A stretch of DNA of 36,257 bases from Alphaproteobacteria bacterium (GCA_040773965.1 JAXGVG010000001.1:1-36257); one strand, 5' to 3'. Counted from the stretch's first letter, positions 1 through 36,257 are shown. The notes: a model not told the origin generated them from the sequence alone. Program-made: numbers and translations.

Positions 1-948
1 TGGACGGATTTTTCCGGCGCGATCGGCGAAACGAAGGATTTGAAGGTTTCGGACGTTATCGACGCGCTGGACGAGGCTTTAGGTCCGCATTTCTTCCCGC
101 CGCGCGAGGACGGCACCGATCCCCGCCTTTGCGCGCTTTGCGGCAAGGGCCGGATGGGATTGAAGCTTGGCAAGTACGGCGCGTTTCTCGGCTGCTCGAA
201 TTATCCCACGTGCCGGAATACGCAGCCGCTTGCGGTGAACGGAAACGGCGACGGGAACGGAAACGGCCAGGCGATGGCGCCGCGCAACCTTGGCCTCGAT
301 CCGGCGACGAAATTGCCGGTGACGGCGCGTATCGGCCCCTATGGCGCTTATGTTCAGCTTGGCCCTGCCCCGTCGGCGGAAAAACCCGTTGAAGAAGAAG
401 GCGCGAAGAAAAAGAAAGGCAAAAAGAAAAAGGACGATACGCCAAAGCCGAAGCGCGTCTCGCTGCCCAAAGGACTTGATCCGAACCTGATTGACCTTGA
501 GACGGCGTTGAAGCTGCTCAACCTGCCGCGCGAAGTCGGAAAGCATCCCGAGTCCGGCGATATGATCACGGCGAGCATCGGGCGTTATGGCTCCTATATC
601 AAGATGGGATCGCGTTACAAGAACCTCGCGGAGGGCGACGACGTTTTGAACATCGGCCTCAACCGCGCGGTTGTTTTGCTGGCGGAACCCGACAAAGGCC
701 GTTTTGGCCGTGGTGGCGCGAAGCCCGGCAAGGCGCTCGGCGAACATCCCGGCGACGGCAAATCCGTGACTCTTAATAGCGGGCGTTTCGGCCCTTACGT
801 GAAGTGGGGCAAGGTGATGGCTACGGTGACGAAGGCCTATGATCCGGAGAATCTTACGATGGATCAGGCCGTTGAAATTCTGGCGGCGAAAGTGGCCAAG
901 GGGCCGAGCGCGAAGGGCAAGGCGAAGGGTAAAAAGGCAAAGAAGTAA
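1..948 (+). CDS. topA: DNA topoisomerase I, C-terminal part (5' end lies upstream of the window)
   Basis: Frame 1 is open from nt 1, with no stop before the TTG at 40, so the gene enters from upstream. It has a zinc-ribbon motif (CALCGKG...CSNYPTC), three topo I C-terminal repeats (GPYGAYVQLG, GRYGSYIKMG, GRFGPYVKWG) and a lysine-rich tail. Confidence 0.85.
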   Translation, partial: WTDFSGAIGETKDLKVSDVIDALDEALGPHFFPPREDGTDPRLCALCGKGRMGLKLGKYGAFLGCSNYPTCRNTQPLAVNGNGDGNGNGQAMAPRNLGLDPATKLPVTARIGPYGAYVQLGPAPSAEKPVEEEGAKKKKGKKKKDDTPKPKRVSLPKGLDPNLIDLETALKLLNLPREVGKHPESGDMITASIGRYGSYIKMGSRYKNLAEGDDVLNIGLNRAVVLLAEPDKGRFGRGGAKPGKALGEHPGDGKSVTLNSGRFGPYVKWGKVMATVTKAYDPENLTMDQAVEILAAKVAKGPSAKGKAKGKKAKK

Positions 949-1034
949 GGTTAACGCCAGATTTGAAAGAGTGCAGTCTTGAGCGGCGTTCGATTTTGTG
1001 TTTTTCTAAGAACAATTATTAAAGGAGGATAAGC

Positions 1035-1472
1035 ATGTCTGCATTTGAATGGGATTTTTTGCATGAAGTCGATTTTCCGAAACAGGTCGTTTCGTTGACC
1101 GAGGAGGAAAAGACACAGCTTGAAGCCGAGCGATCCATTCTTTCGAATGAATATATACATAAACAGTCCTTAAAATGGGGCGCCATAAACAGCGCCGGCG
1201 CGGCGGCGGTTTCCTCATTGGCCGTGCCTCTTTTGTTCGTTGCGTCCGCTCCCCTTGGTTTGATCGGCGCCGTAGGCGCGGGATGTATGGTTTGGCGTTT
1301 CGGGAAAAGCGGTTATGACGAAGCCCGGCGGATTTTGTTTGAGGTAAAAGCGGCGGTCGTTGAGGCGCTGGAAAGCGGTTCCCGGCCCCTTGAAATGCCC
1401 GGGGTATTCCCGAGACTTTCCAATGACGAAAGGAAACGCCGCTTTATAGTCAATATGCCGGGGTTTGCCTAA
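1035..1472 (+). CDS. hypothetical membrane protein
   Basis: 145-aa ORF with a strong SD (AAGGAGGA) 6 nt upstream of the ATG. It has a central hydrophobic Gly/Ala-rich stretch (AVSSLAVPLLFVASAPLGLIGAVGAGCMVW). No family recognised. Confidence 0.6.
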   Translation: MSAFEWDFLHEVDFPKQVVSLTEEEKTQLEAERSILSNEYIHKQSLKWGAINSAGAAAVSSLAVPLLFVASAPLGLIGAVGAGCMVWRFGKSGYDEARRILFEVKAAVVEALESGSRPLEMPGVFPRLSNDERKRRFIVNMPGFA

Positions 1473-1575
1473 ATCAGCCCGGCTGCGGTTTGCCGGTTGC
1501 CTGAACGAAGCGGCGCAGGCGCGTCGGATACACAGGTCTTGCCTAAGGTCTTGCGACTGATGGTATAAGGAATAT

Positions 1576-2088
1576 GTGAAAAGGTTATCCGTTCATCCCA
1601 TGCGCCGGTGTGGCGCGCCTGCCGTTATCAAGATGATACGGGCGCTGGCGGCGCATCACGGCGACGAGGCTATCATAACGGCAAAGCGTCTCGTTCAGCT
1701 TTGCATTGGTCCGCGCAAACGCGCGCGGTTGTGGGTGGCTTTCGACGGCGGAATGGCTGCCGGTTTTATTCTGGCGTACGATACAATTAATTTTGTGCGG
1801 AACAAGGCAAGCTGCCGCATTGACCTGCTTTACGTCGAGAAAAAATCACGGCGGAAGGGCGTGGCGCGGGCGTTGATAGCGGCGGTGGCCGGGGATGCCT
1901 TGTCTCGAGGCGTCAAGCGTCTTTCCGTCGATGCGGCGGCGGGGAACAAGATTTCAAATCTTTTTTACCGGCGCTCGGGTTTCATGAAGCGTAAAGACCT
2001 CTCGGTGAAGTATAGCGCCGAGGGCGCGGTCTTCCGGCGTCTGGCCAAGGTGAGAAAGAAAGGCCCGGCATATGACAGACAAAAATGA
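1576..2088 (+). CDS. GNAT family N-acetyltransferase
   Basis: Acetyl-CoA binding motif A (YVEKKSRRKGVARALI) and size typical of GNAT enzymes. The GTG start at 1576 is uncertain; ATG 1600 is an alternative. Confidence 0.72.
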   Translation: MKRLSVHPMRRCGAPAVIKMIRALAAHHGDEAIITAKRLVQLCIGPRKRARLWVAFDGGMAAGFILAYDTINFVRNKASCRIDLLYVEKKSRRKGVARALIAAVAGDALSRGVKRLSVDAAAGNKISNLFYRRSGFMKRKDLSVKYSAEGAVFRRLAKVRKKGPAYDRQK

Positions 2089-2653
2089 AGCCATGCCTGC
2101 CGCAGCAGGGCCGGTTTATTTTTTTACCGCCTCGACAACCAAGCTCATCGTCATGACGGTTTGCACGCTTGGCGTTTACGAACTGTACTGGTTTTACCGG
2201 AACTGGATATTGATACGACAAAGAACCGGGCGGAGCCTGTCGCCTTTCTGGCGCGCGACGTTCGCGCCCTTCTGGGGGTATGCCCTGTTCAGGGACATCA
2301 AAAAGGTCGCCGACGAAAACGGGATCGAGAACAACGTGTGGCCGGTTGTTCACGGGCTTGCTTTTCTTGCGCTTATGATGTTGGGGTTTGTACCGGCTTA
2401 TTCCTATCTTTGTTTTCTGGCCGTTCTTGCGCTTATTCCGGCCAATCAGGCCGCCGTGGCCGTCAACGAACAGCTTGTGCGCGGCTTTCAGCAAAATGAC
2501 AGGTTTACCACAGGAAACTGGATCGTTATGACCTTAGGGGTATTGACCATCGGCCTATGCGTTATCAGCTATATTATCGTGAAGCCGCTTTTGGATCAGA
2601 TGGCCACAATAAGATTTGACCCCAGCATGGCCCCGCCGGGGTATCAGTTTTAA
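2072..2653 (+). CDS. multi-pass membrane protein (DUF4234-like N-terminal motif)
   Basis: 193-aa ORF with 4-5 hydrophobic segments. The GVYELYWFYRNW motif resembles small DUF4234-type membrane proteins (from memory). It overlaps the GNAT gene by 17 nt. Confidence 0.6.
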   Translation: MTDKNEAMPAAAGPVYFFTASTTKLIVMTVCTLGVYELYWFYRNWILIRQRTGRSLSPFWRATFAPFWGYALFRDIKKVADENGIENNVWPVVHGLAFLALMMLGFVPAYSYLCFLAVLALIPANQAAVAVNEQLVRGFQQNDRFTTGNWIVMTLGVLTIGLCVISYIIVKPLLDQMATIRFDPSMAPPGYQF

Positions 2654-2681
2654 ACGAGCATTATCCCAATCTGGAGTTTGT

Positions 2682-4670
2682 GTGAAACACAAGCCAAAAC
2701 ATAAAGATAATAAAAACAAAAAGCACAAACGCCGCTTTCGTGAGCACTTTGAAAAGCGCTTTGCCAAGCCGAAAGAGTCCGCTGAGAAAGCCAAGGTAGC
2801 GCATCCGCCACCCACGCATGTTGTGGGCGTGATCGTGAAAAAAAGTTATGGCTGGGGTTTGTTGCCCACCGATCGGCGCGACAAAAACACCTATATCATT
2901 CGCGTTCCCGCCAAGGCCGAGCAAAAGGCGGGGGAACTTGTGGCGGCGGAGGTTTTGCCGGGCACCAAACAGGGGCGGCAGGAAATACGCATTACGCATC
3001 ATCTCGGCAATCCGGACGATGCGCGGAACGTCAGCCTGATTGCCATTCATGCGAACGAAATTCCGGACCGTTTCAGCGACGCGGCGTTGCGAGAAGCCGA
3101 AGCGGCGAAGCCGGTGATTTTAGAGGGAAGCAATCGTCAAAGTGGCGTGGGCGAGAAGCTAGGCAAAGAGAACCCCTCACCTGCAAAAACCAAGGACTTG
3201 CCTGCGCAAGCCCAGGTTTTTGCTTCCTCTCCCGCAAGGGGAGAGGGATTCTTTAAACGTACGGATTTGCGCAACATTCCGTTCGTAACCATCGACGGGC
3301 CGGACGCGCGCGATTTCGATGATGCCGTATTCGTCGAGCCGGACAAAAGCGGCGGCTGGCATTTGATCGTGGCGATTGCCGATGTGGCGCATTATGTGAA
3401 AACGGGAAGCGCGCTGGACAAAACGGCTTATGAGCGCGGGAACTCGACGTATTTTCCGGATCGCGTCGTGCCGATGCTGCCGGAGGCGTTGAGCAACGAA
3501 CTGTGTTCGCTCAAACCGCACGTCGACCGCGCGTGCATGGCGGCGCATCTGTGGCTCGACAAAGCGGGCGAGTTGACGCGCTGGCAATTCGTGCGCGGCG
3601 TGATGAAGTCCCGTGCTCGCCTCACCTATGAACAGGTTCAAGCCGCGATGGACGGCAAGCCTGACAAAACGACAGGGCCGTTGCTGGAGACTATCATCAA
3701 GCCGCTTTACGGCGCTTATAAGTGTTTGATCCAGGCGCGGTTGAAACGCGGGACGCTGGAGCTTGAATTGCCCGAGCGCAAGGTGGAGCTTGGCAAGGAC
3801 GGATTCGTCAAAGCCATCAAGGTGCGCGAGCGTTTGGAGAGTCATAAACTCATTGAAGAGTTCATGATCGCGGCGAATGTCGCGGCGGCGGCACAGTTGG
3901 AGGGTACGGGCGGCGTTTGCCTCTATCGCATTCACGACAAGCCGAACGAGATGAAGCTGACGGCGCTGCGCGATTTTCTGAATAGCCTCGGCATCAGCCT
4001 CGTTCCGGCGAAGCAACTGCATTCGCGTATGCTGACGCAGATTTTGACCAAGGCGGCAAACGGACCGCATGCGCAGGTTGTCAACGAGGTCATGCTGCGT
4101 TCTCAGGCGCAGGCGATTTACAGCCCGGACAACATCGGACACTTCGGTCTGGCACTGGCGAAGTATGCGCATTTCACGTCGCCGATACGGCGTTATGCCG
4201 ATCTGGTTGTGCATCGCGGACTTATTCGCGCCTGTAAACTAGGGGTAGATGGGTTGACGGATAATGAAATTGCACGGCTGGAGGCGATTGGCGAACACAT
4301 CTCCATGACCGAGCGCCGTTCTGCCATGGCCGAGCGCGAAGCCATCGACCGCTTTACGACGCTATTTCTCGCGGACAAGGTAGGCGCGGTATTCCCCGCG
4401 CATATCAGCGGCGTCGCGCGGTTCGGCATGTTCGTTCAACTGGATGAAACGGGCGCGGATGGGATCGTTCCGTTCAACGCCCTGCCCCGCGATTTTTATA
4501 ACTTCGATGAGAAGCGGCAGGCGCTTGTCGGCCAGCGCAGCAAGCGCACCTATCAACTGGCTATGCCCGTGAAGGTAAAGCTCGAAAAAGCCGACCGCCT
4601 CACCGGCAGCATGAGCTTTTCGATTGTGGAAGATAATATAAGGCGGCCAACCCAGAAATCAGGCCGTTAA
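2682..4670 (+). CDS. rnr: ribonuclease R (3'-5' exoribonuclease, RNB family)
   Basis: RNB core motifs (FVTIDGPDARDFDDAV, YFPDRVVPMLPE, HFGLALAKYAHFTSPIRRYADLVVHR) and a C-terminal S1 domain (GVARFGMFVQLDETGADGIV). The ORF opens at TTG 2616. GTG 2682 has GGAG 5 nt upstream and avoids overlap with the preceding gene, so it is preferred. Confidence 0.9.
   Translation: MKHKPKHKDNKNKKHKRRFREHFEKRFAKPKESAEKAKVAHPPPTHVVGVIVKKSYGWGLLPTDRRDKNTYIIRVPAKAEQKAGELVAAEVLPGTKQGRQEIRITHHLGNPDDARNVSLIAIHANEIPDRFSDAALREAEAAKPVILEGSNRQSGVGEKLGKENPSPAKTKDLPAQAQVFASSPARGEGFFKRTDLRNIPFVTIDGPDARDFDDAVFVEPDKSGGWHLIVAIADVAHYVKTGSALDKTAYERGNSTYFPDRVVPMLPEALSNELCSLKPHVDRACMAAHLWLDKAGELTRWQFVRGVMKSRARLTYEQVQAAMDGKPDKTTGPLLETIIKPLYGAYKCLIQARLKRGTLELELPERKVELGKDGFVKAIKVRERLESHKLIEEFMIAANVAAAAQLEGTGGVCLYRIHDKPNEMKLTALRDFLNSLGISLVPAKQLHSRMLTQILTKAANGPHAQVVNEVMLRSQAQAIYSPDNIGHFGLALAKYAHFTSPIRRYADLVVHRGLIRACKLGVDGLTDNEIARLEAIGEHISMTERRSAMAEREAIDRFTTLFLADKVGAVFPAHISGVARFGMFVQLDETGADGIVPFNALPRDFYNFDEKRQALVGQRSKRTYQLAMPVKVKLEKADRLTGSMSFSIVEDNIRRPTQKSGR
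3183..3246. repeat. nested palindromic element lying in frame inside rnr
   Basis: An imperfect 41-nt hairpin pairs GCAAAAACC 3183-3191 with GGTTTTTGC 3215-3223, with an inner CTTGC/GCAAG pair. It is followed by an 8-bp stem, CCTCTCCC 3226-3233 / GGGAGAGG 3239-3246. This coincides with a low-complexity protein segment just upstream of the RNB motif. Confidence 0.55.
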
Positions 4671-5075
4671 TGCTTTCTCTCTATGCTGGACAACGCGAAT
4701 AATTCTTTTTGGCGCTTTCGGGCTGCCCGCATAGATACGGGCTTTTGCACGCGCATTCCTGCATTTGAATTCGTCTTCCGGCTTTAACAATCTTTCAAGC
4801 AGCTCTTCGGCGGCGTCATTGGCCGACGTGGATACTGTTTCCAAATGACGGCTGCCCGTCAGCCCGGCGCGTATTTGAATCCCTTTAACCTCTACTTTAT
4901 CGCATTTGCCGCATTTGCATGTCATCGGAGTCGAAATAACGCGCGCATCCGGGTTTATATCGCACGCCAGCTTTTGCAGAGTCGAGTAAGTGCCAAACTC
5001 CTTTTGTCTTTTTCTATAGTCGTCGGCATACAATACTTCTTCTTTTACGGCGTTGGCCCCGGCTGTTTTATTCAT
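4659..5075 (-). CDS. hypothetical Cys-containing protein (orphan)
   Basis: 138-aa ORF with a strong SD (AAGGAG) 8 nt upstream of the ATG. It carries a CKCGKC cluster. The region is visibly AT-richer than its flanks. It converges on rnr with a 12-nt overlap. Confidence 0.55.
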   Translation of the reverse strand: MNKTAGANAVKEEVLYADDYRKRQKEFGTYSTLQKLACDINPDARVISTPMTCKCGKCDKVEVKGIQIRAGLTGSRHLETVSTSANDAAEELLERLLKPEDEFKCRNARAKARIYAGSPKAPKRIIRVVQHREKALTA

Positions 5076-5166
5076 AATAATTCTCCTTTTAAAAAGAGTT
5101 ATCGCGCACGGAACGAGCTTACAATAGTCGCTCCCGGGATAAAAGATATTTTGACGGGCCTTGTTT

Positions 5167-5655
5167 TCAGGGTTCCCGCTTCGGCGGTTCGGCTTTCGAC
5201 ACGAAACAGGCCCTTTTCGGCCTACCGGGCGCGGCGACGATCAGGTTGGCTTTGAGGGTGCTTTGGCCCATCTTCTGGGGAAGGTCGAGAAAGCGGCGCA
5301 GCAAAACGATGACCGCGCAGCATTTGCTGGAACACCGGCCCGTTAAAGGTTCCCATTTTGTGCCGTTCCAGATTTTGACTTCCGGAAGTTGAGCAACGAA
5401 GGCCGTGTTGTTGACGTTGCATTCAAGAACCGAGCCGCCGGAAATGTCTTCACCGTTTTTTTCCTCGAACTCGGAAAGCGCGTCCGTTCCGAGCGCTTTT
5501 ATCAAGGCGGCGACGGCCTGACGAGCTCCGTGATCCATTTCCTTTCCGGCCAGCCTCAGCGCCAGTTCCCGGTAATGTTTTGCGTAAAGTGTTTGTACTG
5601 CCATTGTATAAGCTCTGTATTCGAACGAAGTGAGCTTATTATTACTTTGTGTCAT
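5167..5655 (-). CDS. hypothetical protein (orphan; 3' third doubtful)
   Basis: 162-aa ORF. The first ~105 aa look protein-like and helical. The last ~55 aa (GRCSSKCCAVIVLLRRF...) look like non-coding translation, and there is no clear SD. Confidence 0.4.
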   Translation of the reverse strand: MTQSNNKLTSFEYRAYTMAVQTLYAKHYRELALRLAGKEMDHGARQAVAALIKALGTDALSEFEEKNGEDISGGSVLECNVNNTAFVAQLPEVKIWNGTKWEPLTGRCSSKCCAVIVLLRRFLDLPQKMGQSTLKANLIVAAPGRPKRACFVSKAEPPKREP

Positions 5656-5789
5656 TAAAGTGAATAAAATAAATAAACTTTTTTATAATATGGTTAAATA
5701 AGATTTATTCGTGAAAGCGTTCATCGTTTGACTTTTCTTTCGCTATAATGATACTTATCAATACCTTTCTTATCCTGAGAGATTTTCCC

Positions 5790-6929
5790 ATGTCCTGGAA
5801 CGACGACGATGGCCCCTGGGGGCCTTCCGGCAAGAAAAGCGCCGATGGCGGCCCGTCCAAGCCCGAAACCCCGTGGACCCGCAAGACCAAGGGGTCCGGC
5901 GGTCCCAATCCGGAATTGCCGCCGCCTCCCGACTGGGAGGCCATGGCCCGGAAAGCGCGGGAGTTGCTCGGGCCTTTCAAGCCAAAGGGACATGCCCAAG
6001 CCTTCATGCTCGCGCTTGGCGCATTTTTCATTCTTTGGCTGCTCAGCGGGTTTTATATGGTCGCCACGGACCAACTCGGCGTCGTCATGCGTTTTGGCGC
6101 CTTCAATCGCACCGAAATGCCGGGTTTGCGCTATCACATGCCCGCGCCGATTGAGGAAGTCTTTCTGCCCGTCGTGACCTCGCAGAACGAGATCCAGATC
6201 GGTTTTCGCCGTACGGGCCGCGGCGCGAACGAAGCGCGAAGCATCCCCCAGGAAAGCATGATGTTGACGCAGGACGAGAACGTCATCGACGTTCAGTTCA
6301 CGGTTTTCTGGCGCGTGGGAGACGTTCAGAGGTTCCTTTTCGAAATTCGCGATCCGGTTGACACCGTCAAGATGGCGGCCGAAAGCGTGATGCGCGAAGT
6401 CATTGGCCAAAACAAGCTGCAGTTCGCCCTTACCGAAGGACGCAGCCAGATCGCCGACGACGCCCGTACGCGCTTGCAAGCGTTGCTGGACGAATATCGG
6501 GCGGGAGTTCTTATATCGCAGATCAATCTGCAAACGGTTTCGGCGCCCGATGAGGTCAAGGCGGCGTTTCAGGACGTCGTGAACGCGCGGCTCGATCAGG
6601 AGCGTTTCCAGAACCAGGCGGCGGCGCATGTCAACAAGGTCATCCCCGAAGCCAAAGGTCAGGCCGCCCAGATTCTTCAGCAGGCCATGGCCTACCGCGA
6701 CCAGAAAATCGCCATCGCGACCGGCGAAGCCTCGCGATTCAGACAGGTCCTGGCCGCCTACAACACGGCGCGGGATGTGACGGCCAAAAGGCTTTATTTG
6801 GAAACGATGGAATCGATCCTCGGCAACGCGAGCAAGGTAATCGTCGAAAAAGGATCGGGATCGGGGATCGTTCCCTATTTTCCGCTGCGCGACCTTACGC
6901 GCGAGAAGGATAACGGAGGCGCACCATGA
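5790..6929 (+). CDS. hflK: FtsH protease modulator HflK (SPFH/band-7)
   Basis: The N-terminus MSWNDDDGPWGP is typical of HflK. It has a single TM segment and an SPFH domain (VVMRFGAF...MLTQDENVIDVQF). The ORF opens at 5748, but ATG 5790 matches the family N-terminus. Confidence 0.9.
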   Translation: MSWNDDDGPWGPSGKKSADGGPSKPETPWTRKTKGSGGPNPELPPPPDWEAMARKARELLGPFKPKGHAQAFMLALGAFFILWLLSGFYMVATDQLGVVMRFGAFNRTEMPGLRYHMPAPIEEVFLPVVTSQNEIQIGFRRTGRGANEARSIPQESMMLTQDENVIDVQFTVFWRVGDVQRFLFEIRDPVDTVKMAAESVMREVIGQNKLQFALTEGRSQIADDARTRLQALLDEYRAGVLISQINLQTVSAPDEVKAAFQDVVNARLDQERFQNQAAAHVNKVIPEAKGQAAQILQQAMAYRDQKIAIATGEASRFRQVLAAYNTARDVTAKRLYLETMESILGNASKVIVEKGSGSGIVPYFPLRDLTREKDNGGAP

Positions 6930-7792
6930 ATCAGCGTTTGTTGCTTTGGATCGGCGGCGTTCTTTTGGCGGTTCTGACGGTTCTGGATTCCTATTTCGTC
7001 GTCATGCAGACGGAACAGGCAATACTTTTGCAATTCCGCGAAGTCGTCAAAACCATCGACAAGCCGGGACTCCACTTCAAAATTCCATTCATTCAAAGCG
7101 TCGAGTATTTCGAAAACCGGGTACTGGCCGTCGACGCGCCGAGCCAGGAAATCATACTGGCCGAGCAAAAGCCTCTTGAGGTGGATGCCTTCACGCGCTA
7201 CCGCATCACGAATCCGCTTTTGTTCTTTCAACGCTTAAGGGACGAACGCATCGCGCATTCGCGTCTTAGCAGTCTGCTAAACGCGTCGATTCGAAGCGTG
7301 CTCGGCACAGTGAAGGCGGCGACCCTTCTCTCGACCGAGCGCGTCGCCGTCATGGGAAAGATCAAGGGTATGATGAACGACGAGGTCAAGGACTTCGGAA
7401 TCGAGATTGTCGATGTGCGCATTCGCCGCACGGACCTGCCCCAGAAAACGAGCGATGCCGTTTTTTCCCGCATGCGTTCGCAGCGTGAGCAGGAAGCGGC
7501 CCAAATTCGCGCTACCGGCAAACAGGAAGCCTTGCAGACGACCTCCGAGGCCGACAAACAGGCCGTTGTGATCGTGGCTGAAGCGCAGGGACAGGCCGAG
7601 AAGCTGAAAGGCGAAGGCGACCGCAAGGCGTTGGAAATCATGGCCGAGGCGACAAGCAAGGATCCGCAGTTCTTCGCCTTGTGGCGTTCGCTCGCGGCGT
7701 ACCGCGAGGCCTTGAAACAGGAGAACACCACCTATCTGTTAAGCCCCGACAGCGAGTTTTTCAGATATTTCAATAACGCGCCGGGACGGTAA
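6926..7792 (+). CDS. hflC: FtsH protease modulator HflC (SPFH/band-7)
   Basis: ATGA start/stop overlap with hflK. It has an N-terminal TM segment and an SPFH domain (AILLQFREVVKTIDKPGLHFKIPFIQSV). Confidence 0.9.
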   Translation: MNQRLLLWIGGVLLAVLTVLDSYFVVMQTEQAILLQFREVVKTIDKPGLHFKIPFIQSVEYFENRVLAVDAPSQEIILAEQKPLEVDAFTRYRITNPLLFFQRLRDERIAHSRLSSLLNASIRSVLGTVKAATLLSTERVAVMGKIKGMMNDEVKDFGIEIVDVRIRRTDLPQKTSDAVFSRMRSQREQEAAQIRATGKQEALQTTSEADKQAVVIVAEAQGQAEKLKGEGDRKALEIMAEATSKDPQFFALWRSLAAYREALKQENTTYLLSPDSEFFRYFNNAPGR

Positions 7793-7805
7793 GTTTTTGC
7801 AAACA

Positions 7806-7836
7806 CCCCTTGAAGGCGGGCCGTTGCGCCTTATGT
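7806..7836 (+). promoter_or_regulatory. candidate sigma-32 (RpoH) type heat-shock promoter for degP
   Basis: CCCCTTGAA (CTTGAA at 7809-7814), then a 14-nt spacer, then CCTTATGT (7829-7836). This resembles the CCCTTGAA-N13-15-CCCCATNT consensus and lies 75 nt upstream of the degP ATG. Confidence 0.45.
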
Positions 7837-7910
7837 CATAAATCAGTCAAAATCTGCGACTAGGTGTTGAGTATACGATTCGAGAGTCCAACCTAAAAAG
7901 GATCATCGCT

Positions 7911-9422
7911 ATGAAGGTCAAACGTTACCTTTTCTGGTTCTTTCTTTTCCTAATGACTTTTTCTTTCGCCTTGCCGCTTCCGGCAGTCGCCTCGCGCAGC
8001 GGCCCGGCGGGTTTTGCCGATCTTGCGGAAAAACTTTTGCCTTCAGTGGTCAATATATCGACTTCGCAAACGATAACGATGCAGGGTGACTTTCCGGATT
8101 TCCCCGATTTACAGCTGCCGCCCGGCTCGCCTTTTGAGGAATTTTTCAAGGATTTCCTGGAAAAACAGGGGCGCAACGGCAAGGAGGGCGGCAAACCCCG
8201 CAAGCATAAAACCACGTCGCTGGGGTCCGGGTTCATTGTCGATTCGTCCGGTTACATCGTGACCAACAATCACGTCATTCAGGACGCCGACGAAATTACG
8301 GTCATTCTTCAGGACGACACCAACCTTCCCGCTACGCTTGTCGGGCGCGACAAGAAAACGGATCTGGCGCTTCTTAAGGTCGAGACCAAAAAGCCGCTGT
8401 CGGCCGTGGGCTGGGGCGACAGCGACAGGATTCGCGTCGGCGACTGGATTTTGGCTATCGGCAATCCTTTCGGGCTCGGCGGCACGGTGACGACGGGCAT
8501 TATTTCGGCGCGCGCGCGCGACATCAACTCAGGCCCTTATGACGATTATCTGCAAACCGACGCGCCTATCAATCGCGGCAATTCGGGCGGTCCCATGTTC
8601 AACATGGACGGCGAGGTTATCGGCGTGAACACCGCCATCTTTTCACCCTCCGGCGGGTCGATCGGCATCGGCTTCGCCATTCCCTCAACCATGGCGAAAA
8701 ACGTCATCGAGCAGCTTAAGACCATAGGCCACACGCGGCGCGGGTGGCTTGGCGTGAAAATTCAGGTCGTAACGCCGGAAATTGCCGAAAGCCTCGGCAT
8801 CGGCAAGCCGCGCGGCGCGCTGGTTTCCAGCGTGAACCCCGACGGACCGGCGGCCAAGGCTGCTGTCGAGCAGGGCGACGTGATTGTTACGTTCGACGGC
8901 AAGGAAGTGACGGAAATGCACCGCCTCCCCCGCATCGTGGCGGAAACCGAAGTGGACAAGACGGTGCCGATGACCGTCGTCCGGAAAGGCAAGGAACTAA
9001 CCTTGAACGTCAAGGTTGGCGAGCTTGAATCGCAGGATCAGGCGGCCGACGAAGAAAGCGAGAAGGACGAAATTAAACCGTCTGTCGCCAACGCCATAAA
9101 GGTTGAAGACCTTGGCCTGAGCGTCGCGTCCCTGACGGATATGTTGCGGAAGCGCTTCGACCTTAACAAGGATTCGACCGGCGTCGTCGTTGTAAGCGTG
9201 GAAAACGGCGAACTGGCGTCCGATTACGGGATCCAGACGGGGGACGTCATCAGCGAGGCATCGCAGAAAGAGATAAAGACGGGCAAGGACCTGATCGATA
9301 TTATCAGGGCCGCGAAGAAGGACGGGAAGCCGGTCCTTTTGCTCGTGGACCGGAAAGGCGATCTTCGCTTTGTCGCGGTGAGCTTTGCGAAAAAGAAGGA
9401 GAAGCCGAAGGGCAAGGATTAG
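7911..9422 (+). CDS. degP: periplasmic serine endoprotease DegP/HtrA family (two PDZ domains)
   Basis: Signal peptide, a trypsin-like triad context (VTNNHVI, DLALLKV, GNSGGPMFN) and two PDZ-like C-terminal segments. Confidence 0.9.
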   Translation: MKVKRYLFWFFLFLMTFSFALPLPAVASRSGPAGFADLAEKLLPSVVNISTSQTITMQGDFPDFPDLQLPPGSPFEEFFKDFLEKQGRNGKEGGKPRKHKTTSLGSGFIVDSSGYIVTNNHVIQDADEITVILQDDTNLPATLVGRDKKTDLALLKVETKKPLSAVGWGDSDRIRVGDWILAIGNPFGLGGTVTTGIISARARDINSGPYDDYLQTDAPINRGNSGGPMFNMDGEVIGVNTAIFSPSGGSIGIGFAIPSTMAKNVIEQLKTIGHTRRGWLGVKIQVVTPEIAESLGIGKPRGALVSSVNPDGPAAKAAVEQGDVIVTFDGKEVTEMHRLPRIVAETEVDKTVPMTVVRKGKELTLNVKVGELESQDQAADEESEKDEIKPSVANAIKVEDLGLSVASLTDMLRKRFDLNKDSTGVVVVSVENGELASDYGIQTGDVISEASQKEIKTGKDLIDIIRAAKKDGKPVLLLVDRKGDLRFVAVSFAKKKEKPKGKD

Positions 9423-10314
9423 CAAAACCGAATGCGTATATAAGCGCCGACAGATCGGCGTGATCGATCCGGTGGGGAATCGCTTCGCGAAGACAGGGCT
9501 TGGCGCGATAGGCGATGCCAAGCCCGCCGAATTCATTGCAGGCCTTGAGCATGGCCTCGTCGTTCGCGCCGTCGCCCACGGCGAGGATGTGATAAGGCTT
9601 AATGCCGGGTTCGAGACAGGCAAGGTCGAAGGCCTCTTTCTTGCTCATGCCGTTGCGAACGGGTTTGGCGATCCTGCCGGCAATCCTGCCCTTTTCCACT
9701 ATAAGTTCGTTGGCGAAAAAGCGGTCGAATCCGAGGCGATTCGCGACAATTTCCGCAAAATAGCCGTAACCCCCGCTGACCAGCCAGCATGGCGATGACC
9801 GCTCTTTCATGGACGCGATAAGCTCGACAGCGCCCGGCGTTGGCGTGATTGTCGCGGCGGCCCGTTTGAGAAGTTCCTCCGGTTGACCGGCGAAAACTTT
9901 TGTCCGGCTTACAAGCGATTCATCGAAGGGAATTTGGCCATGCATGCCACCCGAGGTGATGGCCCGGATTTCGTCGCCGCGAGCGATCAATGCGGCCATT
10001 TCGTCGATCAGTTCCTGTTCGATGATTGTGGATTCCATATCGGCGAGAAGGAAATTTTTCTTTCGATGTTCCACGGGCTGAACAACGACATCGATGGGGC
10101 GATTGCCTGTGATGGGCCGGATAATTTCGTAAAAGCCGGTCTCCTCAATGCGTTGTGCGAAAACATCGCACGCTTTTCCGGGGCAAAGCCATTCGGCGCG
10201 AACGCCGGATAATCCCCGGCGATTGAGCGTTTGCACAAGCCCGTCGATGAAGGCGGCGTCGAGGGCCGCGTTTTTGCCCCCAATCAATGTGGCGACGCAA
10301 AGGTTTTCCGGCAC
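9304..10314 (-). CDS. serB: phosphoserine phosphatase SerB (HAD superfamily), with an unusual 3' extension
   Basis: HAD motifs (LLADMESTII, WLVSGGY, GDGANDEAML). The GTG start overlaps the scpB stop (TAGTG). After the conserved end (ALIYAFGF) the frame stays open for about 40 low-complexity codons and overlaps the degP 3' end by 119 nt. Confidence 0.8.
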   Translation of the reverse strand: MPENLCVATLIGGKNAALDAAFIDGLVQTLNRRGLSGVRAEWLCPGKACDVFAQRIEETGFYEIIRPITGNRPIDVVVQPVEHRKKNFLLADMESTIIEQELIDEMAALIARGDEIRAITSGGMHGQIPFDESLVSRTKVFAGQPEELLKRAAATITPTPGAVELIASMKERSSPCWLVSGGYGYFAEIVANRLGFDRFFANELIVEKGRIAGRIAKPVRNGMSKKEAFDLACLEPGIKPYHILAVGDGANDEAMLKACNEFGGLGIAYRAKPCLREAIPHRIDHADLSALIYAFGFANPCPSASPSFSQSSPRQSEDRLSGPRAKGPASRPSSRP

Positions 10315-10970
10315 TAGAGGGCCGCCTCTTCCGGCTCGTCCTTGATCCAGCCGGAAAAATCGTCGTCGCTTGCGGCAAGCGTTTCCTTGTCTTCGTTTTC
10401 GCGAGGCAGAGTCTCAAGGACCGGGCGGGCATCTAGAAGCCCGGCGGCCTTGAGTTCTTCCATACCCGGCAACTCGTCCAGCGAGGCGAGATTGAAATGG
10501 CTCAGGAATTCCGGCGTTGTCTTCCACGTCAGCGGCTGGCCAGGCGAATCCCGGCGGCGACCGGGCCTGATCCAGCCAAGCTCGAGGAGAAGGTCGATAG
10601 TGCCCCGGCTCGTTTCCACGCCGCGGATGCTTTCGATTTCAGGGCGCGTGACCGGCTGGTGGTAGGCGATAATCGCCAGAACCTCGGCGGCGGCGCGCGG
10701 CAGTTTGCGGCGCGGATGCTTGGTGATTTTCAACCGGTCCGCGAGATCCGGCGCAGAGCGAAAACTCCATGTGCCGTCGATTGTGACAAGATTAACGCCG
10801 CGTTCCGTGTATTGCTCTTTCAGAAGATCGAGAAGCGCCATTACTTCCACGTCTTTACCGACCTGGTTCTGGAGCATGTCCAACGAAACGGGTTCGCCGC
10901 TAGCAAACAATACCGCTTCAAGAAGCCGCAGGTTTTCTTGTGTTTCGGGAGAAATTTTATTTTTGCTCAT
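10314..10970 (-). CDS. scpB: segregation and condensation protein B
   Basis: The N-terminus LLEAVLFASGEPVSLDML and the YHQPVTRPEIESIRGV winged-helix motif are typical of ScpB. ATGA overlap with scpA. Confidence 0.9.
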   Translation of the reverse strand: MSKNKISPETQENLRLLEAVLFASGEPVSLDMLQNQVGKDVEVMALLDLLKEQYTERGVNLVTIDGTWSFRSAPDLADRLKITKHPRRKLPRAAAEVLAIIAYHQPVTRPEIESIRGVETSRGTIDLLLELGWIRPGRRRDSPGQPLTWKTTPEFLSHFNLASLDELPGMEELKAAGLLDARPVLETLPRENEDKETLAASDDDFSGWIKDEPEEAAL

Positions 10971-11758
10971 GTTTCATCGCTCATAAACTCGGTTTTATCA
11001 CGGCGGCGCAGGTAAATCGGGGCAAAAGTGCCGTCTTGGCGTAGTTCCAACTCGCCGGCTTTGACCATCTCCAACGTGGCGGCGAATGTCGAGGCGATGG
11101 CGGATCGCGCTTCAACGCCGTCTCCTAGTTCATCCGGCAAAAAGCTCAGCAATGTGCCCCATTCCGGCATCACGCCCAAAAGGCGGCGTAAGCGCATGAG
11201 GCTTTCCTCCATGCTGTAAAGCCTTGTCGGGGCTATGTTAAACCGCTCCGGTTTCCGGCGACGTGCTGGAGCGCCTAGGGCTGTCAGAAGGTCGAAGAGC
11301 GGCAGGAAATAGATGGGTTTTTCTTCGACATTCACCTCTTCCGGGATGCCGCGCAGGAAGATGTCGACGCCAAGTTGCGGCAAAGACTGGATATCTTGGG
11401 CCGCTTTTCGCATAGATTCCAAGCGTTTAAGCTGGAACTTCAAGGCTTCAGCCATATCGGCCGGGTTGGGCTCTTCCGAGGGCAGCTCAGGCAGCAAAAG
11501 ACGGGATTTCAGGTACGCGAGCCATGCCGCCATAACAAGGTAGTCGGCGGCTATTTCGAGCTGTAGTTGCCGCGCTTTGGCTATGTAGGCAAGGTATTGC
11601 TCGGCCAGCGCAAGGATGGAAATCTTATTTAAATCAACCTTTTGGTCGCGTGCGAGCTCTAAAAGGAGGTCAATTGGGCCGTCAAAGCCCTCCAACGACA
11701 CGACCAAGTCACTGGCCGAGCCGGTTTCGGAAAAGGGTTCCTGAATCGCATCGCTCAT
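10967..11758 (-). CDS. scpA: segregation and condensation protein A (kleisin)
   Basis: The LEGFDGPIDLLLELARDQKVDLNKISILALAEQYL N-terminal motif is typical of ScpA. Confidence 0.9.
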   Translation of the reverse strand: MSDAIQEPFSETGSASDLVVSLEGFDGPIDLLLELARDQKVDLNKISILALAEQYLAYIAKARQLQLEIAADYLVMAAWLAYLKSRLLLPELPSEEPNPADMAEALKFQLKRLESMRKAAQDIQSLPQLGVDIFLRGIPEEVNVEEKPIYFLPLFDLLTALGAPARRRKPERFNIAPTRLYSMEESLMRLRRLLGVMPEWGTLLSFLPDELGDGVEARSAIASTFAATLEMVKAGELELRQDGTFAPIYLRRRDKTEFMSDET

Positions 11759-11843
11759 GCCCGTTCTTAGCGCCTTTTATGGGCCCAATCAACACGCGTT
11801 GGGGACCCGTTCAGGACGGGTTAAGGACCCGTTCGGGCCCTTT

Positions 11844-12884
11844 TTATGCCGTTTGCGTGCCATTTGAAACAGCCGCCTGGGCCCTTTGCCAGCGCGCCAG
11901 AGATGTGGAGCCGATGGCGGGAAGCGCATCGGCGATAAGCCTCATTTCCGGCAAAGTGCCGGGACAGTAGAGGACGATGTCGGCCCCTGCCCACAAGGCG
12001 CGAAGGGCGAGTTCGTCGAGATTGGATTTAGGGGCCTCATCCAAGCCGCACTCCCCCTCCCCTAACCCCTCCCTCGAGGGGAGGGGAAGTCTTCCGCCCG
12101 GCGCGGAAAGCGCCTTCATGGCGAGGTCGTCGGAAAACAGCAAGCCTTGGAAGCCAAGCGCGCCGCGTATGATTTCCTGGTGCACGATTGGCGAAAGCGA
12201 TACGGGCGCATCAGGATCAAGCGCTGTGAACACGATGTGGCTATTCATCCCGATGGGCGCGTCTTTCAGCGCGATGAATGGCGAGAAATCTTGCGCTTCC
12301 AATAGGGCGCGTTCCGTTTCCACCGTTGGCAATGTTAAATGCGGATCGGCTTTCACGCGGCCATGACCCGGCAAGTGCTTGATGACCGGGAACACGCCGT
12401 TTTCAAGATAAGTATCAACCGCAACCCGCCCCAACGCGGCGATGACGTCCGGTTTTGCGCTAAACGCGCGGTCGCCGATAACGCTCGACGCGCCTTCGAT
12501 AAAGAGGTCAAGCACCGGCGCGCAATTGCCGTTGATCCCGAGATCCGTCAGCATTTTGGCCGTCGTCCGCGCATGAAATTTCATGGCTTCAAGGCCCTGC
12601 TCCGGATTTTTTTCGTAAAGCTCGCCGATATCGCGCATGGGCGCGAGCGAGGGCCAATGCGGGGGTTTCAGGCGCGCGACGCGCCCGCCCTCCTGATCGA
12701 TGAAGATGGGCGCGTCGTTACGATTGACAACCTGGCGCAAGCCGCGCGTCAGTTGGCGGACTTGATCTGGCGTTTCGCAGTTGCGTTGAAAAAGAATGAA
12801 GCCGAACGGATTGGTTTCGGCAAAGAACCCGCTTTCTTCCTGCGTGAGCGTTGGGCCGGAACAGCCGAAGAGGATGGGTTTCAT
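11844..12884 (-). CDS. nagZ: beta-N-acetylhexosaminidase NagZ (GH3)
   Basis: GH3 motifs (GFILFQRN, IDQEGGRVARL, KHLPGHG, SDDLAMKAL). It contains an extra low-complexity segment (RLPLPSREGLGEGECG) encoded by a palindromic element. Confidence 0.9.
   Translation of the reverse strand: MKPILFGCSGPTLTQEESGFFAETNPFGFILFQRNCETPDQVRQLTRGLRQVVNRNDAPIFIDQEGGRVARLKPPHWPSLAPMRDIGELYEKNPEQGLEAMKFHARTTAKMLTDLGINGNCAPVLDLFIEGASSVIGDRAFSAKPDVIAALGRVAVDTYLENGVFPVIKHLPGHGRVKADPHLTLPTVETERALLEAQDFSPFIALKDAPIGMNSHIVFTALDPDAPVSLSPIVHQEIIRGALGFQGLLFSDDLAMKALSAPGGRLPLPSREGLGEGECGLDEAPKSNLDELALRALWAGADIVLYCPGTLPEMRLIADALPAIGSTSLARWQRAQAAVSNGTQTA
12051..12090. repeat. GC-rich palindromic element lying in frame inside nagZ
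   Basis: The palindrome CCCCTCCC-TCGAG-GGGAGGGG at 12066-12086 is preceded by a partial C-rich copy (CTCCCCCTCCCCTAA). It encodes PLPSREGLGEGE within NagZ. Confidence 0.55.
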
Positions 12885-12909
12885 GAGGAATATCCTTGAA
12901 AAAGCAATG

Positions 12910-13018
12910 CGTCATTCCGGCGCATGCCGGAATCTAGCGCGCCGCGTCTGCGGCGCACATATGATTCATAAGGCTCGCCGACGCTCGCCACTGGATCCCG
13001 GCATGCGCCGGGATGACG
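12910..13018. repeat. 109-nt triple-hairpin repeat, copy A
   Basis: Left hairpin ATTCCGGC-GCAT-GCCGGAAT, central GCGCCGC-GTCT-GCGGCGC, right ATCCCGGC-ATGC-GCCGGGAT. The two terminal hairpins are near inverted copies of each other. 95 of 109 positions are identical to copy B in an ungapped hand alignment. Confidence 0.8.
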
Positions 13019-13055
13019 CATGTGAAGTGAAAAACAACAAAGGCATACATTCTTT

Positions 13056-13343
13056 TTATTTATTGAGATCATCATGCAAATCTTTCCATTCGGGATTTAG
13101 GTTTTCAATAAGGTCAAGTTTCCAAGCCCTTTTCCATTCTTTGACATTCTTTTCTCGGAGGATGGCGTCCTCAATGCGATCATAAAGTTCAAAATATACA
13201 AGCCGATGCACATTGTATCGCGAGGTAAAACCCTTAATTGTACCGTCTTTATGTTCTTTAATACGACGCGCTAAATCGTTTGTTACGCCGGCATAAAGCG
13301 TTCCATTGCGGCGGCTGGAAAGGATGTAGAAAAACCCGCTCAT
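13056..13343 (-). CDS. GIY-YIG nuclease family protein (small URI-domain, COG2827-like)
   Basis: The N-terminus FFYILSSRRNGTLYAGVTNDLARRIKEHK carries the GIY...YxG motif, followed by RLVYFE and REKNVKEWKRAWK. These are hallmarks of the ~95-aa stand-alone GIY-YIG family. Confidence 0.85.
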   Translation of the reverse strand: MSGFFYILSSRRNGTLYAGVTNDLARRIKEHKDGTIKGFTSRYNVHRLVYFELYDRIEDAILREKNVKEWKRAWKLDLIENLNPEWKDLHDDLNK

Positions 13344-13351
13344 GTTCTATA

Positions 13352-13460
13352 CGTCATTTTGGTGAACGCCGGAATCTAGCGCACCGTGTCCGCGGCGCAT
13401 ATATGATTCATAAGGCTCGCGGACGCTCGCCGCTGGATCCCGGCTTTCGCCGGGATGACT
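13352..13460. repeat. 109-nt triple-hairpin repeat, copy B
   Basis: It has the same orientation as copy A. It begins 8 nt from the GIY-YIG start codon and ends 10 nt from the SPOR gene stop. The left-arm changes relative to copy A are C-to-T transitions. Confidence 0.8.
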
Positions 13461-13470
13461 ATTGGAGAAA

Positions 13471-14337
13471 TTACTGTCTCACCACAATGCACGGGGCTTT
13501 TCTGGCCCAAAGCTCGGCGCAAATGGCGCGCGCCTGCTCGTCCGACAAGGGTTCACTTTGCACGCGGTAATAGATGCCCTTGCTGCCGAGGTCGGCCTTT
13601 GTCAATTTAAGGGATACTTTGCCGAGCGACGACGCAAATTTCGTTTGCGTCTTTTTCATTTCCTTCTGCGCCAGCGTCATGTCCGGATAGGAGCCGAGCT
13701 GGACAAGGTAGGTTTTCGGCGGCTGGCCGGTGAATAGCTCCTTCGGGATCGAGCCGACAACCATCGATTTGCTTGAAGGTTTGGGCGGCGTCTCTTTCTT
13801 CGCCGATGTAACGGCTTTGGGAGCTTTTTCCGCTTTTTCAACTTCTTTGGGAGGCTCGGCGGGCGTCGTTTCCTGTGTCACGATGCCGCCCTCAACCGGT
13901 TGCGCAGGCGCGGCTGACAAGGCCTCTTCCTTCGTCACCGGGGCCGGAGGTGCCGGTTCGACAGGAGGGGCCGTTGCTGCCGACTCTTTGGGCGCTTCGG
14001 GCGGCGGGAGAAGATGTTCGACTTCAGGTTGGCGTTCGCTCGAATTTTTGTCGAGCTGCTGAAAGACCTGTTCGTCCTGATGCGGAATGTCGATGCCGCC
14101 GGGCTGTTCCGGGCGCTGTTTCACGGGACCTTCGGCCTGTATGGTTGGTATTTCCGTTTGCGCTTCGTCCTCGCCGCCGAAGATGGCGGAAAGCGCCCAT
14201 GCGCCGCCGCCGAGAACGATCAGCGCGGCAAGAAGAACAATAACGCGGCGCAACCGTCCCGGCGTCAGGCGTTGCCGTTTCGCAAAGTCGGAACGAACGG
14301 GGCGTTCGGGAAAAAGTTCAGGCGTTGGGTTGCTCAT
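13471..14337 (-). CDS. SPOR domain-containing protein (peptidoglycan-binding, division-associated)
   Basis: An N-terminal TM segment (VIVLLAALIVLGGGAWALSAIF), a Pro/Glu/Ala-rich linker and a C-terminal SPOR-like domain (YLVQLGSYPDMTLAQ...YYRVQSEPLSDEQARAICAEL). ATG 14337 (MSNPTPE) is preferred over 14418, which lies deep inside argS. Confidence 0.8.
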   Translation of the reverse strand: MSNPTPELFPERPVRSDFAKRQRLTPGRLRRVIVLLAALIVLGGGAWALSAIFGGEDEAQTEIPTIQAEGPVKQRPEQPGGIDIPHQDEQVFQQLDKNSSERQPEVEHLLPPPEAPKESAATAPPVEPAPPAPVTKEEALSAAPAQPVEGGIVTQETTPAEPPKEVEKAEKAPKAVTSAKKETPPKPSSKSMVVGSIPKELFTGQPPKTYLVQLGSYPDMTLAQKEMKKTQTKFASSLGKVSLKLTKADLGSKGIYYRVQSEPLSDEQARAICAELWARKAPCIVVRQ

Positions 14338-16090
14338 TGCGCATTTCCTCAAGTGGTGTGCATCCCATGACGGCGAGCCCGCCAGCGATGACCGTTTGCA
14401 CGGCCTTGACGAGCACAAGCCTTGCGCGCGTCAGGGCGGGGTTGTCGGGAAGGATGAAACGGAGTGTAGCATTGTCGTTGCCCTTGTTCCACAGGCTGTG
14501 AAAAACGGCGGCAAGATCCATGAGATAGAAGGCGATCCGGTGCGGCTCCTGGGCCTGAGCCGCCGCCTCAACAACACGGGGCCAGTTGGCTAGAAAGCGG
14601 ATCAGGGCCAGCTCGTCCGGCGAATGAAGGGCGCTGGCGTCGATTTTGGCCAATGCTTTGGCCGATTGATCCGCATCGGGCATCATTTCAGCCACATGGC
14701 GCAAAACGGAACAGCAACGCGCGTGCGCGTATTGCACATAAAAAACGGGATTGTCGCGCGTTTGCTCGACGACTTTGGCAAAATCGAACTCAAGCTCGGA
14801 CTCGGGGGCGCGGGTCAGCATGAAAAAGCGCACGGCCCCTGCCCCCACCTGCTCCACCATTTCGCGCAGCGTGATGAGATTGCCGGAACGCTTGGACAGC
14901 TTCACCGGCACGCCGTTCTTAAATATTTTAACGATGTTGTTGTAGATGACTTCGAGACGCGCCTTGTTATCGCTGAAGGCGGCTACGGCCGGACGCATGC
15001 GGTCGAGATAGCCGCCGTGATCCGTGCCGAGGATGTTGATCATGTACATAAAGCCGCGCTCGATCTTGTCATGGTGATAGGCAAGATCGGGCATCATGTA
15101 CGTCCATGCGCCGTCGCGTTTTTTGAGCGGCCTGTCGGTGCTATCCCCAAAACGGCTGGAGCGGAAAAGCGTGAGCGGCACGGGCTCCCAGTCCTCCATC
15201 GCCTTGCCCTTGGGCGGCGGTAGCGTGCCCACGTAGATAAGACCCTTGTCTTCAAGGAGCTTGAAAACCTTGTCGAGCGTGCCGTTTTCAATCAATTCGC
15301 GTTCATTGGTGAACACGTCGTGATGAATGCCGATAAGATCGAGATCCTCGCGGATCATGCCCATAATAAAATTCACGGCAAAGTCGCGGAGAGGAGCGAA
15401 CCATTCGGCTTCGGCTTTGCCCAGCCATTTTTTGCCATCGCGTTTGGCAAGCGCCGCCGCGACGTCCTTCAGGTATTCGCCGGGATACATGCCTTGCGGA
15501 ATTTCGCCGATGTTTTCGCCCAGCGCCTCGCGGTAGCGCAGATAGGTCGAGCGCGCGAGGGTATCCACCTGAGCGCCCGCGTCGTTAAAATAGTATTCGC
15601 GCGTGACGGCGTAACCCGCTTTGGTGAGAAGATTGCAGAGCGTATCGCCGATTACCGCGCCGCGCACGTGCCCCGCGTGCATGGGGCCTGTCGGATTTGC
15701 GGATACGAACTCGATGTTCACACGTTCTTTCTTGCCGAGCGCGCTGTCGCCATAGGCAATGCCCGCGTTCAGAATTTCTTTGAGTTCGTTCTGCCAGACT
15801 TCGGGTTTGAGGCGAAGGTTTATGAAACCGGGCCCGGCGACGTCCACGCTTGTCACGTTTGGAAGCGCTACCAGTTTCGGCTTCAGCAGTTCGGCAATCG
15901 CGCGCGGCGGTTTACCGGCGGATTTAGCCAGCATCATCGCGACGTTTGTGGCGAGATCGCCGTGCGCCGGGTCGCGCGGGGGTTCGACGATAAAAACGGG
16001 CATCGGCGCATTCAACGCCAACGCCCCCGATTTGATCAGGTCGTCTAGAATGGCCGTAACGGCCGCGTGCATGGTTTTAAAGATGGTCAT
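14318..16090 (-). CDS. argS: arginine--tRNA ligase
   Basis: Class I motifs (SANPTGPMHAGHVRG for HIGH, and a KLSKRSG KMSK-like motif) and the DALR anticodon-binding C-terminus. ATG 16090 (MTIFKT...) is preferred over the ORF opening at 16168. Confidence 0.92.
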   Translation of the reverse strand: MTIFKTMHAAVTAILDDLIKSGALALNAPMPVFIVEPPRDPAHGDLATNVAMMLAKSAGKPPRAIAELLKPKLVALPNVTSVDVAGPGFINLRLKPEVWQNELKEILNAGIAYGDSALGKKERVNIEFVSANPTGPMHAGHVRGAVIGDTLCNLLTKAGYAVTREYYFNDAGAQVDTLARSTYLRYREALGENIGEIPQGMYPGEYLKDVAAALAKRDGKKWLGKAEAEWFAPLRDFAVNFIMGMIREDLDLIGIHHDVFTNERELIENGTLDKVFKLLEDKGLIYVGTLPPPKGKAMEDWEPVPLTLFRSSRFGDSTDRPLKKRDGAWTYMMPDLAYHHDKIERGFMYMINILGTDHGGYLDRMRPAVAAFSDNKARLEVIYNNIVKIFKNGVPVKLSKRSGNLITLREMVEQVGAGAVRFFMLTRAPESELEFDFAKVVEQTRDNPVFYVQYAHARCCSVLRHVAEMMPDADQSAKALAKIDASALHSPDELALIRFLANWPRVVEAAAQAQEPHRIAFYLMDLAAVFHSLWNKGNDNATLRFILPDNPALTRARLVLVKAVQTVIAGGLAVMGCTPLEEMRNEQPNA

Positions 16091-16157
16091 GAGGGTATGT
16101 TTTCGCTCATTTCTCAATAAATTCAAGAGCATTTTTACTGTATTAAAGATGTTGCAA

Positions 16158-16179
16158 TTGTATAGCAAATGCTATACAA
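16158..16179. promoter_or_regulatory. perfect 10-bp-arm palindrome, candidate antitoxin operator
   Basis: TTGTATAGCA-AA-TGCTATACAA lies 19 nt upstream of the antitoxin ATG, just before the AGGAGG SD. It sits in the 108-nt gap shared with divergent argS. Confidence 0.55.
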
Positions 16180-16198
16180 CATATCAAGGAGGAAAAAC

Positions 16199-16456
16199 AT
16201 GCGCAAAACGGAAATGATCAATACACGCCTTGAGCCCAAGCTGAAAAAATCTTCCGAGGCTATATTCGCCCGTTTGGGGGTTTCTACTTCTGAAGCCATT
16301 ACCATGTTCTTGAATCAGGTGGTTATGCATAAGGGATTCCCCTTTCCAATTCGCATTCCAAATGCCCAAACGCGAGCGGCCATAAAAGAGGCAAAAGAAA
16401 GACGCAACCTTGAATCGCACGCTGATTTTTCTTCTTATTTAAAAACAATCAAGTAG
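16199..16456 (+). CDS. type II antitoxin, RelB/DinJ family
   Basis: The N-terminal ribbon-helix-helix signature INTRLEPKLKKSSEAIFARLGVSTSEAITMFLNQV is typical of DinJ/RelB. AGGAGG lies 7 nt upstream of ATG 16199. A toxin gene follows 8 nt downstream. Confidence 0.8.
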   Translation: MRKTEMINTRLEPKLKKSSEAIFARLGVSTSEAITMFLNQVVMHKGFPFPIRIPNAQTRAAIKEAKERRNLESHADFSSYLKTIK

Positions 16457-16464
16457 CTTGCGCG

Positions 16465-16731
16465 ATGCGTTCCCTCGTTATTCGCAAACGGTTTGACCGT
16501 GATATCAAGCTTGCCCGCAAACGCGGCAAAAAGATAGACAAGCTGCGCGGTGTTGTTGACGATCTTCAGGCCGGAAGACCATTGGCTGCCCGGCACAGGC
16601 CTCATCTGCTTGGTGGCGAATGGCAGGATTGTTGGGAATGCCACATCGAACCTGACTGGCTGCTCATTTATCAGCTTACCGAAGATGAGCTTGTTCTCAT
16701 CCGCACAGGTACGCATAGCGATTTGTTCTAA
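16465..16731 (+). CDS. type II toxin, YafQ/RelE family mRNA interferase
   Basis: 88 aa. FDRDIKLARKRGKKIDKL...HLLGGEWQDCWECHIEPDWLLIY...LIRTGTHSDLF matches the YafQ-type signature (from memory). Its stop overlaps the convergent dgt stop. Confidence 0.8.
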   Translation: MRSLVIRKRFDRDIKLARKRGKKIDKLRGVVDDLQAGRPLAARHRPHLLGGEWQDCWECHIEPDWLLIYQLTEDELVLIRTGTHSDLF

Positions 16732-17927
16732 ATCATCGTCTCCGTCGAGAAAAACTTTTTGTGCTCCTGCACGGCGAAGCGGTCGGTCATGCCCGCGATG
16801 TAATCCGCGATCATGCGCGCCTTTACGTTCTCATCGTTCTCCTGTCCCTGAAGCCGGGCGAACCAGTCGCTTGGCAAGCAGTCCGGCTTGTTCATCAAAA
16901 ACGCGAACAGGTCTTTCACGACGCGTTCAGCCTTGGCGCAGGCGTGATTGACGCGGGCGTGCTGATACATGCGGTGGCGCAGAAATTCGCGAATGACGTT
17001 CTGGTGCTGCGCCATGCCGAAGCTGAACTTGATCGTCGGTTGCGGGGCGCGGCGGATATCGTTGGCAGAGCCCGGCTTTAACATCAGGATCGCCGCCCGC
17101 GAGGTGTCGAGCAAATCCGTAATCATCGAGCCGATAACCTGACGCACTGTAGCGGACATGATGCGGGGCTTTTCGGCGTCCGGGTGATGGCGCTTCATGT
17201 CTTCAAGAATCGGGCCGAAAAGCGGCAGGTTCCTGAGATCGTCGAAATCGAAGAAGCCGGCGCGAAAGCCGTCGTCGATGTCGTGCGTGTTGTAGGCTAT
17301 TTCATCCGACAACGCGGCTACCTGCGCCTCCGGTCCCGCGAAGTTCGCCAGTTCCAGATCGCACCGTTCGTTGAATGCGGCGATGGTGGGGGACAGCGGC
17401 TCCCCGTTCTTTCCGTTAAGAAGCGGGCCGTTGTGCTTGACGACGCCTTCCAGCGTTTCCCATGTCAGGTTGAGGCCGTCGAATTGAAGGTAGCGGCGTT
17501 CAAGCCGGGTCAGAACGCGGAACGTTTGATCGTTATGGCTGAATCCGCCGTAAGGCGTCATAACGGCGGCCAGCGCGTCCTCGCCCGCGTGGCCGAAACA
17601 CGTGTGGCCGAGATCGTGCGCCAGAGCCACCGTCTCGGTAAGGTCCTCGTTCAATCCCATGGCGCGCGCGATCGAGCGGGCGATTTGCGCCACTTCCAGT
17701 GAATGAGTGAGCCGTGTGCGGTAATAATCGCCTTCGCTTTCGATGAACACCTGGGTCTTGTTGCGCAGCTTGCGGAAAGCGCCGGAATGGATGATACGGT
17801 CCCGGTCGCGCTGGAACTCCGTGCGCGTCGCGCTGGGAGCTTCGGGGAAGAGCCGCCCGCGCGTTTCCGCCGCTTTTGTGGCGTAAGGGGCCGCCGGAAC
17901 GCTCGAATCTTGCAAATAAGTAGCCAT
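16728..17927 (-). CDS. dgt: deoxyguanosinetriphosphate triphosphohydrolase-like protein (HD domain)
   Basis: FQRDRDRIIHSGAFRKLRNKTQVF and YRTRLTHSLEVAQIAR are classic dGTPase family motifs, and LAHDLGHTCFGH is an HD motif. Confidence 0.9.
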   Translation of the reverse strand: MATYLQDSSVPAAPYATKAAETRGRLFPEAPSATRTEFQRDRDRIIHSGAFRKLRNKTQVFIESEGDYYRTRLTHSLEVAQIARSIARAMGLNEDLTETVALAHDLGHTCFGHAGEDALAAVMTPYGGFSHNDQTFRVLTRLERRYLQFDGLNLTWETLEGVVKHNGPLLNGKNGEPLSPTIAAFNERCDLELANFAGPEAQVAALSDEIAYNTHDIDDGFRAGFFDFDDLRNLPLFGPILEDMKRHHPDAEKPRIMSATVRQVIGSMITDLLDTSRAAILMLKPGSANDIRRAPQPTIKFSFGMAQHQNVIREFLRHRMYQHARVNHACAKAERVVKDLFAFLMNKPDCLPSDWFARLQGQENDENVKARMIADYIAGMTDRFAVQEHKKFFSTETMI

Positions 17928-17992
17928 GCCGCCACACTAGCGAGGCAACTTGCTTTTGGCTAGCTCTAAGCATGGAAGACCATTGAAGAGGA

Positions 17993-18037
17993 TTGACGGA
18001 AAATCCGTTTGACGTATTCCGTTAAACGTGTTATCCT
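17993..18037 (+). promoter_or_regulatory. candidate higBA promoter/operator region
   Basis: TTGACG is repeated at 17993 and 18009. The palindrome ACGGA-AAA-TCCGT lies at 17996-18008, with further ACG/CGT half-sites. The -10 assignment is ambiguous (TATCCT 18032-18037 is too close to the ATG). Confidence 0.3.
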
Positions 18038-18042
18038 TCGCT

Positions 18043-18324
18043 ATGATCTGTAGTTGGAAGAATCGCGCGTCGCGCCTGCTATGGCAGGATCCGCCTGTTT
18101 CCAAATTCAGGGGGCTGGATGTTTCTCTGGCCGTTGAAAGACTTGCGCTTTTGAATGCCGCGCAAAGTTTGCAGCAGATATCGCCTTTAAAAAGCGTCGG
18201 GCTTCATGCGTTGAAGGGCAGCCGCAAGGGACAGTGGGCCATCCATGTCAACGGTCCCTGGCGCATATGTTTCAAGTTTCGTGAAGGTCACGTTTGGGAC
18301 GTTGAAATTGTCGATTATCACTAA
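18043..18324 (+). CDS. higB: type II toxin HigB (RelE/ParE superfamily, killer protein)
   Basis: LHALKGSRKGQWAIHVNGPWRICFKFREGHVWDVEIVDYH is the HigB-type C-terminal signature. The toxin gene precedes the antitoxin gene, as in higBA. The start is ATG 18043 or GTG 18028. Confidence 0.8.
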   Translation: MICSWKNRASRLLWQDPPVSKFRGLDVSLAVERLALLNAAQSLQQISPLKSVGLHALKGSRKGQWAIHVNGPWRICFKFREGHVWDVEIVDYH

Positions 18325-18344
18325 TGGAAGAAAAGGAGGTTCCC

Positions 18345-18665
18345 ATGGCCATTCCCGTCGTTCACCCCGGTTCGCTTTTGCGCCGTGAGCTTGAATCGCG
18401 CGGCCTGTCGGCGACCCGGCTGGCGCTCGATCTCGGCATTCCCCAAAGCCGCGTGGCGGAAATTTTGCGGGGACGACGCTCCATATCGCCCGACACGGCC
18501 TACCGGCTTGGCCTTTACCTGGGCACGGGAGGGGCTTTGTGGCTCAATCTTCAGGCGCAGCACGATTTATCGTTGCTGGAGCGCGATCGCGGTTCCGATA
18601 TTCAGCACGAAATAAGACTTCCTCCCCGGCGGCAAGGTTCGTCGCGCGGCGAAGCTCATGCCTGA
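18345..18665 (+). CDS. higA: type II antitoxin HigA (XRE-type HTH)
   Basis: HPGSLLRRELESRGLSATRLALDLGIPQSRVAEILRGRRSISPDTAYRLGLYLGTGGALWLNLQAQHDL matches the HigA/VapI HTH signature. AGGAGG lies 6 nt upstream of ATG 18345. Confidence 0.8.
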   Translation: MAIPVVHPGSLLRRELESRGLSATRLALDLGIPQSRVAEILRGRRSISPDTAYRLGLYLGTGGALWLNLQAQHDLSLLERDRGSDIQHEIRLPPRRQGSSRGEAHA

Positions 18666-18669
18666 AAAT

Positions 18670-19440
18670 ATGCGTATCGCGGCCTGGAACGTCAATTCGG
18701 TGAAGGCAAGAATGCCGAACATCACGGCCTGGCTTGAAACGGCCAGACCGGACGTTCTGCTTTTGCAGGAAATCAAGTGCGAGAGCGACGCTTTTCCCCG
18801 CATGGAATTCGCCGCGCTGGGCTACAGGGCCGCCGTTGCGGGCCAGAAGGCTTACAACGGCGTGGCCATCCTGAGCCGCGAGACGCCCGAGGACGTTCTC
18901 GACAGCCTTCCCGGCGATCCGGGCGACACGCAGGCGCGTTATATCGAAGCCACCGTTCAGGGCGTTCGCGTGGCCAGCATCTATTTGCCTAACGGCAATC
19001 CCGTCGGCTCGGAGAAATACGCCTATAAACTGGATTGGATGAAAAGGCTGAAGGATCGCATCGAGGAGCTTCTGGAAAAGGAAATGTCGGCCGTTCTCGG
19101 TGGCGACTATAACGTCATCCCATCGCCTGAGGACGTTTACGATCCTGAAGGCTGGGAGGACGACGCGCTTTATCGTCCCGAAACGCGCGCCGCTTTCCGT
19201 GAACTGATTCATACCGGCATGACGGAGGCTTTCCGTGCCCTGCACCCGCATCAAAAACATGCTTATACGTTTTGGGATTATCAGGGTGGATCATGGCAGC
19301 GCGACAACGGCTTGCGCATCGATCATTTTCTGCTGTCGCCGGAAGCGGTGGACCGCATGACCAAATGCTTTATCGACCGGACGCCGCGCGGACAGGACAA
19401 GGCGTCGGACCATGCCCCGGTCGTTCTGGATATCGCCTAA
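18670..19440 (+). CDS. xthA: exodeoxyribonuclease III
   Basis: The N-terminus MRIAAWNVNSVKAR, LLLQEIK, the YLPNGN motifs and the C-terminal SDHAPV are typical of XthA. An upstream ATG at 18658 would overlap higA. ATG 18670 matches the family N-terminus. Confidence 0.9.
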   Translation: MRIAAWNVNSVKARMPNITAWLETARPDVLLLQEIKCESDAFPRMEFAALGYRAAVAGQKAYNGVAILSRETPEDVLDSLPGDPGDTQARYIEATVQGVRVASIYLPNGNPVGSEKYAYKLDWMKRLKDRIEELLEKEMSAVLGGDYNVIPSPEDVYDPEGWEDDALYRPETRAAFRELIHTGMTEAFRALHPHQKHAYTFWDYQGGSWQRDNGLRIDHFLLSPEAVDRMTKCFIDRTPRGQDKASDHAPVVLDIA

Positions 19441-19901
19441 AACATTTTGTCGATTTCGGCCTGGTCCGCCGCGCCCTCGAAACCGTGAACGATCGCGCCG
19501 CCGTCGTCGACAAGGCCTTGCAACTGCATGGAATGCATCTGGGCCATATCCCGGAACTTGTCCAGATTGCCTTCTTCCAGCGCTAGCCGGAGCAGTTTGC
19601 GCGTTTCGACGATCATGGCGTTGATTTCAAGCGCGAGCCGGTCGAACTTCTCGCGCGATTCGGGCGGCGCCTGATGATAGGCCTCGATCGCCAGGGGTCC
19701 CCAGTGCAAACCGCTTTCCGTAAAATGCTCCACGTAGGTCTTGAATTGCCACTTGTCGACGTCGTCGAGAAGATCCGGCATGTCAGGCAGCATGTTGAGC
19801 ATCATGATCACTTCGTTGAAGTGATTGAAATAGTCCGTCGACAGCAAAGACCTTGGGTCGATGTTTGTCCCGTTGATTTTTTCAAGAAGCTCTTCGGTCA
19901 T
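19437..19901 (-). CDS. hypothetical acidic helical protein
   Basis: 154-aa ORF with protein-like composition. It converges on xthA with a 4-nt overlap. No family recognised. Confidence 0.6.
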   Translation of the reverse strand: MTEELLEKINGTNIDPRSLLSTDYFNHFNEVIMMLNMLPDMPDLLDDVDKWQFKTYVEHFTESGLHWGPLAIEAYHQAPPESREKFDRLALEINAMIVETRKLLRLALEEGNLDKFRDMAQMHSMQLQGLVDDGGAIVHGFEGAADQAEIDKMF

Positions 19902-19960
19902 GGGCTTTTTCTAAAGCAAAGCCCCCTAAAGAAAAATTAAAAAGATGGAGCGGGCAAGCC

Positions 19961-21148
19961 TCACTTGTGCCGGATCTGCATGACGCCCATGAAAAAAGCC
20001 GCAAAACCGAGCTGAATCCCGCCCACGATGCAGGTGACGGCGACGATCAAGACGCGCATGGCGTTCCGATAGTCGAGGGCCCCAAAATCCCTTACAGTCC
20101 AAAGGTTTATAAGCCACCCCACAGCCGAAAGGCCCAGCGCGATCAGGATTCCCGCCAGCACCAGAAGGCGTTCGAGGGTAAGGCCGCTTACAAGCTTTTC
20201 GAAACGCCGGGACGATGGAATGATGCCGTTGCGCATGGCGTATGTCCGCGCCATGAAGCCGAACGTGATGCTTTGGACCCCGACAAGTATGCCGACCGCG
20301 CCCACAAGGAGGGTATGCACGTCGAGTCCGACGCCTTCCGCGATTTTCATGGGTCCCGGGAGCAGGAGCCCGGCGATCATTAGCCCCATAACGATCATGG
20401 CCAGCCCCGGATAGAGGTAAAGCCAGCGGGGCGAGTAAAGCAGCAGAAAACGCAAATGCCGCCAGCCGTCCCGCCAGGGGTGAAGGTGGGGTTTGCGCCC
20501 TCTTCCGTCAGGTCTCAGCTTTACCGGCACCTCGGCAATGCGAAGGTTGTGAAGCGCGCCGCGAACGATCATTTCGCTGGCGTACTCCATCCCGATGGTG
20601 CGCAGATCGAGGCCGAGGATGGCCCGGCGGTCGAAACCGCGCAGGCCGCAATGAAAATCGCCGATGGGTATGTTGAAAAACAGCTTGCCGAGGGCCGTAA
20701 GAACGGGATTTCCAAGGTATTTATTGAGGAAAGGCATGGCGCCCGGCTCGATCCCGCCCTTGAACCGGTTCCCCACGACAAGGTCGTTACCCGCACGAAG
20801 CCTGGCGAGGATAGGCATAAGATCGGCAAAGTCGTAGCTGTCGTCGGCGTCGCCTATGATGACGTAACGTCCCCTGGCCGCCGCGATTCCGCCCGCCAAC
20901 GCCGCGCCGTAGCCCCGCTCGGCAACCTGTACGACCCGCGCATCGTAAGACCGCGCGACGGTGACGGAGTTGTCGTTGCTGCCGTTGTCGGCCACGATTA
21001 TCTCGCCGTCGATAGTGTTGAGGGTTAAAAAGTCGCGCGCCTTTTTTAAACAGGACGGAAGCGTCCGCGCTTCGTTCAGGCACGGCATCACGATCGAAAG
21101 CTCGATTTCCGGGTAAGAGAGCGGCAGCAGGTCTTGGGTGGCGGACAT
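19961..21148 (-). CDS. family 2 glycosyltransferase with C-terminal membrane domain
   Basis: GT-A signature (LSIVMPCLNEA, IIVADNGSNDNS, GDADDSYD) followed by about 4 TM segments. It resembles polyprenol-phosphate sugar transferases. Confidence 0.85.
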   Translation of the reverse strand: MSATQDLLPLSYPEIELSIVMPCLNEARTLPSCLKKARDFLTLNTIDGEIIVADNGSNDNSVTVARSYDARVVQVAERGYGAALAGGIAAARGRYVIIGDADDSYDFADLMPILARLRAGNDLVVGNRFKGGIEPGAMPFLNKYLGNPVLTALGKLFFNIPIGDFHCGLRGFDRRAILGLDLRTIGMEYASEMIVRGALHNLRIAEVPVKLRPDGRGRKPHLHPWRDGWRHLRFLLLYSPRWLYLYPGLAMIVMGLMIAGLLLPGPMKIAEGVGLDVHTLLVGAVGILVGVQSITFGFMARTYAMRNGIIPSSRRFEKLVSGLTLERLLVLAGILIALGLSAVGWLINLWTVRDFGALDYRNAMRVLIVAVTCIVGGIQLGFAAFFMGVMQIRHK

Positions 21149-21167
21149 GGCGGCTATACAAAGAGGG

Positions 21168-21257
21168 TGGCGGATGGGGTGAGATTCGAACTCACGGTAC
21201 CCTTGCGGGCACGCCGGTTTTCAAGACCGGTGCCTTAAACCACTCGGCCACCCATCC
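21168..21257 (-). tRNA. tRNA-Ser (anticodon UGA)
   Basis: The reverse complement folds as a class II tRNA. The acceptor pairs GGATGGG with CCCATCC, followed by G and an encoded CCA. The anticodon stem is CCGGT/ACCGG with loop CTTGAAA. It has a long variable arm and a T arm GTGAG-TTCGAAT-CTCAC. Confidence 0.9.
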
Positions 21258-21463
21258 GTGTGCAGCAATCTACATAAACCGGCCATGAAAGCAAAGCGGA
21301 AGGAAAAAAGGCCGATCCCGCTTTCGCTCCGGTATGCAGGGGCTTCGGGGGACAGGCCGCGGCCACCCTCTGCCCCGTCTTTCGTTGATTGGCTTTCCGG
21401 CCTATAATGACCCCGACAGGCGTAGCGGGTTTCACATGCGCCGGAAGATGGCCGGAGGAGAAA

Positions 21464-22027
21464 ATGACTTTTGCCGGAAAGCCGTTAAGCGCCGTCGTTC
21501 TCCTCATCGGAATGGCTCTGTCGGGGTGCGCTTTTTTCGCTCGCGCGCCAATCGGCAACCCGTCCGTGCCGCAACCGGCGAAAGACGTCGATCTGCAAAA
21601 ATATCTTGGCCGCTGGTACGAGATTGCGCGCTACGAAGCGCGTTTTCAGCGCGATTGCGAGGCGGTCGCGGCGGATTACAGTTTGAGGCCCGACGGACAA
21701 ATCGGCGTCGTCAATTCCTGCCGCAGGAAAACCCTCGATGCGCCCGTGGATTCCGTTGAAGGGCGCGCCTATGTCGTCGAGGGCAGCCGAAACGCCAAAT
21801 TGCGCGTCTCTTTCTTCTGGCCTTTTTACGGGAACTATTGGATTCTGGATCGTGGCGACGATTACGAATGGGCCATCGTCGGCGAACCGTCGGGCCGCTA
21901 TCTGTGGCTTCTGTTCAGAACGCCGCATCCCCCGGAGGCAGTGCAACAAGCCGTGAAAGCCCGCGCCGCGGAAATGGGCTACGAAACCAACCTGTTAAGA
22001 ACCACGAAGCATCAGGGTCTGAACTGA
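21464..22027 (+). CDS. blc: outer-membrane lipoprotein Blc (bacterial lipocalin)
   Basis: Lipobox LSGC, and the lipocalin motif YLGRWYEIARYEARFQRDC. GGAGGAG lies upstream of ATG 21464. The ORF opens earlier, at 21389. Confidence 0.85.
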   Translation: MTFAGKPLSAVVLLIGMALSGCAFFARAPIGNPSVPQPAKDVDLQKYLGRWYEIARYEARFQRDCEAVAADYSLRPDGQIGVVNSCRRKTLDAPVDSVEGRAYVVEGSRNAKLRVSFFWPFYGNYWILDRGDDYEWAIVGEPSGRYLWLLFRTPHPPEAVQQAVKARAAEMGYETNLLRTTKHQGLN

Positions 22028-22097
22028 TAATTAGCGTGGGGTTGCTTCGTAGTAAACCGAGGTTATTACTTTCTCTCCCGCAGGGTTGGGCAAAAAA

Positions 22098-23303
22098 TCA
22101 CGCTGCCCGGCTGGTTTTATAGCCGTGACTCTTCCCGCCTTTGTTTTTCCAGAAAGGCTTGCGCCGCGCCTTGTTTTGGGTCGCTTTCGGCCTGTGGCCC
22201 GGGGCTTGATCGTTGCTTTCTTTCCCATGCAACAGGCGATGGATAGCGCGCCATTTTTCGCCGTCGGCCGGGGTTATAAGATTGAGCGCCGAGCCTTCCG
22301 CTCCCGCGCGAGCCGTGCGGCCGATGCGGTGGATGTAGTCTTCGGGACACTGGGGAAGATCGTAATTGATGACATGCTCGATGTGCGGAATGTCGAGCCC
22401 GCGCGCGGCGACATCGGTTGCCACGAGGATGCGATATTGCTTGTCTCGGAAGGCCTGGATCACGCGGTCGCGGCGGCGTTGTTGCAGAGCGCCATGGATA
22501 GCGTCCGCTGCATGCGACGCTTTGTTAAGCTTGTTCGCCAGTCTCTCGGTTCCGTATTTCGTTTTGACGAAAATGAGTATGGAGCCTTTGCGCAACTGTA
22601 GCTGTTCCAAAAGCTTGTTGTATTTTTCGCCATCGTTCGTGTGAATCAATTCTTGTAGAATCTTCGCAATTGGCGTGTTGATCGATCCCACGGCAACCCG
22701 CGCGGCGTTTTTCGTGTATTTGACCGACAGTTTGACGATGTTCGCGGGTATGGTGGCCGAGAACAACAGGGTTTGCCGTTCGGCGGGGATATGGCGGACA
22801 ATCCGTTCAATCTGCTGGCCAAAGCCCATATCAAGCATGCGATCCGTCTCGTCGAGGACGAGAAAGCGTACGTTGTTCAGTTTCAGGCTGCCGCGTTCCA
22901 AATGATCGTTGATGCGACCGGGCGTCCCGACGACCAAACGCGGGCGTTGGTTAAGCTGTCGAAACTGACGCGGCATGGATTCGCCGCCGATCAAAAGCGC
23001 CGTTTTGATATCGGCGACCGGAATCATTTGTTGAAGCGCGGCCATAACCTGCCCCGCAAGCTCGCGCGTCGGCGTCATGATAAGCGCGTGCGCGTCGCGG
23101 TTTTCCATCAGCCTGGCAATCATCGGAATGCCAAAGGCTCCCGTCTTGCCTGTGCCCGTCTGGGCCGAGCCGAGAACGTCCTGTCCGGCGAGGACAAGCG
23201 GAATGGTCTGCGCCTGTATGGGCGTCGGCGTGGTGAATTGCATCCGGCCCAGCGCTTGCAGAAGTTTAGCCGGAAGGCCGAAGTTGTTAAAGTCTTGTGT
23301 CAT
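22098..23303 (-). CDS. rhlE: DEAD-box ATP-dependent RNA helicase (RhlE-like)
   Basis: Q motif (F..FGL...L......TPIQ), AQTGTGKT, PTRELA, DEAD-box variant LDETD, SAT, and HRIGRTARAG. It has a basic C-terminal tail. Confidence 0.9.
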   Translation of the reverse strand: MTQDFNNFGLPAKLLQALGRMQFTTPTPIQAQTIPLVLAGQDVLGSAQTGTGKTGAFGIPMIARLMENRDAHALIMTPTRELAGQVMAALQQMIPVADIKTALLIGGESMPRQFRQLNQRPRLVVGTPGRINDHLERGSLKLNNVRFLVLDETDRMLDMGFGQQIERIVRHIPAERQTLLFSATIPANIVKLSVKYTKNAARVAVGSINTPIAKILQELIHTNDGEKYNKLLEQLQLRKGSILIFVKTKYGTERLANKLNKASHAADAIHGALQQRRRDRVIQAFRDKQYRILVATDVAARGLDIPHIEHVINYDLPQCPEDYIHRIGRTARAGAEGSALNLITPADGEKWRAIHRLLHGKESNDQAPGHRPKATQNKARRKPFWKNKGGKSHGYKTSRAA

Positions 23304-23843
23304 GTCTTTTCCTTTTAATCGTTACGCTCGCTTTCGCGCGCTTCATCGTGAAGAGCCTCGTTCGAGCTTTCTTCGTTGAGTTTTTTCGGCGCAAGGCAAA
23401 GGGGCATGAAGCCCGGGCCTGGCCGATCCTAAAAACTCTTAAACAACGTGAAGGGAAAGAGGCAGACCCGAAGGTTCCGCTTTGAGCCTTTCATCGAAAG
23501 GCTTGGCCGGTCAAACCGGCGCCATGCACAAGCAAGAGTATTTTTAAACTCAGGGGCACTCTTAGAGAGTTGGTGCGGTGAAAGCAATAGAAAAGAGGGA
23601 AATGGGAGAAAATAGCAGGCTTTCGATGCAAGTATGCTCCTGTTAACCCTTTATTCTCTACTCAATAAACCCGCATAAATAGATGATCTCTTCCTTTGGC
23701 AGGCCGTGGCCAATCTCTATAATCTCATGTTTTGTTTTAAGCGCGGCAAAGTTGTTGGCAATGTTGTGTCTGGCGAGGAATGCGGCGATATTCCGCGCCG
23801 TTTTCCATGCGTTTTCTCCATGGAGCGATACAGGAAAAGCAGC
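23304..23843 (-). promoter_or_regulatory. long ORF-poor leader/promoter region upstream of the DEAD-box helicase
   Basis: 540 nt with no convincing ORF on either strand. It contains several short hairpins (for example AGCCTTTC-GATG-AAAGGCT) and a 30-codon uORF (23407..23315, minus strand) that ends 11 nt before the helicase ATG. Confidence 0.35.
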
Positions 23844-24848
23844 TTACTTTCCGGCAGTTAAAACTTCTTTGACGATTTTTCGAAAGTCTTCCATCGACTT
23901 TTCTTTCGTCGACGGGTTGCTTTCGCCTTTCGCGCCATAGGTCAAACAGGCTTTAAGCGCAGCCTTATATATAGGGCCGCTGAGGTTCTTGCGAATACCG
24001 ATAATGCCGGAGTGCTTTTCCATCCATGTGCCATCGCCCTGCTCTTCAAAGACGCAATTCTTGAAAACCTCGGCCTTCGGATGGCTCCATGGGCCGTTGT
24101 AGTCCCAGGCATGCGTCACGCCGGGATAGACAATCGTACGAATGTCAGCGCCCGCCTTTTTCATCTTTTCGGCCATGCTCAGGCATGGTTCGACGCCTGT
24201 ATAGGTATCCTTTTCGCCAAGGAGCATGAGGATCGGCGCACCTGTCGTTTTTAAATTCAACGGTTGTGTGGCGCAGCCCGGATAAAAAAGAACGTGTAAT
24301 TTATAAAAATATTCGGGCGAATATGCGGGAAGCTTGGTAGTCCAGTTCGGCAGAGCGGTTAGCGTGGCGACGATGCCGCCTTTGGAAAAACCGACAATGC
24401 CTGCGCGTTTAATGTCAATGCGTTCATTCTCGGCGAGCGCTTTTAAGGCCATTAAGGCATCGTTCGTCATGTCCTTCGTGGCCGAGACGAGGCTTTGATC
24501 GTCGTACGTGGTCGCGACGCCGCGCGGCGTGAAGCAATCGAGAATAAACGCGGCGACTCCCATTTTGTTGAGTTCTTTGGCGTAGGCATACTCGTGCTCT
24601 TGCGTGACTCCGCCGCTGCCGTGGACGATGACCATGACCGGCGCCTTTTCCTTGCCGGGCGGAAGCAGAAGAAAGCCTCCCGACAGAATGTTTTTGCCTT
24701 TATGGGTGCCGGGAAACTCGATGAGAACGCTGTCCGGATCGATTCTTTTATTGGCCAATCCGCCGGAAGGCAAGGGATCGGCCTGCAGCGGCGCAAGGGC
24801 GGGAAGAAGAAAGGCAAAGGCAAGATACAAAGAAAGAATGCGCATCAA
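23844..24848 (-). CDS. secreted alpha/beta hydrolase (dienelactone hydrolase family-like)
   Basis: Signal peptide ([19 protein letters not shown]), a nucleophile elbow GFSKGG, and C-terminal His context (VTHAWD). Confidence 0.72.
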
Positions 24849-25333
24849 TTCTTCGCCCGCATGATACGCGCCTTGTCGCGCTGCCAGTCGCGTTTTTTGA
24901 TGGCTTCGCGCTTGTCGGCCTTGTGTTTTCCCTTACCGAGGCCGAGTTCGACCTTGGCGATGCCGCGCCTGTTGAAATAGAGCGCCAGCGGGACGATGGA
25001 GATTCCTTCCCGCTTCACCGCGCCAAGGAGCTTGTCCATCTGGCGGCGATGCAAGAGCAATTTGCGGGGGCGGTGCGTTTCATGTTGAAGATGCGCGCCC
25101 GCTTGCTTGTATTCGGGGATATAGGCGTTCAGCAGATAGAGATCGCCGCCCTTCCCGCCTGCGAAGGCTTCCTGAATGCTGGCCTGCCCGAGGCGAAGCG
25201 ACTTCACTTCCGTGCCGGAAAGCATGATCCCGGCCTCGAGGGTATCCGTGATAAGGTAGTCATGGCGCGCGCGGCGGTTCAGCGCCGTAAAACGCTTGGC
25301 TTTTTCGCGGTCGGTTTTATTTTTCTGGGCCAT
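24845..25333 (-). CDS. smpB: SsrA-binding protein SmpB
   Basis: [29 protein letters not shown] and the C-terminal basic tail ([19 protein letters not shown]) are typical of SmpB. Confidence 0.92.
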
Positions 25334-25449
25334 GGCGGCGGATTAGAGCATAGATTCCGGGCAAAAACACCCCTTTCCCTTGCATAAACGGCTCTAACGT
25401 AGTTAAGTCGAAGGCGTATCCTCAATCCGATTCCCCGGTTTTCGGCACG

Positions 25450-27408
25450 ATGTTCCGGTTGCGCTGTTATTGGCCATTTCTGGCGTTATTTCTGCTTCTT
25501 CCGGCGCTGTCCGTCGAGGCGCGCAAACCGGACGCGGCACCCTCCCGTCCCGGCTACCGGCAGGCCTTTGCGGGCGTTGATTCCGGCAAATATGCGGCGG
25601 CGGCCAGCGTCGTTCGCTACGGCTCCGATCCGGTTTTAAACAAGGTTTTGCGCGCCTATCTGATGGCGCAGCCGGGCAACGACTACAGCTTCGACGATCT
25701 CGCGGGTTTTATCGCTGATCATCCCGACTGGCCGGGACTGAACGGCATCGTCATGATCGCCGAGCAGAAAATTCCCTCGAATGCGTCTCCCGATCAGATC
25801 ATCAACTGGTTCAACGCCTATCCGCCGCTGACGCTTGCGGGGTTTTACAGATATATCGACGCGCTGGACGCCGTTGGCCATGGGCATAAGGCGGCAGGCT
25901 TCATACGCGACCGCTGGATAAACCGCAATTTTTCCGGGGGTGAGCTGGCGGCCTTTCGCGCGCGTTTTGAAACGGTTTTAACGTCGGCGGACCATTGGGC
26001 GCGGCTTGATCGCCTTCTGTGGGCGAACGACATTTCGGCCGCGCGCGCGATGTATGCGTATGCCGATCCCGGGCGGAAGGCCCTTGCCGAAGCGCGGCTG
26101 GCGCTTGCGAACCAGTTGAATAAGGCAGAATCCCTGATCGACAAAGTGCCCTCGCGTCTTCAACACGATCCGGGCCTTATGTACGAACGCCTTCGCTGGC
26201 GCCGTAAAAACAATCTGGACGAAAGCGCGATTGAGCTTTTGACGCAGGCGCCCGGCCAACTCGGCGAGCCCGGTAAATGGTGGGAAGAGCGCCATATCCT
26301 CATACGGCGCGTGATGGAGCGGCGCGATTTCGTCCTCGCCTACCGTCTGTCGGCCGATCACGGCCTGAACAACGGCTTCGATTTTATTCAGGCGGAAGGT
26401 CTTGCGGGATGGCTGGCGCTGCGGTTTTTGAAACGTCCCGACGTGGCGCGACGGCATTTCGAGCTTCTTTTGGCGGCAGCCAATACGCCGATGACGCGCG
26501 CCCGCGCGGCCTATTGGCTGGGCCGCTCGCTGGAGGCGCTTGGCGACAAGCATGCGGCCGAACAGGCTTATGAGACTGCGGCGGCGCTGAACATGTTTTT
26601 TTACGGCCAGATGGCGATGACGCGCCTTTACGCCAAGCCGGTTATCGCGGCAATGCCGGAACCTCCCATTCCGGCGAACGTCCGCGCCCAGTTTTTCGCG
26701 CGCGATTCGATACAGGCCGTCGAACGCCTCTACCGGATCGGCGAAACGGACCGGGCGCGGACGTTTTTCAGAGCGGCGACCGATTATGCCATGCAAAGGG
26801 TTGAGTTCGCTCTTTTGATGGAGCTTGCCTACCAATTGCAGCGCCCGGATTGGGCCATCATGGCCGCGAAAGCGGCGAACCAGAAAAACATGATCGTCGG
26901 CGCAGGCGCTTTTCCGGTGTTGTCGATGTCCATTCCCTCGCCGCCGGATCCCGCCTTCACGCACGCTCTCATACGGCAGGAAAGCCTTTTCAACGCCAGC
27001 GTTTCAAGTCCGGCGGGCGCCAAGGGCTTGATGCAGCTTCTGCCGGGCACCGCTAGGGACGTCGCGAAAAAACTGGGCATGCCTTATACGGAATCCCGGC
27101 TTACCGATCCGGACTATAACGTCAAGCTCGGCACGGCGTTCGTCCAGGACCAGTTGGACCGGTTCGACGGCTCGATCGTTCTCGCGCTGGCCGCGTACAA
27201 CGCCGGTCCGCGCCGCGCAAGGGAATGGATCGATTTGTTCGGCGATCCGCGCAGCCCGCGCGTCGATCCCGTGGACTGGATCGAATTGATGCCGATTTAT
27301 GAAACGCGCAATTACGTCCAGCGCATCGTCGAGAATCTTCAGGTTTACCGCGCGCGCCTCAACGGGGGCCGCGCGCCGTTGACGATCTTGCAGGATTTGA
27401 AGCGGTAA
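25450..27408 (+). CDS. slt: soluble lytic murein transglycosylase (Slt70-like)
   Basis: Signal peptide, a long superhelical N-terminal region, and a C-terminal SLT catalytic domain (IRQESLFNASVSSPAGAKGLMQLLPGTA...AYNAGP). Confidence 0.88.
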   Translation: MFRLRCYWPFLALFLLLPALSVEARKPDAAPSRPGYRQAFAGVDSGKYAAAASVVRYGSDPVLNKVLRAYLMAQPGNDYSFDDLAGFIADHPDWPGLNGIVMIAEQKIPSNASPDQIINWFNAYPPLTLAGFYRYIDALDAVGHGHKAAGFIRDRWINRNFSGGELAAFRARFETVLTSADHWARLDRLLWANDISAARAMYAYADPGRKALAEARLALANQLNKAESLIDKVPSRLQHDPGLMYERLRWRRKNNLDESAIELLTQAPGQLGEPGKWWEERHILIRRVMERRDFVLAYRLSADHGLNNGFDFIQAEGLAGWLALRFLKRPDVARRHFELLLAAANTPMTRARAAYWLGRSLEALGDKHAAEQAYETAAALNMFFYGQMAMTRLYAKPVIAAMPEPPIPANVRAQFFARDSIQAVERLYRIGETDRARTFFRAATDYAMQRVEFALLMELAYQLQRPDWAIMAAKAANQKNMIVGAGAFPVLSMSIPSPPDPAFTHALIRQESLFNASVSSPAGAKGLMQLLPGTARDVAKKLGMPYTESRLTDPDYNVKLGTAFVQDQLDRFDGSIVLALAAYNAGPRRAREWIDLFGDPRSPRVDPVDWIELMPIYETRNYVQRIVENLQVYRARLNGGRAPLTILQDLKR

Positions 27409-27507
27409 TCTTTCCGCATTTCTTTGTTAAAATCCTTGATACTCATTGTCTTAGGCGCTTGTTGGCGGAAGGTCGCGAATTGTGCTAGCTTCTTTTCAAG
27501 GATCGTC

Positions 27508-27834
27508 ATGAATGAATGGGTTTTCTTTTTGGCGGCAGTAACCGCCTTGTCGGCGACAGGTTTTGTCGTCATTGCCGTCTTGTGGATGCGAAAGCTTCGG
27601 CAGACGGTATCGGCGGCGCTTGGCGAAGCGGCTCTTCAGCAAGTGCGCGCGTCTCAACGATTTAGCGAAGCCGTAGGCCAGATTCAAAAACGCCAACGCG
27701 CGCTGGAAGAGCAAATCCTCGCCCTCGCGCAGGCCAGCGCGAAACTGCGCCAGGATGTCGCGGTCGTGGCGTCGCGCGTCGAAACAAGCGAACGCGAATA
27801 TCGTTCCCTTCCCCTGGATCGCACCGTTCATTGA
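27508..27834 (+). CDS. hypothetical single-pass membrane / coiled-coil protein
   Basis: MNEWVFFLAAVTALSATGFVVIAVLWM forms a TM segment, followed by a heptad-like helical region. The ORF opens at TTG 27424, but ATG 27508 is preferred. Confidence 0.5.
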   Translation: MNEWVFFLAAVTALSATGFVVIAVLWMRKLRQTVSAALGEAALQQVRASQRFSEAVGQIQKRQRALEEQILALAQASAKLRQDVAVVASRVETSEREYRSLPLDRTVH

Positions 27835-27888
27835 AGCCGGACGCGCCGGTAACGGAAGGCCATTTGTCTCAATTTTTATTATTTGCAT

Positions 27889-27930
27889 AAGGCAAAAAAA
27901 TACTTGCCTTCAATTTGATGTTTTATTTTT
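27889..27930 (+). terminator. weak candidate intrinsic terminator
   Basis: An AAGGCAA-N8-TTGCCTT hairpin (27889-27910) is followed by a T-rich tract (caatttgatgttttattttt), 55 nt after the preceding stop. The stem is AT-rich, so confidence is low. Confidence 0.3.
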
Positions 27931-28080
27931 GGCCGGATCGCCTTAATTTCCAAGGAAAACAGCCAATCTTAAGCCGATTTTAAGCCTGTGGGGGTATATA
28001 TTAAGGCGTTTCTAACCATAGAATTCCGTAATTCCTTTCAGGATCGGATGCTATCATATTCAAGTGAAGGGATTTCAAAG

Positions 28081-28500
28081 ATGAGCATTGTCGAATCCAC
28101 TCGCGAACTTTCCGAAGATCAGATGATGACGCTGATTCGCAACACGCTCATTGTCGCCGGTAAGGAAATGGGCGAAGAAGGCGATCATTGGCCCGTCATA
28201 AAAAAAACCGTCCTCGATCTTATGAAAGAATGGGATGCGCTGAAGGTCGAGCGCGCCGTTCACGAACAGCTTAAAGAACACCTCGGTTGCACCCTCGATG
28301 AAATGAACAAGGCGCTGGATGAATGTCCCGCCGGGGCCCGGTCCGAAATGGAAGCCGGGATGAAGGAGCTTCGCGAGATATATAATGCCTATTTTGCTCC
28401 TCTCGCTCCTGAGCCGTCAGGCGCGGAAGACGACGAGGCGCCCATCCATATTCAACACGCGGAAGCGATTATCCATACTTTAGAGGAGAGCGAAGAATGA
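28081..28500 (+). CDS. hypothetical acidic protein (orphan)
   Basis: 139 aa from ATG 28081 (the ORF opens at GTG 27988). It is helical and Glu/Asp-rich. No family recognised. Confidence 0.5.
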   Translation: MSIVESTRELSEDQMMTLIRNTLIVAGKEMGEEGDHWPVIKKTVLDLMKEWDALKVERAVHEQLKEHLGCTLDEMNKALDECPAGARSEMEAGMKELREIYNAYFAPLAPEPSGAEDDEAPIHIQHAEAIIHTLEESEE

Positions 28501-28832
28501 CCGCGGCGACAATAACATTGGACGATCTTGCCGAAGATTTCCCGGCTCTTGGCCAGGCGATGGTCAGGAAGATGAAACGGACGGCTACGGAGCTTGTCGG
28601 TTATATGCCCGACGTGCTGCGCAAGCAGATGATGAACGTAACCCAAAAGATGCTTGCGGCGTCTTCGCGCTTTGAGGGGGCTTCGGACTGGAAGATCGTA
28701 AAGCTTCTGCATGGCATGGAGGAAGTCCTGGATTCCGCCGCCACGATGAAGGAAGCCCGGATGGACATGGCACTCGCAAAGACCCCTCAAAGGCATGCGA
28801 CCCAAAACAAAGGCCCACAACACACGCTCTAG
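28497..28832 (+). CDS. hypothetical Met-rich helical protein (orphan)
   Basis: 111-aa ORF. The ATGA start/stop overlap with the upstream gene implies translational coupling. Confidence 0.5.
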   Translation: MTAATITLDDLAEDFPALGQAMVRKMKRTATELVGYMPDVLRKQMMNVTQKMLAASSRFEGASDWKIVKLLHGMEEVLDSAATMKEARMDMALAKTPQRHATQNKGPQHTL

Positions 28833-28913
28833 CGGCAGCCCCCGGCATCTAGCTGTTCTTTATAACGAGCACGTAACTCGCGCCAAACTCCGCGCGGCAG
28901 CTTAATCTTTTCT

Positions 28914-28959
28914 GTCATTCCCTTTCCCGCCTGCGCGGGGACAGGCTCCAGCGGGAATC
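28914..28959. repeat. hairpin repeat unit with GTCATTCC...GGGAATC termini
   Basis: In GTCATTCCC-[tttCCCGCctgcGCGGGgacaggctccagc]-GGGAATC, the termini match the ends of the 109-nt repeat hairpins at 12.9 and 13.4 kb. Confidence 0.55.
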
Positions 28960-28974
28960 TGTAAAAAAACAGGT

Positions 28975-29036
28975 GTCATTCCGGAACATTTTCAATTCGT
29001 CCTGCAAAGCAGGACGAATGAAAATGGATCCGGAAC
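28975..29036. repeat. nested hairpin repeat unit
   Basis: The outer pair is TTCCGGA/TCCGGAA. The inner 18-19 bp hairpin at 28987-29026 pairs CATTTTCAATTCGTCCTGC with GCAGGACGAATGAAAATG around an AAA loop. It begins with GTCATTCCGG, like repeat copy A. Confidence 0.6.
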
Positions 29037-29325
29037 CCAGTTTGGTTTTACTATCCGGGGCTTATAACCAAACAAGCACGCCGAACGCTCCGGAAACCTC
29101 CTCATGGTTAAAGCCTTTTCCATAAAACCCATCTTTTCCTGTCTGCCCGATTAACCTTACAACCTTCCTGTTAACGCAATAATAACCATCTTATTGAAAG
29201 TATTAGATAATTTGGTCCTCACCCTATCTTTCTGTTAATATGCTCTAACGGCCCGAATATTTTTTACAGGCGCATTTTTCATTAACGAATGACGAAACTA
29301 TTTTACCGGCAGATAGGAGAAAGTT

Positions 29326-29784
29326 ATGTTGAACGTAAGTTATTTGAATAACGCAATCCCCATGCTTGAGGCGCTTGCCGCAAAGGCATGGAATTTAAAG
29401 GACAACAACATCGTGGCGCGACCCGTTCCGGCATTAAAGTCAATTGCGACCATTCTTGAGGGAGGTGGTGGCATTGAAGGAAGCAGGCCGGCTGCTTTCG
29501 TCTATGTCATGCCCGGCGGTGAACTTGTTCGCATTCGGCTAATGGGCAATAACACCTTAAATTATGATAATGCGACCGTCATCCCAGAAACACATCCAGT
29601 GTCCATTGCATATAAAAACGATCCGAACATGGAAGAGATGGAGCTAAAACTTTCGGAAGAAGGGTTAGATGATGGGCCTCTAGCCAAAGACGCCGGGATT
29701 GACGTCAACTGGCTCAGGGAGACTCTGGAGGCGCAGGCTGAACGCTGCCGCCAGGAATTAAGGGCTCAAGGCCTTATTCCGTAA
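29326..29784 (+). CDS. hypothetical protein (orphan)
   Basis: 152-aa ORF. An SD (AGGAGA) lies 6 nt upstream of the ATG, and an AT-rich region with promoter-like composition lies upstream. No family recognised. Confidence 0.55.
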   Translation: MLNVSYLNNAIPMLEALAAKAWNLKDNNIVARPVPALKSIATILEGGGGIEGSRPAAFVYVMPGGELVRIRLMGNNTLNYDNATVIPETHPVSIAYKNDPNMEEMELKLSEEGLDDGPLAKDAGIDVNWLRETLEAQAERCRQELRAQGLIP

Positions 29785-29819
29785 TCGTCATATCTTCAAA
29801 CACGCGGAGATATGACGAT
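29784..29819 (+). promoter_or_regulatory. perfect 12-bp inverted repeat spanning an intercistronic junction
   Basis: ATCGTCATATCT (29784-29795) pairs with AGATATGACGAT (29808-29819) across a 12-nt loop. The left arm starts at the last base of the upstream TAA. The right arm contains ATG 29812 and part of ATG 29818. Confidence 0.6.
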
Positions 29820-30051
29820 GAGCATTGTCTGGCTCAGCGCCGACGAAATCATTGAATTGATAAACGCCGTCATACGGCGGGATGGCACGGCTGCCTGTCC
29901 CTATTTTGGCCGCGCGCATATTTAGTCCGGACCCCGTTTTGAAATTCACGAAAAGGGAAAGAATATTCTCTTTTACGACGCCGACCGTGACAGCAACCAT
30001 GAAAACGCGAAGTTTCTGGCAGGCATATTCAACGCGCAACTCATCGAAGAT

Positions 30052-30750
30052 ATGAATATATCGCGCGAGGTGCTGTCAAACGTCGATGGCACCGGCATGG
30101 ACGTTTATAAATATTTCAAGTTTGCGCTTAAGGGTGTTGATAAACGCGTCATTACCGCCGAAGCCGACCGCGTTATGCGGCATGCCTCGCTGTATTTTAT
30201 CGACGGCCTTTATGGGGCCGTCACGACCTCGGCCTGCGGCGCGGGAAGAGACCGCATTCTCTTCGACACCGAATTTCCGCGCATGGGACAGGATGCCGTC
30301 GATCTCGTCACCGGTCTCGCGAAAAACAAGGATATAGAAATCGTCAACGAGGACTCCATTCTCAACATACGCAAGCTGTTCCGCCACAACGCCATTGAAA
30401 TGGCTTATCGGCTGATGTGCGTCAACGAACTTGATCTGTTGCGCCGGACGGCGTGGAACCTTGCCTCGACACAAATCATGAAGATATGCCTTAACTGCGA
30501 GGAGTTTTACAATATCGACCGCGCCCAAATGTGGCGCGTGGCGGCCAGGGAAATCTTCAAGGGCCATGCGGCGCTGGGCGACCTCGCGCAACTCGACCGC
30601 AAACTGAACCGGCAGGACCGAGCCTTCCGCCGTTCGCCCCGTTTTTGCGGAACGCCGTTGGAACGGTTTAACGAAAAGCAGGAAAACCTTTATCGCTTCG
30701 TCATCAACGTGATGGCGCGAAAGTCTCTACCGTCAGCCCACGGAATCTAG
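30052..30750 (+). CDS. hypothetical protein (orphan; possibly the distal part of a longer frame broken by TAG 29923)
   Basis: 232-aa ORF with no SD before ATG 30052. The same frame is open upstream to TAG 29923-29925, and again from ATG 29812 to that TAG. Confidence 0.55.
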   Translation: MNISREVLSNVDGTGMDVYKYFKFALKGVDKRVITAEADRVMRHASLYFIDGLYGAVTTSACGAGRDRILFDTEFPRMGQDAVDLVTGLAKNKDIEIVNEDSILNIRKLFRHNAIEMAYRLMCVNELDLLRRTAWNLASTQIMKICLNCEEFYNIDRAQMWRVAAREIFKGHAALGDLAQLDRKLNRQDRAFRRSPRFCGTPLERFNEKQENLYRFVINVMARKSLPSAHGI

Positions 30751-30961
30751 AGCGTGACGATTGAACACGAAAGACCCCTCCCCTAGCCTAATATCCCGAA
30801 AACCGGAAGGCAGGCTCCCCACTTTCGGCTCATTTCTTCCCGTAAAAGCCATAAAAAATTAACTTTGTTGGCGTATAGCCTTGGGGTTATCCACGGGGTT
30901 GCGCTTGGCTGCGGAATCGCCAATGATGGGGCCAGCCTGAGGTATTTCAACGGAGTATTCC

Positions 30962-31375
30962 ATGCGTTTTCTTATAATCGCTCTTTTCTCTTTCACGGTT
31001 GCCGCGTGTTCGTCGGCTTCCGTGTCTTCGTCGCCGGTCGAGTTCTGGCGTCCCGTCAGCGAACCCAACCTTCTTATGTCGCCGGAAAGGGCCCAGCATA
31101 AGCTCAACTTCGACCTGAGCCAGTGCCGTTGCGGTATTTTTCCGTCAAACATTGTCCAGCCCGATCAAATTGCGTTTCAGCCCGACAAGCAGCGGCTTGT
31201 CGAAACGGGCGTGACGATCACGGAGGCCGACTCCGACGGGTGCATGCAGCGTCCGAGCCTTGTCGTGGCCGAATGCATGCGCGCGCGAGGCTGGGAAGTC
31301 ACGCGCTGTTCGGGACGCATGCCGGTGCCGGGCGGCGGCTCTCTGTGCGCCGGAACGGTGATCGAGACGCCATGA
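30962..31375 (+). CDS. hypothetical lipoprotein
   Basis: Signal peptide with lipobox (LFSFTVAAC). It has four further Cys residues. Its stop overlaps the purB start (ATGA). Confidence 0.7.
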   Translation: MRFLIIALFSFTVAACSSASVSSSPVEFWRPVSEPNLLMSPERAQHKLNFDLSQCRCGIFPSNIVQPDQIAFQPDKQRLVETGVTITEADSDGCMQRPSLVVAECMRARGWEVTRCSGRMPVPGGGSLCAGTVIETP

Positions 31376-32685
31376 TCCCGCGTTATTCCCGCGCCGAAAT
31401 GGCGCGAATTTGGGAGCCGGAAAACAGATTCCGCATATGGTTCGAGATTGAGGCGCATGCCTGCGACGCTCAGGCCCGTCTCGGCGTCATTCCGGCGCAA
31501 GCCGCGAAAAACGTCTGGAAAAAGGGCAAATGGAACCTGTCCCGCATCGACAGGATCGAGCGGGAAACGCGCCACGACGTTCTGGCCTTTCTGACCAATC
31601 TGGCCGAACACGTCGGGACCGACGCGCGTTTCATCCATCAGGGCATGACGTCGAGCGACATACTGGATACGGCGCTGGCCATCCAGATGAAACACGCGGC
31701 GGCGATCCTGTTGAACGACATTGACGCCCTGCTCAAGGTTCTCAGGCAAAAGATCGACAAGCATATCGGCACGCCGGCCATCGGACGCAGCCACGGCATA
31801 CACGCCGAACCGACAAGCTTCGGCCTGAAACTGGCGTCGCATTACGCCGCGTTCCAGCGCGCGCGCAAGCGCCTTCTGGCGGCGCAGGAGGACATTTCGA
31901 CATGCGCCATTTCCGGCCCCGTCGGCACTTTCGCGACCATCGATCCGCGCGTTGAAGCGTATGTGGCCAGGAAACTCGGCCTGAAAATCGAGCCGGTCTC
32001 GACCCAGGTCATTCCCCGCGACCGTCACGCGATGTATTTCGCGACGCTGGGCGTGATCGCGAGTTCCGTCGAAAATCTGGCGCTGGAAATTCGCCACTTG
32101 CAGCGCAGCGAGGTCCGCGAGGCAGAGGAACCGTTCGCCAAGGGCCAAAAAGGCTCAAGCGCCATGCCCCACAAGCGCAACCCCATTCTAGCCGAAAATC
32201 TTACCGGGCTTGCGCGTATCGTCCGCGCGGCGGTGACGCCCGCCCTCGAAAACGTCGCGCTGTGGCATGAGCGGGATATATCCCATTCGGCTGTGGAGCG
32301 CGTGATCGCGCCGGACGCGACGATCGCGCTCGACTTCGCGTTGGCGCGTCTTGCGGGGCTTATCAAGGGCATGACGGTGTATCCCGGACGCATGATGGCC
32401 AATCTGGAGGCGTTGGGCGGGCTGTATTTCTCCCAGCGCGTTCTTTTGGCTCTAATCCAAAAAGGCTTAAGCCGCGAGGCCGCCTATAAAATCGTGCAGT
32501 CGAACGCGATGGCCGTATGGGAGGACATACAGGAAGGCAAGGCGGCGAATTTTCAGGAGCGTCTCTCGAAGGATAAAACGATCCGCAAAAAATTGCCGCC
32601 CGGGGAGCTTGCGGCCTGTTTCGACCTGAAGTTCTACCTTCGCCACGCGCGAACGGTCTGGAAGCGCGTGCGAAAAGGGAAATAG
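31372..32685 (+). CDS. purB: adenylosuccinate lyase
   Basis: The N-terminus MIPRYSRAEMARIWEPENRF and the fumarate-lyase signature GSSAMPHKRNP are typical of PurB. The ORF opens at 31123, but that extension overlaps the lipoprotein gene and looks non-coding. Confidence 0.92.
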   Translation: MIPRYSRAEMARIWEPENRFRIWFEIEAHACDAQARLGVIPAQAAKNVWKKGKWNLSRIDRIERETRHDVLAFLTNLAEHVGTDARFIHQGMTSSDILDTALAIQMKHAAAILLNDIDALLKVLRQKIDKHIGTPAIGRSHGIHAEPTSFGLKLASHYAAFQRARKRLLAAQEDISTCAISGPVGTFATIDPRVEAYVARKLGLKIEPVSTQVIPRDRHAMYFATLGVIASSVENLALEIRHLQRSEVREAEEPFAKGQKGSSAMPHKRNPILAENLTGLARIVRAAVTPALENVALWHERDISHSAVERVIAPDATIALDFALARLAGLIKGMTVYPGRMMANLEALGGLYFSQRVLLALIQKGLSREAAYKIVQSNAMAVWEDIQEGKAANFQERLSKDKTIRKKLPPGELAACFDLKFYLRHARTVWKRVRKGK

Positions 32686-32699
32686 AAGGATTCCGGAAA

Positions 32700-33017
32700 T
32701 CACGCCCTTAGCGCGCGGCCTTCGTCGCGGCGCGCCAGCATGTCCGCTTTCAGCACGAGGTATGCCAGCTCCTCCGCTTCCTGCCAGCGGCGGCGCAGGA
32801 CGTTCAAATAGTCTTCGGGTTTGACGCTGGCGATGTTTCCTCGCAACGGGCTTTCGAGGCGCGCGCGGTACTCCCGATAAATTTTTTCGGCCCTGTGTTC
32901 GAAATAGCTGCCGAGTTCTTCGATCTCAAGTTCCCTCATCTCGGCGAGCGTCAGGGCCTGCCGCACGCGCTCGGCGGTCAAGGCGCCATACCGTTCATGA
33001 AGCTCTTCGTAAATCAC
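32700..33017 (-). CDS. hypothetical helical protein
   Basis: 105-aa ORF with a GTG start 3 nt after the upstream stop (coupled). Charged helical composition. No family recognised. Confidence 0.5.
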   Translation of the reverse strand: MIYEELHERYGALTAERVRQALTLAEMRELEIEELGSYFEHRAEKIYREYRARLESPLRGNIASVKPEDYLNVLRRRWQEAEELAYLVLKADMLARRDEGRALRA

Positions 33018-33020
33018 GGG

Positions 33021-33227
33021 TCAATGCCTCGTCTGGTACAACAGGTTCTCGGACATGGCCTTCAGGACGTTCTCAAGCCGTCTGGCCTGCGGCATGTTGC
33101 GGACCCTCGCTTCCGGAATGCCCTCGAACTGCTCCAGAAGCCGCAAAATGGCCTCGGCGTTTTCCTTGCCGTAATGGTCCTCAAGGTCGCCGTAATCGAG
33201 GGGAAGGTCTTTCAGGTCGTGCAACAT
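33021..33227 (-). CDS. hypothetical small acidic protein
   Basis: 68 aa from ATG 33227, with a GAGGAA SD 6 nt upstream. The ORF opens at 33311 but that extension looks non-coding. Confidence 0.45.
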   Translation of the reverse strand: MLHDLKDLPLDYGDLEDHYGKENAEAILRLLEQFEGIPEARVRNMPQARRLENVLKAMSENLLYQTRH

Positions 33228-33390
33228 GTCTTTTCCTCTTTTGCGAAGGGAGCCGCAAAGCCTCCTAACGGGCTCTCTACAGGACCGCAACGCGGGCTCA
33301 TCAGGCACCATAACGGGCGCGAACGAGCCACGTAAATGCCGATTTATGGCTAATATACTTTCGTGGCGGATTTGGGGCGGCGGCCGTTAA

Positions 33391-33705
33391 CTATATCGAA
33401 CCGGGCGCCAGCGCGATCCGCATGCCGTCCAGGTCCTTGTTAAAAAATATTTGGCAGGCCAGGCGCGAATTTTCATTAACTTCGAACGCCCCGTCCAGCA
33501 TTCCTATCTCTTCCTCCGAAGGTTCCGGGATTTTGCTCTTCCATGCCGGGTCCACATAAATGTGGCACGTCGCGCACGCGCACGACCCACCGCATTGACC
33601 TAAAATGGGAATTCCGCCTTCGCGGATGATTTCCATGAGCGTCCATTCGTCTGTCGCTTCAAGTTTGTGTTCCTTGCCATCCAAATCGGTGCAGATGATA
33701 TGCAT
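33391..33705 (-). CDS. fdx: 2Fe-2S ferredoxin (adrenodoxin/putidaredoxin type)
   Basis: The cluster ligands are in the canonical spacing CGGSCACATCH...C (GQCGGSCACATCHIYVD...SRLACQI). 104 aa. Confidence 0.88.
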   Translation of the reverse strand: MHIICTDLDGKEHKLEATDEWTLMEIIREGGIPILGQCGGSCACATCHIYVDPAWKSKIPEPSEEEIGMLDGAFEVNENSRLACQIFFNKDLDGMRIALAPGSI

Positions 33706-33742
33706 GTTGTTTTTAACCCCCCTTAAGGTGATTCAGGCCGAA

Positions 33743-34840
<1,098 letters not shown>

Positions 34841-34872
34841 TTAACCCACTCTGACAAGACCTTCAAGGGGCC

Positions 34873-35661
34873 CTAAGTTCCTGAAAACCTTACGGGTTTG
34901 CCAGATGCGCGAGCCTTCATGGCGTCGCGGAAATCGAAACTGCGCATGGAATGGCCGAAGAATGTGTGTTCAAGGCCGAGGTGCGTGTTCATATCCTGCT
35001 CAAAAGCCTTCATGGCCAGCCGTTTGATCGCGCCATAGGCGCGCGTAGGACCTTCCGCCAGCTTGTCGAGCCATTTCAAGGCTTCGGTCTGGAGCTGATC
35101 CGTATCGACCACGCGGTTGACGAGACGGAGCCGCTCGGCTTCGGCAACGTCGAAATCTTCGCACAGCATCATGAATTCAACGGCTTTTTGAATGCCGATT
35201 TTGCGCGGCAGGAAATAGGAACAGCCGCCGTCGGGCGTTGTGCCGCTGTGCGTGTATTTGCAGTTAAAGACGGCGTTTTTGGCCGCGATAACGAAATCGC
35301 AGGACAGCATGAGGCTGAGCCCGGCCGCCGATACTTTTCCCTCCACCGCCGCGATGACCGGTTTTTCCATAGCCTGGATTTCCCGGATGGCCGAATGGTA
35401 GGGTAGCAAGAGCTGGATGATGTTTTCCTGCGCGGCTGCGACGTCGCCGCTTAAAAACGACATGTCGATGCCGTCCATGAAGTTGCTTCCCGCGCCGCAC
35501 AAAAGCACGGCGCGCGTGCCCCGGTCGGTTGTCGTGTTCTTGAGCGTCGTGAACAGCTGATTAGCCATGTCGAATGTCATGGCATTGCCTTTTTCCGGGC
35601 GATTGAACGTCAAAATTAATGACTGTCCGCGCCGTTCAGATAAAAGATCCTTGTCGGCCAT
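34873..35661 (-). CDS. enoyl-CoA hydratase/isomerase (crotonase) family protein
   Basis: Crotonase-fold pattern (LILTFNRPEKGNAMT, VLLCGAGSNFMDGIDM, KPVIAAVEGKVSAAGLSLMLSCDFVIA). Confidence 0.8.
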   Translation of the reverse strand: MADKDLLSERRGQSLILTFNRPEKGNAMTFDMANQLFTTLKNTTTDRGTRAVLLCGAGSNFMDGIDMSFLSGDVAAAQENIIQLLLPYHSAIREIQAMEKPVIAAVEGKVSAAGLSLMLSCDFVIAAKNAVFNCKYTHSGTTPDGGCSYFLPRKIGIQKAVEFMMLCEDFDVAEAERLRLVNRVVDTDQLQTEALKWLDKLAEGPTRAYGAIKRLAMKAFEQDMNTHLGLEHTFFGHSMRSFDFRDAMKARASGKPVRFSGT

Positions 35662-35770
35662 GTTCGTTTCCTTTTGCCCGCGGCTTTTGAAAATTCGAAT
35701 CAGACATTGCGATTAGACCCCTTCAAAAGCTATTTTACAAGGGAATCGCTTCCCTGCAGGTTCGCACGTC

Positions 35771-36004
35771 ATGACGAAATTGCCTACCTATGGCAAAGGA
35801 AGATTGAATAAAGGAGAGCCCGGCGAAGTTCTCTTTGAGATGGCGCGTGTGGGTTCCCTTATGCGGGTCACGGCCGTCGATACCGAAACCGGCACGGAAG
35901 TCGTCATTCAGGGGCCGGCATCCCTCACCTCCGTCGAGCTTCAGCGCGTTGCCCTCGCCAAGCTTCGTTACGTTCTCAAGAAGCAGCAGACGCAAAAAGA
36001 ATAA
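35771..36004 (+). CDS. small conserved hypothetical protein
   Basis: 77-aa ORF. EVLFEMARVGSLMRVTAVDTETGTEVVIQGPAS resembles a small alphaproteobacterial family (from memory, unverified). Confidence 0.55.
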   Translation: MTKLPTYGKGRLNKGEPGEVLFEMARVGSLMRVTAVDTETGTEVVIQGPASLTSVELQRVALAKLRYVLKKQQTQKE

Positions 36005-36114
36005 CGACGTTTCCTTTTGCGCCGCACAATAATTGCGCAGAAAAATATTTATGGCCGGAAGGTTTTCTTGCCTGTTCCGTCGTTTGACGTTAAGCAGAAT
36101 AAACAAAAAAATAA

Positions 36115-36257
<143 letters not shown>

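Follow-up and report, generated by a model that had tools for sequence, protein, structure and literature searches.

A small GIY-YIG nuclease gene bracketed by two direct copies of a hairpin-rich repeat raises the question of whether nuclease and repeats belong together and, if they do, what the one would do to the other. The gene lies between a SPOR-domain gene and nagZ in a 36,257-nt stretch of alphaproteobacterial DNA (hereafter the window; Table 1), and a preliminary description had likened the arrangement to that of REP elements flanking their RAYT transposase, with a GIY-YIG nuclease in place of the HUH enzyme, while stating that it knew of no established mechanism for such a pairing. 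We find that the locus is already explained by a system published in 2025, of which it is a new example: it is very probably an Ssn/SRM cassette, in which an inverted dimer of the cognate SRM, a CGTC-tagged REP hairpin, stands on either side of ssnA.

Table 1. Features of the ssnA locus, in window coordinates
Feature	Coordinates	Strand	Remarks
nagZ, family-3 glycosidase	11844-12884	same as ssnA	neighbouring gene
Copy A, two SRM hairpins as an inverted dimer, spacer ~53 nt	12907-13017		between ssnA stop codon and nagZ start codon
SRM1 CGTCATTCCGGCGCATGCCGGAATCTAG	12910-12937	+	SRM match; NTS-type strand is +; ssDNA hairpin -10.7 kcal/mol
SRM2 CGTCATCCCGGCGCATGCCGGGATCCAG	12991-13018	-	SRM match; hairpin -9.8 kcal/mol
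ssnA homologue, 95-aa single-domain GIY-YIG nuclease	13056-13343	-	Pfam PF01541, E 2.6e-16, residues 3-76
Copy B, the other inverted SRM dimer (87% identity with copy A)	13349-13459		between SPOR gene stop codon and ssnA start codon
SRM3 CGTCATTTTGGTGAACGCCGGAATCTAG, degenerate, stem broken	13352-13379	+	loose SRM match; 8 nt from ssnA ATG
SRM4 AGTCATCCCGGCGAAAGCCGGGATCCAG	13433-13460	-	SRM match; hairpin -9.8 kcal/mol; 10 nt past SPOR gene stop codon
SPOR-domain gene	13471-14418	same as ssnA	neighbouring gene

The Pfam match confirms that the space between the copies is filled by a 95-aa GIY-YIG ORF, as first described, and no second domain was found in this protein. Its ATG stands 5-8 nt from copy B depending on the boundary chosen, in agreement with the 8 nt originally given. 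The GC content of the gene is 41%, compared with 56% for the window, and homologues were lower in GC than their own flanks at 83 of 83 loci; because the whole family is low in GC, the value is not evidence of recent transfer. No sigma-70-like promoter was recognised on either strand in or beside the repeats. As ssnA runs in the same direction as the SPOR gene and nagZ, and no promoter of its own could be recognised, it is probably expressed by read-through from the SPOR gene, the likeliest source of its transcripts.

The two copies form the single direct-repeat family of the window. Each is 111 nt long, their spacing is 442 nt, and they are 87.4% identical over the 111 nt (blastn, E 8e-33), with 14 positions that differ; blastn found no third copy within the 36-kb window. 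One candidate at 31484-31508 proved to be a 25-nt chance match inside a 520-aa ORF, and an 18-mer from the spacer core (ATGATTCATAAGGCTCGC) returned six loci from metagenome contigs, all of them 18-27-nt chance matches that are uninformative on copy number. Rfam models at gathering threshold recognised tRNA only and gave no match to the repeats. The preliminary description was right that two direct copies surround the gene and that the terminal 8-bp stems (ATTCCGGC/GCCGGAAT and ATCCCGGC/GCCGGGAT) are inverted copies of each other, the stem pattern GATYCCGGCNNNNGCCGGRATGAC having three matches in the window against 0.00 expected.

The repeat itself therefore stands, but the 109-nt triple-hairpin unit first proposed for it does not. 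Copy A is an imperfect long palindrome, an inverted repeat with 46-nt arms that are 80% complementary, and folds as DNA with -47.8 kcal/mol (z -7.75, compared with z -3.67 for copy B); with a long imperfect palindrome in each copy, three hairpins are only one possible fold among several. What the unit is can be read from two close homologues, one between rpoB and rpoC (L021, 69% identity) and one that follows an M20 peptidase gene (L026, 65% identity). Each has, on either side, a single copy of the terminal hairpin of the 111-nt unit in inverted orientation, with CGTCATCCCGGCGTAAGCCGGGATCCAG upstream and the reverse complement downstream of the gene, and neither has the 111-nt unit itself. Copies A and B are thus best described as inverted doublets of one 28-nt, CGTC-headed hairpin (CGTCAT-stem-loop-stem-ATCCAG) separated by a spacer.

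Both the enzyme and the hairpin have been described before. [quoted passage not shown] Its motif in Neisseria is the NTS, CGTCATTCCCGCGMAVGCGGGAATCYRG, the generalised form of which, the SRM, is specifically associated with ssnA (PMC11893778). SsnA binds this motif only as ssDNA and on one strand only, cuts a few nucleotides upstream, and acts on neither dsDNA nor RNA; Y6A, Y17A and E64A abolish cleavage by Nm SsnA, and specific binding with site-specific ssDNA cleavage upstream of the hairpin was demonstrated for four homologues (PMC11893778). In N. meningitidis, where alone a role has been shown, the enzyme lowers transformation by NTS-bearing DNA (PMC11893778). The earlier remark that no mechanism was established is accordingly out of date.

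The hairpin has a longer history: CGTC-tagged REPs combine a CGTC head with a stem of 8-9 bp that opens with AT, a loop of 4-5 nt and the tail CCA (Di Nocera, De Gregorio, Rocco 2013, PMC3733652). Neisseria dRS3 and Rickettsia RPE-4/6 belong to these REPs, which are found mainly as inverted dimers around conserved, structured spacers of 20-100 bp that can fold as one large stem-loop, and which "apparently lack a dedicated transposase" (PMC3733652). The authors of the 2013 study are not named in the text of PMC11893778. The Ssn motif of 2025 (NTS/SRM) and the CGTC REP class of 2013 are the same thing. The hairpins in the window share with this class the CGTC head, the 8-bp stem starting AT, the 4-nt loop, a C(C/T)A tail and the inverted dimers around a conserved, structured spacer, which here measures ~53 nt and is conserved between copies A and B; they differ in that they flank an enzyme gene, whereas PMC3733652 found no dedicated enzyme.

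Searching the window with the published SRM pattern, HGTCWYN(0-2)YYVSBRHN(0-5)WNVSBRGN(0-2)RNCYNB (PMC11893778), yielded exactly four matches, which are the four ends of the two copies, compared with 0.14 in shuffled sequence. In SRM1, SRM2 and SRM4, an 8-bp stem that starts with AT encloses a 4-nt loop, the heads being CGTC, CGTC and AGTC and the tails CTA, CCA and CCA, respectively, while SRM3 keeps its CGTC head on a broken stem. Alignment confirmed that the left arm of copy B carries three substitutions, all of them C-to-T (ATTCCGGC to ATTTTGGT), as had been noted before. These three changes abolish the DNA hairpin of SRM3, which as ssDNA reaches only -2.2 kcal/mol (z +0.40) against about -10 for SRM1, SRM2 and SRM4. 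SRM3 would then be a decayed copy, a simpler reading than the RNA pairing considered below, and the loss of a strong hairpin at the translation start of ssnA may have been tolerated or favoured.

Comparison of the protein with Neisseria points to the same system. PLSDB includes two N. gonorrhoeae chromosomes labelled as plasmids, one of which gave a tblastn match to the window protein with E 8e-27 and 56% identity, where homologues in PMC11893778 were taken at tblastn E < 1e-10. The corresponding 94-aa ORF aligns with the window protein over 93 residues without gaps (BLASTP E 8e-38, 56% identity) and has NTS dimers on both sides, arranged '><' gene '><' as in the window; from its length, NTS flanks and catalytic residues we infer that it is the orthologue of Nm SsnA. 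Y6, Y17 and E64 are invariant in an alignment of 42 homologues and are in register with the N. gonorrhoeae ORF.

We then asked how far the association extends among relatives, of which more than 600 were matched at one genome per species and the best 80 loci fetched. The proteins encoded at these 80 share 54-64% identity with that of the window, and their hosts comprise Alpha-, Beta-, Gamma- and Deltaproteobacteria, Planctomycetes, Chloroflexi, Ignavibacteria, Bacteroidota, Verrucomicrobiota and several candidate-phyla-radiation lineages. Most of them show a GTC-hairpin-CCA upstream of the gene and a TGG-hairpin-GAC downstream. At 53 of 82 homologue loci (65%) an SRM lies no more than 400 nt from the gene, and at 29 (35%) there is one on both sides. 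SRM density over the 82 loci is 1.70 per kb within 400 nt and 0.053 per kb further away (~32-fold), and perfect 8-bp-stem hairpins number 2.87 per kb within 300 nt compared with 0.079 per kb over the other 1.15 Mb of flanking sequence, for an overall near-gene enrichment of 32- to 36-fold within 300-400 nt. Hairpins distant from the genes stand singly, form inverted doublets with 20-100 nt between them or, in occasional cases, make up tandem arrays. Pairing is kept across 49 distinct left arms between loci, a count that is only suggestive because the hairpin finder itself required pairing. The enrichment beside GIY-YIG genes on which the original idea hung is hence found near homologues in many phyla, and the REP/RAYT-like layout with a GIY-YIG nuclease is upheld, since the same hairpin flanks the homologues, and SsnA homologues bind it and cut the DNA next to it (PMC11893778). 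This supports the view that repeats and mini-nuclease form a functional pair laid out like REP and RAYT.

The layout of the locus, the homology, the match to the motif and the cross-phylum enrichment are direct observations, from which we infer an activity at this locus and a cellular role. By homology with the characterised Neisseria and Wolbachia enzymes, the 95-aa protein would bind the hairpin only in single-stranded DNA, limited to the strand reading 5'-CGTCAT...ATCCAG-3', and would then cut the bound strand a few nucleotides upstream of the motif. Its substrates would be SRM1, SRM2 and SRM4, the stem of SRM3 being lost; at SRM1 the predicted cut falls a few nt 5' of 12910 in single-stranded plus-strand DNA, a position derived from PMC11893778. 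The likely result would be cleavage of SRM-bearing ssDNA, including incoming transforming or conjugative DNA and replication or recombination intermediates, and such cleavage could shape recombination around SRM sites. The locus shares with the published Ssn/SsnA system (PMC11893778) a single-domain GIY-YIG protein of 94-95 aa, the residues Y6/Y17/E64, SRM hairpins on both sides and the '><' gene '><' dimers; it differs in its uncultured alphaproteobacterial host, in having one degenerate SRM out of four, and in an activity that is here predicted from sequence. The stems differ as well, ATTCCCGC in Neisseria compared with ATCCCGGC/ATTCCGGC at this locus.

Two other kinds of system offer partial parallels. 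In REP/REPIN-RAYT systems, as here, short hairpin repeats, often in inverted doublets, flank one small nuclease gene whose product recognises them as ssDNA. RAYTs, however, are HUH/Y1, IS200-like transposases that form covalent intermediates and go with GTAG-headed repeats, whereas the enzyme here is a hydrolytic GIY-YIG nuclease and the head is CGTC; strand transfer is not known for Ssn. The "peel and paste" elements of the IS200/IS605 group likewise have subterminal hairpins that are recognised on one ssDNA strand, with cleavage at a set distance. Both ends of such an element lie on one strand and are asymmetric, and the DNA is rejoined by TnpA, while simple Ssn cassettes have inverted ends and thus one cleavable site per strand.

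The alternative that survives best is that the cassette is an autonomous IS-like mobile element with Ssn as its transposition nuclease, the SRM dimers being non-autonomous, MITE/REPIN-like derivatives. We regard this as doubtful, and give slightly less credence still to the related proposal that the SRM dimer-ssnA-SRM dimer moves via ssDNA, or did so recently, with Ssn making the cuts. In such a scheme, the '><' gene '><' layout would provide two same-strand cleavage sites exactly 442 nt apart, i.e. one period, and two cuts would free a single strand one unit long, which could insert next to another SRM. Alternatively, cuts at the outer edges of a dimer would produce a 111-nt staggered break, the fill-in of which would duplicate the dimer around the insert. 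If this were true, CGTC REPs would have a dedicated transposase after all, and a hydrolytic GIY-YIG enzyme at that.

Several observations are consistent with mobility. Close homologues sit in unrelated conserved gene settings (rpoB-rpoC, the M20 peptidase gene, and SPOR-nagZ here), one relative (L119) has an empty rpoB-rpoC spacer of 44 nt, and homologues from different phyla are still 54-64% identical. Direct repeats of an SRM pair surround ssnA at 12 other loci and longer variant palindromes do so at five more, and the gene-less inverted SRM doublets in the flanks look like derivatives. The IS-like architecture was noted too by the authors of PMC11893778, for whom mobilisation by Ssn is a hypothesis. 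In one contig (L004), the SRM4 edge of the same cassette meets different sequence 13 nt upstream of a capsid gene, the junction having 1 nt of microhomology, and three Logan contigs begin exactly at the outer-edge nucleotide of SRM4. This junction, however, stands in a single 1.6-kb contig, and the other contigs with the capsid gene (15 read, 6 places obtained) show it in the normal context.

Target-site evidence is likewise divided. Direct duplications of host sequence, 18-46 nt long, abut 5 of 48 elements, which is above the 99th percentile of controls, but the other 43 have no flank duplication, a consistent short target-site duplication is absent from 17 simple elements, and the best flank match at the window locus is 6 nt. 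Duplications of 20-46 nt were for this reason dropped as a general target-site duplication, the controlled test giving only 5/48 and no short duplication being visible. The marks of an insertion sequence are defined ends with a constant target-site duplication and several near-identical copies; the cassette does not show this pattern, a second context appearing only in the one short contig. Look-ups with the NagZ and ScpA proteins revealed no empty SPOR-nagZ site in near-identical strains, each contig either having the cassette or breaking inside it, and any duplication of the dimer must be old, since copies A and B differ at 14 positions. Finally, GIY-YIG enzymes hydrolyse DNA, and we know of no strand-joining activity among them.

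It is very unlikely that the hairpin dimers are instead generic host REPs, acting as terminators, mRNA stabilisers or protein-binding sites, and that the GIY-YIG gene landed by chance in a repeat-rich, insertion-prone spacer. Solo SRMs do occur between unrelated genes, both in this organism and in other genomes: ~57 kb of the source organism contain, in addition to the four that flank ssnA, two clear solo SRMs (L107, 8094-8121 and 15997-16024) between genes of a phage-like or gene-transfer-agent-like cluster and one degenerate copy (L109) seen as a weak blastn match only. The SPOR-nagZ spacer is variable as well, as a relative of ~80% nucleotide identity (L013) has no ssnA there and carries a different 155-aa ORF, and its SPOR stop codon is followed immediately by a half-SRM relic. 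Such a relic without ssnA suggests that the SRM at this site is probably older than the present gene content. A chance landing is nevertheless hard to reconcile with the 32- to 36-fold enrichment of SRMs within 300-400 nt of ssnA homologues in many phyla, or with the specific binding and cleavage by four homologues (PMC11893778). The version in which the repeats are simply generic terminators, raised in the preliminary description as fatal to its own idea, fails because no terminator-like site was found in or beside the repeats, the sole match in 12700-13700 being at 13631-13651; an intrinsic terminator consists of a GC-rich hairpin followed by a T-tract, and none of these hairpins is followed by a T-tract.

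Highly improbable, too, is the suggestion that the repeats act as RNA, a plus-strand antisense transcript keeping the copy B hairpin through G-U pairs and regulating the nuclease gene. The pairing arithmetic behind this suggestion, which came with the first description of the locus, is correct, as SRM3 folds with -8.0 kcal/mol as plus-strand RNA and forms no hairpin as minus-strand RNA. A role as RNA is nevertheless not supported: the fold is no better than that of shuffled sequence (z -1.21, with 25 of 200 shuffles equalling it), its basis is three substitutions in one arm of one copy that is degenerate as DNA, neither strand shows a promoter-like site, Rfam gives no match, and SsnA neither binds nor cuts RNA (PMC11893778).

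Hardly any weight can be given to the remaining idea, that the ORF encodes either a free-standing GIY-YIG homing endonuclease or a repair nuclease of the UPF0213/YhbQ or Cho type and is unrelated to the repeats: its place between conserved genes and its low GC recall phage Seg and Mob genes, and it has weak matches to TIGR01453 (E 5.5e-4, 20 bits compared with a cut-off of 56) and to the UPF0213 structures 1ZG2 (E 3e-5) and 1YWL (E 2e-3), but homing endonucleases such as the phage T4 Seg proteins and I-TevI, for all that they share the GIY-YIG catalytic domain and the intergenic insertion between conserved genes, have a separate DNA-binding domain and cut dsDNA, whereas the window protein is the catalytic domain alone in 95 aa; the low GC is family-wide (83/83 loci), the 56% identity to the Neisseria ssnA ORF stands against 27.6 bits to UPF0213 proteins, and no phage homologues were found at E 1e-10.

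As an Ssn/SRM cassette, the locus adds nothing fundamental, being one Ssn/SRM pair among thousands. The survey of its relatives does provide an independent replication of the published association in a different genome collection, with SRMs flanking 65% of loci on any side and 35% on both, compared with 71% and 42% (PMC11893778). It also offers comparative hints on whether Ssn spreads its repeats, in the form of dimer direct repeats, occasional long host duplications and an empty rpoB-rpoC site. Each Ssn/SRM pair, finally, is a candidate sequence-specific ssDNA-cutting reagent, and the one described here has a stem, ATCCCGGC, unlike that of Neisseria.

Direct repeats like those of the window flank the gene for the single-domain GIY-YIG nuclease, ssnA, in loci L028, L039, L044, L045, L054, L056, L057, L062, L064, L100, L104 and L105, and direct repeats around the gene are also found in L027, L074, L078, L079 and L103. 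These repeats are 25-220 nt long and 83-100% identical, and each carries either a pair of Ssn-related motifs (SRMs) or a longer variant palindrome. The ssnA locus of Neisseria gonorrhoeae (L118) has the same layout, with direct repeats flanking the nuclease gene. Two N. gonorrhoeae records in PLSDB, NZ_CP119140.1 and NZ_CP119142.1, are labelled as plasmids, and their size of 2.17 Mb each suggests that they are whole chromosomes, a mislabelling that makes a direct comparison with the Neisseria ssnA locus possible. In an Ignavibacteria MAG (L032), SRMs form a tandem array 2.7 kb away from an ssnA homologue.

Base composition was compared across the window and 82 homologue loci (L021, L026 and L027-L106). 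In all of these (83/83), the GC content of ssnA was below that of its 10-kb flanks, with a mean deficit of 10 points, and this was the case in high-GC and low-GC hosts alike.

At the rpoB-rpoC spacer of L021, the insert lies between the two copies of a 43-nt direct duplication that covers the start codon and first 14 codons of rpoC. These copies are 98% identical, and the native leader belongs to the downstream one. One relative has an empty site, and another (L120) has three other small ORFs at this position. Direct duplications of host sequence, 18-49 nt long and with paired copies 88-100% identical, abut SRM-bounded elements in L060, L034, L021, L026 and L097, as well as in L051 and L043, and often include the final or initial codons of the adjacent gene. 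In a controlled test of flank duplication, 5 of 48 elements scored above the 99th percentile of controls.

Coordinates of SRM-associated features and compared sites
Locus	Position	Feature	Context
L021 (NCBI GCA_964456415.1)	3880-4431	ssnA homologue, inverted SRMs and 205-aa ORF (function not known)	rpoB-rpoC spacer
L119	2957-3000	Empty rpoB-rpoC site, spacer just 44 nt	In a relative
L032	13066-13602	Tandem array, 7.8 copies of 69-nt unit	One SRM per unit, all same orientation
L004 (JGI 3300026155)	1100-1120	Cassette/capsid-gene junction	Compared with L107 9988-10001
L107	1-4360 and 6791-21233	Type II CRISPR-Cas locus (Cas9, Cas1, Cas2) and adjoining structural gene cluster	
L107	8094-8121	Solo SRM	Between terminase and portal genes
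L107	15997-16024	Solo SRM	
L013	8273-8949	SPOR-nagZ spacer of relative	Low-GC 155-aa ORF, opposite strand
L013	about 8287-8303	Half-SRM relic GACATCCCGGCGAAAGC	Immediately after SPOR stop codon
Window	16169-16731	RelB antitoxin/YafQ toxin pair	Between argS and HD-domain dGTPase-like gene

In contig L004 the window's cassette recurs with one mismatch. There the outer edge of its SRM4 is fused to a site that precedes an HK97-type capsid gene by 13 nt, with the end of the protease gene replaced by the cassette. Microhomology at this junction amounts to 1 nt only, which excludes a k-mer assembly chimera. Three Logan contigs start at the same nucleotide as the junction, and the remaining contigs with this capsid gene show the normal context (15 read, 6 places returned). 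On L107, a 100-kb contig from the same organism as the window, the structural cluster beside the CRISPR-Cas locus is phage-like or gene-transfer-agent-like.

In a relative with ~80% nucleotide identity (L013; 689-kb contig, JGI 3300028625), ssnA is absent from the SPOR-nagZ spacer, which instead holds an ORF with no Pfam match. At the position of the window's RelB/YafQ pair, this relative carries unrelated genes, namely a 183-aa ORF and a NUDIX gene, and the conserved block of the window thus includes at least two variable insertion points.
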